In this document: piece after piece, positions 1 through 64,000 of the stretch
Position numbering within the stretch: the first letter of the stretch is position 1
Layout: each line of letters begins with the position of its first letter
From: Candidatus Parcubacteria bacterium
Lineage (GTDB): Bacteria > Patescibacteriota > Minisyncoccia > Phycocordibacterales > Zambryskibacteraceae
Reading direction: 5' to 3'
Length of the DNA stretch: 64,000 nt
Assembly (NCBI GenBank): GCA_019661865.1
Contig: JAIFWJ010000001.1
Location: 43,290-107,289 of the forward strand
Made by a program: the position numbers and the translations under genes
The notes under the pieces: model-generated
The model's database searches: none
What the model was told of the DNA's origin: nothing
The model's input: only the letters and a program-made list of their open reading frames with translations

Positions 1-1
1 T

Positions 2-619
2 AATCCTGTCGATCGTGCTAGAGCGTTTGAAAAACTTTCTAAGGAGTTCGGATTCAAACATGCCGAGATTGGGAAGAAAGTAGGGAAGAGCCGCGAGTAT
101 GTCTCGAACACCCTGCGTATCCTCATGCTCCCACAGACTATGCTCGATGCTCTAGCAGAAGGGAAGATTACTGAGGGTCACACTAGGCCTCTCATGATGC
201 TTATTGACCGTCCACAAGAGCAAGAAACTCTCTTTAAAGAGATAATGTTTAAGAAGCTCAATGTCCGGGAGGCAGAAGGTATTGCTCGTAAGATTGCATT
301 TGAGCGTGCCAGGAAACTTGTCGATCCAGAGCTAGTCGACATGGAAGACAGACTCAAGGAGAGTCTAGGCACTCGTGTGCGCATTGACGCACGTGAGGAG
401 GGTGGCAAGATCACCATAGACTTCTTCTCCAAGGATGACTTGGCCTCACTTCTTGATCTCATTAAGTACGGCGCGGCATCACGCGGAGATATAGAGCCGA
501 AGATTGAAGATGTGCCACCTCCCACAGAAGAAGAGAAGGTTGAGATGAGTGAGGGTAGCAAGGAAGCTATGGAGTCCGACGACCAGGATCTATACTCCGT
601 TACGCACTTCACTGTCTAG
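2..619 (+). CDS. parB: Chromosome partitioning protein ParB, C-terminal part (5' end lies outside the window)
   Basis: In-frame translation from position 2 gives the ParB HTH region (NPVDRARAFEKL...GKSREYVSNTLRIL...) continuous with the listed ORF at 125..619. Confidence 0.75.
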   Translation, partial: NPVDRARAFEKLSKEFGFKHAEIGKKVGKSREYVSNTLRILMLPQTMLDALAEGKITEGHTRPLMMLIDRPQEQETLFKEIMFKKLNVREAEGIARKIAFERARKLVDPELVDMEDRLKESLGTRVRIDAREEGGKITIDFFSKDDLASLLDLIKYGAASRGDIEPKIEDVPPPTEEEKVEMSEGSKEAMESDDQDLYSVTHFTV

Positions 620-2128
620 TTAAACTTTCCTCATCTGGCTCAAGGTATGTCTGATATGTCGCCTGGCCATGGAGGTCTTTACGAACTCAAGCCACTTCTG
701 AGAGGGCTTGGCTTTCTCTTTAGTCATCACTTCCACAATGTCTCCATTTTTAAGACTGGTATCGAGTGAGACAAGCTTACCGTTTACCTTTGACCCAACC
801 ATATGATCCCCAATGTATGAGTGGATAGTGTAGGCGAAGTCGATCGGAGTTGAGTCTACAGGGAGATCCACCACGTCACCCTTCGGTGAGAATATAAATA
901 TCCTTCTATTTAAGAAGTCACTCTTAAGTTGTTCTTTAAGATTAAGATTCTTTGGCTGGGAGGCTTGGTATGCTACCAAGTCCTTGATCCATCTCGGCAC
1001 ATCGGATGAAATACTTTTTATACCCAAGTCCTGTCCTTCATTTTTCGGCAAGAGTGAATTTACCCAAGCAAGAGTCTCATAGTCTCGGCCACTTCTGCCT
1101 TGTTTGTACTCTACATGAGATGCTATTCCGTACTCGGAATGATTGTGCATGTCGAAAGTCTTTATCTGCACTTCTACAATGTTACCGTCACCAGTGAAGA
1201 CGGTGGTGTGAAGTGCCTGATAGCCGTTCGTCTTCGGGAATGCAATGTAGTCCTTAATGCGGCCAGGAAGCGGACGCCAGAGAGAGTGTATAATGCCGAG
1301 CACTCTGTAACAGTCTTCAGTCTTCTCCACCAATATACGCAGCGCGTTGAGATCATAAACTTTCTCCAGATCTTCCTTGTGCTCGAGCTTTTTATAAAGA
1401 CTAAACAAACCCTTAACTCTGTACTCAGTGCGGATCTTCACCAGGCCTTCCTTAGCTAGAGCTTTCTTCACTGAACGGAGAAACTTCTCTAGTGTCTCGG
1501 CTTGCTCGTGGTGTTTCTGTCTTAACAGTTTTTTAATCTCTTCATAAGCTTGTTTATGTACATATGGGAATGCAAGATCCTCAAGTTCACGGTTGAGTTT
1601 TCTTATACCAAGTCTGTATGCAATGGGGGAATAGATCTCCAGAGTTTCTGTGGCTATGCGTTCCTGCTTCTCCTTCGGCACATGAGCGAGAGTGCGCATG
1701 TTGTGCAGTCTGTCTGCGAGTTTAATGATAAGAACTCGTATATCTTGCGAGATAGCTACGAAGAGTTTTCGTAAGCTCTCATTATGTCTGTCTGTACCGC
1801 GGTACTTAACCTTGCCAAGTTTAGTTACTCCGTCTACTAGGAATGCAATTTCTTTCCCAAACTCCTTTTGAATTGTCTCGAGTGTAACCTCTCTATCCTC
1901 GACTACATCGTGTAGGAGGCCTGCAGCAATAGTTGTGCCAGACATGCCGAGCTCAGCAAGTATTTTAGCTGTTTCAACTAAGTGTACTGAATATGGATCA
2001 CCAGATAGTCTGGAGTGTCCTTCGTGTGCTTTCAATACATAATTATATGCGCGCTCTACAAGTTCTATCTCCTCCCTCTCAGGAGACTGCATTTGACTCA
2101 ATATACTCAGTAAGTTTGAGTCTTTCAT
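620..2128 (-). CDS. rel: Bifunctional (p)ppGpp synthetase/hydrolase Rel/SpoT (HD, RelA_SpoT and TGS domains)
   Basis: HD-domain motifs (HDVVED..., LADRLHNMRT), the synthetase region and a C-terminal TGS region; 502 aa. Confidence 0.9.
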   Translation of the reverse strand: MKDSNLLSILSQMQSPEREEIELVERAYNYVLKAHEGHSRLSGDPYSVHLVETAKILAELGMSGTTIAAGLLHDVVEDREVTLETIQKEFGKEIAFLVDGVTKLGKVKYRGTDRHNESLRKLFVAISQDIRVLIIKLADRLHNMRTLAHVPKEKQERIATETLEIYSPIAYRLGIRKLNRELEDLAFPYVHKQAYEEIKKLLRQKHHEQAETLEKFLRSVKKALAKEGLVKIRTEYRVKGLFSLYKKLEHKEDLEKVYDLNALRILVEKTEDCYRVLGIIHSLWRPLPGRIKDYIAFPKTNGYQALHTTVFTGDGNIVEVQIKTFDMHNHSEYGIASHVEYKQGRSGRDYETLAWVNSLLPKNEGQDLGIKSISSDVPRWIKDLVAYQASQPKNLNLKEQLKSDFLNRRIFIFSPKGDVVDLPVDSTPIDFAYTIHSYIGDHMVGSKVNGKLVSLDTSLKNGDIVEVMTKEKAKPSQKWLEFVKTSMARRHIRHTLSQMRKV

Positions 2129-2165
2129 AAACCCATCATACTTATTAGAGTAAACAGTGCAACTA

Positions 2166-2196
2166 TAAATAAAAACGCAGCGAGTTATCGCTGCGT
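2166..2196 (-). terminator. Intrinsic terminator for the upstream minus-strand gene; the hairpin overlaps the stop codon
   Basis: Minus-strand stem acgcagcga/tcgctgcgt with loop taac (contains TAA at 2185-2187), followed by TTTTTATTT. Confidence 0.5.
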
Positions 2197-3663
2197 GCTC
2201 ACACTGTCCGGTATTTCATCAATGTTTTCGGCAGGGAAGTAGGTTGCAAGCTTGAGAAGAATCCTCTTTGATAAAACGAGGTCCTCTCTGAACTCGTGGA
2301 AGAGACTTACCAGAGCTGACTTCTCATTACCATGGAATTGTCCACTCTCAATGGTAGCCCAGAGCTCAAGCAAATTTCTACGATTCGACTCTCTACGCAG
2401 TTCATCCTTTCGGGTGTGTACATTGAGGTAAATTCTACTGGAAAGTACCTCTGCCTCTTCCTCGATCTTGCCCACTTCTTCCGGAGTGGATGCATTTACA
2501 ATTCTCGATCCAAAGTAACTCTTGAGCCTGTCTAGTGCCGTTTGACAGGTCTTAGAATTCCAGGGAGATTTGTTCAAAAGCCAGGCAAGCTCCTTTGGAA
2601 GGGAGGTTTCCTGAGCCATGTGGAGGAAGTGTTTGTCCCAGGCATCGAAGAGTTTCTTCGATGGAACTAGTTCTCTCCACACATCGCTTCTGCTGTTGTG
2701 ATGACTACGACGTGTCTGCCAGATGTCGTAGAGTAGAAGGATCTGTTCAGGAGTTAAGCTCCTCTGCGCAAGGGAGTTTAAAGCTGCCGAGTAAATGACG
2801 CATGGTTCGTATCCGTCCCTATCAGCGAAATTTCTCGTGAAGCTCAAGGCCTCATCAAAGTTCTCAATCTTACGAACTCTTTCACTCACAAGTATGCTAA
2901 GTTTCTGACTAATCAGATCGGTGTCGAGATATTCACTAGGAATCTCTGATTCGATCTGAAGCAGTTCCTCAATTGATTCGGTTTCCACCCACATGAACTT
3001 CCATGCGAACCGGGTGGATTGATCATGACGTGAACTAAGAGAGACTTGCTGACCCTTCATCTTCTGAAAGAGGGCCAGTCTTTCCTCGAGAGTATTCAGA
3101 CAGGAGAACTCCGACTGGAATGCATGTCTTATATCTTGAGCGAGTTCTTCCCTAGAACTGTAGACTGACACTGGGATATTATCCCCGACGAACTTGTCTG
3201 TTTCTTTGAAGAGGGTGAGAAGACGGTCCAACTTCTCTGGTGAACCATCATTAATGATGGCCTCTCTCCTTTCTAAGAAGAGAGAAGAGATTTTTTCGCT
3301 TGCAGATTCGGCTTCCTCCTCGTTTATGATTTGGAAGCCAGCCGTTGTTCCAAAGGTTTGGAAATCTTCGATCACCTGGAAGCGATCCAGATAAGCAAGG
3401 AAGAGTTCCTTACGTCGTTCTTTGTATTCCTCTAGTTCTATCTGCTCGAACTTGGAACCACACGAGTTGCTATAACTGTCTTCTGTGAATTCGCCAGAAA
3501 GCGCGGTGATCTCCTCGAAGGTCTTGGCAGATCTAACTAACCGCTGAAGTCTCGTAGATAGTCCCAAGCTAATCCTGAGTGCATCAGGACGAATACCGAG
3601 TTCACGGGCCATGCTACTAAAGTCCGCATGCATTGTTGCCTCACGGATGAATGTAATGTACAA
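2185..3663 (-). CDS. Hypothetical protein, 492 aa, no recognisable motif
   Basis: Long uninterrupted ORF between rel and topA with its own terminator; mostly charged and helical-looking sequence. Confidence 0.5.
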   Translation of the reverse strand: MYITFIREATMHADFSSMARELGIRPDALRISLGLSTRLQRLVRSAKTFEEITALSGEFTEDSYSNSCGSKFEQIELEEYKERRKELFLAYLDRFQVIEDFQTFGTTAGFQIINEEEAESASEKISSLFLERREAIINDGSPEKLDRLLTLFKETDKFVGDNIPVSVYSSREELAQDIRHAFQSEFSCLNTLEERLALFQKMKGQQVSLSSRHDQSTRFAWKFMWVETESIEELLQIESEIPSEYLDTDLISQKLSILVSERVRKIENFDEALSFTRNFADRDGYEPCVIYSAALNSLAQRSLTPEQILLLYDIWQTRRSHHNSRSDVWRELVPSKKLFDAWDKHFLHMAQETSLPKELAWLLNKSPWNSKTCQTALDRLKSYFGSRIVNASTPEEVGKIEEEAEVLSSRIYLNVHTRKDELRRESNRRNLLELWATIESGQFHGNEKSALVSLFHEFREDLVLSKRILLKLATYFPAENIDEIPDSVSTQR

Positions 3664-3699
3664 AAGCCTGCGTCCTTTCTACTCTTCTTTAGGGAAATG

Positions 3700-5904
3700 T
3701 CAATTAACATTCTTCTTTGCTTTTCTGGCGAATCCTCTTGCTTTCTTAGGTTCTTTAAGTATTTCTAAAGCGTGCTCGAGGGTGATGGTGTACACGTCGT
3801 CAGTTTTAAGAGAGCGGAAATCTTTCTGGTGCACTATGTATGGACCGAAGCGTCCGATGTTCGCCGTTATAGTCTCCCCGGTATCTGGATGCTTACCCAA
3901 CACACGGGGTAGAGATAAGTACTTTAAAGCATCTTCTAACGTTACTTCAGAGAGATTTTTAGTCTTGGGGATAGAGGCCTTGCGGGCTTTATCCTTGGAC
4001 TTACTGCCCTTACCCTTAGCCTCCTCACCGAGCTGGACATATGGGCCGAAGCGTCCTGTCTTTATAAATATGTGTTTACCAGTCTCGGGGTCGGTGCCGA
4101 TGGGTTCATCTGCTTTTATCTCATGACCATCTAAGGTTAATGATCCAACACAGTCAGGGAAGCGCGAGCAAGAGAGAAAGCGGCCTCCACGTCCAAGCTT
4201 CACGATCATAGGACTTCCGCATACTGGACATTTGAACTCACTAGGTGCATCTCCAAGATTGGTGATCTTCTCAATGTTTGCCTTATCCTTCACATCACGC
4301 GAGAACGGTCCGTAGAAGTCCTTAAGAGTTTTCTCGTATGTGCGGAGACCCTGCGCTACTTCGTCGAGTTCATCTTCCATCTCTGCGGTGAAGGAGTCGC
4401 TTATATAGTTCTGAAAATTATTTTCAAGAAATGTTGAGACCACATCACCCACATCGGTTGGCTTCAGAGCTTTGTTATCTTTCTCTACGTAACCACGATC
4501 TACAATGGTCTTAATAATAGATGCATATGTAGAAGGGCGACCGATGCCGCGCTTCTCGAGCTCTTTTATGAGACCTGCTTCTGAGTAGCGTGCTGGAGGT
4601 TGTGTCTCGAGTTCCTGTGAGTGAATATCTACAAGATTAAGCTTCTCACCAACTGTAAGCTCGGGTAATATTACTTCCTCTCCTTGAGCGGCAGGGTCTG
4701 CCTTGGTCCATCCATCGAAGAGTATGCGAGAACCATTAAGCCAGAAGTCTGGGATTTTGCTATCATTTTCTTTTGCCTCAACATTTGCCACAACTTTTGT
4801 GCGCATGATGAGAGCATCTTTCATCTGCGTAGCCAGAGTTCTCTGCCAGATCAGTTTATAAAGTCGTTTTTGCTCGTCGGTGTGACCGGCATTCTCAGCA
4901 CTCATGTGAGTAGGACGAATGGCCTCGTGTGCTTCTTGTGCATTCTTAGATTTCTTGGCGAAGACATGAGACTCGAAGTAGTTTGCACCGAACTTTTTCT
5001 CCACTATAGACCTTATGTCATTCTTGGCTTGGACTCCGAGGTTTGTCGAGTCGGTGCGCATGTATGTGATAAGTCCCGCTTCATACAGTCTCTGGGCCAC
5101 CATCATAGTGCGAGAAGGAGCGAAGCCAAGTCTCGATGATGCTGCTTGCTGAAGAGTAGAAGTGATGAAGGGTGGACGAGGAGCACGCTTTACCTGCGCT
5201 TCCTTTATATCAGTGACTTTCCAACTTCCTTTCTTACCTTCATCTAAGATTCTATCTACCTCACTTTTATCCCTAGGCTCGACCGAAGCCTCGAAGTGTA
5301 AGTGATTGTCCTTGGTGTCATGAAGCTCTGCGAAGATCTTCCAGAAGGTCTCTGGTTTGAATCCTCTGATCTCGCGCTCGCGCTCCATTATTATGCGTAG
5401 AGCAGGTGACTGCACACGGCCTGCCGAGAGTCCATAACGAACTTTCTTCCATATGAGCCCTGATAAGTCATAACCCACTAGTCGGTCAAGGACGCGACGT
5501 GCTTCTTGCGCTTCCTTTAAGTCGTTATCAATATCGCGGGGATGCTCTATAGCTTCCTCTACCGCCTCCTTAGTGATCTCATGGAAGACAATGCGCTTCG
5601 GATGTTTGAGTCCTACCGCTTCCTTTATATGCCAGGCTATGGCCTCGCCTTCACGGTCGGGGTCTGTGGCGAGTAAGACTTCACTAGCCTTCTTAGCCAA
5701 TGTTTTAATTTCTGAGATGATATGTTCCTTACCCTTCACTACTTCGTAATGGGGGATGAATCCTCCTGGCACGTCGATAGCTGCCTTCTGAGACTTGGGC
5801 AGGTCGCGCACGTGTCCGACAGATGCAACAACTTTGAAATCTTTTCCAAGATACTTTTCAATAGTCTTTGCCTTGCTTGGTGACTCTACAATAACTAACC
5901 GCAT
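3700..5904 (-). CDS. topA: DNA topoisomerase I
   Basis: TOPRIM N-terminus (MRLVIVESPSKAKTIEKYLG), the catalytic Tyr region and C-terminal Zn-ribbon repeats (CPVCGSPM...C..C); 734 aa. Confidence 0.95.
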   Translation of the reverse strand: MRLVIVESPSKAKTIEKYLGKDFKVVASVGHVRDLPKSQKAAIDVPGGFIPHYEVVKGKEHIISEIKTLAKKASEVLLATDPDREGEAIAWHIKEAVGLKHPKRIVFHEITKEAVEEAIEHPRDIDNDLKEAQEARRVLDRLVGYDLSGLIWKKVRYGLSAGRVQSPALRIIMEREREIRGFKPETFWKIFAELHDTKDNHLHFEASVEPRDKSEVDRILDEGKKGSWKVTDIKEAQVKRAPRPPFITSTLQQAASSRLGFAPSRTMMVAQRLYEAGLITYMRTDSTNLGVQAKNDIRSIVEKKFGANYFESHVFAKKSKNAQEAHEAIRPTHMSAENAGHTDEQKRLYKLIWQRTLATQMKDALIMRTKVVANVEAKENDSKIPDFWLNGSRILFDGWTKADPAAQGEEVILPELTVGEKLNLVDIHSQELETQPPARYSEAGLIKELEKRGIGRPSTYASIIKTIVDRGYVEKDNKALKPTDVGDVVSTFLENNFQNYISDSFTAEMEDELDEVAQGLRTYEKTLKDFYGPFSRDVKDKANIEKITNLGDAPSEFKCPVCGSPMIVKLGRGGRFLSCSRFPDCVGSLTLDGHEIKADEPIGTDPETGKHIFIKTGRFGPYVQLGEEAKGKGSKSKDKARKASIPKTKNLSEVTLEDALKYLSLPRVLGKHPDTGETITANIGRFGPYIVHQKDFRSLKTDDVYTITLEHALEILKEPKKARGFARKAKKNVN

Positions 5905-5960
5905 CGCATAACAAATACACTAGATGCATTTTTATTGCAAATTTCAAAATTCTAATTAGA

Positions 5961-6815
5961 TTAAAATGTCTTTCGAACTTCGCCCAACTCTTCCTTAATT
6001 AATCCTTTGATTTCTAAGAGCATAAGGACGCTGTTTGCCTTAGAGATTTCGAGCCTGGAAGCTCTGACCAGAGAGTCTCGGTCAGTAGGTTTATCCAGGA
6101 TCTTTATGAAAGTTTTTTCTTCATCCGTCAGGTCTTCAGTGTCAAATAAACCCAGAGTTTCTCCGCTCTTAAGTCCCAGGAGCTCCAGCACATCCTGAGA
6201 ATCTCTTATAAGTGCTGCACCTAAGCGGATAAGCATATGTGGACCTTCGGATGAAGGAGAAGAAATAGGTCCGGGCACAGCTCCAACCTCTCTATTATAT
6301 TCAGTAGCCAGCCGAGAGGTGATGAGAGTACCCGAGCGCTTCTCCGCTTCTATGACCACAGTGGCATGACACATCCCAGCCATGATTCTGTTTCTCCTCG
6401 GGAAGGCCCAAACTCCACTTGGCATTTCATCGTCGTACTCAGAGAGAAGCCCTCCACCAGACTCCACAATCTCCTCTGCCAAGTTGACATGTGAGTGCGG
6501 ATGGAGAACTTTAGTTGAAAGACCTGAGCCAGGCACAGCTATGGTCTGAAGTCCGGCCTTAAGGGCTGCCCTATGTGCTATTGAATCAATACCTAAAGCT
6601 AATCCAGAGACTATGGTAACAGGGTAACCTTGAAGTCCATATATAAGAGACTCACAAGCCTCACGTCCGTAATGTGAATACTTCCTAGAGCCGACAACCG
6701 CTAGGAGTTTGTTCTCGGGGTTTGGAAGTTCTCCCCAAAGTCTCAACTTCTCTGGTGGCTCCGGAATTTCACTTAGAAGCCCAGGCCATTCGTCCCGATT
6801 GAGCTCTCGTATCAT
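5961..6815 (-). CDS. dprA: DNA processing protein DprA/Smf
   Basis: Rossmann-like DprA core (GLALGIDSIAHRAAL...AVPGSGL); the dprA-topA adjacency is conserved in many bacteria. Confidence 0.85.
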   Translation of the reverse strand: MIRELNRDEWPGLLSEIPEPPEKLRLWGELPNPENKLLAVVGSRKYSHYGREACESLIYGLQGYPVTIVSGLALGIDSIAHRAALKAGLQTIAVPGSGLSTKVLHPHSHVNLAEEIVESGGGLLSEYDDEMPSGVWAFPRRNRIMAGMCHATVVIEAEKRSGTLITSRLATEYNREVGAVPGPISSPSSEGPHMLIRLGAALIRDSQDVLELLGLKSGETLGLFDTEDLTDEEKTFIKILDKPTDRDSLVRASRLEISKANSVLMLLEIKGLIKEELGEVRKTF

Positions 6816-6833
6816 GTGTTATATTGTATCGTA

Positions 6834-8099
6834 ATGTTGGATATCAAGTTTATACGAGAGAACCGGGAGCTCGTGGAGATGGCAGCTAAGAAGAAACGCA
6901 TAGAGTTCGATGTGGCACGCCTCTTGGAGGTAGATGACAAGCGTAAGACTCTCCAGGCCCGCGTTGAGGAGAAGCGGTCTGAGCAGAATGCCGGGAACAA
7001 GGAGATCGTGAGCGCCAAGGGTCCTGAGAAGACTCAGATTTTGGAGAAGATGAAGTTCGTTAAGGAGGCCATGGAGAAGGATGGAGAAGAACTTAAGAAG
7101 GTGATGCAAGAGTGGCACTCTCTCATGCTCCAAGTGCCGAATATTCCGGATATCACTGTGCCAGAAGGAGAGTCCGATGCAGATAATAAAGAGATAAAGA
7201 AACACGGTGACTTACCCAAGTTTGACTTCGAGCCTAAGTCGCACATTGAGATTATGACCGCGCTTGGCATGGTCGACTTCGAGCGAGGGATCAAGGTCTC
7301 TGGCTTCAGAGGGTATTACCTTAAGGGTGACGGAGCGCTCCTCTCCTTCGCCATATGGAATTACGCGCGGGACTTCTTCTTGAAGAAAAACTTTATACCT
7401 ATGATTGTGCCGTCCCTTGTGAAGCGTGAGTCCTTACTCGGTACAGGGTTCCTTCCACAAGGTGAAGAGGATCTTTATAAGACTCAAGATGGAGAATACT
7501 TGGCGGGTACTGGAGAAGTGGCGACCATGGGTTACCACATGGATGAGGTTCTAAGTAAGGAAGAGTTGCCGAAGAAATTTTTATCGTTCTCGCCATGCTT
7601 CAGGCGCGAGGCGGGTAGTCACTCCAAGGATGTGAAGGGGCTAATCAGAGTGCACGAATTTTATAAGTTAGAACAAGTTGTTCTCTGTGAAGCTTCTCAC
7701 GAGGAGTCGGTAAAACAGCACGAAGAGTTAAATAGAAATACAGAAGAGTTTATAGAGAGTCTCGGCATTCCTTACCACACAGTAGTAAACTGCGGTGGCG
7801 ACCTTGGCCTTGGCCAAGTGAAAAAGTATGACATCGAGCTCTGGGTGCCACTTGAAAACACTTACCGTGAGATCTCTTCAGCCTCATACTTTCATGACTT
7901 CCAGACTCGCCGATTGAATATTCGTTATAAAGACACAGATGGGAAGCTCAAGTACGCTCACTCTCTGAACTCCACCGCCATACCTACGCCTCGTATCCTG
8001 GTCTCTCTCATAGAGAACTTCCAAGAAGTCGACGGCAAGGTGAAGATCCCCAAAGTTCTCCAAGACTACATGGGGAAGAAAAAAATTGAGGTAAAATAG
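6834..8099 (+). CDS. serS: Seryl-tRNA synthetase
   Basis: MLDIKFIREN start typical of SerRS, an N-terminal coiled coil and class II core motifs. The listed ORF starts at 6816, but Met7 is the likely start. Confidence 0.93.
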   Translation: MLDIKFIRENRELVEMAAKKKRIEFDVARLLEVDDKRKTLQARVEEKRSEQNAGNKEIVSAKGPEKTQILEKMKFVKEAMEKDGEELKKVMQEWHSLMLQVPNIPDITVPEGESDADNKEIKKHGDLPKFDFEPKSHIEIMTALGMVDFERGIKVSGFRGYYLKGDGALLSFAIWNYARDFFLKKNFIPMIVPSLVKRESLLGTGFLPQGEEDLYKTQDGEYLAGTGEVATMGYHMDEVLSKEELPKKFLSFSPCFRREAGSHSKDVKGLIRVHEFYKLEQVVLCEASHEESVKQHEELNRNTEEFIESLGIPYHTVVNCGGDLGLGQVKKYDIELWVPLENTYREISSASYFHDFQTRRLNIRYKDTDGKLKYAHSLNSTAIPTPRILVSLIENFQEVDGKVKIPKVLQDYMGKKKIEVK

Positions 8100-8103
8100 G
8101 GTA

Positions 8104-8958
8104 ATGCGTATTGTAGGCAAGAGGTCGGCTCTTCGAACTCCGGAATTCCATAAGAAGAAGGAGTTTCAGAAGAAGGTTCGGGTTGTTCTTGGTGTTGTGC
8201 TTCTTACACTCATACTGGTAGCTCCTCTTCTAGCACTTAGGAGTAAACGTCTTCAGATTGTAAAAGTTGAGGTGAAAGGCAATAATGCAGTTAAATCAGA
8301 AGATGTGGGAAATCTGGTCAGTAAAGACTTGGAAGGAAGTTTCGCTTTCGTTATTCCTAAGTCTTCCACACTCTTTTATCCAGAGAAAAAGATAAAAGCG
8401 GACCTCCTAAGTTCATTCCCGCGCCTCTCTGCTGCCACCTTGGCTCTCAAGGGTACACATACTATCTCAGTATCCTTAGAGGAGCGTTCACCAGTAGCGA
8501 TATATTGCAAGGATGTTTCTAATAGAAACGAGCCCCAGTCTTGCTACTTTATGGATGATAGTGGATTCATATTTTCGGATGCAGCAGTGTTCTCCGGTGG
8601 TATTTACCCAGTCTTCACGAGTCAGCCCCTGCTCCAGAAACCCATGGGACAGAGTTTAGTGTCTAAGGAAGAGTTTAAAGTACTAATGAAAATATGGGCA
8701 GACATAATAAAACTCGACCTCTCGCCTAAATATATTTCCAGAGTTAATGATGAATACAGCATGGGACTTGCAAGTGCCACAAATATTTTATGGAAATCGA
8801 GCCAGGACGAGAGCGAGTTTATCTCGAACCTAGATTCTTTTCTACATTCATCCAAGACAGCCGGAGCTACACAATTAGACAATTTAGTGTATATTGACTT
8901 GCGATTTACTAATAAAGTTTTCTACAAGTTTCGAGTAGACTCTGGGGATAATATATGA
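8104..8958 (+). CDS. ftsQ: Cell division protein FtsQ-like (N-terminal TM plus POTRA and beta domain)
   Basis: One TM segment (VVLGVVLLTLILVAPLLAL), then a POTRA-like region (VEVKGNNAVKSEDV...ATLALKGTHTISVSLEERSPVAIY). Confidence 0.55.
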   Translation: MRIVGKRSALRTPEFHKKKEFQKKVRVVLGVVLLTLILVAPLLALRSKRLQIVKVEVKGNNAVKSEDVGNLVSKDLEGSFAFVIPKSSTLFYPEKKIKADLLSSFPRLSAATLALKGTHTISVSLEERSPVAIYCKDVSNRNEPQSCYFMDDSGFIFSDAAVFSGGIYPVFTSQPLLQKPMGQSLVSKEEFKVLMKIWADIIKLDLSPKYISRVNDEYSMGLASATNILWKSSQDESEFISNLDSFLHSSKTAGATQLDNLVYIDLRFTNKVFYKFRVDSGDNI

Positions 8959-9926
8959 GTAATGGATTTTGGGAAAATTTAAAGAGGCCAATTTTCGTAT
9001 TGGCGCCTATGGCCGATGTTACTGACGCGGCCTTTCGTCGTATCATTAACCAATATGGTAAACCAGATATTTTCTACACTGAGTTTGTATCTGCAGACGG
9101 TCTAGCCCTTGCCAGAGAGGAGGGAAGAAAGAAACTTCTTAAAGATTTAGAATTTAGTGAGGCCGAGCATCCCATAGTTGCGCAATTCTTCACTGCTAGT
9201 CCTGAGCATATGAAGAAGGCTGCAGAGCTAGCACGGAGTTTGGGCTTCGATGGTGTAGATATAAACATGGGTTGTCCGGATACGTCTGTAGTACACCAGG
9301 GCGCGGGTGCATGCCTTATAGAAACACCTAAACTTGCTAGAGAACTTATACGAGCGGCGAAGACAGGTGCAGGAGATCTTCCTGTGTCTGTGAAGACTCG
9401 CATAGGATTCAATAAACCTGAGCTTGAAGAGTGGTTACCAGAGTTACTGAAAGAGGACCCTGCTGCAGTAATCATCCACGCACGCACTAAGAAAGAGATG
9501 TCCAAGGTTCCTGCACGTTGGGAGTTCGTAAAGCGTGCGGTAGAAATTAGAGATAATTTAAATTCTAAAACTCTCATCCTCGGTAATGGTGATGTGAAGG
9601 ATCTAGAAGAAGCCCGCAGACGAGTAAAAGAGACTGGGGCAGATGGCGTAATGCTTGGGCGTGCGATATTTGGGAACCCGTGGTTGTTTTCAGAAAAAAT
9701 TCCAACACTGAAAGAAAAACTTAAAGTATTAGTGGAGCACACAAAACTTTTTGAAGAATTGCTTGGCGAGGTGAAGAGCTTCAATATCATGAAGAAGCAT
9801 TTCAAGGCATATGTAAATGGTTTCGATGGTGCACAGGACTTGCGAGTCAGGCTTATGGAAGCTAAAGATGCAAATGAAGTAGGAGATATTGTGGATAACA
9901 TCTTTGACTCGCAGGTTATAAATTAA
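8955..9926 (+). CDS. dus: tRNA-dihydrouridine synthase
   Basis: FVLAPMADVTDAAFRR...DINMGCP...K-R TIM-barrel Dus signature. Confidence 0.9.
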   Translation: MSNGFWENLKRPIFVLAPMADVTDAAFRRIINQYGKPDIFYTEFVSADGLALAREEGRKKLLKDLEFSEAEHPIVAQFFTASPEHMKKAAELARSLGFDGVDINMGCPDTSVVHQGAGACLIETPKLARELIRAAKTGAGDLPVSVKTRIGFNKPELEEWLPELLKEDPAAVIIHARTKKEMSKVPARWEFVKRAVEIRDNLNSKTLILGNGDVKDLEEARRRVKETGADGVMLGRAIFGNPWLFSEKIPTLKEKLKVLVEHTKLFEELLGEVKSFNIMKKHFKAYVNGFDGAQDLRVRLMEAKDANEVGDIVDNIFDSQVIN

Positions 9927-10124
9927 TACTCTGAAGATACGCAGGGTACGGACTCTCCTTAACCGAGGACCCGGGCGTATGCTCATTCATCGAATGGGAG
10001 GTGATCTGATCTAGGTGCCTCTCTCCTTGGATCAGCCCTTCGATCCTCTCTGACGCATAGCGTCTTCACGGGGCCTAGTCATAGACTAGGCCCTTAACTC
10101 TCCATAAGGTCAAGCATATATTAT

Positions 10125-10152
10125 TTGACAAATTAATTACTTGGTTTATAAT
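10125..10152 (+). promoter_or_regulatory. Near-consensus sigma70 promoter (TTGACA-16nt-TATAAT)
   Basis: ttgaca at 10125-10130 and tataat at 10147-10152 with a 16-nt spacer, in a roughly 600-nt gene-free gap. Confidence 0.55.
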
Positions 10153-10158
10153 ACTTCA

Positions 10159-10405
10159 AGATTCGGGTGAGGGCGATAGGTCAATAAGGGTGGTTTGCAC
10201 AGTACGAAGGCTCGGAAAGGCCCCTCGTTGTTAACTTTATTGCTTATCGTTACTCACCCAGCTTGTGGGGCCAGCCGTTCCGAATGATTGAATTAGTGCG
10301 ACCCGGAAATTCGCACTTATGAAATCTGAGGCGCGGCTGCGCCCGGCATTTATACCTACTAAGGTATTTCTGTAGGTATTTCCCGAGTTTTGGCTCGGGT
10401 TTTTT
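10159..10405 (+). ncRNA. Candidate structured noncoding RNA of about 250 nt, family unassigned
   Basis: Bounded by the consensus promoter and the intrinsic terminator. No ORF above 15 codons. Several perfect hairpins: gtgcga-cccggaaat-tcgcac, ggcgcggctgcgcc, tacctac...gtaggta, and a possible long-range helix gggtgag(10165-71)/ctcaccc(10253-59). Confidence 0.35.
10382..10405 (+). terminator. Intrinsic terminator
   Basis: cccgag-ttttgg-ctcggg followed by TTTTTT. Confidence 0.65.
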
Positions 10406-10544
10406 AATAATTTTTTAGTAAATTTTCCATAATACGGAGTCGAAAGAATAGGTTGACAGTTGCGTCTTTTATGATAGAAAGGGGCGAGATCCCCTTAAGT
10501 TCTTATACAGTGTTCTAGAGCGCGAGAGCGCAGGAGCGTGCAGA

Positions 10545-12245
10545 ATGCGGAAGTTGACCCTATTCCTAACTGCCTTAGGTCTCATAGTGAGCTGTAAAAA
10601 CAGCATCACTATTGATGACAAGGCGGTTGCGGGAGGAGGTGGAGGTGGGGGCGGAGGAACAGGACCGTGTTCTCTGAACTCCACAGTCACAGTCTCTCCA
10701 AAGTCGAACACACTCGTTGTGGGTTCGACCATGCAGGGCACGGCTACGTGGAACTGTGATGGAAAGGTCGAGTGGTACTCAACAGACGGATCGCGAGTAG
10801 ATGTGATTCATTTCGACACAACTTATGTGAACTCTCAGTTCCCATGGGGTGTCGGAACATTCAAGGCCGGCTTTATCAAGGCCTTGGCACCAGGACAAGC
10901 AGATGTCTGTGCGAAGCTGGTACTCTTCCCGAGTGTCCACGACTGCATGCACATCACAGTTACTGGCACTTCTACGACAGTCACAGTCTCAAGTGTGAAT
11001 GTTACTCCGCAAGGAGCGACAATCTCACTCTCGCTATCAAGCGGGACATGCTCGGCGACTCAGCTGTTCTCTGGACAAGTTCTAGGTTCGGACGGTCTTC
11101 CGTACTCGAACCAGGGCTTAACCTGGACCACTTCCGGAGGAGGGATCTCCTCCTCCGGTTTGTTTACAGCTTCGGCTCCAGGTACTTACACAGTTACGGG
11201 AGCATCCGTCGCAGATCCAAATGTGAAGGGCACTGCACAGATCACTGTGTCGGGCTCGTGTCAGCAGACCGGTCCAACGATTAACCCTGTTGGTCCTATC
11301 ACACTTGGTTCCGGTACAGGATGTACGAACAACACTGGAAGTGCATCGATCACGAACGGTGTAGCAGTAACGTGGACGAATTCCAATCCGTCCGTCGTCA
11401 CCGTCACCAGTTCGACTTCGACCACGGTGAACTTCGTATCCGTCTCTGGCACGTCTGGCTCTACCACTATCACAGGTACGGCAGCAAATGGATTGTCAGT
11501 GTCACTCCTGGTGAATGTCTCGAACGCGTCTTGTAACACTGGCGTCATAGCCTTTGGCACTCCGCGTCCAGCAGACACGACCATCATGGCGAACACTCGT
11601 TACCACTTGTATGTACCCTACACGGTGCCTGCAGGTGTGCGTAATGATGTGTTAGTGCGGACAAGCAACTGTCTGGCATATGTCGGTGCTCCGGTTATCA
11701 CCTCGACTGGTACGAACACGTATCAGATTGATCTGACTGTCCAGGGTATCGCCACGTGCCAAGGTGGAGTCATTATTCTCAAGTCTGCAGCAGATACCAC
11801 CATTTCTGTCACAGCGCATGCGAATGTGGTCTCCGCACCAGGACCGACGATCGTCTGTTCTCCGGCATCTGCAAGTGGAGTAGTAGGGACGGGTGGCAGA
11901 GTAATCTGCACCATCTCAGGCTCCACTGACACACGAGTATGGTACTACTCGACGGATCCCTCGCGTGTATCGGTGGTTCAGAAGGATACGACCTTCGCCG
12001 CCGCTACGAACCCGTGGACTGCGGGCTCCCACTTCGGTGGAGAGTATCGCTACATCTGGACAGGTAGTGCAGATGAGTGTGGGTACTCGCCGTCGAACCC
12101 TTCAATCATCGCATGCATTACGCATACGGTGACGGCGGCTTCCGGTAATCTCATAGCCTCGAGCACATTCGAGATTAGAGATCATCCGGTAACGGTTGAA
12201 CTCAACCGCTTGTACACGGCCGTGAGATCTAGGTCTCTGAAATAG
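10545..12245 (+). CDS. Surface lipoprotein with a Gly9 linker and repeated bacterial Ig-like (Big_2-type) domains
   Basis: Signal peptide with lipobox (LIVSC), a GGGGGGGGG tract, then Ser/Thr-rich beta-type repeats (…TVTVSP…, …VTVTGTS…). Confidence 0.65.
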   Translation: MRKLTLFLTALGLIVSCKNSITIDDKAVAGGGGGGGGGTGPCSLNSTVTVSPKSNTLVVGSTMQGTATWNCDGKVEWYSTDGSRVDVIHFDTTYVNSQFPWGVGTFKAGFIKALAPGQADVCAKLVLFPSVHDCMHITVTGTSTTVTVSSVNVTPQGATISLSLSSGTCSATQLFSGQVLGSDGLPYSNQGLTWTTSGGGISSSGLFTASAPGTYTVTGASVADPNVKGTAQITVSGSCQQTGPTINPVGPITLGSGTGCTNNTGSASITNGVAVTWTNSNPSVVTVTSSTSTTVNFVSVSGTSGSTTITGTAANGLSVSLLVNVSNASCNTGVIAFGTPRPADTTIMANTRYHLYVPYTVPAGVRNDVLVRTSNCLAYVGAPVITSTGTNTYQIDLTVQGIATCQGGVIILKSAADTTISVTAHANVVSAPGPTIVCSPASASGVVGTGGRVICTISGSTDTRVWYYSTDPSRVSVVQKDTTFAAATNPWTAGSHFGGEYRYIWTGSADECGYSPSNPSIIACITHTVTAASGNLIASSTFEIRDHPVTVELNRLYTAVRSRSLK

Positions 12246-12271
12246 TTTCTGTAAATAGTTATTGGGTATAT

Positions 12272-12303
12272 GGCCTGTCCTCCTTCGGAGGCGGGCTTTT
12301 TGT
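12272..12303 (+). terminator. Intrinsic terminator
   Basis: gcctgtcctcc-ttcg-ggaggcgggc followed by TTTTT. Confidence 0.5.
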
Positions 12304-12315
12304 TATACTCATGCA

Positions 12316-13362
12316 ATGAAGAAAAAGGAGGAGAGTGGGGTCTTGTACCGCAAGTATAGACCACAAGGATGGAAGGATGTAGTGGGTCAAGACCATATTG
12401 TCTCGGTTTTAGAGAATCAAATAAAGCTTGGGAATCTTGCCCATGCGTATCTCTTTTCCGGGTCGCGAGGTACAGGTAAGACCTCTGTGGCGAGAATATT
12501 CGCTAGGGAAGTAGGAACAACCCCAGAAGATCTTTATGAGCTTGATGCGGCATCGAACAGAGGCATAGATGATGTGCGCGAGATCCGTGAAGCCGTAAAC
12601 ACGTTGCCGTTTGTCTCAAAGTACAAGGTTTATATATTCGACGAAGTACACATGCTGACGCGTGATGCTTGGAATGCATTTTTAAAAACTCTTGAGGAGC
12701 CGCCGAAGCATGTCATATTTATCTTAGCTACTACGGAGCTTGAGAAAGTTCCAGAGACTGTGATCTCAAGGTGCCAGACATTCGTATTTAGAAAACCCAA
12801 TCAGAAAATCCTCCGCGAGTTTGGAGAAGGAGTAGCTAAGAAAGAAGGGGTGAAGCTCCTGCCCGAGGCGGCAGAGCTCATAGCACTTCTCGGCGACGGA
12901 TCCTTCCGCGACTCTCACGGCATACTGGAGAAGATTCTTTCATCCACTAATGAGAAGGAAATTACTCGTGAGGAAGTAGAGAATGTTACAGGCGCACCTC
13001 GGGCCGAACTTGTGAGAAATGTTTTAGAAGCCATAGTGAAAAATAATTTGGAAAAAGGTCTTAATGCTGTGGCTCTAGCTCGAGAGGGAAATGTGGACAT
13101 GAAAGTTTTCTCCAAGATGATACTTGAGAGAATGCGCTTCCTATTTCTCCTCAGACTTAAGGCAGGCCTCGAGAATCACATCCTGGCTGAGACTTCTGAA
13201 GATGATTTCGAATTTCTAAAGAAACTTGCAGGAGAGGCCAATGGAAGTTTAACTTCAGAAACCTTGGTGCGTTTTATAGAAGCGTTTGAAAATTCTGGTC
13301 GATCTACACTTCCAGAACTCTCACTCGAGTTGGCTCTAACCGACTCGATAAAGACTGTTTGA
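12316..13362 (+). CDS. dnaX: DNA polymerase III subunit gamma/tau (short form)
   Basis: YRPQ...VVGQ...GSRGTGKTS Walker A, DEVHML Walker B and the SRC sensor; the start is taken at MKKKEESG. Confidence 0.9.
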   Translation: MKKKEESGVLYRKYRPQGWKDVVGQDHIVSVLENQIKLGNLAHAYLFSGSRGTGKTSVARIFAREVGTTPEDLYELDAASNRGIDDVREIREAVNTLPFVSKYKVYIFDEVHMLTRDAWNAFLKTLEEPPKHVIFILATTELEKVPETVISRCQTFVFRKPNQKILREFGEGVAKKEGVKLLPEAAELIALLGDGSFRDSHGILEKILSSTNEKEITREEVENVTGAPRAELVRNVLEAIVKNNLEKGLNAVALAREGNVDMKVFSKMILERMRFLFLLRLKAGLENHILAETSEDDFEFLKKLAGEANGSLTSETLVRFIEAFENSGRSTLPELSLELALTDSIKTV

Positions 13363-13385
13363 ATTCTACATGTATAGAATGTATA

Positions 13386-13409
13386 GAAAAACGACCCATA
13401 TATGGGTCG
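13386..13409 (-). terminator. Intrinsic terminator for the minus-strand gene
   Basis: cgaccca-tata-tgggtcg palindrome with a T-run on the minus strand. Confidence 0.4.
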
Positions 13410-13412
13410 TGA

Positions 13413-14336
13413 TTAGAGTTCTCTAATGATGCTCTGCACTCTCCAAGGTCGTAGAAAGGCCACTGAGCCGAGGAAGATTGAGTCTACTCTCGATATCACC
13501 TGATGCGCTTCTTCCTTCGAGAGAATACCGCCTCCGGCGTTAATAGGCTTTACTATTCCAGCTCTAGTTGCTCGCGTGAGCCAATCCAGAAGTATGGGGA
13601 GTAAGGGCCTTCCAGATAAACCGCCTCCGCCGAGACTCTGAAGTGGAGACTCTTCACTTCCGAAGAGTTCTTTCCAGTTTATAAGCCTAGGTAGCTGGCC
13701 CCAAGGGATGGTGTTCGAGACGCATAGCGCGTCGCAAGCTGGATGCTCACTCACATTAGCCGCAATCTCGACCGGAAGAACGACGTTGAACTTGGGCATG
13801 AGAGGAATATCAAGAGTTGCTGCAATCTCCAATCCACTCATCACTTCCTCTGTAAGCTCTTCGACATGCAGGCCGACATTTGGGCATGAGTAGTTGATCT
13901 GAAGACCAACATTTCCAGCGAACCCTGGCAGATAGTCTGAAAACATTCTTACAAACTGTCGGAGCTCTGTCTTCCGTTCTGATGCAGAACTGGCTACTGA
14001 CATAAACGAGATGAAAAACGAGTCGGTGCGAGCTTGCCACCGACCAGTCTCGAAAAGAGCTCGTGCACCAGGACCAGATAGGCCAACGGCGTTTAGTGCT
14101 ACACCCTTCCAGGGCTTCACTACGATGCACTTGGGCAGCCGTTCGCGAGGAGTGAAGTCGCTCCGAAGCGGCATGTTGCCCGGGCGAGGGAGGAGAGTGG
14201 TCGTTTTAGCTACAAATGTAGCTCCCTGGAAATCTGGACCGAAGGGCAGGTGGTGGAACCAGTATCCTTCTCCGAAAAAGCCCTGTACTCCGCTTGCTCC
14301 AAGGACACGTCCATACTCTACGTCACGAAGTCGCAT
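13413..14336 (-). CDS. pyrD: Dihydroorotate dehydrogenase class 1-like flavoprotein; compositionally GC-rich
   Basis: KTTTLLPRPGNMPLR, NAVGLSGPG, NYSCPNV (catalytic Cys context) and an AGGGILSKEEA FMN-binding tail. Confidence 0.6.
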   Translation of the reverse strand: MRLRDVEYGRVLGASGVQGFFGEGYWFHHLPFGPDFQGATFVAKTTTLLPRPGNMPLRSDFTPRERLPKCIVVKPWKGVALNAVGLSGPGARALFETGRWQARTDSFFISFMSVASSASERKTELRQFVRMFSDYLPGFAGNVGLQINYSCPNVGLHVEELTEEVMSGLEIAATLDIPLMPKFNVVLPVEIAANVSEHPACDALCVSNTIPWGQLPRLINWKELFGSEESPLQSLGGGGLSGRPLLPILLDWLTRATRAGIVKPINAGGGILSKEEAHQVISRVDSIFLGSVAFLRPWRVQSIIREL

Positions 14337-14417
14337 GGAAAACCTCTGTCTGTATGAGGGTCTGGATAGAGAATACTCACAAACTAGTTAAACGCAACTA
14401 GCGGGTATACTGTATAC

Positions 14418-14912
14418 ATGCATACCGGTGTCCCATACTTCGAAGATGAAGATTCCAAGCAGAAGCCGGGCGTGAGGGTAGTAGAGAGAAATAACATAAA
14501 TGCCATTGTCTATAATAAAGAGACAGATGAAGTGCTGTGCCTCGACTGGCAGAAGTTCGGCTGGAAAACATTTATCATAGGTGGAGTAGAAGGAGACGAA
14601 GATCCGGTAGAAGCTGCTAAGCGAGAAATACTAGAAGAGACAGGATATAAGAATTTGAAACTTATCTCTCACTTGGGTAAGACCCGCTCTGGTTATTATG
14701 CAGCTCATAAAGGAGAGAACAGAATATCGAACGCCACGGGGCTTCTTTTTGAATTAGAAAACGATGAAAGGGAAGTAGTGCCCGATGCAGAGAATCTCCC
14801 GCACATCTTCATCTGGCTTCCTCAGAGTAAAGTATCTTCTTTCATAACTCCAAGTTCTCAGAAATATTATTGGCAGAAGGCCCAAGAGTATTTAACGAGC
14901 CAGACTATCTGA
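14418..14912 (+). CDS. NUDIX hydrolase
   Basis: Nudix box GGVEGDEDPVEAAKREILEETGY. Confidence 0.8.
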   Translation: MHTGVPYFEDEDSKQKPGVRVVERNNINAIVYNKETDEVLCLDWQKFGWKTFIIGGVEGDEDPVEAAKREILEETGYKNLKLISHLGKTRSGYYAAHKGENRISNATGLLFELENDEREVVPDAENLPHIFIWLPQSKVSSFITPSSQKYYWQKAQEYLTSQTI

Positions 14913-14936
14913 ACTGGATAATGAGGCTTGGTCATC

Positions 14937-15317
14937 CTAAGAAGATAAGAATTGAGCCAGGATGCCCACAACCACACCGACACCTATGACGCCACCGACA
15001 ATGGTGATACGCCTGACAGTGTCTACTTTTCTTATGTGGAGAATATAAGCAAATATAAGAAGCATTAGGAAGTACAGTGCACTCATGAAGTACCAGTCGA
15101 AAATCTGGAGAAATGCGCGAGTGGTGGAGGAGATAGCGGGGTTACTCAGTATGTGTTCTTGGAGCCAGAAGTGTATGGCATCTGTGGGGTCAGGAGCAAG
15201 TTCTCCCAAGAATGCACCAAGTAAGAATATACCCACTGGAGTCTTAAGAAACTTTTCTTCGGATGAAAACCAACTCTGTACTCTTATCCTCACACCAAGA
15301 AAATTTCCTTTTATCAT
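14937..15317 (-). CDS. Small membrane protein
   Basis: The listed ORF 14937..15446 runs through tRNA-Gln, so it is trimmed to the internal Met (MIKGNF...); the C-terminal part is hydrophobic. Confidence 0.3.
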   Translation of the reverse strand: MIKGNFLGVRIRVQSWFSSEEKFLKTPVGIFLLGAFLGELAPDPTDAIHFWLQEHILSNPAISSTTRAFLQIFDWYFMSALYFLMLLIFAYILHIRKVDTVRRITIVGGVIGVGVVVGILAQFLSS

Positions 15318-15362
15318 ATTAATATTATTAATAATTGTATCACTCTCGAATGACGCACGAGT

Positions 15363-15436
15363 TGGCTGCCGGTCAGGGACTCGAACCCCAATACCCTCCT
15401 CCAAAGGGAGGTGTCCTACCATTAGACGAACCGGCA
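15363..15436 (-). tRNA. tRNA-Gln (anticodon TTG)
   Basis: Manual cloverleaf: acceptor TGCCGGT/ACCGGCA, D-arm GTCT..GGAC, anticodon stem CCTCC/GGAGG with loop CTTTGGA, T-arm TGGGG-TTCGAGT-CCCTG, discriminator G and an encoded CCA. Confidence 0.75.
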
Positions 15437-15530
15437 ATAAGTACAAATTAACAGAGTTTAGGCCTTTTTGAAAGATGAGACGAAACCGATGCAGAAGAAA
15501 TTTTCAACAAAAAAGCTGTCTTGTGACAGC

Positions 15531-15830
15531 TTACGAGGCGATGGGTTTACCCACTTCTTCACAGTAGAACTCCCAAGCTTCCTCAAGGAGGATGATGTCT
15601 TGGAAGGTGGGTCTATGCTCCTTTATGCCGGAGGAGTGTCCGTGATATTTCTTGAACTCTCTCACTACTTTAGTCATGGGGTTGGGGGTCTCGAGCCTTC
15701 TTAGGGACGAGTCGTTCTCCCAGAATCTCCTTACAGCTTCTCGATCAGTGACTTCGACATGGGCGTAAGTCTCCGCCATTTTTAAAATCATGCGGATGAA
15801 TCTCGATCTCAACGGACGGTCATTAGTCAT
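15531..15830 (-). CDS. Hypothetical protein
   Basis: 99-aa ORF with no recognised motif. Confidence 0.35.
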   Translation of the reverse strand: MTNDRPLRSRFIRMILKMAETYAHVEVTDREAVRRFWENDSSLRRLETPNPMTKVVREFKKYHGHSSGIKEHRPTFQDIILLEEAWEFYCEEVGKPIAS

Positions 15831-15935
15831 AACATCTCCTCTGGTCTAGGTTGAAACTACCAGAAATGAAAGCTTTTTGGAAGTCTGTGACAGATTCTAA
15901 TTAACTGCCAGTGAATTTTATTATATAATTACAAT

Positions 15936-16193
15936 ATGAATTTCAATTCAAAAAAGACTTCATTATTAATCTTGGGTATAACAGCTATCGTGTGCACTAG
16001 GACAATGTTCTCGTTTTTCAACGACCCTGAGGGTCCGAACTTACTCATAGTTATGGTAGGAGCATTAGTCGTTTATGCCTTGTCTCTGTTGGTATACAAG
16101 TTCAGCTCTTCACTTACTGGTACCAAAAAACTTCTGCTAACGATTTTTACTCAGATAATAATAGTCTCTGGCTTCTACTTCTATTTGAGTTAA
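15936..16193 (+). CDS. Small membrane protein (2-3 TM)
   Basis: 85 aa, hydrophobic segments. Confidence 0.4.
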   Translation: MNFNSKKTSLLILGITAIVCTRTMFSFFNDPEGPNLLIVMVGALVVYALSLLVYKFSSSLTGTKKLLLTIFTQIIIVSGFYFYLS

Positions 16194-16228
16194 GAATTCG
16201 ATCTGTTCTCTTTTGCTATGATATAAAG

Positions 16229-16825
16229 ATGAGAAAAATAATTACGGCTACGTTTGTCACGCTTGATGGTGTCATGCAGGCACCAGGAGGTCCGGAGGAG
16301 GACAAGACGGGCGGGTTCACACATGGCGGCTGGCAAATGTCATATCCCACGGACGATATAACGAATTCTATTATCAGTGGATTCTTTAATATTCCGTTTG
16401 AACTACTTCTGGGGAGAGTTACTTATGATATCTTTGCCTCATTCTGGCCAACCGCGAAGACTGATCTAGAGGTGGCCGAACCTTTTAATAAGACAAGGAA
16501 GTATGTTGTGTCTCATAAATCATTCAAGCCATCTTGGAATAATTCTGTTTGTGTTACTGGTAATATTGCGACAGAGATTAAGAAACTCAAAGAAGAGGAT
16601 GGTCCAGATTTATGGGTATGGGGTAGTGGGAACCTCATTCAGACATTACTCAAAGAACATTTGATCGATCGGATGCATCTACTGATATACCCTATTACGA
16701 TAGGCCAAGGTAAGAAGCTTTTTGCGGAAGGAACTCAAGCACAGAACTTCAAACTTGTTGATTCCAAAATCTCAACAACTGGTGTCATCTTTGCCACATA
16801 CGAACCTGCTGGGCCCCTCAAGTAG
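16229..16825 (+). CDS. RibD C-terminal domain / dihydrofolate reductase-like protein
   Basis: MRKIITATFVTLDGVMQAPGGPEED...WVWGSGNL pattern of the RibD_C/DHFR-like family. Confidence 0.75.
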   Translation: MRKIITATFVTLDGVMQAPGGPEEDKTGGFTHGGWQMSYPTDDITNSIISGFFNIPFELLLGRVTYDIFASFWPTAKTDLEVAEPFNKTRKYVVSHKSFKPSWNNSVCVTGNIATEIKKLKEEDGPDLWVWGSGNLIQTLLKEHLIDRMHLLIYPITIGQGKKLFAEGTQAQNFKLVDSKISTTGVIFATYEPAGPLK

Positions 16826-16873
16826 TCGAGAGTTTTGCTATCATAAACGCATTACCAGCTCGTCTATACAGAC

Positions 16874-17107
16874 ATGTCACAAGAAGAATTCAAAATTAAT
16901 GGGGAGGAAGTTCTACACAAGGTGAAGGAGCTTATAAGAGAAGGTAATGCCAGGAAGATTACCATAAAGAACGAGAAGGGGGATACAGTCTTAGACATCC
17001 CACTCACCGTGGGTGCCATAGGAGCGCTTCTGGCTCCAATGCTAGCGGCAGTGGGGGCAGCGGCAGCACTGCTTACGAAGTGCACTATCATAGTGGAGAA
17101 GAAATAG
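16874..17107 (+). CDS. DUF4342-like small protein
   Basis: KELIREGNARKITIKNEKGDTVLDIPLTVGAIGALLAPMLAAVGAAAAL matches the DUF4342 pattern. Confidence 0.55.
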   Translation: MSQEEFKINGEEVLHKVKELIREGNARKITIKNEKGDTVLDIPLTVGAIGALLAPMLAAVGAAAALLTKCTIIVEKK

Positions 17108-17152
17108 ATTCTCCTCTATACTTTATACATATAACAGATAATCAGATAAAAG

Positions 17153-17485
17153 ATGGCAAAAGCAAAAAAGAAAACAGTGAAGAAGTCAGCTAAAAAGTCG
17201 GTAAGAAAATCAGCCAAAAAATCCAGTGGGAAAAGGAAAGCAGGTGGAGCATTCATGAAGCCAATGAAGATTGATCTAGTCTTGGGTGCTGTAGTAGGTA
17301 AGGGTCCCATGCCCCGCACAGAGGTGACCAAGAAGCTTTGGGGTTATATAAGGAAGCATGGCCTTCAAGACAAGAAGAATAGAAGAAACATTAACTCTGA
17401 CGAGAAGCTTAAAGCAGTCTTTAGGGGTAAGAGGCAGGTGAGTATGTTCGAGATGACCAAGCTCGTCTCCAAGCACCTCTCGTAA
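17153..17485 (+). CDS. SWIB/MDM2-domain protein with a lysine-rich histone-H1-like N-terminal tail
   Basis: KKSAKKSVRKSAKKS repeats, then PRTEVTKKLWGYIRKHGLQDKKNRRNINSDEKLKAVF...SMFEMTKLVSKHL, which is the SWIB consensus. Confidence 0.75.
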   Translation: MAKAKKKTVKKSAKKSVRKSAKKSSGKRKAGGAFMKPMKIDLVLGAVVGKGPMPRTEVTKKLWGYIRKHGLQDKKNRRNINSDEKLKAVFRGKRQVSMFEMTKLVSKHLS

Positions 17486-17525
17486 ATCATAGATAATTTT
17501 ACCAGACTAATACGTCTAAACGTTT

Positions 17526-18056
17526 ATGTATAAACCAGGACTAGGTATTCTTATTGCAATTATAATTATTGCCGGACTTTATGCTGCCACTAGAAAGTCT
17601 ATACCCGTATCTATACCAGATACAGGTGGAATGAGTACTAGTACTAATTCTGGTAGTAGTTCTGGCACAATGCCAGTCGGCCAGAGTCCTACAGATCTAG
17701 GTACTAAATACATCCAAGGACAAGACTGGCCACCCATGCTCCAGGTGGTAAGTGGTCCCTTCTCTTGTACTCCGGCGGGTTCTGTCACAGCTACTGCTGG
17801 ACAAACGGTCAAGAGACAGATAAACGGCCACACATATTGTGTCACTTTGGAGAGGCAAGGGGCAGCAGGAAGTACTTATGACCAGTACGCCTATGCATAC
17901 GAGAAATCTGGCAAGGTAGACATCTTAACTTTCACACTTCGTTTACCACAATGTCTGAACTATGAAGACCCACAGAAAACTGAGTGTACTAACGAGAGAA
18001 ACTCATTCAACATAGATCAGATCATTGACCGCATCGCTTTCCCCGAGACTCATTAA
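17526..18056 (+). CDS. Secreted or membrane-anchored hypothetical protein
   Basis: N-terminal TM/signal, a Ser/Thr-rich linker and a Cys-containing domain. Confidence 0.45.
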   Translation: MYKPGLGILIAIIIIAGLYAATRKSIPVSIPDTGGMSTSTNSGSSSGTMPVGQSPTDLGTKYIQGQDWPPMLQVVSGPFSCTPAGSVTATAGQTVKRQINGHTYCVTLERQGAAGSTYDQYAYAYEKSGKVDILTFTLRLPQCLNYEDPQKTECTNERNSFNIDQIIDRIAFPETH

Positions 18057-18071
18057 TAAAATTAAAAAACT

Positions 18072-18692
18072 ATGACCTACGACCAGACTCCAAAAGAGGA
18101 AGAGATTGAAGCCACTGTCGCCGCTCTCAAGGAGCGCGGCTTCATGCCAGAAGTGCTTGAAAGCAGAGACAGTGCATTAAATAGAATTAAAGAATTAATT
18201 CCTAAGAGCGCATCTGTAATGAACGGAGCATCAGTAACACTACAAGAAATAGGATTTATAGATTACTTAAAGAGTGGAGAGCATGGATGGAAGAATTTAC
18301 ATGAAAACATATTGTCCGAGACAGACTCAGAGAAACAAGCCGAGCTACGCAAGCACTCGGTAGTTTCTGACTTTTACCTCGGAAGTGTCCATGCCCTCTC
18401 GAGGAGTGGGGAAATGGTCATAGCGTCGAATACTGGCAGTCAGCTTCCACACCTGGCCTTCACCTCGCAGAATTTGATACTAGTGGTTGGTTTCCAGAAG
18501 ATAGCTAGAGACTTGCCTAGTGCTCTGGAGCGCTTAGAGAAGTACGTGCTGCCGCTTGAGGACAAGAGACTACTCGCAAGTCCTTATAAGTCTCATACCA
18601 TGCATTCAAAAACTCTTATCCTACACCGAGAGAATCCGATGATGGGACGCAAGGTCCACGTTCTAATAATTAAAGAGAAACTAGGATTTTAA
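18072..18692 (+). CDS. LUD-domain (LutC/YkgG-like) protein
   Basis: LUD/DUF162-type sequence (…VVGFQKIARDLPSALERL…). Confidence 0.6.
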   Translation: MTYDQTPKEEEIEATVAALKERGFMPEVLESRDSALNRIKELIPKSASVMNGASVTLQEIGFIDYLKSGEHGWKNLHENILSETDSEKQAELRKHSVVSDFYLGSVHALSRSGEMVIASNTGSQLPHLAFTSQNLILVVGFQKIARDLPSALERLEKYVLPLEDKRLLASPYKSHTMHSKTLILHRENPMMGRKVHVLIIKEKLGF

Positions 18693-18757
18693 AGTAGAGT
18701 CAAGTAACGTGCGCCAGTTTTTAACGTCTCAGCATATATAAGCTAATAGTTAAAAAT

Positions 18758-19282
18758 ATGGCAACAACAATAGTAGGCGTTTTCGACAACCGAGTATCTG
18801 CCGACAGCGCGATAAATGAACTTCGTTCTATAGGGATTCCTGATGCAGAAATTTCTTACATGTACGCTGCACCCGAGGGAGATATAAAAGCTACTCACTC
18901 CACCGGTGAGCGTATGGGTACTCGCGCTGCAAGCGGTGCAGGTACGGGAGCAATCTTGGGTGCCATCGCTGGCTTCGTCGTGGCGAACGGCATCTTACCA
19001 GGACTCGGCACACTCTTCGTGGCCGGACCACTCGCTGCAGCACTTGGACTGACCGGAGTGGCGGCTACCACAGCGGCTGGAGCTCTGACCGGAGCAGCAG
19101 CTGGAGGAATCATTGGAGCATTAAGTGGTCTGGGAGTAAGTGAGTCAGATGCGCGCATGTATGAAGAGCGAGTTAGACGTGGAGGCATACTCTTAGTGGT
19201 GAACTCTGTGGCTGCTAACGCCGCCCGCGAGATTATGAAGAAGTTCGGAGCAGAAGAAATCAGAGAATACAGCGCTGCCTAA
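18758..19282 (+). CDS. General stress protein, YflT-domain with a Gly/Ala-rich membrane-like segment
   Basis: N-terminal VGVFDNRVSADSAINELRSIGIPDAEI (YflT-like) and C-terminal ...MYEERVRRGGILLVV. Confidence 0.6.
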   Translation: MATTIVGVFDNRVSADSAINELRSIGIPDAEISYMYAAPEGDIKATHSTGERMGTRAASGAGTGAILGAIAGFVVANGILPGLGTLFVAGPLAAALGLTGVAATTAAGALTGAAAGGIIGALSGLGVSESDARMYEERVRRGGILLVVNSVAANAAREIMKKFGAEEIREYSAA

Positions 19283-19390
19283 CGAAATCTTAAGAAATAT
19301 AGTGCTCTTTAAGTCTAGTAAGAGTCGAAGTGAGGCAGACGTCTCAGCATAAGTGGGGGCACCCACACATTATTCATTAATTACACTAAC

Positions 19391-19561
19391 ATGGCTCAAG
19401 ACAACACAGGTGGTGGAAGGGGATTTGCTTCTATGAGTGAGGAAGAGCGCCGTGAGGCGGCTAGGAAGGGTGGCAAGGCTTCACACGAGAATCGTAGTGG
19501 GAATCGTGATGGTGGCGACAACTCTGACAATAGTGGCAACCAAGGTGGTGAAAACAGGTAA
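19391..19561 (+). CDS. KGG-repeat stress-induced protein (YciG/con-10 family), 56 aa; absent from the supplied ORF track
   Basis: MAQDNTGGGRGFASMSEEERREAARKGGKASHENRSGNRDGGDNSDNSGNQGGENR: GFASM...KGGKASH is the KGG motif; followed by a terminator. Confidence 0.7.
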   Translation: MAQDNTGGGRGFASMSEEERREAARKGGKASHENRSGNRDGGDNSDNSGNQGGENR

Positions 19562-19604
19562 GTTGAAACTCGTGTGGGGGCAAACAATAAAGAGGCTCTC
19601 TTTT

Positions 19605-19637
19605 CCTGGAGACTATAAAATGGTTCTCCAGGTTTTG
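19605..19637 (+). terminator. Intrinsic terminator
   Basis: cctggaga...tctccagg followed by TTTT. Confidence 0.5.
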
Positions 19638-19646
19638 TGCGTATGC

Positions 19647-19674
19647 TTGAATGTTTAAATAGGCTATCTATAAT
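19647..19674 (+). promoter_or_regulatory. sigma70-like promoter (TTGAAT-16-TATAAT)
   Basis: ttgaat 19647-52 and tataat 19669-74. Confidence 0.4.
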
Positions 19675-19694
19675 AGGGGATACTAAATTAAAGT

Positions 19695-20297
19695 ATGCCC
19701 AAAGTACCTTCAAAAGTGTTAGAGAGAGTAGTAGTCGATGAGTCGATTGCGGCGCCAGTAGTGGAGCCGATTTTTATTGCCAAGCCGGGTAGAACCCTCG
19801 AATGGTTCGGTGGTGTGAGCTATGAAAACTTGGAAAGTAAGCTCTCGAGTATAAAGAAGTTGTTAATAGATGATTCGCTTGAGGAGATTCATCTTTTCGT
19901 AAACTCTTTCGGTGGTACTACCGGAATAGGGATGAGTTTTTATGATGCTATGCACTCTATGTATAAACCGAACTTGGTGACCATCGGCTCTGGGGATGTG
20001 GATTCATCGGGGATTATTGTTTTTCTATCTGGGAAAAAGAGGTTTATGACCAGGAATACTACCATGCTCTTCCATCTTGCTGGCAGAACCTTCGGTTATG
20101 ATAGACGCTTCACAACTATAGATATGGAAAACATGCTTCGTGAGGACAGACTGAAGGATTTTCAATATGCATCTGTTGTTTCTGAGGCTACTGGGGGAAA
20201 GCTTTCTACAGAGCGTGTTCTCGACATGATGATGAAGAACACCATCCTAACTCCAGAAGAAGCAGTCCAAATGGGCATCGCCCACAAGGTGCTATAA
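19695..20297 (+). CDS. ClpP-family (S14) serine peptidase-like protein
   Basis: Aligns by eye to ClpP: VNSFGG~INSPGG, ...KRFMTRNTTMLFHLA~KRFCLPNSRVMIHQP; no clpX/clpA partner nearby. Confidence 0.7.
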   Translation: MPKVPSKVLERVVVDESIAAPVVEPIFIAKPGRTLEWFGGVSYENLESKLSSIKKLLIDDSLEEIHLFVNSFGGTTGIGMSFYDAMHSMYKPNLVTIGSGDVDSSGIIVFLSGKKRFMTRNTTMLFHLAGRTFGYDRRFTTIDMENMLREDRLKDFQYASVVSEATGGKLSTERVLDMMMKNTILTPEEAVQMGIAHKVL

Positions 20298-20304
20298 TTC
20301 GGAA

Positions 20305-21411
20305 ATGAAGAAGTTTGTCCTCATTTTATTTTTTCTAGCACCAGCTTTCTCTCATGCCACAGTCATTACCAAGCCTTTTGAAGTTTCTGGCTGGATTCCT
20401 TACTGGAGATCGGCTACTGGGACCCAAGAGGCATTAGGACATCTGGACGCATTCACCGAGATTGATCCGTTCGTATATACCGTGAAGGCTGATGGGACAC
20501 TTTATGATGCGGGTGGCATGGATACTGACCCTTGGACAAGTTTCGTCAGGACAGCCCAGTCGAAAAATGTCAGGGTGATCCCCACGATCATGTCCGGAAG
20601 TGGAGAGCATATGGATGCCATACTTACGAGTAAGACTCTTAGAGATGCTCATATCCAAGCTATAGTACAAATGGTTTACTCCCACAACTTCGACGGAGTA
20701 GACATCGATTATGAAGCTAGAAGTCCCTCTACCTCTCCGTACTATTCCATATTTCTCAGAGATTTATATAAAGCTATAGGCAACAAGTGGGTGATGTGCA
20801 CCATAGAAGCTCGCACACCTAAGGACTCGTTAGCAAGAGACCCAAGTATTCCTAACTCTAATGATGATTATAAGGAGCTTAACAAGTACTGCGACAGAGT
20901 GCGTATCATGACCTACGACCAGAGAGTGGTGGACAAGAAGCTCGCGGCAGAGACTTCTGATCCGTACTCTCCTGTGGCTGACCCCAAATGGGTTGAGAAG
21001 GTTATGAAGCTTGCTCTCCAGTATTTTCCCAAGAAGAAGCTTATGCTTGGTATAGCTACTTATGGATACGAGTACGAAGTTACTCCACTGGTGGAAGGTT
21101 ACAAGTACAAACTTCTCTGGGCATTTAATCCACGCTACGCTCTCGACTTCGCCAACACTTCTGGAGTACCAGTTTATAGGAATGCTGCTGGAGAACTCTC
21201 GCTAATATATAGACCAGGAACAGATGGTATACCACCAGTTGCAAACATCTTAGTCGCCCTTCACAGTCCAAGCTTCAGACTGATGTGGTGGTCTGATGCC
21301 CAAGCTATACAAGACAAGGTGGCGCTAGCCAAGAAGCTTGGCATAAGAGGAGTATCTATATTTAAGATAGATGGGGGAGCAGACCCCGGGATGTGGAATG
21401 TATTAGAATAA
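20305..21411 (+). CDS. Glycoside hydrolase family 18 (chitinase-like), secreted
   Basis: Signal peptide; FDGVDIDYE catalytic DxDxE motif. Confidence 0.8.
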   Translation: MKKFVLILFFLAPAFSHATVITKPFEVSGWIPYWRSATGTQEALGHLDAFTEIDPFVYTVKADGTLYDAGGMDTDPWTSFVRTAQSKNVRVIPTIMSGSGEHMDAILTSKTLRDAHIQAIVQMVYSHNFDGVDIDYEARSPSTSPYYSIFLRDLYKAIGNKWVMCTIEARTPKDSLARDPSIPNSNDDYKELNKYCDRVRIMTYDQRVVDKKLAAETSDPYSPVADPKWVEKVMKLALQYFPKKKLMLGIATYGYEYEVTPLVEGYKYKLLWAFNPRYALDFANTSGVPVYRNAAGELSLIYRPGTDGIPPVANILVALHSPSFRLMWWSDAQAIQDKVALAKKLGIRGVSIFKIDGGADPGMWNVLE

Positions 21412-21415
21412 AAGA

Positions 21416-21976
21416 ATGAATATATTTAGAAAATCTTTCCCGTTACTTGTAGCTGTGACGTTTGTATTTTTAGGAATATTCGGTGCAATGCAGCAGAGTA
21501 GCAGAAGTTCCGCTAATGATCCTCAAGTAGCTCTGGCCGAGGATGCAGCCAATTACATAGATAACGGAGCTCCACTCCAGTCGTTCTCCCAAGATTCGAA
21601 GACTGAGGTAAGTCAGAGTCTCTCTCCATTTATAATTATTTACGACATCAAGGGTAATCAGATAATGAGTACCGCTCTCCTAAACGGGAAAGACTTCAAT
21701 GTGCCGAAGGGCGTCTTAGAAAGTGTAAAGAATAGAGAAAGCAGAGTGACATGGCAGCCTTCACCAGATGTGCGCATAGCGGCAGTAATAGTGGAAACAG
21801 AGAAAAGCCCAAATGGTGCTACGTATGTACTAGCTGGGAGGTCTCTAAGAGAAGTGGAAGCTAGGATTCACCATATAGGACTTGAGCTTCTATCCGGCTG
21901 GGTAGTTACTATTTTCCTCACTTTGACCTCAGTTTGGTTGGCCTGGAGAAGGAGTTCGGAACCCTTTACAAGCTGA
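21416..21976 (+). CDS. Secreted hypothetical protein with a C-terminal TM
   Basis: Signal peptide and a C-terminal hydrophobic helix. Confidence 0.4.
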   Translation: MNIFRKSFPLLVAVTFVFLGIFGAMQQSSRSSANDPQVALAEDAANYIDNGAPLQSFSQDSKTEVSQSLSPFIIIYDIKGNQIMSTALLNGKDFNVPKGVLESVKNRESRVTWQPSPDVRIAAVIVETEKSPNGATYVLAGRSLREVEARIHHIGLELLSGWVVTIFLTLTSVWLAWRRSSEPFTS

Positions 21977-22005
21977 ATGCTTTCCTAGATACTAGTGGGG
22001 TCATC

Positions 22006-22407
22006 ATGAATCCGCGAATATCCATAATTACCTTGGGTGTCAAGGATCTTAGTGTCTCCACGGACTTCTATCAGAGGATGAAGTTTACTCTAAGTCCTTA
22101 CTCTCAGAAGGGGGCCATATCCTTCTTCGAATCTAAATATACTTGGCTTGCCCTATTCCCTAAGGATAAACTTGCAGAAGATGCTAGTGTCTCTGGCGAG
22201 GGGACAGGCTTTAACGGATTCTCACTCGCTCAGAATGTTGCTAATAAAGAAGAGGTAGATAGGGTTCTAGAACTTGCCCGGGCAGAGGGAGCCAAGATCA
22301 CTAAGTCTCCTATGGAGACTGACTGGGGAGGGTACTCAGGATACTTCGCTGACCCAGACGGATACCTCTGGGAGATTGCATACAATCCATTTTTTAAGTT
22401 CGATTAG
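22006..22407 (+). CDS. VOC (glyoxalase/bleomycin-resistance) family protein
   Basis: MNPRISIITLGVKDLSVSTDFY...; the start is moved to Met25 of the listed ORF to avoid overlap. Confidence 0.7.
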   Translation: MNPRISIITLGVKDLSVSTDFYQRMKFTLSPYSQKGAISFFESKYTWLALFPKDKLAEDASVSGEGTGFNGFSLAQNVANKEEVDRVLELARAEGAKITKSPMETDWGGYSGYFADPDGYLWEIAYNPFFKFD

Positions 22408-22450
22408 TGTTATAATATAAATAATTAATAGCTAAAATACATAAATTACG

Positions 22451-22690
22451 ATGGGATACAACATTATGTATGGGTATGGCAGACCGGAGCACTTCTTGGG
22501 CGGAATACTGGAACTAGTCTTCTGGGTGCTTATAGTTGTCATTATCCTTAAACTTCTTAGACGCAGGAAGATGGGTGGTTGGGGCCGTTGGGGTGGTAGT
22601 TCAGCCATGAACCTCTTGGAAGAACGATATGTTAAAGGAGAGATAGGTAAAGAAGAATTCGAACAGAAGAAAAAAGATTTAATGAGTTAA
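22451..22690 (+). CDS. SHOCT-domain membrane protein
   Basis: TM then LLEERYVKGEIGKEEFEQKKKDL, the SHOCT motif. Confidence 0.6.
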   Translation: MGYNIMYGYGRPEHFLGGILELVFWVLIVVIILKLLRRRKMGGWGRWGGSSAMNLLEERYVKGEIGKEEFEQKKKDLMS

Positions 22691-22694
22691 AGAA

Positions 22695-22719
22695 AGCCCC
22701 GCACTTGCGGGGTTTTTCG
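22695..22719 (+). terminator. Intrinsic terminator
   Basis: ccccgca-ct-tgcgggg followed by TTTTT. Confidence 0.6.
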
Positions 22720-22752
22720 TAAGAAATATAAAAGGCGGGCGTTCTTAGATAT

Positions 22753-22992
22753 ATGGGTAAGGAAGTGAAAGCAGTAATTGGGGCTACGATGTTTCTAATT
22801 TCAGTAGTGTTCATGATGCTTGTCACACAGCTGTATCGTAATACTCAAGTGGTTAAAGAAGAAAGTGGAGACATTTACTGCACAGCTGAGGTTAGAGTGT
22901 GTCCGAATGGTTCGCGTGTAAGTCGAGTGCCACCTATGTGTGACTTCAAGATGTGCCCCAATGCTAGCCCATCTTCATTAAGTAGTATTTAA
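22753..22992 (+). CDS. Small secreted Cys-rich protein
   Basis: 79 aa, TM/signal plus 6 Cys. Confidence 0.3.
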   Translation: MGKEVKAVIGATMFLISVVFMMLVTQLYRNTQVVKEESGDIYCTAEVRVCPNGSRVSRVPPMCDFKMCPNASPSSLSSI

Positions 22993-23001
22993 ATTAAATA
23001 T

Positions 23002-23193
23002 ATGCCAACAAAAACTCGAAAGTATAGTAAATCTAGCCAGAGGAAGGTTAAGAAAGTAATGCACGAGTATAAGGAGGGAAAGCTTAAGATAGGAAGGAGT
23101 AGAAAGAAGGTTCGAAGCAGAAGACAAGCCGTAGCCATAGGACTCTCAGAGGCACGTCGTTCTGGAGCTAGGGTTCCTCGCAGAAGCTCATAG
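23002..23193 (+). CDS. Small highly basic protein
   Basis: 63 aa, Lys/Arg-rich, ...RRQAVAIGLSEARRSGARVP. Confidence 0.4.
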   Translation: MPTKTRKYSKSSQRKVKKVMHEYKEGKLKIGRSRKKVRSRRQAVAIGLSEARRSGARVPRRSS

Positions 23194-23225
23194 AAGATCA
23201 TAGAAGCTAATGTTAAGATAGCTTA

Positions 23226-23762
23226 ATGTCTGCCGACCTTATAAACCGACTAGCTGGAATCTTCACTGTGGTAAGTTTAGTAGTTCTAGCTCTCTGTCTC
23301 TTCTCCTTCTTTCTCTATAGACGAGAGAAGAATCCAGTAATAAAATTTATAGAAAGAAGGGGAGTGGTAGTAGTATTTTCGCTCTCTCTACTTGGGCTGG
23401 TCGGAAGTCTCGTCTACTCTCTAGGGGTTGGATATGCACCGTGTGACCTGTGCTGGTATCAAAGGATCTTTATGTACCCTCTGGTCTTTCTGTTCGGATT
23501 CGATCTTTTAAAGAAGAGAAGCGCCGCACTTCCATATGGACTACTCTTGTCAATTGTCGGATTTTCTATTGCACTGTATCACACCATACTTCAGTCGAGC
23601 ATTGGGGGAAGTCTGCCATGTCCAGCCACTGGTGTCTCATGTGCTCAGAGATTTGTCTTTGAGTTCGGGTTCGTAACCATACCTCTTATGTCTCTTACCA
23701 TATTTTCTTTGATCCTTATGGTACTTTTAGTTCTCTATTTTAATTCTAGGAAGAGGGTATAA
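23226..23762 (+). CDS. Disulfide bond formation protein B (BdbC/DsbB family)
   Basis: 4 TM; the first Cys pair CDLCWYQRIFMYPL resembles BdbC, and there is a second Cys pair (C...C) in loop 2. Confidence 0.6.
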   Translation: MSADLINRLAGIFTVVSLVVLALCLFSFFLYRREKNPVIKFIERRGVVVVFSLSLLGLVGSLVYSLGVGYAPCDLCWYQRIFMYPLVFLFGFDLLKKRSAALPYGLLLSIVGFSIALYHTILQSSIGGSLPCPATGVSCAQRFVFEFGFVTIPLMSLTIFSLILMVLLVLYFNSRKRV

Positions 23763-23892
23763 ATAAAAACGAAATTTAATTTCTAATTAAAGTGATGTAA
23801 GAAGTTTGGACAACTAGCGTCTTGGGATTTATGACCTCCTCACTACATTCTACTTGGGGGTCGAAGTGTTAATTAAAAACTAAACTAATCTT

Positions 23893-24516
23893 ATGAAATA
23901 CACGATTCCTCTAGTGTCATTAGGATTAGGAATTCTTCTTCTCATTTTCTTTGCTCCCAATGCTCAGAGCACAGTAAATGCAGAAGACATGAAGGTGAAC
24001 ATGGTAAGTGTCACCAGAGCTGACATAGAAGGTAGTGACGATGAGACACCGGTAGTCCTCGTCAGCGCCAAGAATGTTGCCACACTCGATGATCTCCACG
24101 CATATGCTCTAACTGCGCTTAAAGCAGACCAGAAATTGAACTCCATGGTCTTTTACGATGGAGAAGTCAGTGTGACCTACCCAGCACACGGAAGAGCTCT
24201 TGGACTGGTACCGGTGGATATCCAAGTGGAAGCTACTGTAGATTCCCAAGGCAATATAAGCATTAAGTATCCATGGTATCGCTTCAGCATTTCTGCTGAA
24301 ACGGGTAATCTTGAGACCAACCTTAAATCCGAGATCCAGGATGCCACACTGGGTATTGGCTCAGAAGACGCTGGAGCACCTTCGCATATGGCAGCACTTG
24401 CATCAAGAGTATACTCAGTCCTCAGAAAGAATTTTGAATCAGTCGAATCATCTAATGGTTCAGATAGTAGTGTAAGTCCGAGCCCAGTTCAAAATGCTAC
24501 TCTTCAAGTCGAGTAA
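23893..24516 (+). CDS. Secreted hypothetical protein
   Basis: Signal peptide; no motif. Confidence 0.45.
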   Translation: MKYTIPLVSLGLGILLLIFFAPNAQSTVNAEDMKVNMVSVTRADIEGSDDETPVVLVSAKNVATLDDLHAYALTALKADQKLNSMVFYDGEVSVTYPAHGRALGLVPVDIQVEATVDSQGNISIKYPWYRFSISAETGNLETNLKSEIQDATLGIGSEDAGAPSHMAALASRVYSVLRKNFESVESSNGSDSSVSPSPVQNATLQVE

Positions 24517-24758
24517 GAATTCCGTAGAACTTTTCAAGATCCAGACTTTATGGTGTGTGGATAACATATGCTTGTGTTTTATAGATTGTTACCATAATAT
24601 AATTAACAAAGAGGGTCCGGGGTCTCCATAACACCCATGAATCCATTCACCACACTGGTGTTTGTCTGTCTCGTAGAGAAATAGTATTACGTATGGTGTG
24701 TATTATTGGTTGTATTATTAGTCCCCGTAAGGAACTTACCTCTAACACGTCTCACCCA

Positions 24759-25277
24759 ATGGAAACGCAACCTGTCGAAGCAAGATTCGCAGAGATTTAT
24801 AAAACTGAAGTGGATTCTGTATTCCGCTTCTGCCTTTTACGCACCTCTGATCACGAGTTGGCATTAGATCTAACTCAGGATACCTTTATGCGTTTCTGGA
24901 ATTCGCTATGTCAAGAGAAGATTGTGAAGAACTCACGAGCTTTTCTGTTCGCCATAGCTAGAAACCTCATCATAGACTGGTACAGAAGGAAGAAGGCTAT
25001 TTCCCTCGAATCGCTCCTCTTCGAAGGCGCGGAGGATAAAAATGACTTACTGGCCTCTGCCTCTAAGGTTGAAATAGATGCAGAAGCGAGTTATCTTTTA
25101 AAGAAGATCGCTGAGCTTGATCCTCTCTACAGAGAAGCGGTCTATCTCAGATGTGTCGAGGAGTTAAAGCCCCGGGAGATAGCTGAGGTACTCTCCGAGT
25201 CAGCCAATGTTATCTCAGTACGTATAAACCGCGGATTAAGCCAGCTCCGTAAGCTCTTACACTACGAAAATACATGA
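24759..25277 (+). CDS. ECF-subfamily RNA polymerase sigma-70 factor
   Basis: Region 2 (FRFCLL...DLTQDTFMRFW, ARNLIIDWYRRKK) and region 4 (REAVYLRCVEELKPREIAEVL...RINRGL). Confidence 0.85.
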   Translation: METQPVEARFAEIYKTEVDSVFRFCLLRTSDHELALDLTQDTFMRFWNSLCQEKIVKNSRAFLFAIARNLIIDWYRRKKAISLESLLFEGAEDKNDLLASASKVEIDAEASYLLKKIAELDPLYREAVYLRCVEELKPREIAEVLSESANVISVRINRGLSQLRKLLHYENT

Positions 25278-25447
25278 TAAACGATGATTGTCCCAGTGGT
25301 CTCGGATCCATCCGCAAGGTGCGTCTTCCCGAAGATCTAAAGGAGAAAATATACAATAGAATAATGGCCCAAGAAATTTCCGAAAGGAAGGCTTTTTCGT
25401 TTTGGAGGGTAAATTTAGAAAAACTGATTTCTATTTTGAAAGACTAA
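25274..25447 (+). CDS. Small ORF translationally coupled (ATGA overlap) to the ECF sigma gene; anti-sigma candidate
   Basis: ATG overlaps the sigma TGA stop; 57 aa (MINDDCPSGLGSIRKV...); no TM or Zn motif. Confidence 0.3.
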   Translation: MINDDCPSGLGSIRKVRLPEDLKEKIYNRIMAQEISERKAFSFWRVNLEKLISILKD

Positions 25448-26120
25448 GATCTTTAATCAGATTATCGATAGGATCCCAGAGACCATTTCCATCTGTATCT
25501 CTGTTAGTGGGATCAGTTTTAATACAAGTTGTTGGAGCTCCCACATATGCGCATGTTTCTATTTCATTGTCTAATGTGTCACTGTCAGTATCCCGAGTTA
25601 TGAAGTCAAGGCGTGCCATGGTGTTTTGGTCGGTATCTCGCTTCATAGTGAAGGTAGCCGAATTCTGCTCGAATGTAATGAGCTTCAGATCTCGACCGCT
25701 CCGGACAAAGTATATGAGGCTCCGCACCTTGGCCTTGACTAGGTCTGTCTCCTCGATTTTGTATTCGGTGGTGAGTATCGTCTGGCGAGAGTCATTTAAA
25801 ATATTTGTAAAGTCTAACTTTTTGAGACTGGAGCCCTCCTTGTAAGCCTCGTCCATTCTCTTAAAGCAGTCTGTGGTGCTAGCACTGTTCTCACATGTAG
25901 GTGAGGTCCTATATAGGGTAGAGGACAGAGTTTTCTGATCGTGGTTCTTGGCAGCTATCAGGTATTTCTGGAAGACTCCCCAAGCCTCTTCTCTGGCCTC
26001 CAGAGGAGTCTGGATAATTTCGGGAGCGCTATGCCTAAACTTATAAAACAGGAATCCTGATATTGCTAAGATGAGTATTATGATGATATAACCTGCTTGC
26101 TTCATGCGTCTATTATACAT
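25431..26120 (-). CDS. Membrane-anchored protein with C-terminal thrombospondin type-3-like Ca-binding repeats
   Basis: N-terminal TM; DTDSDTLDNE and DTDGNGLWD repeats. Confidence 0.5.
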   Translation of the reverse strand: MYNRRMKQAGYIIIILILAISGFLFYKFRHSAPEIIQTPLEAREEAWGVFQKYLIAAKNHDQKTLSSTLYRTSPTCENSASTTDCFKRMDEAYKEGSSLKKLDFTNILNDSRQTILTTEYKIEETDLVKAKVRSLIYFVRSGRDLKLITFEQNSATFTMKRDTDQNTMARLDFITRDTDSDTLDNEIETCAYVGAPTTCIKTDPTNRDTDGNGLWDPIDNLIKDLSLSK

Positions 26121-26162
26121 ATTAGAGGTGTGAGATAATAAGCAACACTAATAATAAAAATC

Positions 26163-26675
26163 ATGAAAAGCCTAATCACCTGGATACTCATTATCGTCGT
26201 GCTTGTGGGAGGATGGTATTTATATAAGCGTAATGAAAGTCCCACTCCACTCCCCAATACCACAGACAATACCGGCACGAATTCGACTGATAATGGAAAT
26301 AGTTCTTCCACTCCAAGTACAGTAACTCGCTCTGTCGGAAGTCCAGCTACAGCTAACGACATTGTGGTCACAACTCCCAAGCAGGGGGATAGCATAATTT
26401 CCCCTATAACAGTGACAGGTAAAGCTCGAGGTACTTGGTACTTCGAGGCTAGTGCTCCGGTGGTTATTATAGACACCACAGGTGCCACTTTAGGACAAGG
26501 TACTATACAAGCCCAAAGTGACTGGATGACAACGGACTTCGTACCCTTTAAAGGCACCATTAACTTCACTCATGCTACAGGTACTGTGGCTGGTGCATTG
26601 GTCTTCTTAAATGATAACCCTTCCGGACAAGCCTCAACTTCTAAGTATTTAGTTGTCCCAATATTTTTCAAGTAG
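26163..26675 (+). CDS. Gmad2 immunoglobulin-like domain protein, secreted
   Basis: ISPITVTGKARGTWYFEASAPVVIIDTTGATLGQGTIQAQSDWMTTDFVPF resembles the Gmad2 consensus. Confidence 0.6.
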   Translation: MKSLITWILIIVVLVGGWYLYKRNESPTPLPNTTDNTGTNSTDNGNSSSTPSTVTRSVGSPATANDIVVTTPKQGDSIISPITVTGKARGTWYFEASAPVVIIDTTGATLGQGTIQAQSDWMTTDFVPFKGTINFTHATGTVAGALVFLNDNPSGQASTSKYLVVPIFFK

Positions 26676-26707
26676 CACAAAGATCCAAAAGAATATATCC
26701 TGGTTAT

Positions 26708-27085
26708 ATGAGAATCATAAAATGGTTTGATCGACTCGAGGACCAAGTCAGGCATCACTTAAGCGGCTACCCACAACTTTATGCATTTATCGCTGGTGTG
26801 TCGGTGGTGCTTTTCTGGAGAGGAGTTTGGCACTTGGCAGATGACTACGATGTGGGCTCTCTCACTTCTATCATAGTAAGCATAATCCTCATGCTTCTTA
26901 CGGGAACCTTCGTATCCTTTTTCTTGGGTACTAGACTTCTTGTGTCAGGACTTAGAGATGAAAAGAGAATCGACGAAAAGACGCGCGACGAGATTCGTCT
27001 AGAAGAAGATGAAGTGGAAAGACTCCGACACGTCATAAAAGAAATCAAGCACGACCTGGAGGAGATCAAGTCACACTTGCATTAA
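26708..27085 (+). CDS. Membrane protein, hypothetical
   Basis: 2 TM and a charged coiled C-terminus. Confidence 0.45.
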   Translation: MRIIKWFDRLEDQVRHHLSGYPQLYAFIAGVSVVLFWRGVWHLADDYDVGSLTSIIVSIILMLLTGTFVSFFLGTRLLVSGLRDEKRIDEKTRDEIRLEEDEVERLRHVIKEIKHDLEEIKSHLH

Positions 27086-27096
27086 GCTTGGTGTAG

Positions 27097-27867
27097 CTAC
27101 TCCTTAACTGGCTCAACCTTAGCGTTTATACCACCCTTGAAGGGTAAGTTTACTCGTATAGGAGTTTCTCTAATGATGCGTAAGACTTCATCAAGATCAT
27201 CGGTGATAGTGTAGAGAAGGAGATCTTCTGGCAGTATGGTGCTCCTAGAGAGGAGCTCTGCCTGCATGAAGCGCTCAAGAGCCTTCCAGTAATCTTTTCC
27301 CACACAGATAAGTGGAGTACCAACAATCTTTCCAGTTTGAAGAAGAGTAATAATTTCGAAAAATTCATCGAGCGTGCCGTATCCTCCGGGGAAGAATATA
27401 AATGCTTCTGAAGAGAAAGAAAGAAGAACTTTACGGACAAAGAAGTAGTAAGAGTCAACCTCGTGACTTATGAATTTATTTATAATCTGTTCGTGAGGAA
27501 GCTTGATGGTAAGGCCTAGAGACTCTCCATTGGCCTCGAATGCACCGCGGTTGGCCGCCTCCATAATGCCTGGGCCGCCGCCAGAGACCACCGAATATCC
27601 GAGTTCTGTCACAATACGACCGGCAAGTGTGCGGGCATTCTGGTAGTAAGTGTTATCTTCTTTAAACTGATTCGAGCCGAAGAAGGTAACTGTCTTGGGA
27701 TAATTCTCCAGAAAGCTGAAACCATCCTTAAATTCTTTAGAGATCTCCTCGATGCGCTCCCTTGCTGTCTCTTCCATTTTCTCTCGAGTCCAGGCTGGGA
27801 GGGCACGGGCCTCGCGCTTGAGAGCTCTTTCCTCCCGTCTGGCTTTCCACTTTTCTTCTAGATCCAT
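27097..27867 (-). CDS. LOG-family (TIGR00730) nucleotide 5'-monophosphate nucleosidase
   Basis: VTFFGS...GGGPGIMEAANRGA...PGGYGTLDE; the start is trimmed to MDLEEKWK. Confidence 0.85.
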   Translation of the reverse strand: MDLEEKWKARREERALKREARALPAWTREKMEETARERIEEISKEFKDGFSFLENYPKTVTFFGSNQFKEDNTYYQNARTLAGRIVTELGYSVVSGGGPGIMEAANRGAFEANGESLGLTIKLPHEQIINKFISHEVDSYYFFVRKVLLSFSSEAFIFFPGGYGTLDEFFEIITLLQTGKIVGTPLICVGKDYWKALERFMQAELLSRSTILPEDLLLYTITDDLDEVLRIIRETPIRVNLPFKGGINAKVEPVKE

Positions 27868-27906
27868 ATTGGTGCATATTGTATCATATATAGGTAACCC
27901 AAAATT

Positions 27907-28374
27907 ATGAAAACCAAGAGCACTAAAGAATGGATTGCCATAGGATGTTCCTTGGCAGTTCTTACATTCGTTCTGTTCGGTAATGCAGTTATTAATTTCT
28001 TTAATCCACAACAAGTAGCATCTTCCATGGAGGCATCACAAAATCCAGGTGTTCAAGTCCAAGACACAGTAGTAGGTAAGGGAGATGTGGCTTCCCCAGG
28101 CGACACTGTCACTGTGCACTACGTAGGTCAACTAACAAGCGGAAAGATCTTCGACAGCTCGCTCGACAGAGGAGAGCCGTTTACATTTACACTCGGAGTG
28201 GGGCAGGTTATCCGTGGATGGGATGAAGGTGTGGCTGGTATGAGAGTCGGTGGTACAAGAAGACTCATAATCTCACCGGAGTATGCATATGGTGAGAATG
28301 GCGTAGGACCTATCCCTCCTAATGCTACCCTCGTCTTCGACGTACAACTTCTAGGTGTCCAAAAGCCAAGATAA
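27907..28374 (+). CDS. FKBP-type peptidyl-prolyl cis-trans isomerase
   Basis: VTVHYVGQLTSGKIFDSS...FTLGVGQVIRGWDEG...LVFDVQLL. Confidence 0.9.
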   Translation: MKTKSTKEWIAIGCSLAVLTFVLFGNAVINFFNPQQVASSMEASQNPGVQVQDTVVGKGDVASPGDTVTVHYVGQLTSGKIFDSSLDRGEPFTFTLGVGQVIRGWDEGVAGMRVGGTRRLIISPEYAYGENGVGPIPPNATLVFDVQLLGVQKPR

Positions 28375-29017
28375 ATTATCTCATCATGCATATCTTGTTT
28401 TGGGAGATAGTCACTCCCAAGATATTTTCTTGTATGACAATCTTATAAAGCCCCAAGGTGATCCAGATATAACCCAGTTTCTGGGAGATACGTTTACAAT
28501 TGAAGAAGCGAGAGTGTTAAAGGAGCGGGCAAGTACAAAAGGTTTTAAAAATAAACGGATATTTATACTTCGATACAATAAGTACACTCCAGAGTCGCAG
28601 AATGCACTCTTAAAAACCCTTGAAGAACCAATTCAGAACACCCAGTTCATAATCTTCGGTAGAGATGAGAGTCTTTTCCTACCGACAATTCTTTCGAGAG
28701 TGTATTCGGTGCGTCCGAATCTTGATAATTTTTCCTCTTTACCCACAAGTGGGCTCCGACGAGATAAAAATTCTCAAGATTCTTCCGCCGAATTTGTAAA
28801 AATGAGCTTGAGGAAGAGGCTAGATTTTGTCAAAGAGTTTGTAGACACAGAGGGTAGGGAAGGGCTTACAGGGTTTCTTGACTCACTTCTTACAAATCTG
28901 AAATCTTCCAAGGTCCCAACTGAAACGCTTAAGAAAGTTTTTAAACTCCGTAAGTACTCCGACGACCCCGCCGCCCTACCGCGCCTCATCCTCGAGCACT
29001 TAGCCTTTGTTATATAG
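28355..29017 (+). CDS. holB: DNA polymerase III delta' subunit-like (short form; GTG start)
   Basis: AYLVLGD...ALLKTLEEP...TILSRV pattern. Confidence 0.6.
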   Translation: MSKSQDKLSHHAYLVLGDSHSQDIFLYDNLIKPQGDPDITQFLGDTFTIEEARVLKERASTKGFKNKRIFILRYNKYTPESQNALLKTLEEPIQNTQFIIFGRDESLFLPTILSRVYSVRPNLDNFSSLPTSGLRRDKNSQDSSAEFVKMSLRKRLDFVKEFVDTEGREGLTGFLDSLLTNLKSSKVPTETLKKVFKLRKYSDDPAALPRLILEHLAFVI

Positions 29018-29063
29018 CTTAGATTAAGGTTTTTGAGGCATTAGAACATGTTATGATTTACAC

Positions 29064-29615
29064 ATGGCCTATAACTTTTCTGCATTCAAGTCTGAAGTTG
29101 AGAGAACTACGGAGTGGCTCAAGAAGGAATACACAAGCCTCCGCGGGGGCCAGGCATCTCCAGCTGTTTTAGATACTGTATCTGTCGACTCGTATGGTAC
29201 AAAGACACCCATAAGCCATGTGGCCTCAGTTCTAAGCGAGGGGCCGAAATCTCTCCGTATAACTCCTTGGGATAAGTCAGTTGCATCAAGTATTGATATG
29301 GCTATTCGTGAAGCGAACTTGGGAGTGTCAGTATCGATGGATGATAAGGGATTAAGAGTTTCTTTTCCTGATTTAACAAATGATAGAAGACAAGTGTTGA
29401 TAAAACTGGCAAAGCAGAAGCTAGAAGAGGCTCGCATAGCGCTTAGGAGTGAACGTCAGAAAGTGCTTAATGACCTGGACAAACAAGAGAAGGAAGGAAA
29501 GTTAAGTGAAGATGAAAAGACGCGCGAGAAGAATGAACTTCAGAAACTTATAGATGAAGCTAATAAAAAGCTTGAGGATATCCTAGAGAAGAAAGAGAAA
29601 GAAATTTTAGAATAA
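29064..29615 (+). CDS. frr: Ribosome recycling factor
   Basis: Full-length RRF (…MAIREANLGVSVSMDDKGLRVSFP…). Confidence 0.95.
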   Translation: MAYNFSAFKSEVERTTEWLKKEYTSLRGGQASPAVLDTVSVDSYGTKTPISHVASVLSEGPKSLRITPWDKSVASSIDMAIREANLGVSVSMDDKGLRVSFPDLTNDRRQVLIKLAKQKLEEARIALRSERQKVLNDLDKQEKEGKLSEDEKTREKNELQKLIDEANKKLEDILEKKEKEILE

Positions 29616-29621
29616 TTCCTA

Positions 29622-30689
29622 ATGACAATAATAATTTTCTTAATCATTTTGAGCATCCTTGTGCTAGTGCACGAGGCTGGACACTTCTTCATAGCGAAGA
29701 AGAGTGGCATAAGAGTAGATGAGTTCGGACTTGGTTATCCTCCTCGTGCCAAGAAACTTTTTTCATGGAAAGGAACTGAGTTTACTCTAAACTGGCTACC
29801 CTTCGGCGGATTCGTGAAGATCTTCGGAGAGAATTATGAAGAACAAGATGGACAAGACAAGATGACATCTAAACCGCGCTATATCCAAGTGGCTGTACTA
29901 GCTGCAGGAGTTATCGCTAACTTTATCTTCGCATGGGCTCTTATATCTATAGGCTTCATGTCGGGTATTCCATCTCCAGTGAGCCAAGGGTTACCAGCAG
30001 AGGATGCTCACACAGTGATCACTGTAGTGGTACCTGGTTCTCCGGCTGCTACTAGTGGACTTAAGAGTGGGGATAAAATACTTTCACTTTGTCGCGAGGC
30101 GGACTGTACGGATTTAAGTCCTGATAAAGCTGCAAGGTTCATTGGTCAGTCGGCTACCTCGCTTACATTTAGAGTTTTACGAGGTGAGGAAACAATTACT
30201 AAAGTAGTTACTCCAGTAAACGGTATCATCGAAGGTAAGCCTGCTGTCGGGGTAGCCATGGATGTGGTTGGAACTGTTAAACTCGCACCTTTAAAAGCTC
30301 TGTGGGAGGGACTGAAAACCACTTGGGCTCTAGCCGTAGAGACCGTCAGAGCTCTAGTCTCTCTGGTCGGTCGGGCATTTGTGGGTCATGCCAGTTTAAA
30401 TGAAGTGACAGGACCGGTTGGACTTGTAAGTATGGTCGGAGACGTGCGTAGCCTAGGCTTCGTATATTTACTCACCTTTACTGCTCTGATATCCATAAAC
30501 TTGGCTGTCATAAACCTCTTCCCATTCCCGGCACTCGATGGAGGAAGGATGCTTATCGTCATCATTGAAGGCATAACTCGAAGAAAAATACCTACAAAAG
30601 TCTTTAATATCCTAAACACAGCCAGTTTCGCCCTACTTATCCTCCTTATGGTGATAATTACCGTGCGTGATGTAGCTCACTTGTTATAA
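29622..30689 (+). CDS. rseP: RIP metalloprotease RseP (site-2 protease) with PDZ domain
   Basis: HEAGHF HExxH motif, PDZ, a C-terminal LDG motif region. Confidence 0.9.
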   Translation: MTIIIFLIILSILVLVHEAGHFFIAKKSGIRVDEFGLGYPPRAKKLFSWKGTEFTLNWLPFGGFVKIFGENYEEQDGQDKMTSKPRYIQVAVLAAGVIANFIFAWALISIGFMSGIPSPVSQGLPAEDAHTVITVVVPGSPAATSGLKSGDKILSLCREADCTDLSPDKAARFIGQSATSLTFRVLRGEETITKVVTPVNGIIEGKPAVGVAMDVVGTVKLAPLKALWEGLKTTWALAVETVRALVSLVGRAFVGHASLNEVTGPVGLVSMVGDVRSLGFVYLLTFTALISINLAVINLFPFPALDGGRMLIVIIEGITRRKIPTKVFNILNTASFALLILLMVIITVRDVAHLL

Positions 30690-30728
30690 TTAAGGTATAG
30701 GTTCGTTACTCGTCTTAATTATAAACAT

Positions 30729-31055
30729 ATGGGTATAGAAAGTTTTAATGCTAATGAGCATATTAGCGAAAAAGAAAAATACGCACTGGGAAATGATATG
30801 CAGATTAAACTGATGGTACGTTTCGCCATGAGTCATGGCCTTAAACTGGATGAAATAGGGAAAGAGTCATTTAATAAAGTTGCAGTGAACTGGGCAGATA
30901 ATTATGGAAAGGAGTTTAGAAGTGAGTTTGACTCTATGGTCAGAGAGGATCCAAGTTTTATGGAAAGGTGGGAACAAGACCAAGACGAGGTTCTACAGGA
31001 GATAGAAGGACGAATTTATTCGAATCAAGGTGAGTCCCATCAAGCTGCAGCATAA
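30729..31055 (+). CDS. Hypothetical protein
   Basis: 108 aa, no motif. Confidence 0.4.
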   Translation: MGIESFNANEHISEKEKYALGNDMQIKLMVRFAMSHGLKLDEIGKESFNKVAVNWADNYGKEFRSEFDSMVREDPSFMERWEQDQDEVLQEIEGRIYSNQGESHQAAA

Positions 31056-31087
31056 GCCTTTGTTTTTTAGCTTCTTTTGGTACACTT

Positions 31088-32329
31088 GTGTCTATGCGAC
31101 AGAGTGAGTTATTCACTAAAACTAGGAGAGAAACGCCTAAGGATGAGGTTTCTAAGAATGCGGAGCTTCTCATAAGAGGTGGCTTCATACATAAGGAAAT
31201 GGCAGGAGTTTATGCATATCTGCCACTAGGCTTGCGCGTCTTAGAAAAGATTAAGAATATTGTGCGTGAGGAGATGAACAAGATTGGTGGAGAGGAGATC
31301 ATCATGACCACACTTCAGCGCAAGGAACTCTGGGAAGTAACGGATCGATGGAGTGATGAGAAGGTAGATGTGTGGTTTAAATCTAGCCTTAAGAGCGGAG
31401 CAGAAGTAGGCTTCGGTTGGTCACACGAGGAGCCGATCACAGAAATGATGAAAAACTTCATTGGAAGTTATAAAGACCTCCCTGTATATGTCTACCAATT
31501 CCAGACCAAGCTCAGGAATGAACTCCGCGCCAAGTCTGGCATCATGCGAGGACGTGAATTCGTCATGAAGGATATGTATTCGTATACGACTGATGAGGAG
31601 TCGCATAAGAAGTTTTATGACTCGGTGGTAGAAGCTTATCACCGGATATTTGAACGGGTTGGGCTTGGAGAAAAGACATTTTTAACATATGCATCTGGAG
31701 GAGCTTTTACAGACTTCAGTCACGAATTTCAAACTGTACTTCCGACTGGAGAAGATACAATTTATTTAAGTAGAGAGAAGAAAGTTGCCATAAATAAAGA
31801 GGTATTACAGGGTGGTGTATTAGAGAAGCTTGGACTTAAAAAGAGTGATCTCGAGGAAGTGGCAGCTTCCGAAGTGGGGAATATCTTTAGCTTCGGTGGG
31901 GCTAAATCTGAGGCTTTAGGGCTCTTTTTTAAGGATGAGAGTGGTAAGTCACTCCCAGTAACCCTGGGCTCTTATGGCATAGGCATAACACGACTTATGG
32001 GGGTAGTGGTAGAGGCACTTTCGGATGAAAAAGGTATAGTATGGCCAGAAAGCATTGCTCCTTTTAGGGTGCATATTCTCTCACTAGGAGAAAAATTGAA
32101 GGCAAAAGCTCAGGAAGTTTATAACAAGCTAAATGAAGTCGGGATAGAGGCTCTCTATGATGACAGAGATATAAGCGCCGGAGAGAAGTTTAATGATGCA
32201 GATCTCCTCGGACTTCCTGTGCGGGTAGTAGTCGGTGAGAAACACGAGGGTAAACTCGAAGTTAAGAATCGTAAGACCGGAGAAGAGAAATTGGAGACAG
32301 TCGAAAGTTTGGTTCATTCTTTGAAGTAA
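31088..32329 (+). CDS. proS: Prolyl-tRNA synthetase (short bacterial/archaeal-like form)
   Basis: Class II motifs and a C-terminal anticodon-binding domain. Confidence 0.9.
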   Translation: MSMRQSELFTKTRRETPKDEVSKNAELLIRGGFIHKEMAGVYAYLPLGLRVLEKIKNIVREEMNKIGGEEIIMTTLQRKELWEVTDRWSDEKVDVWFKSSLKSGAEVGFGWSHEEPITEMMKNFIGSYKDLPVYVYQFQTKLRNELRAKSGIMRGREFVMKDMYSYTTDEESHKKFYDSVVEAYHRIFERVGLGEKTFLTYASGGAFTDFSHEFQTVLPTGEDTIYLSREKKVAINKEVLQGGVLEKLGLKKSDLEEVAASEVGNIFSFGGAKSEALGLFFKDESGKSLPVTLGSYGIGITRLMGVVVEALSDEKGIVWPESIAPFRVHILSLGEKLKAKAQEVYNKLNEVGIEALYDDRDISAGEKFNDADLLGLPVRVVVGEKHEGKLEVKNRKTGEEKLETVESLVHSLK

Positions 32330-32333
32330 CACA

Positions 32334-33389
32334 ATGGCGGATATAAAGGAAACTATAAGGAGATTTTTCTCCCATGATATTGGTATAGACCTGGGTACTG
32401 CGAATACTCTGGTTTATGTGCGTGGACAAGGAATAGTTCTCAGTGAACCCTCAGTAGTAGCAGTCAATGAAAAGACCGGTCGGGTGGTAGCAGTGGGCAA
32501 TCAAGCTAAGGAAATGCTTGGTCGCACGCCGTCTCATATCACTGCGGTGAAGCCTCTAGTAGATGGAGTGATTTCTGACTTCGAGGTGACAGAAGAAATG
32601 CTCGCGTATCTACTAAGTCGCGTTCAAGGCAGACATAAACTCCTTGGTCCAAGAGTAGTGGTAGGAGTACCTTCAGGAATTACTTCGGTAGAAACTCGTG
32701 CAGTCAGAGATGCGGCTAGGAATGCTGGAGCAGGAATTGTATATATTGTGGAAGAACCCATGGCAGCAGCTATTGGCCTCAGGCTCCCCATATTCGAACC
32801 TGTGGGGAATATGATTGTAGATATAGGAGGAGGAACCTCGGACATTGCTCTCATTTCTCTCGGAGGATTAGTAAGGTCTAAGAACTTGCGAGTAGCCGGA
32901 GAGAAATTCAACCAAGATATTATTTCATATATAAGAAGTCAGTTTAAGATTTTAATCGGTGAGAAGACTGCGGAGGTGGTGAAAATGGCTATTGGTTCAG
33001 TGCTTCCCGGAGAGACGGTGCTTGAGGCCAGGGTCAAAGGTAGAGACTTAGTAACTGGACTTCCCCGTGAAGTAGTAATAACAGATGCAGATATGCGTGA
33101 GGCTCTTTCTCCTTCCATTGAGAGTCTTATCAATGCGCTTAAGGAAGTAGTAGAGATTGCTCCTCCTGATATCTTGAATGATGTTTTAGAAAGAGGAATA
33201 TACCTGACCGGAGGCGGGGCGCTTATCCAGGGACTGGGACAACTTATGGAGAGTGAATTAAATATCCCAGTGCATCTGGCTCCTGATCCAGTCACTGCTG
33301 TAGCACGTGGTACTGGTATCATACTAGAGGATCTTCCTACTTATGAGAGTATATTAGTTCAAAATGAAGACGACCTTCCGCAAAAATAA
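32334..33389 (+). CDS. mreB: Rod shape-determining protein MreB
   Basis: IGIDLGTANTLVYV... actin fold. Confidence 0.95.
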   Translation: MADIKETIRRFFSHDIGIDLGTANTLVYVRGQGIVLSEPSVVAVNEKTGRVVAVGNQAKEMLGRTPSHITAVKPLVDGVISDFEVTEEMLAYLLSRVQGRHKLLGPRVVVGVPSGITSVETRAVRDAARNAGAGIVYIVEEPMAAAIGLRLPIFEPVGNMIVDIGGGTSDIALISLGGLVRSKNLRVAGEKFNQDIISYIRSQFKILIGEKTAEVVKMAIGSVLPGETVLEARVKGRDLVTGLPREVVITDADMREALSPSIESLINALKEVVEIAPPDILNDVLERGIYLTGGGALIQGLGQLMESELNIPVHLAPDPVTAVARGTGIILEDLPTYESILVQNEDDLPQK

Positions 33390-34146
33390 TTCATCCCAGA
33401 GTACATCGGGAAGGATCCTCATAATCATCGCCCTTTTTATAGTCGGAGCAATAGTCTTCCCACTCACACGGGGGTTTCTTTATAGAGTCTTGTCCCCAGT
33501 ATGGAAAGGCGAGAATGCATTTAGTCGCGGGGTTAAAAACTTGAGCGACTTTTTCCGCTCTAAGGAAGCCCTTATCCAAGAAAATGAGAATTTGAAAGCA
33601 GAAATTGCTGCTCAAGATAATCTCGTCCTATCATGTCGTGTTATAGAAGGGACGAAGGACTCATTACTTTCTACATACGGTCGTGAGGCAAGTGATGCAG
33701 GGATTGCGGCCACTGTTATAAGTCGACCTCCCAAGACTTCTTATGATGTTTTAGTAATAGATGCAGGTAAAGAAAATAATATTTCTGTCGGAGAGACAGT
33801 TTCTGTCCCCGAGGGCCCAATCTTGGGAAAAGTCTTCGAATCCTTCTCTAATACCTCTCAGGTGGTGCTCTTCACAACCAGTGGAGAGAAAACTGATGCC
33901 ATACTAGAAAGAAATCTTCTGCCTGTGACTCTGGTAGGTAAGGGAGGAGGAAATTTCGAGATGATTTTACCTCGCACTGCTGAAGTAGAAGTTGGAGACA
34001 AGATACTTTCAAGCCCCATAGATCCGAGACTGATGGCAGTAGTGGGAGACGTGGAGGAGACCCCCACAGAGGGCTTCAAGAAGGCCCTGGCAAGTGTACC
34101 AGTAAATCTTCAGACACTTCGCTTTGTAAGCATTTCACATAACTAA
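33364..34146 (+). CDS. mreC: Rod shape-determining protein MreC
   Basis: TM, coiled coil (ENENLKAEIAAQDN), beta domains. Confidence 0.8.
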   Translation: MKTTFRKNNSSQSTSGRILIIIALFIVGAIVFPLTRGFLYRVLSPVWKGENAFSRGVKNLSDFFRSKEALIQENENLKAEIAAQDNLVLSCRVIEGTKDSLLSTYGREASDAGIAATVISRPPKTSYDVLVIDAGKENNISVGETVSVPEGPILGKVFESFSNTSQVVLFTTSGEKTDAILERNLLPVTLVGKGGGNFEMILPRTAEVEVGDKILSSPIDPRLMAVVGDVEETPTEGFKKALASVPVNLQTLRFVSISHN

Positions 34147-34147
34147 G

Positions 34148-34417
34148 ATGAATAAGAGAAGTTTAGTAATTATGATACTTATCCTCTCTATTATCCTTGC
34201 TCCCTACTGGATATATCTTCCACTGGTCCTTATTTCTACTTTCTTTTTTCCTTTTTTCTGGGAAGGAATATTTTTAGCACTTTTAGCAGATACATTATAC
34301 GGTTTTAAAAATCTACCAGTCTTCGGCTTTCCCTTGGCCCTTCTCGAGAGTATACTTATCGTCATATTTTTGCCCATTAGAAAACTATTCAGGTTCAATG
34401 CTGAATCAAATCTTTAG
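34148..34417 (+). CDS. Small polytopic membrane protein in the mreD position (MreD-like)
   Basis: 89 aa, 3 hydrophobic segments, between mreC and the PBP2 gene. Confidence 0.35.
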   Translation: MNKRSLVIMILILSIILAPYWIYLPLVLISTFFFPFFWEGIFLALLADTLYGFKNLPVFGFPLALLESILIVIFLPIRKLFRFNAESNL

Positions 34418-36098
34418 AAAATTTAAAGTTAAGAGAAGATACAAGGACATTGACCCTGAAGACATATTTCTAGACTCTACAAACCTTCCAGGCATAGACT
34501 ACGATCGCTTCCAAGGTCACATCGAGAAGCCCATCAGCACCAAAACTTTCCTCTTCATCAAGTGCTTGTCCATACTTGTCATATGTATCTTCGGAGCCAA
34601 GCTCTGGGGTCTTCAAGTAGCCAAAGGTGATGAATATGAAAAAATTTCTGAGAATAACCGCCTTGCTCATTCTCTTATAATTGCGAACAGAGGACTGATA
34701 TATGACAGGAATGGAGTTGAGCTCGCTTCTAATTCTATAAAGGAAGGGACACAGGAGTTCGCCGACAGAGTCTATACTGCTCCGGGACTCTCACATGTAC
34801 TCGGATATGTGAAGTATCCAATGAAAGATTCTTCAGGATTTTTTTACCAAGAAGAGTTCAAGGGAGTCTCGGGAGTGGAGAAGCAATACAACAATCTGCT
34901 TAGTGGTAAAAATGGCTTGAAGATTACTGAGACGGACGCCCTAGGCAAGACCATTTCAGAGAATGTCATAGAGCTACCACATGACGGTAAAGATCTGCAT
35001 CTCTCGGTCGATGCCAAGCTTACAGAAAATCTATACGAAAATATTAAGTCTCTAGCCCTAGATAAAGGCTTCCAAGGTGGTGCAGCAGTAGTTATGGATG
35101 TAAAAACGGGAGAAGTTTTAGCCATGACGAGTTATCCTGAGTTCGATCCCAATGTGGTTACGAAGGGAGATGACAGAGAAGCCATTTCGAAACTTCTGAC
35201 AGATCCGTCCAATCCATTTTTAAATAGAATTGTATCTGGTCTTTATACTCCAGGATCTATCGTGAAGCCCCTTATGGCACTGGGTGCTCTTAGTGAAGGA
35301 GTAATCGATCCTCTTAAGAAACTTCTGAGTACGGGATCCATATCACTGCCTAACCCCTATGACCCAGAACATCCATCTGTATTCAAGGACTGGAGAGCCA
35401 ATGGTTGGGTAGATATGCGAGATGCTTTAGCAGTGTCTTCCGATGTCTACTTCTACGAAGTTGGTGGAGGGTTCCAAGACCAGCACGGTCTTGGAATCTC
35501 TAATATCGATAAATACTTCAGTATGTTCGGCCTTACCGAAGAGACGGGGATAGATCTTCCAGGAGAGACAAGTGGAGTCATAGCCACACCAGACTGGAAG
35601 AATATACATTTCCCGGGAGATCCGTGGCGCATTGGAGATACTTACCACACATCCATTGGCCAGTACGGTACTCAGGTGACACCACTGGAGGCGGTGAGGT
35701 GGGTGGGATCCATAGCTAACGGGGGAGACTTACTTGTACCCTCAATTCTACAAGGTGGAAGAGCACCGGACCAAAGACTTTTTAGACATGTCGATCTTCC
35801 TGAGACAGACTTCCAAGTGGTAAGGGAGGGTATGAGGCGGGGCGTGACGGGCGGAGTGGCAGTAAGTCTCAATATGTCCGATGTGCACGTAGCAGCCAAG
35901 ACTGGTACAGCAGAACTGGGCTCGAAGAAGCAGTTTGTAAACTCGTGGGTCACAGGCTTCTTCCCTTACGAGGATCCGCACTACGCTTTCGCTATCATCA
36001 TGGAGAAGGGACCTGTAGAGAACCTCGTCGGCGGACCTTACGTCATGCGCCAGACACTGGACTGGATGGCAACGAACGCACCAGAGTACTTTAAATAG
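34398..36098 (+). CDS. mrdA: Penicillin-binding protein 2 (elongasome transpeptidase)
   Basis: SIVKP (SxxK), SSD (SxN), KTGTA (KTG); follows mreBCD. Confidence 0.85.
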   Translation: MLNQIFRKFKVKRRYKDIDPEDIFLDSTNLPGIDYDRFQGHIEKPISTKTFLFIKCLSILVICIFGAKLWGLQVAKGDEYEKISENNRLAHSLIIANRGLIYDRNGVELASNSIKEGTQEFADRVYTAPGLSHVLGYVKYPMKDSSGFFYQEEFKGVSGVEKQYNNLLSGKNGLKITETDALGKTISENVIELPHDGKDLHLSVDAKLTENLYENIKSLALDKGFQGGAAVVMDVKTGEVLAMTSYPEFDPNVVTKGDDREAISKLLTDPSNPFLNRIVSGLYTPGSIVKPLMALGALSEGVIDPLKKLLSTGSISLPNPYDPEHPSVFKDWRANGWVDMRDALAVSSDVYFYEVGGGFQDQHGLGISNIDKYFSMFGLTEETGIDLPGETSGVIATPDWKNIHFPGDPWRIGDTYHTSIGQYGTQVTPLEAVRWVGSIANGGDLLVPSILQGGRAPDQRLFRHVDLPETDFQVVREGMRRGVTGGVAVSLNMSDVHVAAKTGTAELGSKKQFVNSWVTGFFPYEDPHYAFAIIMEKGPVENLVGGPYVMRQTLDWMATNAPEYFK

Positions 36099-36163
36099 GG
36101 TGTTTATAATAAATTTGATTTTTAGGGGAAATAATTGTAATATAAGCCGCATAATTTTTTATC

Positions 36164-36631
36164 ATGAATACAGACAAGGAATACCTTACCCAGACCAAGT
36201 TCGATGAGTTCAAGAAGGAGTTAGAATATCTTAAATCGACCAAGCGCACCGAGATTGCCAAGCAACTCGAGTATGCCAAGTCTCTCGGAGATCTCTCGGA
36301 AAATGCTGAGTACCACGAAGCTCGTAATACCCAAGCTATAGTTGAAGATAGGATTAATCACCTGGAATCCCTTCTTAAGTCTGCACAAATTGTCTCTGCC
36401 CACGACACAAGTACTGCAAACGTAGGTTCCGTTGTAACTGTAGAAAGAACTGGAGACAAATCGAGAAAGACATACACACTAGTGGGTTCAGAAGAGACCG
36501 ATGCAGTGAAGGGACTTATATCTGTCCGTTCTCCACTGGGTTTGGCAGTAAGAGGAAAGTCGAAGGGTGAAGTCTTTTCATTTAACGCACCTAGTGGCGC
36601 TGTGACCTACAAGGTTATTGATATAAAATAA
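36164..36631 (+). CDS. greA: Transcription elongation factor GreA
   Basis: Coiled-coil N-domain plus FKBP-like C-domain. Confidence 0.9.
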   Translation: MNTDKEYLTQTKFDEFKKELEYLKSTKRTEIAKQLEYAKSLGDLSENAEYHEARNTQAIVEDRINHLESLLKSAQIVSAHDTSTANVGSVVTVERTGDKSRKTYTLVGSEETDAVKGLISVRSPLGLAVRGKSKGEVFSFNAPSGAVTYKVIDIK

Positions 36632-36635
36632 GAGT

Positions 36636-38108
36636 GTGGCTTCCATTGAAGAGATAAGAGAGGCACGTCTGAGAAAGTTAGAGATTCTCAAGGAGAAGGG
36701 TATTAATCCGTACCCTATTGATTCTCATTTCGATAAAACACTTAAAGAAGTTCTCGGAGAGTTTGAGAGTTTGAAAGATAAAGGCAAGCTTACTCTTCTG
36801 GGACGTATTCTCTCTATTCGTGCACAGGGGAAGATTGTATTTTTCGACATTCACGATGGCACAGGCAAGTTCCAGGGGTTACTTAAGCGGGGAGAACCTA
36901 CTTCCGAGAGCGATTTTGATCTATTCAATGAGACTTTCGACATAGGGGATTTCATAGAGGTTAAAGGCACACTATTTTTAACCAAGAAAGAAGAAAAAAC
37001 TATTTTGGTGGAAAGTCTAAGAATGCTTTCTAAGTCTTTGCGCCCGCTTCCAGAGAAGTGGCATGGTCTCACTGATACCGAAGAGAGATTCAGAAAGAGA
37101 TACCTCGATACTCTCTCGAATGAAGAAGTTAAAACGAGATTCATAACACGTGCCAGGGTGGTGCAAGAGTTAAGAAGAGCACTTGAGGAGAGGGGATTTA
37201 TCGAGACGGAGACTCCGGCCCTCCAGCCACTATATGGCGGAGCATCTGCAGAACCTTTCGTCACTCATCATAATGCACTCGACATGGATCTGTATCTTCG
37301 TATATCTGATGAGCTGTATCTCAAGAGACTTCTTATAGGAGGATTTCCACGAGTGTATGAATTTGCCAGAGATTTCAGAAATGAGGGAATAGACTCCACA
37401 CATAACCCCGAATTTACCATGCTCGAGTTCTATGAAGCATATTCTGATGCAGAAAAGCAGCGTGAGTTTGTGGAAGATATGATAAGAAGAGTGGTGAAGG
37501 CAGTGAGCTCAGACGGGATTATAAATTTTGACGAAAACCGGATTGATTTTAATAGTAAATTTAAAGTAGAGAAGTATGCAGATGTACTCAGTGCTCATAC
37601 AGAGCTTATAGACCCACTTAACGCCACTCGTGAGGACTTGGTGACAGAAGCAGAGAGGCTCGGAGTAGAAGTGGAGCACTCGGACAGCGCAGTGAAGATC
37701 TTAGACGGCATATTTAAGCGTGCCGTGAGACCGAACCTCATGGAGCCTACCTTCCTTATAGATTATCCAGTAGATTATTTGCCACTTACCAAACGCTTAC
37801 CTCTAAGTGATAAGCTTGTGGATGCATTTCAATTTTATGCTGGGAGTTTCGAACTTGTAAAAGCCTTTTCAGAATTAAATGATCCCTTAGATCAGCGTGC
37901 ACGCTTCGAAGCACAGGAGAAAGTGTTAAAGAAAGGGGAAAAGGATGCGCAACCACTCGACGAAGAATTTTTAGAAGCCATGGAATACGGCATGCCGCCA
38001 GCCGGTGGGGTGGGTATTGGTATAGACCGTCTAACCATGCTTCTCACAGGAGCCAGGAACATCAAGGAAGTAATTCTCTTCCCAACACTTCGCCCACGAA
38101 ACGACTAA
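36636..38108 (+). CDS. lysS: Lysyl-tRNA synthetase (class II)
   Basis: OB anticodon-binding domain and class II motifs (FRNEG..., GGVGIGIDRL). Confidence 0.95.
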   Translation: MASIEEIREARLRKLEILKEKGINPYPIDSHFDKTLKEVLGEFESLKDKGKLTLLGRILSIRAQGKIVFFDIHDGTGKFQGLLKRGEPTSESDFDLFNETFDIGDFIEVKGTLFLTKKEEKTILVESLRMLSKSLRPLPEKWHGLTDTEERFRKRYLDTLSNEEVKTRFITRARVVQELRRALEERGFIETETPALQPLYGGASAEPFVTHHNALDMDLYLRISDELYLKRLLIGGFPRVYEFARDFRNEGIDSTHNPEFTMLEFYEAYSDAEKQREFVEDMIRRVVKAVSSDGIINFDENRIDFNSKFKVEKYADVLSAHTELIDPLNATREDLVTEAERLGVEVEHSDSAVKILDGIFKRAVRPNLMEPTFLIDYPVDYLPLTKRLPLSDKLVDAFQFYAGSFELVKAFSELNDPLDQRARFEAQEKVLKKGEKDAQPLDEEFLEAMEYGMPPAGGVGIGIDRLTMLLTGARNIKEVILFPTLRPRND

Positions 38109-38177
38109 TATAGTAAGTTTGACTTGTTTATAATTATTGTGTTATAATAATAAAAGGATATTTCTATGTGAGGTCAA

Positions 38178-38510
38178 ATGGCTGATCTTGTAACGTGGAT
38201 CTATACACCAGATCAAGCTGCGGAAGTGTACATGATGGAAAAGTATAACGGTGCCCATCCGCATGAGATTGATTACGATCCTGTTCAGGAGTTCTGGACA
38301 CCTGTAGGAATTCTACTTTACTTTCTCGTCTATGATCTGGAACGGGTTTATACCTTGGTTCTTGGATTCAAACATGGGGAAGTAAAGAAGCTATCTCACG
38401 GTCGGATGGCAGTGAATTTCGAACCAATTGAAGGTAGAAATGACCGCAAAGAAATTCTCGAAGAATTAAAGCTTGCGCACGCAGTGCTCCCGATTGAGTT
38501 CTACGAGTGA
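38178..38510 (+). CDS. Hypothetical protein
   Basis: 110 aa; followed by a terminator. Confidence 0.4.
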   Translation: MADLVTWIYTPDQAAEVYMMEKYNGAHPHEIDYDPVQEFWTPVGILLYFLVYDLERVYTLVLGFKHGEVKKLSHGRMAVNFEPIEGRNDRKEILEELKLAHAVLPIEFYE

Positions 38511-38536
38511 GGCGCTCCAGTGGGGCGCTTTTTTAT
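38510..38536 (+). terminator. Intrinsic terminator
   Basis: ggcgctcc-agt-ggggcgc followed by TTTTTTATTT. Confidence 0.55.
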
Positions 38537-38612
38537 TTGGAAATGATTTTGAGGTCTTGGCAATAGGAAAAGTGGATAACTAGTATAGTCTAGTGGTATC
38601 CAGTGGAATAAA

Positions 38613-39074
38613 ATGGAACCCAGTGGGGGAAAGTGGGATATGTTTATCGGCGAATATACACATACGGTTGATGATAAGAATCGCATAAGCCTTCCCGCAA
38701 AGTTCAGGAAGGAACTTGGTGCAAAAATTGTGGTCACTCGCGGATTGGACAATTGTTTATTCCTCTTCCCTCACAAGACCTGGAAGACTATCTCAGAAGA
38801 GTTGTCGAAACTAGGTCTTATGCAAGCAGACACTAGAGGATTCTCTCGCTTCATGTTTAGCGGAGCATCCGAAATAGACGTAGATTCACAAGGCAGAGTG
38901 CTTATACCAGACTTTCTTAAAGACTTTGCCAAACTACAAACCACAGTTGTGTTTGCTGGAGTGCATGATCGTATAGAGATCTGGTCCGATGGTCGCTGGA
39001 ATGAATACAAAAAGCACATCGAGTCCCAGGCCGACATGATGGCTGAGAAGCTAGGCAGTGTCGGTATCAAGTGA
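38613..39074 (+). CDS. mraZ: Transcriptional regulator MraZ
   Basis: MFIGEYTHTVDDKNRISLPAKFR; two MraZ repeats. Confidence 0.9.
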   Translation: MEPSGGKWDMFIGEYTHTVDDKNRISLPAKFRKELGAKIVVTRGLDNCLFLFPHKTWKTISEELSKLGLMQADTRGFSRFMFSGASEIDVDSQGRVLIPDFLKDFAKLQTTVVFAGVHDRIEIWSDGRWNEYKKHIESQADMMAEKLGSVGIK

Positions 39075-39960
39075 CATGCACACACCCGTACTTCTAAATG
39101 AGAGTCTGGAAATGCTTGCGCTTAAAGGTGGTGACGTCTTCGTTGATGGAACCATTGGTAGCGGCGGGCATAGTGCCGAGGTAGCGAAGCGCTTCGGGGA
39201 TGATATAGAAATAGTCGGTATAGACAGAGACAGAGATGCGCTAGCACGAAGTGAGGAGAGGTTGCGGACTTTAACTCACTCAAGTTACCTCAAGCTTGCG
39301 AGCTTCAAGGACCTGGGGAAAGTTCTCGATGGTCTTGGGATCTCGAGGGCCAGTGCGATACTACTTGATCTTGGAATATCGAGTAACCAGATTGAAGAAT
39401 CTGGTAGAGGATTCTCCTTTCAGAGAGATGAACCTCTGATGATGACTATGTCCAAGGAAAAGGATGAGCTTAACGCTCGTCACATCCTCAACACTTGGGA
39501 TGAGTCAACACTAGAGGTGGTCATCCGCGGATTCGGAGAAGAAAAGTATTCTCGTAAGATAGCGCACGAGATCGTTACGAGAAGAGATAAAAGACCGTTT
39601 GAACGGACTGGTGACCTGGTGGACGCTGTTATGGCTGCCACTCCAGAGAGGTATCATCACGGAAAGACTCATCCTGCTACACGCACATTCCAAGCCATAC
39701 GTATCGCTGTAAATGAAGAACTCACAGTCCTTGAGGAAGGACTTAAGGAGGGCTTCAGAGTGCTTGCTCCCGGAGGAAGGTTGGCTGTCATATCCTTCCA
39801 CAGTCTGGAGGACAGAATTGTAAAAAACTTTTTCAAAGATTTAGCGCAGAAAAATTTGGGGAAACTCATCACCAAGAAGCCTGTCACGCCTAGTGAAGCT
39901 GAGGTGAAGGGGAATCCTCGCTCCCGAAGTGCCAAACTTCGGGCCATAGAAAAAATATGA
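39058..39960 (+). CDS. rsmH: 16S rRNA (cytosine1402-N4)-methyltransferase RsmH
   Basis: HTPVLL...DGTIGSGGHS... Confidence 0.95.
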   Translation: MSVSSDMHTPVLLNESLEMLALKGGDVFVDGTIGSGGHSAEVAKRFGDDIEIVGIDRDRDALARSEERLRTLTHSSYLKLASFKDLGKVLDGLGISRASAILLDLGISSNQIEESGRGFSFQRDEPLMMTMSKEKDELNARHILNTWDESTLEVVIRGFGEEKYSRKIAHEIVTRRDKRPFERTGDLVDAVMAATPERYHHGKTHPATRTFQAIRIAVNEELTVLEEGLKEGFRVLAPGGRLAVISFHSLEDRIVKNFFKDLAQKNLGKLITKKPVTPSEAEVKGNPRSRSAKLRAIEKI

Positions 39961-40283
39961 GGCTCTTTACTCAAGTCAGTCAAGCAATTTCTTACGACAC
40001 ACGCAAAAAGATGTTTTGGATTTGTGTGTCGGCAACATTACTTTCACTCGTCATATATATTTATGCGGTTAATTCCGCTGTGCGTAACACAGTGGCGAGG
40101 AAGGATCTAGAGAGTCGGATAGCATTGGTAAGTACTCACTTGAGTGAAATGGAGTTCAAGTATATTAGTCTTAAAAATAAGGTAGACTTGAAGTTAGCCT
40201 TGAACCGAGGTTTCAAGGAAGTGACCACTCCTGTATTCATCTCCCGCTCTTCATCTCGTTCACTCTCGTTCAACACCAAGTAA
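39957..40283 (+). CDS. ftsL: Cell division protein FtsL-like (single TM plus coiled coil)
   Basis: Position between rsmH and ftsI; TM helix. Confidence 0.5.
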   Translation: MRLFTQVSQAISYDTRKKMFWICVSATLLSLVIYIYAVNSAVRNTVARKDLESRIALVSTHLSEMEFKYISLKNKVDLKLALNRGFKEVTTPVFISRSSSRSLSFNTK

Positions 40284-40290
40284 CTAACTT

Positions 40291-42039
40291 ATGAAATATT
40301 CGGCAGGCAGGCTACGCTTTTTTTCGATCTGTATAATAATTTTCGCTATTGTTTTAATCGTGAAGTTATATTTCGTCCAGGTAGTCTCGAGCGATATATA
40401 TAAGGAGAAAGCAGAGCATCAATACGTAGCAGGAGCCAACTACTTCGACCGAGGCACGATCTATTTTTCTTCCAAGGATGGCACCTTAGTTCCGGGAGCG
40501 AGTGTGAAATCCGGATTTGTCCTGGCTATAAATCCTGAAATTCTTACTCTTAATTCTGATACCCAACTACAAGCTATATATGACAAGATTGCTAATACAG
40601 GAGCCATAAATGATAGTGAAGAGTTCTATGCCAAGGTGCACAAGCAAGATGATCCATATGAAGAGCTGGCAAGTAAGCTTTCTACTGAGACCGGACAGCG
40701 TATTGAAAATCTTGAAATACCAGGAGTGACTGTTTATAAAAACAAATGGAGAATTTATCCTGGTGGAAGCATGGCCGCTCAAGCAGTGGGGTTGATTGGC
40801 TACAAGGGCGATGAGCTGGCAGGCAGGTATGGACTTGAAAGGTATTATGAAAACGTATTAAAGAGAAGTGGTGACGAAGCATTCGTAAACTTCTTCGCAG
40901 AAATATTTTCTAATATAAAGAAGTCAGTAACTCCAGGAGACTCTCCAGAGGGAGACATAGTCACGACCATTGAGCCCTCGGTAGAATCTTTCTTGGAAGA
41001 TGAGCTTATTAAGGTCGAGAATACTTACTCATCAGAGTTTAGTGGTGGAGTTATCATAGATCCCAATACCGGGGAGATATACGCTATGGCAGAGAATCCA
41101 ACCTTCAATCCAAACGATCTGAGTTCTGTCGCTGAACCAGAAGTATTTCGAAATAAGTCTATCGAGGACAGGTACGAAATGGGTTCCATCATTAAAGCAC
41201 TCACCATGGCTGCTGGTATCGACACAGGCGCGGTGACACCCACTACCACATATAATGACCCTGGCTGCGAAACACTAAACCGAAAAACTTTTTGTAACTA
41301 CGACGGAGTTTCCCATGGCAACAACCTGACCATGCAAACAGTTCTTAATAAGTCACTTAATACTGGAGTAGCGTTCGTCGTTAGTAAAATGGGGAACTCT
41401 AAGTTCCGAGATTATTTTAAAAATTATGGACTTGGAGACCTTACTGGTATAGATCTGCCGAACGAGGGCAAGTCGCTGGTTTCTAACCTAGACACTGGTC
41501 GTGACTTGGAGTATGCCCAAGCTTCCTTCGGACAAGGTATTGCACTTACGCCCATCGTAACAGTCAGAGCTCTCTCTACACTTGCTAACGGCGGATACCT
41601 TATTACTCCACACTTAGTTAAGGAGGTTGATTATAAAATTGGAACTAAGAAAACTATCGAACCAGAGAAAGGTAGGCAAGTCTTAAAAACTCAGACTACA
41701 GAAACCATATCTAGAATGCTTACAGGTGTAGTAGATAATGCTCTTAAGAACGGTACAGTGCGTTTACCCCATTACTCTGTGGCAGCCAAGACCGGTACCG
41801 CTCAGATTGCCAAACCAGGAGGTGGAGGATACTATGAAGATCGATACCTGCATTCCTTCTTCGGCTACTTCCCCTCATATGATCCTAAATTCTTAATTTT
41901 TCTCTATACTTATTATCCCAAGAATGTCCAATATGCCTCAGAGACCCTCACAGACTCATTTATCGACCTTACTAAGTTCCTCATTAACTATTATTCCATT
42001 CCTCCAGACAGAGACGCACCTCCACCACCTGCACGTTAA
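40291..42039 (+). CDS. ftsI: Penicillin-binding protein FtsI (divisome transpeptidase)
   Basis: PBP dimerisation and transpeptidase domains; KTGTAQ. Confidence 0.85.
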   Translation: MKYSAGRLRFFSICIIIFAIVLIVKLYFVQVVSSDIYKEKAEHQYVAGANYFDRGTIYFSSKDGTLVPGASVKSGFVLAINPEILTLNSDTQLQAIYDKIANTGAINDSEEFYAKVHKQDDPYEELASKLSTETGQRIENLEIPGVTVYKNKWRIYPGGSMAAQAVGLIGYKGDELAGRYGLERYYENVLKRSGDEAFVNFFAEIFSNIKKSVTPGDSPEGDIVTTIEPSVESFLEDELIKVENTYSSEFSGGVIIDPNTGEIYAMAENPTFNPNDLSSVAEPEVFRNKSIEDRYEMGSIIKALTMAAGIDTGAVTPTTTYNDPGCETLNRKTFCNYDGVSHGNNLTMQTVLNKSLNTGVAFVVSKMGNSKFRDYFKNYGLGDLTGIDLPNEGKSLVSNLDTGRDLEYAQASFGQGIALTPIVTVRALSTLANGGYLITPHLVKEVDYKIGTKKTIEPEKGRQVLKTQTTETISRMLTGVVDNALKNGTVRLPHYSVAAKTGTAQIAKPGGGGYYEDRYLHSFFGYFPSYDPKFLIFLYTYYPKNVQYASETLTDSFIDLTKFLINYYSIPPDRDAPPPPAR

Positions 42040-42044
42040 TAGTT

Positions 42045-43346
42045 ATGAAGGAGACGATTAAAGGAATAGTTATTTATATTCTTTCGGCCCTCTCGCGTGG
42101 AGTCTTGCGACGCTACCAGCCCAAGATTGTGGCAGTGACTGGTACAGTGGGAAAAACTTCAACTAAAGATGCAATCTATTTCGCTCTAACGCCTTTCGTT
42201 TCTGTCAGAAAAAGTCCGAAGAGCTTTAACAGTGAGCTTGGGGTGCCTCTTACTATCTTAGGTCAGAGGAATCCGGCCAATAATCCCTTAGGTTGGATTA
42301 AAGCAATACTTGATGGTATAGGACTTCTACTCCTGCCGAACCATTATCCCGAGTGGCTTGTGCTTGAAGTAGGGACGGACAGACCGGGGGATATCACCGC
42401 CTTAACTCGCTGGCTCAAGCCAGATATGGTAGTAGTTACCAAACTCTCTAAGGTTCCCGTACATGTAGAAGCTTTTGCTAACCCTGAGGATCTTTTCCGC
42501 GAGAAGGGGAGACTTGTGCAAGCGCTTAAACCTGGTGGAACTCTTATCCTAAACTCCGACGACGAAGATGTCTTGCGTTACAAAAATCTATCAGATGAAA
42601 ATATAATTTTATTTGGTAATGGTAACGGTTCAGACATTTCAGCTACAGGGTACGAGATTCTTTATGATGAAAATAAGATGCCCACTGGTATTAACTTCGC
42701 TGTTACATTCGCTGGTGAGGAGGATAAGCCATTACCCGCTGCCATACTAGGAACTGTAGGACAGCACAACATGTATCAAGTGCTGGCTGCCTTGGCTGTA
42801 GTTCGTGCCATGGGTGAAGATGTGGACTATGCAGCTTCTGCACTTAGACGACTCGAACCTGCACGAGGTAGAATGAGAATAATAGAAGGTATTAAAAGTG
42901 TAACTATTCTTGACGACACTTACAATTCTTCACCTGTTGCTCTGGAAGAAGCGCTGAAGACTCTTAAGAGTATTAAAGCTACTCGGAAGATTGCGGTCTT
43001 GGGTGACATGCTCGAGTTAGGGCGTTTCTCACTTGAAGAGCATAAGAAAGCTGGGGAAAGAGTTAAGAAGAGCGCGGGAGTGCTCCTTACTGTAGGAGTG
43101 CGCTCGAGAGCCATGGTAGAAGGAGCTTTAAGTGCAGGTATGGATGAAGGAAAAATATTCCAGTTCGATGACTCGCGAGAAGCGGGAAAGTTCTTAGAGC
43201 AAATTATGAAGAGAGGGGATCTCGTCTTAGTAAAAGGCTCTCAAGGTATGAGGATGGAGAGAGTAGTGGAGGAAGTGATGCTTCATCCGGAGGAAAAAGA
43301 GAAACTTCTTGCTAGACAAGATAAGGAGTGGCAAAGGAGGGGATAA
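42045..43346 (+). CDS. murF: UDP-N-acetylmuramoyl-tripeptide--D-alanyl-D-alanine ligase
   Basis: VTGTVGKTSTKD P-loop; Mur ligase middle and C domains. Confidence 0.85.
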   Translation: MKETIKGIVIYILSALSRGVLRRYQPKIVAVTGTVGKTSTKDAIYFALTPFVSVRKSPKSFNSELGVPLTILGQRNPANNPLGWIKAILDGIGLLLLPNHYPEWLVLEVGTDRPGDITALTRWLKPDMVVVTKLSKVPVHVEAFANPEDLFREKGRLVQALKPGGTLILNSDDEDVLRYKNLSDENIILFGNGNGSDISATGYEILYDENKMPTGINFAVTFAGEEDKPLPAAILGTVGQHNMYQVLAALAVVRAMGEDVDYAASALRRLEPARGRMRIIEGIKSVTILDDTYNSSPVALEEALKTLKSIKATRKIAVLGDMLELGRFSLEEHKKAGERVKKSAGVLLTVGVRSRAMVEGALSAGMDEGKIFQFDDSREAGKFLEQIMKRGDLVLVKGSQGMRMERVVEEVMLHPEEKEKLLARQDKEWQRRG

Positions 43347-43369
43347 AACGTCCCGCAAGCTTGCGGGAC
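43343..43369 (-). terminator. Hairpin terminator downstream of tRNA-Glu (minus strand); also ends murF
   Basis: gtcccgca-agct-tgcgggac with a minus-strand GTTTTAT. Confidence 0.45.
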
Positions 43370-43428
43370 ATGTCTCCGACTTCAAAAATTACCCACAGCC
43401 AAAGCAGTTTGCCTGTTTTACATAATTT

Positions 43429-43500
43429 TTGACCCTACGGGGAATCGAACCCCGCTTTGAAGCTTGAGAAGCTTCCGTCCTAGCCGATAGACGATAGGGC
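43429..43500 (-). tRNA. tRNA-Glu (anticodon CTC)
   Basis: Manual cloverleaf: acceptor GGCCCTA/TAGGGTC, D-arm GTCT..GGAC, anticodon stem GAAGC/GCTTC with loop TTCTCAA, T-arm CGGGG-TTCGATT-CCCCG. Confidence 0.75.
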
Positions 43501-43566
43501 CGTAGTGAGAAAGCATAGCAAATTGGCCGTTTTTATGCTATAGTTTGGGCGGACTTCTTTGGAGGA

Positions 43567-43923
43567 ATGGACATGGATAGACGTAAACGTCTGTGGTTTG
43601 TCGAGCCTTTAGACGAGGATACTAGCAAGGCCATCGCTCGAGTCGTTGCTGAAGAGCTTGATGAGAAGGCTGCACCTCGACGCGTCAAGGGTAGACCAAA
43701 CCCGGTTCCGACCTGGAGGTGCACAGAAATCCAGGCTCGATACTTCGTACGCAGTCGCGTGAGCGAGCACCTCAAGTTCTACCTCTATACTTGCTTGGAG
43801 GGCGACCGTCTCCAAAAGGTTTCTCTGAATCCCGAAAAGAATCAGAGTATCCTCGAGGTTAGGAAGATGGTACAGAACCAGCTTAAGCGTCCGCTTAAGT
43901 ACCCCCCGCAGCTAGTTCGCTAG
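43567..43923 (+). CDS. Hypothetical protein (GC-rich, strong GGAGG RBS)
   Basis: 118 aa; local GC is clearly above the window background. Confidence 0.4.
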   Translation: MDMDRRKRLWFVEPLDEDTSKAIARVVAEELDEKAAPRRVKGRPNPVPTWRCTEIQARYFVRSRVSEHLKFYLYTCLEGDRLQKVSLNPEKNQSILEVRKMVQNQLKRPLKYPPQLVR

Positions 43924-43950
43924 TTGCGGTTTTTCTTTTATAATTAGCAC

Positions 43951-44202
43951 ATGACGTTTAAAGAGAAAGTTTATAAAGTAGTAGAAACCATACCCAAGGG
44001 CTCAGTTCTGACATATAAGGAGGTGGCGAGAAAGATTGGCTCACCACGTGCGTTTAGAGCAGTGGGTAATGTACTAAATAAAAATGTAGATCCCAATGTA
44101 CCTTGCCACAGGGTTATAAGAAGTGATGGGAAGATTGGTGGGTACAGAGATGGACACGACTTTAAGGTTGTACGCTTGAGGGCAGAGGGATATGCGTGCT
44201 AA
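43951..44202 (+). CDS. Stand-alone methylated-DNA-protein-cysteine methyltransferase (MGMT/Ogt) DNA-binding/active-site domain
   Basis: VPCHRVIRSDGKIGGY carries the PCHR active-site Cys motif; 83 aa. Confidence 0.7.
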   Translation: MTFKEKVYKVVETIPKGSVLTYKEVARKIGSPRAFRAVGNVLNKNVDPNVPCHRVIRSDGKIGGYRDGHDFKVVRLRAEGYAC

Positions 44203-44252
44203 CATTCATTAGACCTGACCTTAAACTCTAAGACCCGAAGGGGGTGAGCAAG

Positions 44253-44570
44253 ATGCCTGCGAGGCGATCTGGGCCATCCACCTGGTGGATTGGTCCTAGA
44301 ATTACCGGGGATAATAAGACCCGAGATGAGCTCATGAAGAAACTCGGTGGATTCGATGGGGTCGAAGTACGAGAGAGATGGAAGAGATGTGGCGTCGACC
44401 AAGGACTTCGTAGTCTCTTGCAATGCGACAGGGAGTTTGCTGACCTGATGCTTAGCATGAGAGGTATGAAGGACCGTGTGCTCGCATTCCGATGGTATGA
44501 AGACGGCACACTCGAGGAGTATTGGCCTCATGGTCGGTCGCCGACTTCCAACTCGGAAGCTGCCGACTAA
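44253..44570 (+). CDS. Hypothetical protein (GC-rich)
   Basis: ATG with an AGGGGGTGA SD; 105 aa; terminator downstream. Confidence 0.4.
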   Translation: MPARRSGPSTWWIGPRITGDNKTRDELMKKLGGFDGVEVRERWKRCGVDQGLRSLLQCDREFADLMLSMRGMKDRVLAFRWYEDGTLEEYWPHGRSPTSNSEAAD

Positions 44571-44596
44571 CCGCGCCCCAGGGTGCGGTTTTTGTT
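44570..44596 (+). terminator. Intrinsic terminator
   Basis: ccgcgccc..gggtgcgg followed by TTTTTGTTT. Confidence 0.45.
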
Positions 44597-44615
44597 TATT
44601 TGGTAGAATACTGAC

Positions 44616-45086
44616 ATGGGATTTTCACACGAAAGTTATATAAATGAACTGAACTCTGAGTTTCCTGAAGAAATGTCTGCACATGTGGCAGAAGTGATAG
44701 ACCATCCAACTCCTAATGTGTCAGAGGAATATCTCCTAGAATTGTGTGGTGATGACGAAGAATTGAAGGAACTACTTGATGAAATGTTTGAATATTTCTA
44801 CAGATATACCCAGGATGTCTGTCTACAAGAGAGCGAGATTGCCAAGGGTATTACGAGAGAAAATGTTGATGAGATAAATAGAATGGACGAGATGAGGACC
44901 AGACTACATAACAGCATGATTGATTCAGTAAAAATCTTTGCTCGTAATTTACAGAAAAAGGGTAAGAGCGTGGAGTGGCTTACTAGCATTGACAATAGGG
45001 GTAGAGCAGGGTATGCTAGGCTGGCTCTTTTAACCACCTTCCTTGATATTATCAATCGAAGTCAAATTCCAAATCATGGAAGGTAA
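44616..45086 (+). CDS. Hypothetical protein
   Basis: 156 aa, acidic. Confidence 0.4.
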   Translation: MGFSHESYINELNSEFPEEMSAHVAEVIDHPTPNVSEEYLLELCGDDEELKELLDEMFEYFYRYTQDVCLQESEIAKGITRENVDEINRMDEMRTRLHNSMIDSVKIFARNLQKKGKSVEWLTSIDNRGRAGYARLALLTTFLDIINRSQIPNHGR

Positions 45087-45090
45087 TTCA

Positions 45091-45288
45091 ATGGAAAATA
45101 TCGGTCGCAAGTCTCTGATCCTGCACTTCGCAAGTTTATGTGCGAAGGAGCTCACTGAAGAAGATCCAGTAAAGCAAGAAAAGATAGAGAAGGAAAAGAA
45201 GGTCATAAGTTCTGGATTAGGAATGGATACTGCTGAGATCATTCTTGAGGCCAGTAATCTGATCACTCCGTCTGAAAATTCTGAATAA
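45091..45288 (+). CDS. Small hypothetical protein
   Basis: 65 aa; terminator downstream (45289-45310). Confidence 0.3.
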   Translation: MENIGRKSLILHFASLCAKELTEEDPVKQEKIEKEKKVISSGLGMDTAEIILEASNLITPSENSE

Positions 45289-45330
45289 ACTCGCCTAATG
45301 CGGGTTTTTTGATGTTACAATATTTATGAA

Positions 45331-48081
45331 ATGGCACTTGAAGAGCATTTTAATAGTCCTCAGGAAGAGTTAGCTCATCTAAGAGAGAAAGTTCTAGAAG
45401 CAGAACGCAAGCTTCTACGTCACGGAGTAGAAAAACCTCGTGACTCGGTCATCCGTGAATCCATAAAAACTTTTGAAGAAGCTCATCTCGGGAATATCAG
45501 AGAAGAGAAAAAAAGAAGTGCAGAGGAACAAGCAGCTCATCTCATGCGTAAGCATGTCGAGACGCAGCTCGAGGAGATGATGCAGATTACGGCAGATAAG
45601 GGAGTGCTCTCAGCACTTGCCACAGCTGAGTCCATGAAGGATTGGAAGCTTGAGGACGACTTCCACGACTTCTTAGTGGGCGTAGTAAGTAAGGGCTTGC
45701 CTCCAAGAGGGGTCAAGGAGAAAGGTCCCATATTCAAAGCACTTCATATGAGTCTCTACGAGGTAATGCTCCCGAAGAAAGAAGGCGAGCGCGACCGACC
45801 TCTAACTGAGCTCATAAAGAGCATGGAGCAAGTTTACTCAGGGCTCATGTCCATAGAGTCTCACGAGAGTAGTGAGGCAGGGCACATGGCTTTCGAGATA
45901 GCGAACCCTGAAGGCGAGGAAGATACGCACGTCTTCGTCTCTGTGCCGACAGACAAGAGAGACCTTTTCGAGAGACAAGTACTCTCGATATTTCCAGAAG
46001 TGAAGTTAATTCCACGTGAACGTGACTACAATATGTTTAATGAGATGGGTGTGACACTTGGTTCATCTGCTTCACTTACTCAGTATGGTTACTCACTTAA
46101 GACTAGTGATGCATTTAGTGATGATCCATTAAATGTCATACTCAACGGATTTTCTAAGATCCCTCTCAAAGGTGCCGGAGCAGCGCTCCAAATTATTTTC
46201 AAACCGGCCGGAGAGAAGTACATGAAGCATCTTTCTGAAGCTCTTAAAGATATAAGCAAGGGAGTGAAGCCTAAAGAAGCGTTGAAAATTAGTAGTGTCG
46301 CAGGTGAGTTTGGAGAGACTCTGGGCCAAGTACTTTTCGGTGTGAAGGAGAAGAAGCCTGAAGTGGTGGATCCGCTGGTAGTCCAGTCCATACAGAGGAA
46401 GATGGAAAGCCCAATCGTGGAAACAAATATCCGTTTAGCAGTCTCTTGTGGAGGCCAGGCAGAAGCGAGGCATGTGCTAGAGAACCTACAATCTTCTTTT
46501 AATCAGTTCGAAGAACCTGGAAAGAACAAATTTGAATGGAATGTGGTGAAGGTCCCGCATGAGAGCGACTTCTACAGAGCATTTACATTTAGACTCTTTA
46601 GAGATTCTGAGGTGGTACCACTTAACCTAAGAGAACTTTCGACCATCCTCCACCTACGTGGTGAAGCGCTCAACACATCATCTCTCAAACGTTCTACCAC
46701 CAAGTCTGCAGCACCACAGACCATCGCTCGGTCTGGCCTTTCGATAGGAGTTAATAATTTCCAAGGCAGAGAGACGAAGATATTCCTCTCGGACGAGGAC
46801 AGGCTCAGACACTTCTACGTTATCGGCCAGACGGGTACCGGTAAGTCTACACTTTTGAAGAACATGATCATAGAAGATATCCAAAGAGGAGAGGGAGTCT
46901 GCATGATAGATCCGCATGGTCAGGATCTCATGGATGTAATGTCGAACATCCCCAATGATAGATTCGACGACGTCATATACTTCGACCCTGCATCTACGGA
47001 CAAACCCATGGGACTGAATATGCTCGAGTATGATCACAACAAACCCGAGCAGAAGACCTTCGTAGTTAATGAACTCTTTTCCATTTTCCAGAAGCTCTAC
47101 GGCAAAGTGCCCGAGTCTATGGGTCCAATGTTCGAGCAATACTTCCGTAATGCCACGCAGCTTGTCATAGAAGATCCAGATACTGGTTCTACACTTCTCG
47201 ATGTCTCTAGAGTCCTTTCGAATAAAGAATACAGAAACCTTAAACTCTCTCGTTGTCAAAATCCTATAATCGTGCAGTTCTGGCGCGAGGTAGCAGAGAA
47301 GGCAGGCGGGGAAGCAGCACTTGCAAACATTGTGCCCTACATTACTTCCAAGTTTGATGTCTTCCTTTCAAACGATATTATGCGTCCGATCATTGCTCAA
47401 GAACACTCCACATTTAACTTCCGAGAAATCATGGATTCAAAGAAGATTTTACTCGTGAACTTGTCTAAGGGTAGACTCGGGGAAGTGAATGCGAACTTAC
47501 TTGGACTTATCATCGTGGGGAAGATCTTACTTGCCGCACTCTCGCGTGCATATTCATTTGGTTCTGAGATGCCGCCCTTTTATCTTTATATCGATGAATT
47601 CCAGAATATTACAACTAACTCCATCTCCACTATTCTTTCCGAAGCTCGGAAGTACAAGTTGGCACTGACTGTGGCGCATCAATTCATCGCACAACTTGAT
47701 CCAGATATTAAAAATGCCGTTTTCGGTAATGTGGGATCAATATGTGCATTTAGAGTTGGAGCAGATGATGCCAAGTATCTTGAGACTCAGTTCGCACCGG
47801 CTTTCACGGCTGATGATCTTATGAATATAGATAACAGGCACGCCCACATGAAGATACTAGTAAATGGCAGACCTACGTCATCCTTCGATATGGAAACTCT
47901 TCCTCCACCACAAGGTGTGAGAGACTCTGTGACAACTATTATGAATTTGTCCAAAGGTAAGTATGGACGTGACCGTAAGGATGTGGAGCATGAGATCCTA
48001 GAAAAATACCAGCCTGCGCTGGCAGGTAAAAAGAAGGAGCCGACAATGATGTCGGCCCCAGGGTTGGGCTCTCGCTCCTAG
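45331..48081 (+). CDS. Large P-loop ATPase: uncharacterised N-terminal ~470 aa plus a C-terminal HerA/FtsK/VirD4-superfamily (DUF87/AAA_10-like) ATPase domain
   Basis: RHFYVIGQTGTGKST Walker A preceded by His, CMIDPHGQD (DPxGE-like), FYLYIDEFQN Walker B, EARKYKLALTVAHQFIAQL (ATQ..sQL-like); no N-terminal TM segments. Confidence 0.7.
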   Translation: MALEEHFNSPQEELAHLREKVLEAERKLLRHGVEKPRDSVIRESIKTFEEAHLGNIREEKKRSAEEQAAHLMRKHVETQLEEMMQITADKGVLSALATAESMKDWKLEDDFHDFLVGVVSKGLPPRGVKEKGPIFKALHMSLYEVMLPKKEGERDRPLTELIKSMEQVYSGLMSIESHESSEAGHMAFEIANPEGEEDTHVFVSVPTDKRDLFERQVLSIFPEVKLIPRERDYNMFNEMGVTLGSSASLTQYGYSLKTSDAFSDDPLNVILNGFSKIPLKGAGAALQIIFKPAGEKYMKHLSEALKDISKGVKPKEALKISSVAGEFGETLGQVLFGVKEKKPEVVDPLVVQSIQRKMESPIVETNIRLAVSCGGQAEARHVLENLQSSFNQFEEPGKNKFEWNVVKVPHESDFYRAFTFRLFRDSEVVPLNLRELSTILHLRGEALNTSSLKRSTTKSAAPQTIARSGLSIGVNNFQGRETKIFLSDEDRLRHFYVIGQTGTGKSTLLKNMIIEDIQRGEGVCMIDPHGQDLMDVMSNIPNDRFDDVIYFDPASTDKPMGLNMLEYDHNKPEQKTFVVNELFSIFQKLYGKVPESMGPMFEQYFRNATQLVIEDPDTGSTLLDVSRVLSNKEYRNLKLSRCQNPIIVQFWREVAEKAGGEAALANIVPYITSKFDVFLSNDIMRPIIAQEHSTFNFREIMDSKKILLVNLSKGRLGEVNANLLGLIIVGKILLAALSRAYSFGSEMPPFYLYIDEFQNITTNSISTILSEARKYKLALTVAHQFIAQLDPDIKNAVFGNVGSICAFRVGADDAKYLETQFAPAFTADDLMNIDNRHAHMKILVNGRPTSSFDMETLPPPQGVRDSVTTIMNLSKGKYGRDRKDVEHEILEKYQPALAGKKKEPTMMSAPGLGSRS

Positions 48082-48410
48082 CGATCGCCGTTCGGAAGCT
48101 GCAGGTCACGGTAGCAGATCTCGGGCTTGGGCTCGTGGGGGTGCCATTTGCCTTTCCCGATGAGCTCATGAGTTGGCGCTCGTCCGAGCACATTGCGGAT
48201 ATTGCGCTCGACCAGATAGGTGAGAGCCTGTTCCTTTACCGCCTTCCTTCGCTTGCGGTCAATGATCCGCCATTCGGCGATGACAGCGTCGAGAACCTTG
48301 GTCGGTTCTTGACCGGGTTTTTTCTCCAAACGATTGTTGACTTGACTGGCAATCTCCTTCGCCAGAGCAGTGTCATCGAACGTTTGTCCGAGTTCGAGTT
48401 GCATACTCAC
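48078..48410 (-). CDS. Hypothetical protein, conspicuously GC-rich, convergent with the ATPase gene
   Basis: 110 aa; has its own near-consensus promoter. Confidence 0.45.
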   Translation of the reverse strand: MSMQLELGQTFDDTALAKEIASQVNNRLEKKPGQEPTKVLDAVIAEWRIIDRKRRKAVKEQALTYLVERNIRNVLGRAPTHELIGKGKWHPHEPKPEICYRDLQLPNGDR

Positions 48411-48449
48411 CTCTGTGAACCATGTTGAACTTGTACTTAGCCTATGCTA

Positions 48450-48478
48450 ATACTATCACAACACAGGCACTTTGTCAA
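48450..48478 (-). promoter_or_regulatory. Near-consensus sigma70 promoter on the minus strand (TTGACA-17-TAGTAT)
   Basis: Minus-strand ttgaca (48478-48473) and tagtat (48455-48450). Confidence 0.5.
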
Positions 48479-48494
48479 GTCAACTAGGAAACAA

Positions 48495-48950
48495 TTAGGA
48501 AAAGAGGCTATCTACAGCCCTTTTTACAAGCATGCCGTCCGCTCGTCCCTTCAGATCTTTCATTATGAGTCCAGTGAATTGTCCGGACTTAGCTTTATCA
48601 CTTAAACCTATCTCTGTCTGTTTGGCTTTTACAAATTCTAGAATTTCTTCATAAGACATCTGAGCTGGGAGAAAGGCCTCGAGTACTACAAGTTCCGCTC
48701 TCTCATTGTTTGCTAGGTCATTTCTTCCGCCTTTCTCGAACTGCTCTATGGAGTCCTTGCGCTGCTTCACTTGCCTCGAGATGACACTAAGTGCTTCCTC
48801 ATCTGTGAGTTCTCTATCTGGCTTCTTATCCTTAGCTACAAGCTCATTAGTAAATCCAGCTAAGAGCCCACGGAGTGTAGTAAGTCTGACAGCGTCCTTG
48901 GCTCTCATGGCACCCTTGATTTGCTCCCGTATATCTTGATGTATGCTCAT
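48495..48950 (-). CDS. GatB/YqeY-domain protein
   Basis: Full YqeY-like sequence. Confidence 0.8.
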   Translation of the reverse strand: MSIHQDIREQIKGAMRAKDAVRLTTLRGLLAGFTNELVAKDKKPDRELTDEEALSVISRQVKQRKDSIEQFEKGGRNDLANNERAELVVLEAFLPAQMSYEEILEFVKAKQTEIGLSDKAKSGQFTGLIMKDLKGRADGMLVKRAVDSLFS

Positions 48951-49004
48951 GAATGTATTATAGCAAGCAAGCATCTAGGACCTAGCCCTGAGAGGCCTTA
49001 TAAT

Positions 49005-50093
49005 ATGCGCATGCAGACGACCGTGGTCCTCATTATCTTGGGGTTTATTGCTATCCTTGGCATAAATGCAGTTGTCCTCTTCGCATTCGGTAGAAGAATT
49101 ACGGGAAGACTAGCCCCAGTAGATGACGGAGCGGGAAAACTCTTACTCCAACAGATTAACGAACTTTCTCGCACTATGGACTTGAGGTTATCAGACGCTA
49201 ACCGTCTCATGCACGACTCTGTCCGTAGCCAGTTCAGTGAGTCGGCTAAGCTTATAAAGGAAGTGACAGAAGGTCTTACTAAACTCGATGAGACCAATAG
49301 ACAAGTGGTCTCCTTCGCCGACCAGCTCCAGTCACTTGAAAATATTCTTAAGAACCCGAAGCAACGTGGCATACTCGGCGAGTACTACTTGGAGACTCTA
49401 CTTAAGAACTGTATGCCTCCAGGGAGTTACCAGATGCAATATGAACTCGGTACTGACGATGATGGCGCAAGACTTATCCCAGATGCTGTGGTCTTCATAA
49501 AGGAGAAAATAATCCCAGTCGATTCTAAATTCTCACTAGAAAATTATAATAGACTCGTAGATGAGAAGGAACCTTTAGAAAGAAGTAGGCTTGAGAAACT
49601 TTTTGTAAATGATTTGAAGAATAGGATTGTAGAAACTTCTAAATACATCCAGCCCTCGAAGAACACTATGGACTTCGCCTTCATGTTTATCCCGCACGAG
49701 GCTATCTACTACGACCTTATCGTTAATAAAATTGGTGCCGTGACTGAAGACACTGAAAGTCTCATTCAACGCGCTGCCAATAAATACAAAGTTATCATCG
49801 TCTCACCCACATCCTTCCTGGCATACCTTCAGACTGTGTTACAGGGACTTAAAGCCATGCAGATTGAGGAGAAAGCTCAAGATATTGTGAAGAGAGTAGG
49901 GGAGCTTGGTAAGCACTTGAAGGGCTACGAGGACTACTATATGAAGCTTGGTAACACACTCTCCACAGCCGTAAACCACTATAACAGCGCAGGTAAGGAG
50001 CTCGGTAAGGTGGACAAGGATGTTTTGCGCATCACAGGTACCTCGGCTGGCATAGAAGTTCTAGCAGTAGAGCGCCCAGCCCTAGAGGTATAG
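49005..50093 (+). CDS. rmuC: DNA recombination protein RmuC
   Basis: N-terminal TM, coiled coil and a C-terminal RmuC nuclease-like region. Confidence 0.8.
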   Translation: MRMQTTVVLIILGFIAILGINAVVLFAFGRRITGRLAPVDDGAGKLLLQQINELSRTMDLRLSDANRLMHDSVRSQFSESAKLIKEVTEGLTKLDETNRQVVSFADQLQSLENILKNPKQRGILGEYYLETLLKNCMPPGSYQMQYELGTDDDGARLIPDAVVFIKEKIIPVDSKFSLENYNRLVDEKEPLERSRLEKLFVNDLKNRIVETSKYIQPSKNTMDFAFMFIPHEAIYYDLIVNKIGAVTEDTESLIQRAANKYKVIIVSPTSFLAYLQTVLQGLKAMQIEEKAQDIVKRVGELGKHLKGYEDYYMKLGNTLSTAVNHYNSAGKELGKVDKDVLRITGTSAGIEVLAVERPALEV

Positions 50094-50141
50094 GGAAGCA
50101 TAAGTTGCCTTTTGGCTTAAAATATGTAGAATGGTGAACCT

Positions 50142-50552
50142 ATGGCAGAAGTTAGAACTCACAAGGTAGAGGCCACCAAGGCTGAACCTAAGGAACTAAA
50201 GACAGAGCTTAAGCAGAAGAAAGCCCACAAGGCAGACGTTTTCGCAGTCTTTACTACTGGTGGCAAGCAGTACCTGGTCCGTCCTGGAGTTACACTCAAG
50301 ATTGAGAAGATCCTTGGAGAGCATAAAGAGGGGGACACTATCGAGTTCGACCAGGTTCTCGTCTCGGGTGAGGGAGACAAGCTCACATTCGGAGTGCCGT
50401 TCATTTCTGGTGGAGCAATCTCTGCAACACTTACTAAGATCGGTCGCCACAAGACTATTGATGTTATTAAATATAAGCAGAAGTCCAGATACTTTAAGAA
50501 AAACGGACACCGACAGCCATACTTCGAAGTCAGAATTGATTCAATAAAATAA
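50142..50552 (+). CDS. rplU: 50S ribosomal protein L21 with N-terminal extension
   Basis: FAVFTTGGKQYLVRPG...KYKQKSRYFKKNGHRQPYFEVRI. Confidence 0.85.
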   Translation: MAEVRTHKVEATKAEPKELKTELKQKKAHKADVFAVFTTGGKQYLVRPGVTLKIEKILGEHKEGDTIEFDQVLVSGEGDKLTFGVPFISGGAISATLTKIGRHKTIDVIKYKQKSRYFKKNGHRQPYFEVRIDSIK

Positions 50553-50560
50553 GTAAAATA

Positions 50561-50589
50561 ACACCCTCCTCCGGAAGGTGTTATTTTTT
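50561..50589 (+). terminator. Intrinsic terminator (possibly bidirectional)
   Basis: acaccctcc-tccg-gaaggtgtt followed by ATTTTTTT. Confidence 0.55.
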
Positions 50590-50958
50590 AGAGTTGTACC
50601 TGCCATTTCCTGCAAGCGAACGTAGGGCAACTAGTCTAGCACATGAGATTTGAAGGGCTGCCTCGAACCGTGTGAGAAAAGTATCCTCGCGCGTATCCTT
50701 GGTGTTACTTATGTACCAGTGGCCTTTTTTGTCCTTGTCCTCCTTATCCAGAGCTTGAATGTTGGAGAAGTACTCTGCTTGCGACCTGACATGGTCATTC
50801 TTGATCGAGTCAGCGATGTCATTAAAGGAGATCATCAGAGATATGTTACCCTGCTCCTTTAACTTCTTGCGAAGCATCGTAATTTCCTCGAAGCATTCGC
50901 GCCAGCCATTCTCGACCTCCAGTTCTCGTTCCTCGCGGGAACGACTTCTATCAAACAT
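50581..50958 (-). CDS. Hypothetical protein
   Basis: ORF downstream of recR; the start is taken at an internal Met. Confidence 0.3.
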   Translation of the reverse strand: MFDRSRSREERELEVENGWRECFEEITMLRKKLKEQGNISLMISFNDIADSIKNDHVRSQAEYFSNIQALDKEDKDKKGHWYISNTKDTREDTFLTRFEAALQISCARLVALRSLAGNGRYNSKK

Positions 50959-51039
50959 CGTTCCCTCCAGGTTGAGTGGTATTGTCTGACATAAACGATA
51001 CAGGCACTCCAAATTAGTGCAAGCGCAAATTTGCACGTG

Positions 51040-51654
51040 TCAAGTCGTTCTGTGGATAAGTGCGTTCTTTAATGTCTCAGGATCAGCATATTCGAGCTCA
51101 GAGCCGGTGGAAAGTCCTCGACCAAGTTCTGAGACAGTGAGGTTCAGGTCCTTAAGCTCTGCGCGGAGATACTCAGTAGTATTCTCGCCTTCGGCATTGG
51201 CATTCATGGCTAAAATAATTTCAGATAGGTTGGACTTGCGTCGATCTAGAAGCTTTTTTAATTCATTGATTCGAATGCGACTTCCGGGATCTTTTTCTAA
51301 AATTGGGAGTGATCCGCCGAGAACGAAATAATATCCTTTATAACTTCTACTTTTCTCTAGAGCTTCGAAGTCTACATCTCTAGGGACGATCATGAGAAGA
51401 GATTTATCTCGTGATGTATCTGCACATGTTGGACAAACCGAGTTCCGAGCATGCGAGGAACCATAGGTAGCAAAGAACCGCATGCACTCAGTGCATTGAT
51501 GGATTTCCTTCTTAAGACTCTGTATTGCCTGGATAAGAGTCTCTGTAGAACCATGGTTACGGGAGAGTAAGTAGTATACAAATCTCTTGGCCTGTCGGGG
51601 GCCAATACCAGGGAAGTGCGAGAATATCTCAGCTAGTTTATCAATACTATTCAC
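51040..51654 (-). CDS. recR: Recombination protein RecR
   Basis: HhH, a C4 zinc finger (CTEC...CPTC) and a Toprim domain. Confidence 0.95.
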   Translation of the reverse strand: MNSIDKLAEIFSHFPGIGPRQAKRFVYYLLSRNHGSTETLIQAIQSLKKEIHQCTECMRFFATYGSSHARNSVCPTCADTSRDKSLLMIVPRDVDFEALEKSRSYKGYYFVLGGSLPILEKDPGSRIRINELKKLLDRRKSNLSEIILAMNANAEGENTTEYLRAELKDLNLTVSELGRGLSTGSELEYADPETLKNALIHRTT

Positions 51655-51656
51655 AA

Positions 51657-53072
51657 CTATATACTAGCAAATTGCTCTTCAGCAGCTCCATAGTTCGAGT
51701 AGTCGATCTCAACGAAAGTATTATGTCTAGTGTGGTAGTCGAGGGTGACTTCGCCGAGGGGACCGTTTCTATGCTTGGCTATGATAAGTTGCTTTCTCTG
51801 AATCTCCTTAATCTTCCCGGACTCGTCTCGGATATCCTCTTGGTCCGCGTGTATAAACATCACCAAGTCCGCATCTTGTTCGATGGAACCTGAGTCTCGT
51901 AGGTCAGAGAGCTTGGGTTTACCTCCGCGTGTTTCAATCGCTCTTGAGAGCTGGGAGAGAGCGACAATGGGGATATTTAGCTCACGAGCGAGGTGCTTAA
52001 GCGAGCGAGAGATCTCGGTCACTTGCTGGACCATGGAGTCTGTGGCCCGAGCAGTGGAGGGGGCCATGAGTTGGAGATAGTCGACGATGAGGAGTTTCAG
52101 TCCCTTCTCGATCTTTAATTTCCTAGCTGCAGAACGCATGCGCAGTATTGTGTTACCGGGTTGGTCATCTATGAATATGGGTGTGCGAGAGAGGTCGTCT
52201 AGTGCATCTCGGATATTCTTAAACACATCATCACGCCATGAACCGTGTTGGGTCCTTACACCTTTACGTATAACAGATGCATCTACACGGGACTGAGCTG
52301 ATACTATACGGTCGACAAGCTGGTCAGAGGACATTTCGAGTGAGAATATGCCTACCGGAGTCTTGTATTGACCAGCAGTCTTCCTGGCCACATCGAGAGC
52401 GAAAGCCGTCTTACCCACAGAAGGCCTAGCAGCGAGGATGACAAGGTCGGATCTCTGGAAACCTCCCAATATGTCATCTAGAGACTTAAAGCCCGTCGGC
52501 ACTCCTCGGAGTTCGTGCTCAAGAGAAGAAAGTTTCTCGAATCTCTCGTATGCTTCAGCTAGAAGAGGTCTAAGATCTTGGAAGTTCTCCGTGGTGGAGA
52601 AGTGTTGAGTGATGTCGAAGACCTTCTTCTCAGCTTGGTCGAGGATTTCTTCTAGCTCTCCGGCTTCATTGAATCCTAAATGAGAAATAAATTCTGATGC
52701 CTCGATGAGCTCTCGCATCATGTACTTCTTGCGTACAATGTCCGCATAGTGCTTGATATTAGCTGACGATGGTACGACAGAAGTGAGTTCTGTGAGAAAT
52801 GTGGTGCCTCCGACACGGTCCAGAACCTCTTTCTCCTTTAGTCTCGAGGAGAGGGAGAGAAGGTCTATAGGCTGCCTCTTGGCGAAGAGTTCAAGCATAG
52901 TCTCGAAGATGATCCTGTGCTTGTCCAGGTAAAAGGAAATAGGAGTTATGACATCGATGATCTCGTATATGGCATCCGGACGGAGCATAATGGAGCCGAG
53001 GAGTGCCATCTCAGCATCAATGTTGTGAGGAGGGATACGGATTTTCAAGCTTGCTAGAGGAGATTCTTGCAT
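51657..53072 (-). CDS. dnaB: Replicative DNA helicase DnaB
   Basis: PPHNIDAEMALLGSIM N-domain; RecA-like core with Walker A GKTAFAL. Confidence 0.9.
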   Translation of the reverse strand: MQESPLASLKIRIPPHNIDAEMALLGSIMLRPDAIYEIIDVITPISFYLDKHRIIFETMLELFAKRQPIDLLSLSSRLKEKEVLDRVGGTTFLTELTSVVPSSANIKHYADIVRKKYMMRELIEASEFISHLGFNEAGELEEILDQAEKKVFDITQHFSTTENFQDLRPLLAEAYERFEKLSSLEHELRGVPTGFKSLDDILGGFQRSDLVILAARPSVGKTAFALDVARKTAGQYKTPVGIFSLEMSSDQLVDRIVSAQSRVDASVIRKGVRTQHGSWRDDVFKNIRDALDDLSRTPIFIDDQPGNTILRMRSAARKLKIEKGLKLLIVDYLQLMAPSTARATDSMVQQVTEISRSLKHLARELNIPIVALSQLSRAIETRGGKPKLSDLRDSGSIEQDADLVMFIHADQEDIRDESGKIKEIQRKQLIIAKHRNGPLGEVTLDYHTRHNTFVEIDYSNYGAAEEQFASI

Positions 53073-53198
53073 GTCCTTATGATACAAATTCTCTAAGAGA
53101 AGTGGCAATGAGAAATTGTTTATGAAAGGTGCATATGTTGTGAATTGTGAGATAATTCGTATAGACATGAATTCAAGATTATTGCCTAACCAGAAATT

Positions 53199-53462
53199 AT
53201 GAAAAATGCAGATGAGGCACTCCTCAAAACATGTAAGTTAAATATCGCAGAAGATGGCTGGCTTCCAGATGGGGCCCGCTCTGAGATGGTTTATGGATTT
53301 ATAGAAGACAATCGGGAACTTAAGATGATCGTGGAGCATCCAATAAACCAAATGCCCAAAGCTATACGAGTGGAGGTGGCCGGGGAAGTTATAAACACAG
53401 AAGAAAAACAATTTTATCTAGACCGGTATTACCCCGTGGCCTTGAAGCAAAAGGAAGGATAG
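53199..53462 (+). CDS. Hypothetical protein
   Basis: 87 aa. Confidence 0.35.
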   Translation: MKNADEALLKTCKLNIAEDGWLPDGARSEMVYGFIEDNRELKMIVEHPINQMPKAIRVEVAGEVINTEEKQFYLDRYYPVALKQKEG

Positions 53463-53499
53463 ATGTATTATGGAAATATTAAAATTATAAATTTGCACG

Positions 53500-53982
53500 A
53501 TGGAAAAATTTCAAAACGTGCCAGACATGAATGAATTACCGCTCTCCAATAGGGAAGCAGTAGCCTCACATTACAGAGAAGCTGAATTGAATAACTTGAC
53601 CGATGGGGAGAAGGAAATTCTAAAAAATTCTAATCTCAAATTTGAGATGGGTGAGAAGAAGTATTCTGAAGACGGTTTGGTTTCTGACACTCTCATTGTA
53701 AGCGGAGAAGTAGAGGGCCATAAAATTTTGATAACAAGAGAAACTGCTCCACAACGGGAAAGTGCCACTCACTATCATAGAATGGCGGAGATTGATGGAG
53801 AGCGTAAATATGTGCCCGAGACTTGGCAAGGGCCAGCTGATTCGGTCAATGATAAATATTCTGGAGAAATGGATGGAGACCCTTTAAGTGAGGCAGAAGC
53901 AGAAGAACTTTGGAAGCGTTATAACCGTGTGGCTGCGGCGACCACCCAAGACCAGAAGCTGGCTGATTTTTCTAAAGAATAG
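53500..53982 (+). CDS. Hypothetical protein
   Basis: 160 aa, acidic. Confidence 0.4.
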   Translation: MEKFQNVPDMNELPLSNREAVASHYREAELNNLTDGEKEILKNSNLKFEMGEKKYSEDGLVSDTLIVSGEVEGHKILITRETAPQRESATHYHRMAEIDGERKYVPETWQGPADSVNDKYSGEMDGDPLSEAEAEELWKRYNRVAAATTQDQKLADFSKE

Positions 53983-53984
53983 AC

Positions 53985-55376
53985 CTAAATCCTGGAGATC
54001 TCTTGGCCCTTATGGGTATCGTTGACTTCAAATCCTAAGCGTCTTATCTTGTCGCGGATCTCATCTGATTTCTTGAAGTCTTTACTCCGGCGAGCTTCGG
54101 CGCGTTCATCGAGGAGAATCATTACTTCTTTAGGGATTTCTTTAACCTCTGGCACATATTCATTAAGCTTAAGTCCTAGAACTCTGTCGAAGTCTAAAAG
54201 TGTAGCTCGTGTATCAGCATAAGAAATGTCATCACCTGCTGAACGAGACATTTTCCACACTACCGCCAGTGCTTCTGGAGTATTTAAATCATTCTCAATT
54301 GCTTCCGTAAACATTTGTTTGTACTTCTCACTAACTTTCCCCGGATCACTTGGAGCTTGTTGATTCAAAAGCCGCATTATAAGCATAAGTCTCTTATATG
54401 CATTCTCTGCTGCTTCGAGCGACTCCCAAGTGAAGCTTGTCGGGGTTCTGTAATGAGACTGAAGTAAGAAGTAACGGTATGCTAAGGGAGAAATGTTTTT
54501 ATCTATAAGAGTGCTTAAGGTTATGAAGTTATCTTCTGACTTCGCCATCTTCTCGCTAGAGACCGTGATGAATTCATTATGAAGCCAGTAATGTGCTAAA
54601 GGTTTATCGAACGCAGCTTCGGACTGAGCAATCTCGTTATTATGATGCACAGGGATATGGTCAATGCCTCCTGTATGGATGTCGAAGGGCTGTCCAAGAA
54701 GTGTGCGAGACATGGCAGAGCACTCAATGTGCCAGCCCGGGAAACCCTTTCCCCAAGGACTTTCGAATCCTAACCTGTCGTCATGAGACAATTTCCAAAG
54801 TACGAAATCTCTTGAGCTTCTCTTACCCTCTATTCCTACGCGTGCCTGGCTTTCGTCTAGAGGTGTGAGACCTCCAAGCTTGCCGTAGTCCTTGAGTCTT
54901 AGAGTATCAAAGTAAATGCCGTCAGAAAGTTTATATCCGAAACCCTTTTCCTCTAAAATTTTTACCAATTCGATTTCGTCTTTTAGATATTCTGTGGCTC
55001 GGGGGAAGTGGTGAGGAGTTTCTATATTTAAGTGCTTGAGATCTTCCTTGAATGCAGCTTCGAATTTATCTGCAAGCTGCTTTAGTCCATCAAGTGTGAG
55101 CGGAAGATTCTCTCGTTTCAAACCTTTAACCATTTTGTCATCTCCTGAGTCTGCGTCAGATGTAAGATGACCAATGTCTGTGATGTTTATAACCTGCTTC
55201 ACCTCGAGGCCTGAATACTCGAGAGTTCTACGCAGAACATCCGCGAAGACGTATGAACGGAGGTTTCCAATGTGGGCGTAGTTGTAAACCGTGGGTCCAC
55301 AGTGGTAGAGCTGAACTACTTTATCCAACGGTACGAAATCTTCTATTTTCCGCGTAAGGGTATTGTGGAATCTCAT
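53985..55376 (-). CDS. cysS: Cysteinyl-tRNA synthetase
   Basis: HIGN (HIGH) and KMAKS (KMSKS) motifs. Confidence 0.95.
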
Positions 55377-56188
55377 TATCGTATGGCGAGATATCCGAGG
55401 AGAATGAGGGCGAAGCCTACTATGAGGTTCGTAAAGACATTAAGGACGGTTAAGGTTTTCACCAACTCGTTCTGTTTAGTGGTTAGAAGTGAGTTGTTGG
55501 TCTCCCGAAGTTCCCTAACAGACTCGAGTTCTCCATGCAGTGAACCTTCGAATTTAAAATATTCATCGAGTACACCACGAGTGGCGAAGCCGAAGTCCTC
55601 TCCAAACTTTTTCTCACCTTCGATACCAAGTGTCTCAAGTATCTCACGGTAGGGTAGGGTAGTCTTCCTAAAGTTAAGAAGCTTTCTAGATATCTCTGAA
55701 AGAGCGAAGACCATTTCTCTTTCTTTACCCTTAAATATTCTGGTCTCAATATTTTTCAACTGGTCATCGAGAGCCATGATGCTATTGTTAAGATCTGTAA
55801 AGACCTCTCGCAGAAGTGAGAAGAATATTGCATCTCGAGTCTTCCCGGGTGACTTATCCAAAATAGAATCTACCTCAATCTTCTTAGCAAACCTGGCTAC
55901 TGCATCAAGCTCTTCATACCTGGTGGTAATGATGAAGTCAGAGCCTACTACGAAATCGATCTCCCTGCCGCTGCGACTCTCACCTCGGGTGGTATCTACA
56001 GGCAAGTGCATTACTAAGTACACGTAGTGTCTTCTGGCTTCCGCACGGTGCTTCAGAGTAGGGGAGGCAAGCTCGTGAGCCACTAAGGAGTCAATATTGT
56101 ACTTCTCTGTAACTGATTTGATTTCCTCTGGAGTGGGCTCTAGAAGATCTGTCCAAGTTGTGTCCTTATACTTATAGACGCTCAACAT
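55376..56188 (-). pseudogene. CorA-family Mg2+ transporter homologue truncated just before the GMN motif and TM2 (possible pseudogene or divergent form)
   Basis: CorA-like N-domain and TM1 (...VLNVFTNLIVGFALILLGY LAIR*); the stop abuts the cysS start, and no GMN is found in any frame downstream. Confidence 0.4.
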
Positions 56189-56202
56189 TTGTATCTAGTA
56201 TA

Positions 56203-57438
56203 ATGTGCTTAATGGAATTCGCAAAGAAGCATAAGACCGCGATCCTGTCCCTCTTCATCGCGGTGGTCTTCTTCTCGCTTGGAGAGAGGAGAGGAAAGAA
56301 CTTAACATTAACCAAGGCCACTCTAGAGAATCTGGTAAACACTGATTCTGGAAGTGCTTCAGATGTCGACTTCTCACCCTTCTGGAAAGTTTGGTCTACT
56401 CTCGATGAAAAGTTCGTCCCTACTTCTTCATCTACTAAACCTGTAACAGATCAAGCCAAGGTCTACGGTGCCATACAAGGTCTCACGGCCTCCTTGGGTG
56501 ACCCATACACTGTCTTCTTCCCACCCACAGAGTCAAAACTTTTCCAAAGTGATATTCAGGGCAACTTCGAAGGGGTAGGTATGGAGGTGGTAGAGGAAAA
56601 TGGAGTTTTAAATGTCATCGCTCCGCTTAAGAGCTCTCCAGCTGCCAAAGCCGGGTTACTGGCTGGAGACAAGATTATAAAGATAGATGACAAAGTCACA
56701 TCGAATCTCACCACGGAAGATGCTATACAACTCATACGTGGAGACAAGGGTACAGCAGTGACCTTCACTGTCATAAGACAAGGCAAGAAAGAGCCTCTAG
56801 AGATAAAGGTCGTTCGTGACACCATAGACATACCCACCATAGACTCTAAGAGTCTTGGAAATGACACATACTACATCGCTTTATACAGCTTTACTGCTAA
56901 CTCACCAAATCTTTTCCGTGGAGCACTTAGACAATTTATTGAATCAGGGAATCATAAGCTTATCCTAGATCTCCGTGGTAACCCTGGTGGATACTTAGAG
57001 GCTGCCCTCGACATGGCAAGTTGGTTCCTTCCGGCGGGTAAAGTAGTGGTCCGCGAGAACTTCGGTCCGGGTAAGGACGAGACTGTGTATAGAAGTAAGG
57101 GTTACGATATATTTACTGACCAGTTGAAATTTGTAATCTTAGTAGATAGCGGTTCTGCCTCTGCATCAGAAATCTTAGCTGGAGCGCTCAAAGAATACGG
57201 CAAGGCCAAGCTAGTGGGGGACAAGACCTTCGGTAAGGGTTCTGTCCAGGAACTTGTGGATGTGACTCCTGATACTTCACTTAAGGTCACTGTAGCTCGC
57301 TGGCTCACTCCGAATGGTGTCTCTATATCCGCCACCGGCATTACCCCCGACGTCATAGCCACTAGTTCTCCCACTGACATTGCCAAGGGTAAAGATACCC
57401 AACTCGACAAAGCTAAGCAGGTTGTAAATAGTATGTAA
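56203..57438 (+). CDS. ctpA: Carboxyl-terminal processing protease (S41, with PDZ)
   Basis: PDZ (GDKIIKIDD) plus the S41 core (LVDSGSASASEI). Confidence 0.85.
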   Translation: MCLMEFAKKHKTAILSLFIAVVFFSLGERRGKNLTLTKATLENLVNTDSGSASDVDFSPFWKVWSTLDEKFVPTSSSTKPVTDQAKVYGAIQGLTASLGDPYTVFFPPTESKLFQSDIQGNFEGVGMEVVEENGVLNVIAPLKSSPAAKAGLLAGDKIIKIDDKVTSNLTTEDAIQLIRGDKGTAVTFTVIRQGKKEPLEIKVVRDTIDIPTIDSKSLGNDTYYIALYSFTANSPNLFRGALRQFIESGNHKLILDLRGNPGGYLEAALDMASWFLPAGKVVVRENFGPGKDETVYRSKGYDIFTDQLKFVILVDSGSASASEILAGALKEYGKAKLVGDKTFGKGSVQELVDVTPDTSLKVTVARWLTPNGVSISATGITPDVIATSSPTDIAKGKDTQLDKAKQVVNSM

Positions 57439-57443
57439 CTTGA

Positions 57444-57884
57444 ATGAAAATCATTCTACTTAGAGATATTAAAGGAGTTGGGAAAAAGTATGAGGAGAAA
57501 CAAGTCTCTGATGGTTATGCTATAAACTCACTCCTGCCGAAGAAGCTTGCCGTGCCTGCTACAGGTGCCGTTGCCGGACAGATTAAGAGTCTTAAAGAAA
57601 ATGAATCCAGACATGAGGAAGCCCTGGTGAAGAAGCTTCATGAAGAGGTTTATAAGCTCACTGGTAAAGAGATAAAGATAGTTGAAAAAGCTAATGAGAA
57701 GAATCACTTGTTCCGTGCGCTCTCACGAGATAAAATTGCCGAACTTTTAAAGAAGGAGAATATAAATATCCCTGAAGAGTTCATCGTATTAGAGAATCCT
57801 ATAAGAGATCTAGGAACATTCACCATACCTATAAAGATTGACGGTAAAGAGACCCATTTTAAGCTCATAGTCGAATCAAAATAA
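57444..57884 (+). CDS. rplI: 50S ribosomal protein L9
   Basis: MKIILLRDIKGVGKKYEEKQVSDGYA. Confidence 0.9.
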   Translation: MKIILLRDIKGVGKKYEEKQVSDGYAINSLLPKKLAVPATGAVAGQIKSLKENESRHEEALVKKLHEEVYKLTGKEIKIVEKANEKNHLFRALSRDKIAELLKKENINIPEEFIVLENPIRDLGTFTIPIKIDGKETHFKLIVESK

Positions 57885-57918
57885 AAACCGCTAACACTTG
57901 CGTGTCGGCGGGTGCGGC

Positions 57919-58302
57919 TCAGACTCCTAGTGCTAAGCCTTCATCCTCTTCTGGCATCGATTCAGAGATAATCGCCAAACTATTCTGGACCAAGGCTTCA
58001 CCGACCCACTCGGTCAGGCGGGCGATCTCAGCATTGTTGTGGAGAATGGTGACTCCTCGAATGATCGGAGCACAGAATCTCTTAATGATCAGGGTGGTTT
58101 CCGAGTCGTCCTCTACCAGCTCGAGAATTCCATGAAAAGAAGTGGATTGAAAGCGACTGTCCACAGAACCTTCTTGAAGGTAAATAAACAGTCGTTGGAG
58201 CCTCTCTCGTGAACACCTCTGGAGTTCCCTAGTAATATAGGGTGCAGCCTCCTCTGCTGTGACGGCAGCCATTGAGGCTGTGATCGGACCCGGATCCGTC
58301 AT
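57919..58302 (-). CDS. Hypothetical protein (GC elevated)
   Basis: 127-aa ORF with no motif. Confidence 0.3.
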   Translation of the reverse strand: MTDPGPITASMAAVTAEEAAPYITRELQRCSRERLQRLFIYLQEGSVDSRFQSTSFHGILELVEDDSETTLIIKRFCAPIIRGVTILHNNAEIARLTEWVGEALVQNSLAIISESMPEEDEGLALGV

Positions 58303-58388
58303 GTGTCACCTTCTTGTTATAGTGGGACTCAATGCGCAAAATGTACAAGTCGGGCTACACCTTACCAAATTTTAAGCACTTTGTCGAG

Positions 58389-58661
58389 TTACTTCACCCC
58401 GATAACTTTCTTCTTCATGAGGGAGTTGTCGAAGTGAACTTTACGCTTGTATGTGAGGGTAACAACGCCGTCCTTAAGGGCAAATATAGTATGATCCTTA
58501 CCCATACCTACGTTCGCACCTGGGAGGACATTAGTACCTCTCTGGCGCACCAGTATAGAACCCACCTTGGCTGTAGAGCCTGGGGTAAGCTTAATGCCGA
58601 GATATTTAGGATTACTGTCTCGGCCGTTTTTAGTTGTTCCGCCTGATTTTTTAGTTGCCAT
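58389..58661 (-). CDS. rpmA: 50S ribosomal protein L27
   Basis: [24 protein letters not shown]. Confidence 0.9.
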
Positions 58662-59068
58662 GGTTTAAAATGGATCTGGTGAGTATACCTGACACCTATG
58701 AGTTTGACAATAGTGGGGAAGTGGTGCGCCGCCCTGCTATTAAACGCTACTTTCTGGCCCTAGTCATAATCCTTCTAGCCACACTTTCCTTCGGGCTGGG
58801 TAGGCTCTCAAGCTCGGGTACTAAGCCTCCAGTGAAGATAGAGTATGAACCTATAAATGATTCCCAAGGTGTGTCTGCTACCCAGTCTGCCTCGGTAACC
58901 GCTTCGGTCCCTAGTAGGCTTGGATCTGTATATGCATCGAGTAAGGGTACTAGATACTATTATTCCAATTGTAAGAGTCCCGTCTCAGAGAAAAATAAAA
59001 TCTTCTTTTCCACCACTTTAGAAGCAGAAAAGGCCGGCTACACGTTAGCTGCTAACTGTAAACCCTAA
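58655..59068 (+). CDS. Membrane-anchored hypothetical protein with a C-terminal Cys-containing Ada-like motif
   Basis: TM; C-terminus YYYSNCKSP...[15 protein letters not shown]. Confidence 0.35.
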
Positions 59069-59235
59069 GTCGAGGTAAAGGCTATGGCGGTGGTAACGAA
59101 TGGTTGACCTAAACGGTCTTATACTAGGCCATAGGGAAGCCTCTTTGGCCAAAAGCTCTAAAAATGTTGTACTATGGTAGCCTTAAGATAAGGCCCTGTT
59201 AAGCCATATTTATACCATAAATATGCTGTTTATGC

Positions 59236-59264
59236 TTGACTTTTGTCCCGAAAGGTGATAGTAT
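59236..59264 (+). promoter_or_regulatory. sigma70 promoter (TTGACT-17-TAGTAT)
   Basis: ttgact 59236-41 and tagtat 59259-64. Confidence 0.5.
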
Positions 59265-59267
59265 ATA

Positions 59268-59298
59268 AAAGTCAGCTAAAGGGCTGACTTTGTTTCTT
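59268..59298 (+). promoter_or_regulatory. Terminator-like hairpin immediately downstream of the promoter (attenuator or tiny transcript)
   Basis: aaagtcagc-taaaggg-gctgacttt followed by TTGTTTCTT. Confidence 0.35.
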
Positions 59299-59479
59299 AG
59301 AGAGTGACCTTACGGTAACTGCCACTCTAAAGTTAGAAGTTTATCCCACTGTTATTTTACAGCTAGCATCGATTGGTCTTATCCTTTCACTGTCTACCCA
59401 GACCATCGCCCCATCTGCTCTCGTAACGAGCGCGGTCAAGGCGGATTCAAAGGTAGAGACACAGAGCACTCAAGCTCCC

Positions 59480-59851
59480 GTGCCAGTAGAAGTTAAATCA
59501 GAAAACTACCAACCGATTACAGATCCTGGAAACGTCAAGAAATTCGTAAATCACTATTTCGCAGACATTCCTCTTCTTGCAAAGATTGCAAGTTGTGAGT
59601 CTCATAACCGCCAGTATGAAAAGGACGGTACGATACTCAGAGGTGAACAGAACCACTACGATGTCGGAGTGATGCAGATCAACGAACTGTATCACAAGGC
59701 CATCGCGGAGAGGATGGGGTTAGACATCTATACTATCGAAGGTAACGTAGCATACGCTCGCTACCTATACGAGAAGCATGGTGCACAGCCCTGGATCTCT
59801 TCGTCCCCTTGTTGGGCGAAAGTGACTGAATCTGAAATCGCTAAGGCCTAA
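59480..59851 (+). CDS. Lysozyme-like / SLT-domain (lytic transglycosylase-like) protein
   Basis: CESHNRQY...DVGVMQINELYH matches the SLT ES...GLMQ pattern. GTG start as listed; the frame is open upstream through a hydrophobic segment. Confidence 0.5.
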   Translation: MPVEVKSENYQPITDPGNVKKFVNHYFADIPLLAKIASCESHNRQYEKDGTILRGEQNHYDVGVMQINELYHKAIAERMGLDIYTIEGNVAYARYLYEKHGAQPWISSSPCWAKVTESEIAKA

Positions 59852-59861
59852 TACCAAGACG

Positions 59862-59890
59862 AAAGTCCGCCCCGCAAGGCGGGCTTTTGT
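59862..59890 (+). terminator. Intrinsic terminator
   Basis: tccgcc-ccgcaa-ggcggg followed by CTTTTGTT. Confidence 0.6.
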
Positions 59891-60217
59891 TATCTGCAGT
59901 TATAAATTTAATATAAGTTTAAATAAAAAACGCCGCGACATAGTCGCAGCGGGGTAGGGGTGCACGTAATGTTATTGGCGGTCTGACGGATCAACTTGCC
60001 TAAAGCATAGGCTATCCCCAACAGGACTATTCTCTAAGCAAGTGCGGCTGGTACTTCTGACGGACCGCAACATCCGCACTGAGTACAGTATGTCTGATCC
60101 ATCAGACCTATCTGGTACAGATTTTCCTCTTTTAGGCAGGGCTTGTCAATATATAGGGGAGAGGGTCCTCAAGCTTATTAGAACGTCGCACAATCATTCT
60201 TTTGCGACACTGAGGCC

Positions 60218-61417
60218 TCAAACCACTTCCCCCATAAAGGGTAAATTTAAACGGCGGGTTGGATGCAAATGTCTTCTCCCTACTGAAGTTAGGCTAGACG
60301 CTAGAGATACAGTTCCTGTTCCAAACTTCCTATCTATTTTATCTACTACATCAAATATTTTTTTCAATTTTAAATTTTTCACAACTTCTCCGAATAAATC
60401 TGTCTGGTTTAAGCTCGTCGGCCTGAGCTCACTTAAAGTCACTCCAGTAGCCCTGTATTCAACTCCAGACTTATATAAAGTATCGAAGGTCGACTGAACG
60501 AGGCTCAAAATGGTCATAGGATCGTTCGTCGGCACATCTAGTGGTATCTCACATCGTTTATAACGGAACTCTTGAGTCTTTAAGAAATAATAAATTCTTT
60601 TCGTCTCTAACTTGTCTCTACGTGCATGTATACAAGCACCCTCTACATTGTGAGAGAGTTCAGAGAGAATAATTTTCTTCTCTGAGGTGTGTGGGAAGGT
60701 ACGCGTCTTCTGAATACTTTTCTGTATATCATCTGACTCATGAACTTTATAGACTGGAGTGCCTTTGAGCTCGTACCAAGTCTCTAGCATGGGACTTGAG
60801 AGGTTCTCCCGTATCCATCTCTCTGGTCTTTCTATGAAGTCGAGAGCTGTCACAACTCCAAGTGAGTGTAGATGATGACTAGTCTGGGGTCCAATGCCCC
60901 ACACCTTCCCTACTGCGAGATTTTTAAGAAAGTCATGAATTGATGAGTTGTCAAGAATAGTGAAACCGTCGGGTTTATTCCACTTCGACGCCACCTTGGC
61001 CAGGACCTTCGTGGGAGCGACACCCACACTAAATGTCATACCAAGTTCACGACCTAGAGTAGTCTTTATAAGTCTAGCAGTATGTTCCCTGTCCTTGTCT
61101 TCAAGGATGGCGAAGCACTCGTCTATAGAATACTCCTCTACCCTCTCGGTGAAGCGTCGTACAATGTCGTACATTCTAGTAGCGAACATTCCGTACGTAT
61201 GATAATTGGAATTCACAATGACCGCGGTCGGGAAAAGTTTCTTTATTTCAAATATCGGCATGCCTCTGTGTATGCCGAGTGCCTTGGCCTCAGGACTCAT
61301 GGCAGTGGCTATACCGCGCTCTTGGCCAGTAACTACAGGCTTACCCTTGAGCTTCGGATTAAGTGATATCTCACATGAGGCGAAGAACCCATCTCCATCT
61401 ATATGCAGTATGGCCAT
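60218..61417 (-). CDS. dinB: DNA polymerase IV (Y-family)
   Basis: ILHIDGDGFFASCE...SIDECF motif. Confidence 0.9.
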   Translation of the reverse strand: MAILHIDGDGFFASCEISLNPKLKGKPVVTGQERGIATAMSPEAKALGIHRGMPIFEIKKLFPTAVIVNSNYHTYGMFATRMYDIVRRFTERVEEYSIDECFAILEDKDREHTARLIKTTLGRELGMTFSVGVAPTKVLAKVASKWNKPDGFTILDNSSIHDFLKNLAVGKVWGIGPQTSHHLHSLGVVTALDFIERPERWIRENLSSPMLETWYELKGTPVYKVHESDDIQKSIQKTRTFPHTSEKKIILSELSHNVEGACIHARRDKLETKRIYYFLKTQEFRYKRCEIPLDVPTNDPMTILSLVQSTFDTLYKSGVEYRATGVTLSELRPTSLNQTDLFGEVVKNLKLKKIFDVVDKIDRKFGTGTVSLASSLTSVGRRHLHPTRRLNLPFMGEVV

Positions 61418-61418
61418 A

Positions 61419-61976
61419 TTAGTACTTTCTTAGGACTGCTTTTACTACTGCTGGGATGGTGAGAGTTTCGGAGGGGTAGATGTCCTTGTACTTATCATTG
61501 GCAGCTTCTAGGTAGTGACGCTTACCTCGAGTACGATAGTATTTGAGTGTGTACTCACCATCTACCTCTGCCACCACTATGTCACCGGATTTAGGTGTTT
61601 TACCTCGCTCTACGAGTACTAGGTCACCGGGCATGATACCGGCATCCTTCATGGAGTCTCCCTTCACCTTAAGTAAGTACGTAGCCTCTTTGTTATCCAC
61701 CAGGTATTCATCCAGGCTCATAGTGTCTACAAGTTCCTCTGAGGCTGAGGTCGGGAAGCCAGCCTCAACTACCCCAAGTACCTTCACCTCTCCCAGAGTC
61801 TTCGGCACGAGCTTGCCCCTTGTGTCTTTCCTTATCGTTCCGTCCTTCACGAGTTTATTTACGAAGTAACTTACAGCCGCCTTGGACTTATAGCCCAAGA
61901 GTTTCTCCATCTCAGAGAATGTGGGCATGCGCTTCTTAGACTTATAGAAACTCCAAAGCTTACTTCTTCTATCCAT
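61419..61976 (-). CDS. lexA: LexA repressor (S24 peptidase)
   Basis: N-terminal wHTH and a C-terminal GDSM...K catalytic dyad; dinB lies immediately downstream. Confidence 0.9.
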   Translation of the reverse strand: MDRRSKLWSFYKSKKRMPTFSEMEKLLGYKSKAAVSYFVNKLVKDGTIRKDTRGKLVPKTLGEVKVLGVVEAGFPTSASEELVDTMSLDEYLVDNKEATYLLKVKGDSMKDAGIMPGDLVLVERGKTPKSGDIVVAEVDGEYTLKYYRTRGKRHYLEAANDKYKDIYPSETLTIPAVVKAVLRKY

Positions 61977-61997
61977 TCCCCTATTATACTACTCTAT

Positions 61998-62011
61998 AGA
62001 ACGAACGTTCT
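61998..62011 (-). promoter_or_regulatory. LexA operator (Cheo/SOS box; GAAC-N4-GTTC type)
   Basis: Perfect palindrome AGAACGAACGTTCT 22 nt upstream of the lexA start. Confidence 0.7.
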
Positions 62012-62055
62012 AATGTTTAGGAATTATGTGGATAACAAAAAGAGGTCCGAAGACC

Positions 62056-62295
62056 TCAACAGACTTGTATAACCCGCACTTCGTTTGGAGAAATGATTCC
62101 GTAGGCTCCGTCATGTGTATAAAACTTAAACAAGGGAGTGTTCTGATCAGTGCCTGGAACCTTCTCACTCACAAACACGATGTTCTGTAACAGGGCGCAG
62201 ACGCATAGCTCGTTCTGAAGTTCATGCAACCGGCTACCGCATTTTAAAACCTGCACCCACTTGCCGGAGAGATCCTGATGTTCACGGTGGAGCAT
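62056..62295 (-). CDS. Doubtful small ORF upstream of lexA
   Basis: 79 aa, Cys-rich, no motif; may be non-coding. Confidence 0.15.
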   Translation of the reverse strand: MLHREHQDLSGKWVQVLKCGSRLHELQNELCVCALLQNIVFVSEKVPGTDQNTPLFKFYTHDGAYGIISPNEVRVIQVC

Positions 62296-62351
62296 CGTAC
62301 CCTCCTGTAGGGGTCCGTATTTATCATTTCACATCCGCACACTGGGGTCAA

Positions 62352-63173
62352 TTATCTCAAAATGAAAGTGCCACTAAGAAGCTTTAGAATACCTCTTAAG
62401 AAAAGAAGTCTTGGTTTAAGTGGGACGACGTCTGATGCGGCCATTAAAGACAGTCCGCTCATATACCAAGATGCTGGAGCGGAGTCCCAGTTTATAGTGG
62501 CGGTCTGGTTCGTTTGTATAGAACTTACAATTCTGTCTTCACATGCTAAAGCACCTGAATCTGCTCCAGGAAATTGGGCAAGATTAGTAGCTGCAACTCC
62601 TCCTATAGTTCCTACAGAATAATTTTCAGTAGGTGTCACAGTTGTAACGCATGCCACTACTACTTCATCAGCCTGAGTAGTAGTAAAGCTCGGTGAAGTG
62701 CCTGTATTTGCCGGACCTCCACTAGTGCCGAAAGCTGCATCTGAAGGAGAGGATGAAACTACACCCGAGTATTGTCTAACTTGTCCACCTATAAAGTTAA
62801 CTGTACCGCCAAACGTTACGTGTACCACGTCGGCAGCGTTCCCGGTTACATTCGTAGCCACCCACATTCTAGATTGGTCATCTACAGCTCGAGTGGCTAC
62901 AGCTCCAGTAACCTCGGTAAAGGTATTACCTGCAGTATCGGTGATAGTAGGAGTAGTATTGTCTGTTCCATTTCGAACATACACCACAAGAGTATTTCCA
63001 GTGGTGACACTTAGAGCTGGGAAATTGAAAACAGTGTTAGCTACATCAATATAAAAAGAAGATGTGTTTACGTACGCTATAGCCGCCAGTGCCCTAGGAA
63101 TACCAAAAATAAATGCGAAGTAAGTGAGTAGCCCAACTGACGCTAATATGGCAAATTTCTTCACTTCAGACAT
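62352..63173 (-). CDS. Secreted hypothetical protein (Thr/Gly/Val-rich beta-type)
   Basis: Signal peptide; 273 aa. Confidence 0.45.
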   Translation of the reverse strand: MSEVKKFAILASVGLLTYFAFIFGIPRALAAIAYVNTSSFYIDVANTVFNFPALSVTTGNTLVVYVRNGTDNTTPTITDTAGNTFTEVTGAVATRAVDDQSRMWVATNVTGNAADVVHVTFGGTVNFIGGQVRQYSGVVSSSPSDAAFGTSGGPANTGTSPSFTTTQADEVVVACVTTVTPTENYSVGTIGGVAATNLAQFPGADSGALACEDRIVSSIQTNQTATINWDSAPASWYMSGLSLMAASDVVPLKPRLLFLRGILKLLSGTFILR

Positions 63174-63214
63174 TATACCCTACTATAAGACCTAACTATC
63201 CACATAATTTTGGT

Positions 63215-64000
63215 CTATTTATATGACTTTTCTAGGTAATCCAGGATGGAGGTAATATCCAGTACAGCGTTATTAGAATCTGTTACCACTATGGCTATGG
63301 GACGGATCTGAGAATTAAATGGGATCTCGAAGATTGCCACTCCAGACTCGGTGCCGTCAGAATTCTTTCCTAATATACCGCCCTTATACGAAGGATAATC
63401 CTTGAGAGGGTTTGAGTTAGGGATAGAAGAGAATGGAGAAGATCCGTAGACTGCGGTATTTATCTTCTTATTAGTAAAGTCGAGGATGAAGCTACGGTAG
63501 TTATAGAGATAACTGGCAAGATGGAAGATATCTTCTACAGTAGTGAGACCTCCCTTCGTAGTACTCATGCCTATGGACTTTATCTTATCTGCCATAAGTG
63601 ACTGAGCACGAGTAGTACCAAGTGGAGCCAGGATGTCACGAGCGGTAGATGAAGAAGATTTCAAAAGTAATGGGAAGAGAAGATCATATAGAGTATATGT
63701 CTTACCTTGAGAATAAATATTTCTCTCTATGTCCATGTAGTCTGTAGCCACAAGTGCAGTAAGAAGTGGAGAGAAAGGTGTAAAGTCAGAGGTGTTGAGG
63801 GTTTCTTTCTTTAAGAATACGAAATTGTTCCAAAGATCTGCCGCCAAGTACGAGCCTGAAGAAAGGACAGGGATATTGGCTTCATAATCATGCTCGATAT
63901 CAGTACTTGAATCCTCATATACAAGTACTGGAGTGCCAACACTTACGAGTTGATATACAGCCTGGGCGTCGGCGTCAGAAAGTCTTATACATCCACCGGA
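63215..64000 (-). CDS. L,D-transpeptidase (YkuD) catalytic domain protein with C-terminal extension; N-terminus outside the window
   Basis: The frame is open from 63847 to the window edge. The minus-strand translation of 63848-64000 gives ...SGGCIRLSDADAQAVYQLVSVGTPVLVY, the YkuD catalytic Cys motif. Confidence 0.65.
   Translation of the reverse strand, partial: SGGCIRLSDADAQAVYQLVSVGTPVLVYEDSSTDIEHDYEANIPVLSSGSYLAADLWNNFVFLKKETLNTSDFTPFSPLLTALVATDYMDIERNIYSQGKTYTLYDLLFPLLLKSSSSTARDILAPLGTTRAQSLMADKIKSIGMSTTKGGLTTVEDIFHLASYLYNYRSFILDFTNKKINTAVYGSSPFSSIPNSNPLKDYPSYKGGILGKNSDGTESGVAIFEIPFNSQIRPIAIVVTDSNNAVLDITSILDYLEKSYK

Follow-up and report, generated by a model that had tools for sequence, protein, structure and literature searches.

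Background

The described bacterial RNAs that come closest to the one reported here are SRP RNA (4.5S, RF00169), 6S RNA (RF00013), the CsrB/RsmZ RNAs and the orphan structured RNA motifs of the Breaker-laboratory style. In Bacillus, dnaX is closely preceded by the gene for SRP RNA. The RNA that we find in relatives of the organism studied here resembles SRP RNA in being a single long rod-like hairpin of ~110-150 nt with a conserved, GGAA-containing apical loop closed by G-C pairs, and in being encoded by a gene that has a strong promoter and lies near dnaX. It differs in its loop, which both in the relatives and in the window (the whole 64,000-nt stretch of Candidatus Parcubacteria DNA that was analyzed) is by eye an 8-9-nt CCCGGAA(A)U rather than a GGAA tetraloop. 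Also missing here are the internal loops, symmetric and asymmetric, that are conserved in SRP RNA (AGCA motif); there is no match to RF00169 or RF01854, the distribution is patchy, and the RNA encoded in the window has three domains instead of one rod.

With 6S RNA, the RNAs described here share a size of 150-250 nt, a largely double-stranded form and an independent gene with a consensus promoter, and the relatives' RNA is likewise closed by pairing of its 5' and 3' ends. A first, sequence-only reading of the window, made by a model, had named a 6S-like RNA as one option; however, the large central bubble by which 6S RNA mimics an open promoter is missing here, the ends of the window RNA are unpaired and Rfam gives no 6S match, and the option is therefore dropped. 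The likeness to CsrB/RsmZ lies in GGA exposed in hairpin loops and in a stand-alone promoter-terminator gene, but here there are one or two GGA loops instead of many, carried on a long rigid rod, the context is CCGGA and not ANGGA, and a linked csrA gene was not seen. As with the orphan motifs, the RNA family described below is defined only by covariation, a conserved loop and gene neighborhood; unlike those in Rfam, it lies outside the 4227 families of Rfam 15 and is restricted to a CPR/Parcubacteria clade.

CPR bacteria (Patescibacteria) have tiny genomes and, to our knowledge, their RNAs beyond rRNA, tRNA, RNase P RNA, tmRNA and SRP RNA are almost unstudied.

Methods

Loci containing dus were fetched from species-representative genomes (80 loci) and from metagenomes (80 loci), and 15 more were obtained via exact-protein look-ups. 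Individual loci are designated by L and a number. Known RNA families were searched for with Rfam 15 and ARAGORN, and sequence relatives with blastn, tblastn, nhmmer and covariance models, of which R1 was built from the window RNA as a single sequence and R2 and R3 from the family in the relatives. Alignments of the family were made either with MAFFT only, followed by RNAalifold, or as a model-guided alignment of six sequences. L167 was left out of the folding of full-length members, being near-identical to L165.

Results

A promoter-to-terminator unit between dus and a lipoprotein gene

The neighborhood in the window is one of housekeeping genes, with dprA, serS, an ftsQ-like gene and dus followed by a gap, a lipoprotein ORF and dnaX, which is the next gene beyond the lipoprotein. 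The product of dus (8955-9926; Pfam Dus, E = 1e-65) is identical to one NCBI Parcubacteria entry, and its next-closest relatives are at most 80% identical. The lipoprotein ORF starts at 10545, encodes 566 aa and had no match in a Pfam search. From the end of dus at 9926 to the lipoprotein start, the gap measures 618 nt, close to the ~600 nt first estimated.

Within this gap, a promoter of the form TTGACA-16 nt-TATAAT lies on the + strand at 10125..10152 and has a sigma-70 score of 12/12, bearing out its earlier description as a textbook promoter. It is the sole perfect match on both strands of the window, where ~0.02 such promoters are expected by chance from base counting, and it has the extensions typical of the family in the relatives (TTGACAAAT and GGTT-TATAAT). 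With its consensus elements, the promoter has a constitutive look. The strong terminator that had been placed about 250 nt downstream is likewise present, as an intrinsic terminator (CCCGAG-TTTTGG-CTCGGG; 7-bp GC-rich stem, 4-nt loop, T6) at 10382..10405 on the + strand, and 48 nt separate its end from the TTGACA of the lipoprotein promoter. The predicted primary transcript is ~248 nt long (10158..10405, + strand), with its start placed 6-8 nt past the -10 element and its end at the T-run. Inside it, the only ORF of at least 30 aa is a TTG-started frame of 30 aa (10195-10287) ahead of which no ribosome-binding site was seen by eye, in agreement with the earlier statement that the interval contains no plausible ORF. 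All sequence features listed in the sequence-only reading were in fact found in the DNA, and positions 10158-10405 probably constitute a gene of their own, whose product is a stable non-coding RNA with a high degree of structure.

Two further features of the window can be recorded here. Only one other promoter approaches the consensus (11/12, extended -10 with TG); in a unit at 38119-38531, it drives a small ORF that runs from an ATG at 38179 to a stop near 38510 and ends at a strong terminator. This is an ordinary small-protein gene, not an RNA gene. The 200 nt from the dus stop to the RNA promoter (9927-10124) have no counterpart in the relatives and a modest fold (z = -2.7), and contain a perfect 10-bp hairpin at 10071-10093 (GGGCCTAGTC-ata-GACTAGGCCC) that lacks a T tract; the dus transcript may end here.

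Predicted fold of the window RNA

The 248-nt RNA has a minimum free energy (MFE) of -105.5 kcal/mol (z = -6.25) on the + strand, against -83.7 kcal/mol (z = -5.45) for the reverse strand of the same interval, and the fold thus favors the + strand, via G-U pairs. It consists of three successive hairpins, the 5' and 3' ends being unpaired with each other, and the three domains are individually significant, with a bias to the + strand in each (z = -5.1, -4.9 and -4.1 on the + strand vs -3.2 and -3.5 on the - strand). The first, SL1 (10165..10259, + strand; 95 nt), is a long near-perfect hairpin with a branched tip, amounting to an almost perfect 30-bp inverted repeat (z = -5.14 on the + strand and -3.19 on the - strand), and one of its tip hairpins reads GGCU-CGGAAA-GGCC. 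In it, GGGTGAG (10165-10171) pairs with CTCACCC (10253-10259); this is the 7-bp long-range pairing noticed in the letters alone, and its helix belongs to the minimum-energy fold. No counterpart of SL1 was found in the relatives with blastn, nhmmer or a single-sequence covariance model and, since it is a nearly perfect duplex, SL1 may have arisen by recent insertion or serve as a substrate for processing, without its fold having been selected.

The second domain, SL2 (10264..10349, + strand; z = -4.91), is a rod-like hairpin and the proposed homolog of the family hairpin. At its apex (10295..10317, + strand), a 7-bp stem (AGUGCGA/UCGCACU) closes the loop CCCGGAAAU at 10302-10310. SL3 (10352..10379, + strand) is a perfect 8-bp hairpin (ATACCTAC/GTAGGTAT) whose support is purely thermodynamic, comparative support being absent for both SL1 and SL3. 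The two segments of a pseudoknot suggested earlier do exist, one base away from the positions first given, at 10217-10224 (AAGGCCCC) and 10267-10272 (GGGGCC). Their pairing with each other did not hold up: both are already paired in the MFE fold, and forcing the proposed pairing as a nested helix yields -80.5 instead of -105.5 kcal/mol, a cost of ~25 kcal/mol that leaves the pseudoknot possible but unsupported.

Comparison with known RNA families and elements

The Rfam scan proposed with the sequence-only reading was run on the window at gathering thresholds and returned two tRNAs only, leaving the RNA gene unmatched and giving no confident match to a known family. At E <= 10, the 750-nt region around it gave only sub-threshold matches driven by the terminator (MicX, SorX and similar), that to MicX reaching 32 bits against a cut-off of 75, and none to 6S, SRP, RNase P, tmRNA, riboswitch or T-box models. 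ARAGORN found the two tRNAs of the window and no tmRNA. The earlier exclusion of RNase P RNA, tmRNA and SRP RNA is therefore upheld, in the case of tmRNA by ARAGORN and Rfam alike. In the relatives, searches of L082, L002 and L005 at E <= 5 gave no known family, and a scan of 17 related loci gave just tRNAs and sub-threshold, terminator-driven matches.

Several specific candidates were considered and rejected. For RNase P RNA, 248 nt is also too short; for tmRNA, neither a tRNA-like domain nor a tag ORF was matched by ARAGORN or Rfam. A cis-acting leader (riboswitch, T-box) is contradicted by the separate conserved promoter between the terminator and the ORF and by the lack of an aptamer match. 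The RNA is not repeated in nearby genes as a DGR template repeat would be, and the neighbors are housekeeping genes, with no adjacent reverse transcriptase, recombinase or TnpB to indicate a retron, bridge RNA or omega RNA. A repeat or mobile element is not indicated either, as the window contains no second copy and weak 9-nt direct repeats are all that flanks the region, and tblastn of all local ORFs against the units in the slot gave nothing to suggest a decayed paralog of the neighboring genes. A blastn search against phage records was empty; as exact strings, a 23-mer from SL1 was absent from metagenome contigs, and a 21-mer from the SL2 apex and an 18-mer from the family apex were absent from viral contigs. 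A literature search turned up no description of such an RNA in CPR bacteria.

A family of rod-shaped RNAs in related genomes

In seven related loci (L002, L005, L082, L163, L165, L167 and L166), the lipoprotein promoter is directly preceded by a unit in which a promoter and a terminator enclose an RNA of ~160-200 nt. At the core of this RNA lies a rod hairpin of 108 nt, whose apex, GG-CCCGGAAU-CC, is invariant. In the full-length folds of all six distinct members, a purine-rich 5' leader pairs with the 3' linker, and the family RNA is accordingly a rod of ~150 nt followed by the terminator.

Covariation, a check proposed at the outset for related intergenic regions, was found in the family hairpin. 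RNAalifold recovered the long hairpin from MAFFT-only alignments, with 14-16 compensatory pairs. In the model-guided alignment of six sequences, 90.7% of cells were paired, compared with 34-45% when the partners were slid, and two-sided changes occurred in 22 of the 41 pairs, values that none of 500 shuffles reached; this alignment was fitted to the structure, and its counts are somewhat inflated. The helix is secure on the strength of the MAFFT-only result and the size of the margin. In two close pairs of loci, the hairpin is also better conserved than the coding sequence of the dus gene beside it (85% vs 79% of nucleotides between L002 and L163, 100% vs 86% between L165 and L167). The family rod, with its invariant loop, is under purifying selection.

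Its distribution is narrow, with eight of the ~30 loci that have the lipoprotein promoter. The family is in neither Rfam 15 nor the searchable literature and is in that sense new among RNAs; we would describe it as a new family of a familiar category, the small structured RNAs of bacteria.

Two observations concern the surroundings of the family gene. Between L165 (3789-4040) and L167 (3793-4044), identity is 100% from the RNA hairpin through the lipoprotein 5' UTR, while the small ORF is only 70% identical, below even dus; either the constraint is very strong or the RNA-lipoprotein module was recently exchanged by recombination. In five family loci (L002 3005-3230, L163 3480-3690, L165 3479-3700, L166 3646-3890 and L167 3493-3700), the interval between dus and the RNA gene contains a basic ORF of ~35 aa (MAAKRLPQWKIALLNKKG...RGGG) and, after it, a long conserved hairpin (GGGUGCCGGUACGGAGGGUUUGGGGGGGACUCCGUGCCGGUUAC) and a terminator; this unit is absent from the window.

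The lipoprotein promoter as the edge of the slot

The downstream edge of the RNA slot is marked by the lipoprotein promoter with its 5' hairpin, which in the window lies at 10453-10497 on the + strand (extended -10, TTGACA..CGTCT..TGATAGAA; conserved segment, 10452-10490), is context and not part of the RNA, and is conserved after dus in ~30 related loci. Its consensus is TTGACA-N9-10-(C)GTCT-TTT-R-TGATAGGAA/TAATAA with a short 5' hairpin immediately after it, and the element was recorded downstream of dus in the window and in L004, L006, L008, L009, L013, L019, L163-L172 and L293. Conservation of CGTCT in the spacer goes beyond what contact with RNA polymerase needs, which suggests a putative binding site for a regulator. 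In L019, by contrast, the transcript driven by a promoter of this type is terminated after ~110 nt and precedes dnaX. Ancestrally, dus appears to have been followed by dnaX. In L009 and L013 the lipoprotein promoter directly abuts dus, so that ~520 nt (9927-10450) are extra in the window.

The linkage of the RNA family to the lipoprotein promoter is constant. In L005, the RNA gene is 1.1 kb from dus and still directly upstream of the lipoprotein promoter, and in L082 the T-run of its terminator overlaps the next -35 element.

Relation of the window RNA to the family

By sequence, the window RNA stands apart. It had no detectable match in 172 dus loci of related Parcubacteria; the intergenic region was compared by blastn and nhmmer with 80 and later 162 loci, leaving the RNA itself unmatched, and model R1 gave no match in 953 kb. 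In the reverse direction, nhmmer with the family profile found nothing in the window, and SL2 outside its loop has almost no sequence in common with the family. L005 is still alignable to the family although its Dus differs from that of L002 about as much as the window's does. The 5' leader and 3' linker pairing that makes the family RNA one rod is not found in the window RNA, which, as a series of three hairpins, is filed as a divergent variant.

The resemblance lies in position, loop and promoter. The window and family units occupy the same slot in the same orientation, each with its own promoter and terminator. The window loop CCCGGAAAU is the family loop CCCGGAAU with one extra A, and it is flanked by five of five possible pairs. 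A search of both strands of 1.43 Mb of Parcubacteria sequence (2.85 Mb of strand) gave 27 occurrences of CCCGGAA(A)T; those with all five flanking pairs are confined to the seven family members and the window, and among the 19 others just one (L114) reaches four pairs and none five. Multiplying the background frequency of the motif (19 in 2.85 Mb) by the chance of five flanking pairs, we estimate that a slot of 250 nt would contain such a hairpin with a probability of ~1e-5. The promoter type TTGACAAA...GGTTTATAAT is shared by five of the seven members and the window and by nothing else in the 1.43 Mb of loci, where the pattern TTGACA-N12-14-GGTTTATAMT has six occurrences, namely the five family promoters and that of the window. 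The same pattern is present in at least 120 viral contigs and is not globally unique; being common in phage contigs, it is supportive of family membership, not diagnostic. Covariance models R2 and R3 can be aligned with SL2 over its full length, and the loops then coincide, but the scores are no more than 9.8-10.5 bits. In a search confined to the slot, no full-length match to the family model is better than SL2 (E about 0.02; 0.018 in 701 nt), yet over 64 kb the E-value is 2.4, and unrelated hairpins in other loci score 10-18 bits, as high as SL2.

The alternative that survives best is that the window RNA is an unrelated orphan sRNA that resembles the family through coincidence or convergence, in a slot that collects transcription units. 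The covariance score, no higher than background, and the missing sequence similarity fit this alternative, as does the slot itself, which elsewhere holds unrelated units of ~700 nt (L004, L293) and ~220 nt (L008) and small ORFs (L168, L169, L172). Coincidence does not easily account for a loop in a fully paired hairpin that is absent from the 2.85-Mb background, nor for the GGTT extension of the -10 element, which in our sample is common only to the family promoters, and we regard an unrelated orphan as unlikely. Homology of the window RNA with the family RNA is what we consider likely, and with good confidence. The window RNA is probably real and narrowly distributed, because it shares position, promoter type and an invariant hairpin loop with the family in related genomes, and it probably belongs to this new, clade-specific RNA family as a divergent and enlarged member. 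The sequence-only reading had offered a lineage-specific RNA as its other option; that option fared well, with a covariation-supported family occupying the same slot in the relatives and having the apical loop and promoter type in common with the window.

Discussion

An RNA gene that may act in trans

Taken as a whole, the observations are best explained by an independent RNA gene that is a divergent, enlarged member of the family and acts in trans, a reading to which we assign a probability of about 0.6. The window RNA would have kept the capped family hairpin as SL2 and gained the 95-nt 5' domain SL1 and the short hairpin SL3. Its consensus promoter would drive the gene and its intrinsic terminator would end it. 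The RNA would then act in trans, a rigid helical rod presenting the invariant apical loop, which presumably serves as the recognition surface for a partner. That partner may more readily be a protein than an mRNA, making the RNA part of an RNP or a sequestering RNA, given that the stems covary freely, that eight loop bases are invariant, that there is no conserved single-stranded seed and that no conserved complementary site was found in the lipoprotein mRNA. Pairing of full-length RNAs with the lipoprotein mRNA in duplexfold gave only meaningless long-loop duplexes, and short complementarities between the two (CGAGGAU, by eye) are not conserved across members. With the palindrome CCGG in the loop, loop-loop dimerization is conceivable.

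A different view of the same unit is that it acts in cis, its strong promoter and terminator tuning the lipoprotein promoter through interference, occlusion or regulated read-through, with the RNA product secondary. The position of the RNA gene, always directly upstream of the conserved lipoprotein promoter even when 1.1 kb from dus (L005), is what such a role would call for, and the overlap of terminator and -35 element in L082 would suit it as well. However, covariation and the invariant loop show selection on the structure of the RNA and not merely on transcription, the terminators are strong, and many relatives (L009, L013, L170) have the same lipoprotein promoter without an RNA unit upstream. 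We consider a role in cis improbable.

The exposed GGA motifs raise the question of a CsrA/RsmA-type sponge, in which a CsrA dimer would be captured by the loops CGGAAA of SL1 and CCCGGAAAU of SL2. The window RNA displays two such loops, the GGA of the family loop is invariant, and a CsrA-like ORF was found in L060 (11662-11844; tblastn with Bacillus subtilis CsrA, E = 7e-10), so that CsrA exists in at least part of this Parcubacteria group. Against this, family members have just one conserved GGA loop, the usual A-N-GGA context is replaced by CCGGA, and no CsrA gene was seen in the window or the family loci; the known sponges CsrB and RsmZ have many more sites. A sponge of this type is very unlikely.

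It is less credible still that the unit is a non-functional relic, an insertion scar or decayed gene that happens to retain a promoter and terminator. The ~520 nt (9927-10450) that are extra relative to L009 and L013 and the almost perfect inverted repeat of SL1 would agree with such an origin, but the window has no other copies, the region has no protein similarity to the neighboring genes, neither the phage records nor the viral contigs gave a match (to blastn and to the SL2 apex 21-mer, respectively), the fold is strand-biased through G-U pairs, and a perfect promoter, a terminator and a family-specific loop are all retained. Finally, a known housekeeping RNA (6S or SRP/4.5S) too diverged for the Rfam models would account for the rod shape and GGAA-containing apical loop of the family, the strong promoter and the presence of dnaX as the downstream gene after the lipoprotein, but can practically be dismissed, with no SRP or 6S match even at E of 5-10 or less, no 3'-side AGCA motif of SRP domain IV, no 6S central bubble, and an RNA confined to a minority of related loci, unlike an essential RNA.

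Implications

The strongest promoter in 64 kb, a structure better conserved than the enzyme gene beside it and constant adjacency to a surface lipoprotein gene make this locus a concrete, testable candidate for lineage-specific RNA biology. More tentatively, and at less than even odds, the window RNA and its relatives may form an undescribed class of CPR/Parcubacteria-specific rod RNAs that present the invariant CCCGGAAU, with its self-complementary CCGG, to a dedicated partner; they would be genetically coupled to a variable surface lipoprotein gene, within a wider, fast-evolving RNA slot that also holds a ~700-nt candidate ncRNA of sister lineages. If so, they would represent an RNA-based layer of control over the cell surface of episymbiotic ultra-small bacteria. 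The alignment and model of the family could seed a new Rfam family. The narrow distribution limits the immediate impact of the candidate RNA, and a broad distribution in CPR bacteria or an identified partner would raise the importance of the family.

Other transcription units in the slot

The slot between dus and the lipoprotein gene is a hotspot for small transcription units. In L004 (4830-5590; = L085) and L293 (3500-4165; = L294, L295), it is occupied by a GC-rich unit of ~700 nt with its own promoter and a strong terminator and without a conserved ORF. Rfam gave no match to the L004 unit at E <= 0.1. Highly conserved blocks alternate with variable stretches between L004 and L293, and the indels are not multiples of three; the unit is a candidate large ncRNA. 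Other, unrelated units occupy the slot in L008 (1821-2070), L168 (3241-3440), L169 (3465-3830), L172 (1140-1285) and L012 (6990-7470), and these are small, of the promoter-terminator type, and either structured RNAs or leader-plus-small-ORF units.

Follow-up and report, generated by a model that had tools for sequence, protein, structure and literature searches.

Two copies of a 13-mer before adjacent stress-protein genes of a Candidatus Parcubacteria bacterium probably belong to promoters of one conserved ECF sigma factor

Two adjacent genes for small stress-type proteins in this Candidatus Parcubacteria genome are each preceded by the same 13-mer, ACGTCTCAGCATA. What does this shared segment represent, and does it place the two genes under common control? 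Within the window, by which we mean the whole 64-kb stretch of DNA that was analysed, the 13-mer occurs in exactly two copies, both on the + strand, and exact matching confirms the positions before a YflT-domain gene and a KGG gene that had been given in the preliminary description:

18724 to 18736, + strand: 13-mer copy 1 (exact match), composed of A, CGTCT (18725-18729), CAGCAT and A (18736, predicted start)
18758 to 19282, + strand: YflT-domain protein gene, 174 aa, with a glycine/alanine-rich membrane segment (Pfam YflT, 8.8e-7)
19339 to 19351, + strand: 13-mer copy 2 (exact match), composed of A, CGTCT (19340-19344), CAGCAT and A (19351, predicted start)
19391 to 19561, + strand: KGG-repeat stress peptide gene, 56 aa (Pfam KGG, 1.1e-7)

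The two sites are 615 bp apart. Copy 1 is separated from the ATG at 18758 by 21 nt and copy 2 from the ATG at 19391 by 39 nt, and no further copy is present in the window even when one or two mismatches are allowed. The YflT assignment of the 174-aa ORF exceeds the Pfam gathering score (29.8 bits as against a cutoff of 26.2), and the protein is 100% identical to KW790_00395 of a Candidatus Parcubacteria MAG at NCBI. Both protein families have known stress connections in other bacteria: YflT and GsiB belong to the sigmaB regulon of B. subtilis, and the KGG protein gene yciG is sigmaS-dependent in E. coli.

The exact repetition of 13 letters is, on its own, no evidence of function. Direct repeats of 13 nt or more form 54 pairs in the window, as compared to 32 +/- 6 in dinucleotide-preserving shuffles, so that repeated 13-mers are an ordinary feature of 64 kb of DNA; four of the pairs lie less than 1 kb apart, where 0.9 are expected. 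The 13-mer was originally thought to be very unlikely to recur by chance (of the order of 10^-3), an estimate that is incompatible with these counts, and we reject the notion that it is significant in its own right. The 9-mer CGTCTCAGC with one mismatch shows no enrichment in the window either (17 occurrences versus 12.9). When the two intergenic regions are aligned locally, the 13-mer is the only match and the spacers are unrelated; recent duplication of a whole promoter is rejected too, as spacers and flanks are without similarity.

The part of the 13-mer that matters is found at its upstream end. Both copies open with ACGTC, and the CGTCT within them forms the -10 box of a two-part motif, GTAAnn-N15/16-CGTCT, whose -35-like GTAAnn box lies 15-16 nt upstream of CGTCT at both copies and had gone unremarked in the preliminary description:

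18704 to 18709, + strand: predicted -35-like box GTAACG of the YflT promoter, 15 nt upstream of CGTCT
19318 to 19323, + strand: predicted -35 box GTAAGA of the KGG promoter, 16 nt upstream of CGTCT

Promoters of extracytoplasmic function (ECF) sigma factors typically carry AAC in the -35 and CGT in the -10 element, the latter as CGTC for sigmaM, sigmaX and sigmaV of B. subtilis (PMC5758882). Rigidly spaced boxes with a -10 element starting with CGT, the arrangement of an ECF-type promoter, are present at both 13-mer sites. The AAC variant of the -35 box occurs only at the YflT site (GTAACG), whereas the KGG site and two further sites described below, at 23797 and before the sigma factor gene, read GTAAG and thus contain AAG. 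A search of the Rfam families in the region 18500-19800 gave no match at E<=1.

A sigma factor that could read such promoters is encoded close by:

24759 to 25277, + strand: ECF sigma factor gene, 172 aa (Sigma70_r2, 2e-11; Sigma70_r4_2, 2.8e-9)

This gene lies 5.4 kb from the two 13-mer promoters, and no other ORF of the 64-kb window is sigma-like. Its product is an ECF (group 4) sigma-70 family factor. The protein is small, contains sigma2 and sigma4 domains only (no r1 or r3 matches in Pfam) and scores 71.8 bits with the sigma70-ECF model TIGR02937 (cutoff 42.9); its nearest solved structure is SigW (5wuq, 3e-12). SigM_subfam is the best NCBIfam subfamily with 88 bits, which is below the cutoff of 147.95, and every other listed subfamily or equivalog model (SigW, SigV, SigX-like, BldN and others) likewise leaves it below cutoff. 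A same-length Candidatus Parcubacteria protein at NCBI is 100% identical. Homologues number 404 at E<=1e-10, the best 120 of these 404 being 59-85% identical; identity amounts to about 60-70% across Paceibacterota (Parcubacteria) and to 36-45% in distant matches, for instance in Peregrinibacteria and Magasanikbacteria.

ECF sigma factors usually autoregulate, a property that is the standard means of finding their promoter motifs (PMC7826278). With one genome per species, the comparison of the region upstream of the sigma gene covered 80 loci from Paceibacterota/Parcubacteria, Zambryskibacteria, Kaiserbacteria, Nomurabacteria, Magasanikbacteria, Peregrinibacteria/Peribacteria and others. GTAAnn-N15-CGTyn is located directly upstream of the sigma start codon in 56 of the 80 loci, and in 55 of these the two boxes are precisely 15 nt apart. 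The distance from CGTCN to the start codon is also confined, being exactly 6 nt in 34/56 and 5 to 7 nt in 41/56. The sigma gene of the window shows the arrangement of its orthologues, GTAAGG-N15-CGTCT-cacCCA-ATG:

24727 to 24752, + strand: predicted autoregulatory promoter of the sigma gene, GTAAGG-N15-CGTCT followed by 6 nt and ATG (PWM and orthologous loci)

A predicted autoregulatory promoter is thus found before the sigma gene both at the orthologous loci (56/80) and in the window itself. Since the distance between -10 box and ATG is rigid, transcription would start at or next to the A of the ATG, which suggests that the sigma mRNA is leaderless and autoregulated. In the closest relative of the sigma factor (L120, 85% identity) the -10 region is masked by Ns and is uninformative on an extended -10 element.

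A position weight matrix (PWM) trained solely on the sigma promoters of other genomes was then run over the roughly 128,000 positions of the window. It ranks first a site before a neighbouring secreted-protein gene (18.0 bits), second the sigma promoter at 24727 (17.7 bits) and third the KGG site at 19318 (17.5 bits), and all of its top five sites in the window are intergenic and oriented toward a gene. Besides the promoters already listed, the following sites were recovered:

23797 to 23822, + strand: predicted promoter of the secreted-protein gene (23893-24516), GTAAGA-N15-CGTCT, intergenic, with the best PWM score
22719 to 22744, + strand: candidate site GTAAGA-N15-CGTTC, intergenic, 8 nt before ORF 22753-22992 (PWM 13.0 bits, rank 5)
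10442 to 10467, + strand: candidate site GAAAGA-N15-CGTCT, intergenic, upstream of ORF 10545-12245 (PWM 16.4 bits)

The candidate at 22719 is uncorroborated, as orthologues of the downstream ORF mostly lack the motif; a terminator-like hairpin directly precedes this site. The site at 10442 deviates at the T of the -35 box, which is invariant otherwise, and has no comparative support. The YflT site at 18704 is weak by this measure, ranking ninth with 9.6 bits in a range where shuffles give about four matches of at least 10 bits. Its score is low because a C replaces the usual G of the -35 box, the fifth base being G at a frequency of 0.87 in the cross-genome logo, so that the case for the YflT promoter is built on comparison and not on score. 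The simple pattern GTAAS-N15-18-CGTC leads to the same places: it matches seven times in the window as opposed to 2.3 expected, and four of the seven matches (those before YflT and KGG, at 23797 and at 24727) are intergenic + strand sites ahead of + strand genes, all within a 6-kb stretch that also contains the ECF sigma gene.

Does the motif accompany the two stress genes in other genomes? For KGG it does so without exception, since it is found in forward orientation upstream of the gene in 8 of 8 genomes (the window, L006, L008, L009, L010, L011, L012 and L119; shuffle mean 0.07) and on the reverse strand upstream of KGG in none of the eight. The KGG site of the window has a spacer of 16 nt as against 15 nt in 55/56 sigma promoters, and the longer spacer recurs at half of the KGG promoters (the window, L006, L008 and L012). 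For YflT, whose protein in the window has 1144 homologues at E<=1e-8, mostly from Patescibacteria, the motif precedes the gene at 12 of 35 unique loci (0.16 on average and at most 3 in 1000 shuffles), with no reverse-strand occurrence at the 35 loci. The motif-bearing loci include all of the closest relatives, with GTAATG-N15-CGTCT in L117, L118 and L119 and GTAATA-N15-CGTCT in L013 and L103; the orthologous promoters altogether carry GTAATG, GTAATA or GTAACC at a spacing identical to that of the YflT site here. The motif is missing from 23 of the 35 loci, and the more distant YflT loci have AT-rich sigma-70-like promoters instead. The motif and its fixed geometry are hence conserved before sigma, KGG and YflT genes in many Patescibacteria. 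The proposal that the two genes share a promoter element of a stress regulon survives in this form, given the conservation before KGG, YflT and ECF sigma genes, but the conserved unit is GTAAnn-N15/16-CGTCT and not the 13-mer.

Judging from these sequence data, we consider it likely that the 13-mer copies are the downstream halves of promoters read by the ECF sigma factor encoded at 24759-25277 and that YflT and KGG belong to one regulon. RNA polymerase carrying this sigma factor would recognise GTAACG (18704) or GTAAGA (19318) and then CGTCT 15 or 16 nt downstream, respectively. With the sigma promoters (CGTCN-N6-ATG, 34/56) as a ruler, the predicted start falls some 7 nt past CGTCT on the final A of the 13-mer, at 18736 for YflT and at 19351 for KGG. 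The 13-mer would then span approximately -12 to +1 and so comprise the -10 box, the discriminator and the start site, and the predicted leaders would measure about 22 nt (YflT) and 40 nt (KGG), the latter opening with a small hairpin. The KGG gene is apparently monocistronic: a terminator-like hairpin followed by a U-run is located 3' of it near 19605-19636, and the ClpP-like gene that comes next (19695) is preceded by a sigma-70-like promoter of its own at 19647-19674. The sigma factor would in addition drive its own gene via GTAAGG-N15-CGTCT-N6-ATG, probably as a leaderless mRNA, as well as the neighbouring secreted-protein gene, while its activity would presumably be restrained by a small anti-sigma-like protein encoded directly downstream. 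The two stress proteins would thereby be co-induced as members of one ECF regulon. Binding of the sigma factor to these sites, the start positions, the leaderless mRNA and the existence of an inducing signal are what we infer from motif and gene arrangement.

But why would two promoters of the same sigma factor be identical over as many as 13 positions? Elsewhere, conservation covers no more than about 5 to 8 of the 13 bases, and the identity of the two copies extends 8 nt past CGTCT. The ECF promoter model accounts for CGTCT and perhaps for ACGTCTCA, which is also present in the sigma promoter of the window, and leaves CAGCATA unexplained. Among 210 pairs of motif sites within genomes, the longest identical run anchored on CGTC is the one of 13 nt seen here, followed by one of 11 nt; as identity was the criterion by which the pair had been chosen, no P-value can be attached to the extremeness of this run. 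Runs of at least 8 nt make up 8.6% of the pairs within genomes as opposed to 3.2% between genomes, an approximately 2.7-fold excess that hints at genome-specific extended -10 preferences. Possible causes of the extra identity are a second regulator, the context of the start site and the copying of a short tract; it may be that the segment from -12 to +1 marks an extended -10/discriminator preferred in this genome, or that YflT and KGG are coupled by a second regulator.

An additional control layer on the ECF promoter, in which the 13-mer or its 3' part CAGCATA(AG) would be the operator of a separate regulator over the -10 box and start, appears unlikely to us. The 8-nt extension, unequalled among the 210 within-genome pairs, would fit an operator, as would the unrelated spacers, which make wholesale duplication of the promoter unlikely. 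Also in keeping with it, the 22 nt that follow the -10 box at non-leaderless sites are richer in ATAAG, as they are in AGGGT and GGTCG, than expected (10 observed versus 2.7 expected for ATAAG), and at both 13-mer sites ATAAG follows shortly after CGTCT. However, ATAAG lies anywhere between 1 and 11 nt from CGTCT, the orthologous YflT and KGG promoters do not preserve CAGCAT, and the 13-mer is neither palindromic nor internally repeated as operators usually are. Part of what makes the shared run look extreme is, moreover, ascertainment, the pair having been selected for identity.

We would give a similarly low chance to local copying, by gene conversion or duplication, of a short promoter core that added the extra identity to a shared ECF -10 box. 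The proximity of the two sites, only 615 bp apart, and an identity that is sharply bounded and absent from other genomes are as expected of such an event. Then again, a conversion tract of 13 nt between wholly dissimilar flanks would be unusually short, and flanking repeats or signatures of mobile elements are not seen. Either an operator or gene conversion could account for the additional shared bases; the reading of the two sites as ECF promoters would be displaced by neither of them.

It is very improbable that the 13-mer is a functionless chance repeat at both sites. The surplus of repeat pairs in the window (54 versus 32 +/- 6 in shuffles) and the lack of degenerate additional copies would suit pure coincidence, but the latter would not readily explain a CGTCT at a fixed distance from GTAAnn that precedes KGG (8/8), YflT (12/35) and sigma genes (56/80) in forward orientation only. 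Finally, although YflT and KGG/GsiB-like families are members of sigmaB or sigmaS regulons in other bacteria, which had led the preliminary description to a sigmaB-type link, a sigmaB-type (group 3) or housekeeping sigma-70 promoter that includes the 13-mer is scarcely credible for the two genes, as neither 13-mer site contains a readable GTTTAA-N12-15-GGGTAT pair or resembles one, the sigma-70 scan, which detects the hexamer pair at 19647-19674, finds none at the two 13-mer sites, the sole sigma-like ORF in the window encodes an ECF factor, and the ECF-type boxes are kept in the orthologous promoters.

Directly downstream of the sigma gene lies a candidate for the restraint of the sigma factor:

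25274 to 25447, + strand: 57-aa ORF overlapping the sigma stop codon (profile match to the N-termini of downstream genes)

An HMM was made from the N-termini of the products encoded downstream of sigma in 60 other loci, and of the 1062 six-frame ORFs of the window this one matched it best (E=1.6e-4); the ORF probably encodes a truncated anti-sigma N-terminal domain. In relatives most of the ORFs downstream of sigma are long (200-480 aa) and contain a hydrophobic stretch and an LPGDxLYPVK motif; the one from L044, the sole relative that was scanned, contains the Pfam domain DUF5667. No match to a known anti-sigma domain of Pfam was obtained. By their position and make-up these long proteins are likely to be anti-sigma factors, of which a short N-terminal part alone would be left in this genome and its nearest relatives. 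In 11 loci a homologue of the secreted (signal-peptide) protein gene at 23893-24516 adjoins the sigma gene, and in several cases the motif stands before it. Recurrent bearers of the motif in the loci further include a gene for a divergent secreted FN3-like (Pur_ac_phosph_N) protein, adjacent to sigma, and at some loci the gene of the DUF5667 protein.

Patescibacteria (CPR) are uncultivated bacteria with tiny genomes and few regulators, and to our knowledge almost nothing is known about their promoters. A search of the full-text literature on ECF sigma factors or promoters of Patescibacteria, CPR or Parcubacteria and on DUF5667 retrieved no description of the present system, and the main text of the ECF reclassification paper makes no mention of CPR taxa. 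We put forward, tentatively and as a possibility rather than an expectation, that one conserved ECF sigma factor is the general stress sigma factor of Patescibacteria, autoregulated through a leaderless mRNA and controlling KGG, YflT and secreted fibronectin-like proteins, and that it represents an apparently undescribed counterpart of sigmaB and EcfG. The searchable motif GTAAGA-N15-CGTCT permits direct prediction of the regulon across hundreds of MAGs and hints at which small proteins (KGG, YflT and secreted FN3-like proteins) make up the stress response of Patescibacteria, and the sigma gene offers a testable case of leaderless autoregulation.

How does this system relate to known ones? The mechanism of ECF promoters is itself textbook knowledge. 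The promoters of sigmaX, sigmaM, sigmaV and sigmaW of B. subtilis consist of a -35 element tGnAAC, a spacer of 16-17 nt and a -10 element CGTC or CGTA. The system described here resembles them in its two rigidly spaced boxes, with a -35 box ending in AA plus one base and a -10 box beginning with CGTC, and in the predicted combination of an autoregulated sigma gene with a downstream, co-transcribed anti-sigma gene. It differs from them in that most of its -35 boxes are GTAAGA and thus carry AAG instead of AAC, in that its sigma mRNA is apparently leaderless and in its host, a member of the Patescibacteria. Different from the B. subtilis ECF systems, moreover, the putative anti-sigma factor has a DUF5667 domain (in L044, the one relative scanned) and is truncated to 57 aa here.

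The general stress response of alphaproteobacteria is governed by the sigma factor EcfG together with NepR and PhyR and uses the promoter GGAAC-N16-17-CGTT. As in that response, small proteins of the general stress type seem to depend on an ECF sigma factor instead of sigmaB or sigmaS. The promoter geometry is nearly the same (xxAAx-N16-CGTy), and the anti-sigma-like partner in this genome is small and apparently soluble. On the other hand, no PhyR-like anti-anti-sigma factor and no second sigma-like ORF are found in the 64-kb window, the only PhyR_sigma-like match in Pfam being the sigma factor itself (17.9 bits, below the cutoff of 27); the relatives of the putative anti-sigma factor are, judging by L044, DUF5667 membrane proteins and not NepR, and the -35 box is GTAAG and not GGAAC. 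With the sigmaB and sigmaS regulons the system has in common the YflT-domain and KGG-repeat families as co-regulated stress proteins, whose membership in those regulons is background knowledge. It departs from the sigmaB regulon of B. subtilis in promoter type and sigma class, with no sigmaB consensus at the two sites and no group 3 sigma gene in the window. The interest of the system lies mainly in a regulon that is conserved across a poorly understood radiation; in other respects it is a standard autoregulated module of ECF sigma and anti-sigma factor with AAx/CGTC promoters, closest to sigmaX, sigmaM, sigmaV and sigmaW of B. subtilis.

The genes for the KGG, ClpP-like and YflT proteins, the second of which is an inactive-looking member of the Clp protease family, co-occur, and their order varies among Patescibacteria genomes. 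The grouping was found at the following places, the L numbers denoting loci in other genomes.

18758-20297, window: KGG/ClpP-like/YflT grouping
6984-8522, locus L119: the same grouping
7346-8528, locus L118: the same grouping
L006, L008, L009, L010 and L012: further loci with the grouping

Because the three genes stay together despite their varied order, this suggests that they form a functional stress-gene cluster.

The KGG leader opens, 2 nt past the predicted start site, with the hairpin GUGGG-GGCA-CCCAC (window 19353-19366; -9.3 kcal/mol, z = -2.1), and 3' of the gene a terminator-like hairpin is followed by UUUU (window 19605-19636). A further occurrence of GTGGGGGCA lies at window position 19575.

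Sequence bias was also found 3' of the -10 box (CGTCN) of the predicted ECF promoter motif. Across 71 non-leaderless sites of the motif, the 22 nt that follow this box are enriched in three 5-mers, namely ATAAG (10 observed, 2.7 expected), AGGGT (9 and 1.2) and GGTCG (7 and 0.7); moreover, 55% of sites carry T at position +8 after CGTCN and 83% a purine at +9. The enriched 5-mers concern window stretches 19345-19356 and 18730-18748 and loci L001, L003, L006, L008, L012, L028, L064, L065 and L120. Together with the +8/+9 bias they may reflect a second element or the context of the start site.

Two further intergenic matches were found in the window with the position weight matrix trained on sigma-gene promoters of other genomes.

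10442-10467: GAAAGA-N15-CGTCT, directed at ORF 10545
22719-22744: GTAAGA-N15-CGTTC, 8 nt before ORF 22753

Both may mark additional regulon members; comparison with other genomes yielded no corroboration for either site, and the 566-aa product of ORF 10545 has no Pfam match.

Two other repeats in the window lie in coding sequence. CGCTTCCTTTATAT occurs three times (5197-5210, 5509-5522 and 5617-5630, one copy at 86% identity), always inside the long minus-strand ORF 3700-5904, and is probably a repeated coding segment. The 16-mer ATGACCTACGACCAGA, present in the LUD-domain gene, at its start (18072-18087), and inside the GH18 gene (20908-20923), looks like a coding coincidence, since both copies encode MTYDQ.

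The anti-sigma-like ORF downstream of the sigma gene (window 25274-25447) comprises just 57 aa, and its counterparts in L001-L005 and L009 are 57-66 aa long, whereas in most other loci, as compared over L014-L079, the encoded protein is 200-480 aa long and contains an LPGDxLYPVK motif as well as a hydrophobic stretch; DUF5667 was confirmed in the L044 protein. The short gene would represent a soluble version produced by lineage-specific truncation. Two records are probably mislabelled or misbinned: L055 (NYYK01000002.1), a contig titled 'Methanobacteriota archaeon', is identical to the Peribacter contig L054 wherever the two were compared, namely over the 70 nt preceding the sigma gene and in two genes that bear the motif, and L056 (OZ246400.1), a 931-kb chromosome titled 'uncultured Gammaproteobacteria', holds the same CPR-type sigma/DUF5667 module.

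Follow-up and report, generated by a model that had tools for sequence, protein, structure and literature searches.

GC-rich small genes beside a Parcubacteria tRNA-Glu gene: a probable mosaic of core and lineage-specific genes

The block at positions 43530-48480 of the window (the whole 64,000-nt stretch of Candidatus Parcubacteria contig JAIFWJ010000001.1 analysed here) contains three small GC-rich ORFs, orfA, orfB and orfE, which are genuine and compositionally odd. These ORFs sit amid conserved chromosomal genes and, therefore, the block reads as an ordinary patchwork, in which small, fast-evolving genes lie among old core genes, and not as a module of mobile, toxin or defence genes brought in from outside. 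With moderate confidence, we favour a mosaic chromosomal neighbourhood, in which core genes are combined with lineage-specific small genes, over an island. The features are listed in Table 1, where the tRNA-Glu coordinates are corrected from the 43429-43500 of an earlier, sequence-only reading, and where orfA and orfE start as in the public record (43573 and 48404) instead of at 43567 and 48410 as first read.

Table 1. Coordinates of the features of the block and of the adjoining tRNA gene (window positions)
Feature	Position	Strand	Details
tRNA-Glu(CUC)	43430..43501	-	ARAGORN; Rfam RF00005, 54.6 bits
orfA control region (predicted)	43536..43566	+	extended -10 TGcTATAGT 43536-43544; SD GGAGGA 43561-43566
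orfA	43573..43923	+	116 aa, basic, pI 10.0; NCBI record KW790_00565
orfA intrinsic terminator	43906..43939	+	10-pair stem then TTTTTCTTTT; overlaps orfA stop codon
MGMT-family gene	43939..44202 (CDS 43951-44202)	+	83 aa; PF01035 4.6e-29; TIGR00589 2.5e-23
orfB and SD	44238..44570 (CDS 44253-44570)	+	105 aa; SD AAGGGGGTGA 44238-44247
Intrinsic terminator 3' of orfB	44569..44598	+	9-pair stem then TTTGTTTATT
orfC/orfD AT-rich pair	44601..45288	+	GC 0.39
orfC	44616-45086	+	DUF3232, PF11554 29.4 bits (cut-off 27.4); predicted leaderless-type promoter TGgTAGAAT
orfD	45091-45288	+	65 aa, orphan
Intrinsic terminator 3' of orfD	45287..45315	+	8-pair stem then TTTGATGTTA
VirD4/TraD-like P-loop ATPase, orphan	45313..48081 (CDS 45331-48081)	+	916 aa; TGtTACAAT 5'
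orfE intrinsic terminator	48026..48059	-	10-pair stem, 7 GC pairs, then TTCTTTTTAC; within last ATPase codons
orfE	48078..48404	-	108 aa; NCBI record KW790_00590
First + strand terminator 3' of ATPase stop	48288..48323	+	stems 48288-48313 and 48297-48317, then T run; within orfE coding region
orfE control region (predicted)	48407..48478	-	TTGACA-17-TAGTAT with upstream TG, 48478-48450; leader ~40 nt; SD GAGGTGA 48413-48407

The small ORFs had been described as GC-richer than their surroundings, and windowed GC and codon usage agree. Their GC is 52.7-55.6%, against 45.0% for the window (sd 0.038 across 330-nt windows), which places ORF 43567-43923 (orfA, 0.527), ORF 44244-44570 (orfB, 0.538) and ORF 48078-48410 (orfE, 0.556) at the 96th, 98th and 99th percentiles of same-size windows, respectively. 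Their GC3 (0.59, 0.55 and 0.65) exceeds that of long ORFs (0.44 +/- 0.05), orfE having the maximum among the 80 window ORFs. With amino-acid content controlled, the three together use 179 GC-ending synonymous codons, compared with 135.9 expected (z=5.0, p=3e-7); by the same test, the MGMT gene and the ATPase gene (GC 0.433 and 0.457) are host-typical (z=0.66) and the pair of orfC and orfD, at the 2nd-5th percentile of GC, gives z=-2.2. The block overall has a GC of only 0.462 (84th percentile). SerRS, a core gene, also has a high GC3 (0.59) and, therefore, GC3 alone discriminates poorly.

Since stop codons are scarce in GC-rich DNA, orfB or, less likely, orfE could be no gene at all but a frame that is open by chance in non-coding, GC-rich DNA, or else a structured RNA. 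Indeed, three overlapping ORFs of ~100 aa lie on both strands of the orfB region, and orfB is absent from the public-record annotation and has no homologue. Nevertheless, this explanation is quite unlikely: among the six frames, the annotated one scores highest in codon log-likelihood for all three ORFs, each of which also has a correctly spaced SD and a terminator directly past its stop. Moreover, Rfam gave no match, folding z-scores were only -1.3 to -2.3, and AF2 from the single orfE sequence confidently predicted a three-helix bundle (residues 11-74; pLDDT ~80 over residues 11-70) with a disordered tail.

The strong ribosome-binding sites that had been called rare elsewhere are so: an SD core of at least 5 nt precedes 13 of the 80 window ORFs, including all three (GGAGGA for orfA, AAGGGGGTGA for orfB and GAGGTGA for orfE). 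In the window, SD-led ORFs have a GC3 of 0.527, compared with 0.439 in the others (p=1e-4), and seven of the eight ORFs with the highest GC3 are SD-led. Four of these seven are located outside the block, three of them small (15531, 50581 and 62056) and one of 566 aa (10545); GC3-rich, SD-led orphans are thus not confined to the block. A TAnnnT motif lies 3-12 nt 5' of the ATG in 36/80 ORFs, compared with 16% for ATG triplets overall (p=1e-9); at the MGMT gene, TATAAT (43939-43944) ends 6 nt 5' of the ATG, a leaderless-type start. Intrinsic terminators, two of which had been noticed as bounding the block, are also supported, with 13 terminator-like sites (including 43906-43929, 44569-44590 and 45287-45307) compared with 5.3 +/- 2.4 in shuffles; the terminator scan found none between MGMT and orfB. 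From these signals, orfA, orfB and orfE appear to be mostly independent transcription units, with predicted transcript boundaries, orfB being probably co-transcribed with MGMT as the distal cistron. Most genes of this genome would have leaderless-type starts, directly 3' of a -10 box, whereas the GC-rich small genes would be leadered or distal cistrons that require an SD.

The neighbourhood was compared with the nearest available genomes, which are related at the family level (MurF identity up to 59%); at strain level, orfB, orfD and orfE may have been gained or lost recently. The tRNA-Glu gene neighbours MurF in all of them, in either orientation, and the order MurF, tRNA-Glu, MGMT, ATPase, YqeY(-), RmuC, L21 is common to six (L002, L003, L005, L007, L008 and L017). 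MGMT and ATPase are 52-77% identical to their relatives, compared with 29-59% for MurF; MGMT itself is syntenic in L003, L005, L007, L008 and L017, with identities of 61-77%. At this distance the slots of orfB, orfD and orfE hold different genes, and in L007 a large serine recombinase abuts the same tRNA-Glu, showing that the region is plastic. Synteny therefore divides the block into a core with conserved order and a remainder that varies. Four orphan ORFs had initially been counted. Of the small ORFs, orfB, orfD and orfE have no detectable homologue in any sequence set searched, while orfC exceeds the DUF3232 cut-off and is thus no orphan; it is also named a DUF3232 protein in the public record, and its L005 homologue is located at another position. 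We propose that tRNA-Glu, the orfA-family gene, MGMT and ATPase form a backbone inherited vertically in this Parcubacteria family, flanked by MurF and YqeY/RmuC, and that small self-contained genes would turn over fast in slots at the borders of operons and where the ATPase and YqeY genes converge, orfB, orfD and orfE being the current occupants in this lineage.

The idea of one horizontally acquired module is contradicted by the host-like codons and synteny of MGMT and ATPase and by the positional homologues of orfA. No recombinase, att-like repeat or partial tRNA copy was found in the window, and the block is located 5' of tRNA-Glu, so that the suggestion of a remnant mobile region is not upheld either. 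The small GC-rich ORFs had also been considered as possible toxin-antitoxin-like components. As small, basic, orphan proteins adjoining a P-loop ATPase that weakly matches the PADLOC mad8 and HerA models (at the P-loop level), they could be toxin-antitoxin or anti-phage defence components, but this is extremely improbable. Searched at E<=0.01, Pfam, NCBIfam, PHROGs and PADLOC had no profile of any kind that matched a small GC-rich ORF, and none of toxin-antitoxin or defence type that matched any small ORF; no co-transcribed gene pair, the hallmark of type II systems, is apparent (orfA and orfE being monocistronic and orfB following MGMT), and the ATPase is a core gene with map and ndk as its usual neighbours.

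For orfA, the relatives allow the GC excess to be followed. This gene is a member of a small, uncharacterised family whose motif is R.WFVEP.D..T ... W.C.E, and homologues precede MGMT in three or more relatives (L005, E=2.4e-13; L008, 9e-5; L007, via a leave-one-out HMM) and probably also in L003 and L002. The orfA product is basic, and the gene is positionally linked to MGMT. In every orfA homologue GC3 lies above the local baseline, which itself varies from 0.35 to 0.65, and the difference is +0.09 to +0.33; the GC3 of MGMT and ATPase, in contrast, follows that baseline. The excess thus persists in six genomes and is a property of the gene, not of a donor, an argument that covers orfA only because orfB and orfE have no homologues.

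This persistence bears on gene-by-gene accretion, in which each GC-rich ORF would have been imported independently, as a moron-like promoter-gene-terminator cassette, from a GC-richer mobile pool. Such a pool could consist of unsampled Parcubacteria phages or plasmids, with insertion between core genes. Accretion would account for the atypical composition of orfA and orfE, each with its own promoter, SD and terminator, for the singleton status of orfB and orfE in very large protein collections, and for the differing slots and the L007 serine recombinase. However, relatives have orfA in synteny, and the GC3 of orfA tracks each host baseline with a constant positive offset, a pattern not expected from a single foreign donor. 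Moreover, no hits came from phage, plasmid or viral-contig collections, and the window has neither recombinase nor repeats. Accretion is, therefore, possible but unlikely. Under the preferred reading of a mosaic neighbourhood, the GC3 excess would be a property of this gene class kept up over long times, instead of a fading foreign-donor signature, and its likely cause would be mRNA/codon selection or, in a region prone to recombination, GC-biased gene conversion.

The ATPase carries a Walker A motif (GQTGTGKS, residues 499-506) and matches PF02534 (32.6 bits), PF01935 (29.6) and PF10412 (21.7), each above its cut-off, as well as phrog_5156 of PHROGs (1.7e-75). Its N-terminal region of ~480 aa is soluble by hydropathy, without a membrane anchor, and no relaxase or T4SS genes were found in its vicinity. 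At least 577 full-length relatives occur in metagenomes, and elsewhere the usual neighbours are methionine aminopeptidase (Map) and nucleoside diphosphate kinase (Ndk). Judged by this distribution, the ATPase gene belongs to the Patescibacteria core and usually lies amid housekeeping genes; its function may be exapted.

At the 3' end of this gene, the earlier reading had recognised a near-consensus promoter for orfE and its convergence with the ATPase gene, and both are retained: TTGACA-17-TAGTAT lies on the minus strand, and the ends at 48081 (ATPase) and 48078 (orfE) overlap by 4 nt. The predicted ATPase terminator sits inside orfE and, therefore, the convergent transcripts should overlap by ~280 nt, the orfE transcript being antisense to the ATPase 3' end. 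Searches of 5.8e9 and 1.84e9 proteins retrieved only orfE itself and one weak repeat-protein match. Could the small proteins be partners of the ATPase (substrates, adaptors or regulators), or could orfE regulate it through convergent antisense transcription? Each of the two terminators is located within the opposite gene, and a small convergent ORF, mostly GC3-elevated, lies 3' of the ATPase in seven relatives (L002, L017, L024, L032, L033, L034 and L039); this elevation may in part reflect a selection artefact, since GC-rich DNA yields long ORFs more readily. An HMM of these analogues ranks orfE first among >5,300 ORFs (E=0.046), but leave-one-out fails for 11/13 putative members, so that homology among them is not established. 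In addition, what follows the ATPase at most loci is ndk or another gene in the same direction, and neither structure nor sequence links the small proteins to known T4SS components. Either role is, therefore, very improbable, and orfE is better placed in the mosaic as a lineage-specific gene.

Several known systems resemble parts of this block. The stand-alone MGMT active-site domain, correctly identified at the outset, shares with Ogt/Ada-type O6-alkylguanine-DNA alkyltransferases (PF01035) the C-terminal DNA-binding/active-site domain and the PCHRV cysteine motif; in contrast to Ogt and Ada, it lacks the N-terminal domain, and its activity is predicted. Like tRNA-linked genomic islands and integrative elements, the block adjoins a tRNA gene and has a heterogeneous local composition, and in one relative, L007, a large serine recombinase gene adjoins this tRNA-Glu; unlike them, the block lies 5' of the tRNA without integrase or att repeat, and the main genes in it are conserved and resemble those of the host. 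Phage morons, as described by Hendrix and colleagues, are units complete with promoter, gene and terminator, which are atypical in composition and set between conserved genes. Similarly, orfA and orfE are single genes of atypical GC with their own promoter and terminator, wedged amid conserved genes, although they are found in a bacterial chromosome, orfA is conserved in synteny, and its GC3 offset follows the host, unlike a recent import. In Patescibacteria, only 148 of 5,713 VirD4-like homologues are near virB4 (PMC12102498). As in these orphan T4CP homologues, the ATPase matches T4SS-DNA_transf, TrwB_AAD_bind and DUF87/HerA, has no virB4 nearby and occurs widely across the phylum, but its N-terminus is soluble. 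Finally, the GC content of genes correlates with evidence of recombination in bacterial clades (PMC4450053). The GC3 excess described here resembles such GC-biased gene conversion in being gene-specific, unexplained by amino-acid content and located in a region of gene turnover; gene conversion is a candidate cause here.

The block between the tRNA-Glu gene and the GatB/YqeY gene (43530-48480) is an ordinary feature of the Patescibacteria genome and not an island. The sequence-only reading had taken it for one horizontally acquired module, a proposal that did not hold: its core is syntenic in relatives, its MGMT and ATPase genes have host-typical codon usage (z=0.66) and it is devoid of mobile hallmarks. 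The source is a Parcubacteria/Patescibacteria MAG, analysed here over the 64-kb window (GC 0.450); the block proteins are present in public collections only as singletons on one 188.5-kb NCBI contig (locus tags KW790_00565 to KW790_00590) and the MurF identity to the nearest species-level genomes is only 45-59%. Comparisons were made at family level at closest, using a MurF scan with one genome per species that returned 18 loci. The order MurF, tRNA-Glu, MGMT, ATPase, YqeY (minus strand), RmuC, L21 recurs in six of these loci from other genomes (L002, L003, L005, L007, L008 and L017), except that L003 and L008 are without the ATPase and L002 is without MGMT. Identities to these relatives are 61-77% for MGMT and 53-57% for the ATPase, against 29-59% for MurF at the same loci. 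An island should be absent from relatives with conserved flanks, whereas relatives have MGMT, the ATPase and members of the orfA family (orfA being the first small ORF of the block) between MurF/tRNA-Glu and YqeY/RmuC. The only lineage-specific genes of the block are orfB, orfD and orfE, in a comparison with family-level relatives, none at ANI above 90%.

The surroundings are of the housekeeping type: TopA, RelA/SpoT, two PBPs, several aminoacyl-tRNA synthetases, MurF, YqeY, RmuC, L21, RecR, DnaB, and DinB with a LexA-like peptidase. The DinB-type polymerase (IMS) and its S24 peptidase, together with MGMT, RmuC, RecR and DnaB, make this a region rich in DNA-repair genes. A tRNA-Glu(CUC) gene is found 3' of MurF in every relative (L001-L017), on the plus strand in nine loci and on the minus strand in six as well as in the window; both orientations downstream of MurF imply repeated local inversions.

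Searches for the machinery of a mobile element gave the same picture. No recombinase or integrase was found among the seven block ORFs (Pfam, NCBIfam and PHROGs scans), and the window contains neither a further copy of the 3' half of the tRNA, with as many as three mismatches allowed, nor att-like bounding repeats. Relative to the minus-strand tRNA-Glu, the block is at the 5' side, whereas an integrative element would be expected at the 3' side. No relatives were retrieved from IMG/VR, INPHARED phages or PLSDB plasmids in a mobile-origin search for which the orfA alignment was too divergent to be scanned. Nevertheless, the region is plastic, as in relatives the slots are filled by other genes, encoding a pilin-like protein, membrane proteins, ClpP-like proteases, a DUF2225 protein and, in L007, a large serine recombinase. 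The latter overlaps the 3' end of an atypical 76-nt tRNA-Glu and adjoins the orfA-family gene; downstream of it, no att repeat of at least 16 nt was found.

The features described in the sequence-only reading were all confirmed. The three small ORFs orfA, orfB and orfE have GC contents of 0.527, 0.538 and 0.556, respectively (96th to 99th percentile of same-size windows), and GC3 values of 0.59, 0.55 and 0.65, compared with 0.44 +/- 0.05 in long ORFs. Together they use 179 GC-ending synonymous codons against 135.9 expected (z=5.0), the expectation being conditioned on amino-acid content and derived from 25 long reference genes. The pair orfC and orfD is shifted toward AT (z=-2.2), and the GC of the whole block (0.462, 84th percentile) is not that of an element of atypical composition throughout. 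The strong ribosome-binding sites noticed in these genes are indeed rare elsewhere, with a Shine-Dalgarno (SD) core of at least 5 nt in only 13 of the 80 window ORFs, including orfA, orfB and orfE. Not all GC peaks of the window have one cause, since the excess in the gene for a YflT-domain protein stems from a Gly/Ala-rich tail and concerns GC1 and GC2, not GC3.

Promoters, terminators and transcript overlaps were read from the sequence as consensus predictions, according to which the block would comprise six transcription units (Table). The near-consensus orfE promoter TTGACA-17-TAGTAT is present, with an upstream TG, as are the 4-nt convergent overlap of orfE with the ATPase gene and the intrinsic terminators of the block. 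The terminators of orfE and of the ATPase gene each lie inside the other gene, so the convergent transcripts are predicted to overlap by ~280 nt (48036-48317). A TAnnnT hexamer stands 3-12 nt 5' of the ATG in 36 of 80 window ORFs, compared with 16% of all ATG triplets (p=1e-9), so that leaderless-type starts are common in the window and the SD-led genes form the minority class.

Table. Coordinates of the block genes, of predicted signals and of other features in the window and in two related loci (promoters, terminators and units are predictions).
Feature	Locus	Coordinates	Strand	Remarks
566-aa ORF	window	10545-12245	plus	GC 0.536; SD-led; lipoprotein-like N-terminus; run of nine glycines; no match in Pfam scan
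Small SD-led orphan ORF	window	15531-15830	minus	adjoins tRNA-Gln
YflT-domain protein	window	18758-19282	plus	GC 0.541
tRNA-Glu	window	43430-43501	minus	unit 1
orfA	window	43573-43923	plus	unit 2; extended -10 box, leader ~25 nt, SD GGAGGA, own terminator
MGMT	window	43951-44202	plus	unit 3, first gene; TATAAT 6 nt 5' of ATG (leaderless-type start)
orfB	window	44253-44570	plus	unit 3, second gene; SD AAGGGGGTGA; then terminator
orfC	window	44616-45086	plus	unit 4, first gene; TGgTAGAAT 6 nt 5' of ATG
orfD	window	45091-45288	plus	unit 4, second gene; then terminator
ATPase	window	45331-48081	plus	unit 5; TGtTACAAT upstream; 916 aa
orfE	window	48078-48404	minus	unit 6; own promoter, leader ~40 nt, SD GAGGTGA
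orfE terminator	window	48059-48036	minus	inside last ATPase codons
First terminator 3' of ATPase stop	window	48288-48317	plus	inside orfE
Interval with the orfE and ATPase terminators	window	48026-48323		predicted transcript overlap inside; antisense interference possible
Small SD-led orphan ORF	window	50581-50958	minus	between L21 and RecR
Small SD-led orphan ORF	window	57919-58302	minus	
DinB-type polymerase (IMS)	window	60218-61976	minus	LexA-like S24 peptidase precedes
Small SD-led orphan ORF	window	62056-62295	minus	one sub-threshold Pfam hit
Large serine recombinase	L007	11467-13067		514 aa; Resolvase, Recombinase, Zn-ribbon domains
ClpP-like protease (PF00574)	L007	14020-14598	minus	in MGMT-ATPase slot; GC 0.56 vs locus 0.49 (GC-rich)
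ClpP-like protease (PF00574)	L008	13277-13900	minus	directly 3' of MGMT, no ATPase there; GC 0.47 vs locus 0.42 (less so)

A toxin-antitoxin or defence role of the small ORFs was not borne out by profile searches: none matches a TA or defence profile in Pfam, NCBIfam, PHROGs or PADLOC, and orfA, orfB, orfD and orfE give no Pfam, NCBIfam or PADLOC match at E<=0.01. In PADLOC-DB v2 the only matches in the block are those of the ATPase, at P-loop level, to mad8 and HerA models and one of orfE at chance level (E=0.015). Nor are there two adjacent co-transcribed small genes as in a type II pair, since orfA and orfE have their own predicted terminators and no small partner and orfB is downstream of MGMT. 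The segments could instead be non-coding, and orfB is absent from the public annotation; in orfA, orfB and orfE, however, codon log-likelihood favours the annotated frame over the other five, and all three are best read as protein-coding. A structured RNA was rejected for the GC-rich segments: Rfam 15 matched only the tRNA, both at gathering scores and at E<=1, and folding z-scores of -2.3, -1.45 and -1.3 indicate no strong RNA structure. Toxin-antitoxin, defence and non-coding readings of the small ORFs are all unlikely. What survives of the original proposal is a plastic region with small, compositionally distinct, lineage-specific genes; the block is neither an acquired module nor a system of the TA or defence type.

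For orfA, homologues were found upstream of MGMT in L005 (E=2.4e-13), L008 and L007, using local phmmer and leave-one-out HMMs, and the genes in L003 and L002 are probably members of the same family, with the motif R.WFVEP.D..T ... W.C.E in common. These alignments indicate that orfA is a real, conserved gene, the family of which has no match in the Pfam scan or the PDB profile search. Genes of the family carry an SD site in the window, in L005 and in L008. Relative to the long-ORF baseline at each locus, which varies from 0.35 to 0.65, their GC3 is higher by +0.09 to +0.33 in every one of the six genomes, while MGMT and the ATPase track the baseline. The imprint of a foreign donor would not move with the host baseline at a constant offset, and the GC3 excess of orfA is therefore intrinsic to the gene. 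In this one GC-rich block ORF with detectable homologues, the unusual composition accompanies the gene through hosts that differ widely in GC content.

A pairwise match of orfB to L003_13386 (2e-4, single comparison) and a resemblance in the N-terminal motif had raised the idea that orfB is a paralogue of orfA, which we rejected, as orfB ranks 1307th with the family HMM and hhalign gives a probability of 1%. No homologues were found for orfB and orfD, and a homologue of orfC (DUF3232) occurs in L005 at a different position. Searches with orfE (word-indexed over 5.8e9 proteins and exhaustive phmmer over 1.84e9 representatives) retrieved only itself and one weak match to a repeat protein, P0003 (492 aa, three repeats, E=8.5e-6, 32-35% identity over ~55-63 aa), which is uninformative on function. 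P0003 looks secreted, and each of its ~150-aa repeats aligns to helices 2-3 of orfE (residues 30-92). In a single-sequence AlphaFold2 prediction, residues 11-74 of orfE form a three-helix bundle (pLDDT ~80) and the tail is disordered; the protein has no informative structural neighbour. Several relatives carry a small convergent ORF directly 3' of the ATPase, mostly with elevated GC3. This set gave a plausible-looking MAFFT alignment, and orfE came out on top at E=0.046, but a family including orfE was not accepted, homology not being established with leave-one-out failing for 11 of 13 members.

MGMT is, as had been proposed, a stand-alone active-site domain of 83 aa (PF01035, E=4.6e-29; TIGR00589, 81.9 bits) with PCHRV present; it reads ...NVPCHRVIRSDGKIGGY..., including the PCHR cysteine. 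Its match to the Ogt and Ada models is confined to their C-terminal part, and their N-terminal domain is lacking. The ATPase is a VirD4-type P-loop NTPase (PF02534, 32.6 bits, cut-off 20.1; PF10412, 21.7 bits, cut-off 20.5; Walker A GQTGTGKS), matching VirD4/TrwB/TraD and HerA P-loop models, and its best PDB sequence match is TrwB, over the P-loop only. It has no N-terminal transmembrane anchor, as judged from the Kyte-Doolittle profile, in which residues 1-700 contain no hydrophobic segment and the only peak (719-737) is within the ATPase domain. No VirB4, other T4SS gene or relaxase was found near it among all window ORFs of at least 500 aa and many others, which are TopA, RelA, PBPs, DnaB, aaRS and similar. 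With at least 577 full-length metagenomic relatives at 44-62% identity, the ATPase is a core gene. Across Patescibacteria (loci L019-L098) it most often has a methionine aminopeptidase upstream and a nucleoside diphosphate kinase downstream, or in a smaller subset a large downstream ORF of 600-880 aa. In this group, 5,713 T4CP homologues have been counted, only 148 of them near virB4, and possible exaptation has been raised (PMC12102498). The block ATPase corresponds to the orphans described there; as a widespread gene, the orphan VirD4-like ATPase is thus not new to the literature.

The signature of the small genes extends beyond the block. The GC3 of SD-led window ORFs is 0.527 versus 0.439 for the rest (Mann-Whitney p=1e-4), and seven of the eight ORFs with the highest GC3 are SD-led. 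Four small orphan ORFs elsewhere in the window, all SD-led, have the same pooled excess of GC-ending synonymous codons (z=4.5), without a curated Pfam match and without paralogy to one another; the L21-RecR slot, where one of them lies, holds unrelated genes in L002 and L003. We propose for the block a conserved chromosomal neighbourhood in which the transcription-unit boundaries may accept small, self-contained genes with fast evolution and turnover. The GC-rich ORFs would be part of a class, genome-wide in extent, of small genes that have leaders, depend on SD sites and retain their GC3 excess over time. This excess could have arisen by selection acting on the codons or mRNA features of leadered transcripts, or by GC-biased gene conversion in recombination-prone accessory slots; across bacteria, the GC content of genes is positively linked to evidence of recombination (PMC4450053).

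The most interesting remaining reading is a functional link of the small proteins to the ATPase or MGMT, on a purely positional basis. On this reading, the orphan soluble VirD4-like ATPase and the stand-alone MGMT of this Parcubacteria family would have SD-led, GC3-rich proteins beside them that diverge fast but keep their position, namely the orfA family 5' of MGMT and, 3' of the ATPase, a three-helix protein encoded convergently. They could conceivably be cognate substrates, adaptors or regulators of an exapted ATPase, orfE also acting via the ~280-nt antisense overlap with the ATPase 3' end, a scenario that we regard as a long shot. If true, high GC3 combined with an SD site would be the sign of a translational regime of its own within a largely leaderless genome. 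Two modest leads are a small family of uncharacterised proteins (orfA) that is positionally tied to MGMT, and, in a genome with almost half of its starts looking leaderless, a leadered, GC3-rich orphan class, which could help the study of translation initiation and of gene birth and turnover in reduced symbiont genomes. The results also call for caution in island hunting in Patescibacteria: here, neither peaks in local GC nor strong ribosome-binding sites nor the proximity of a tRNA gene signal an acquired module.

Among known systems, the comparison is with phage morons, and gene-by-gene import in the manner of morons is a possible origin for orfB and orfE. Morons reside in phages or prophages as recent additions, whereas the block genes sit in a housekeeping context, orfA is conserved in relatives, and searches of PHROGs and phage collections gave no phage matches and do not support phage residence. 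Nevertheless, orfA and orfE, from consensus scans and composition, resemble moron cassettes in having their own predicted promoter and terminator and an atypical composition between conserved genes.
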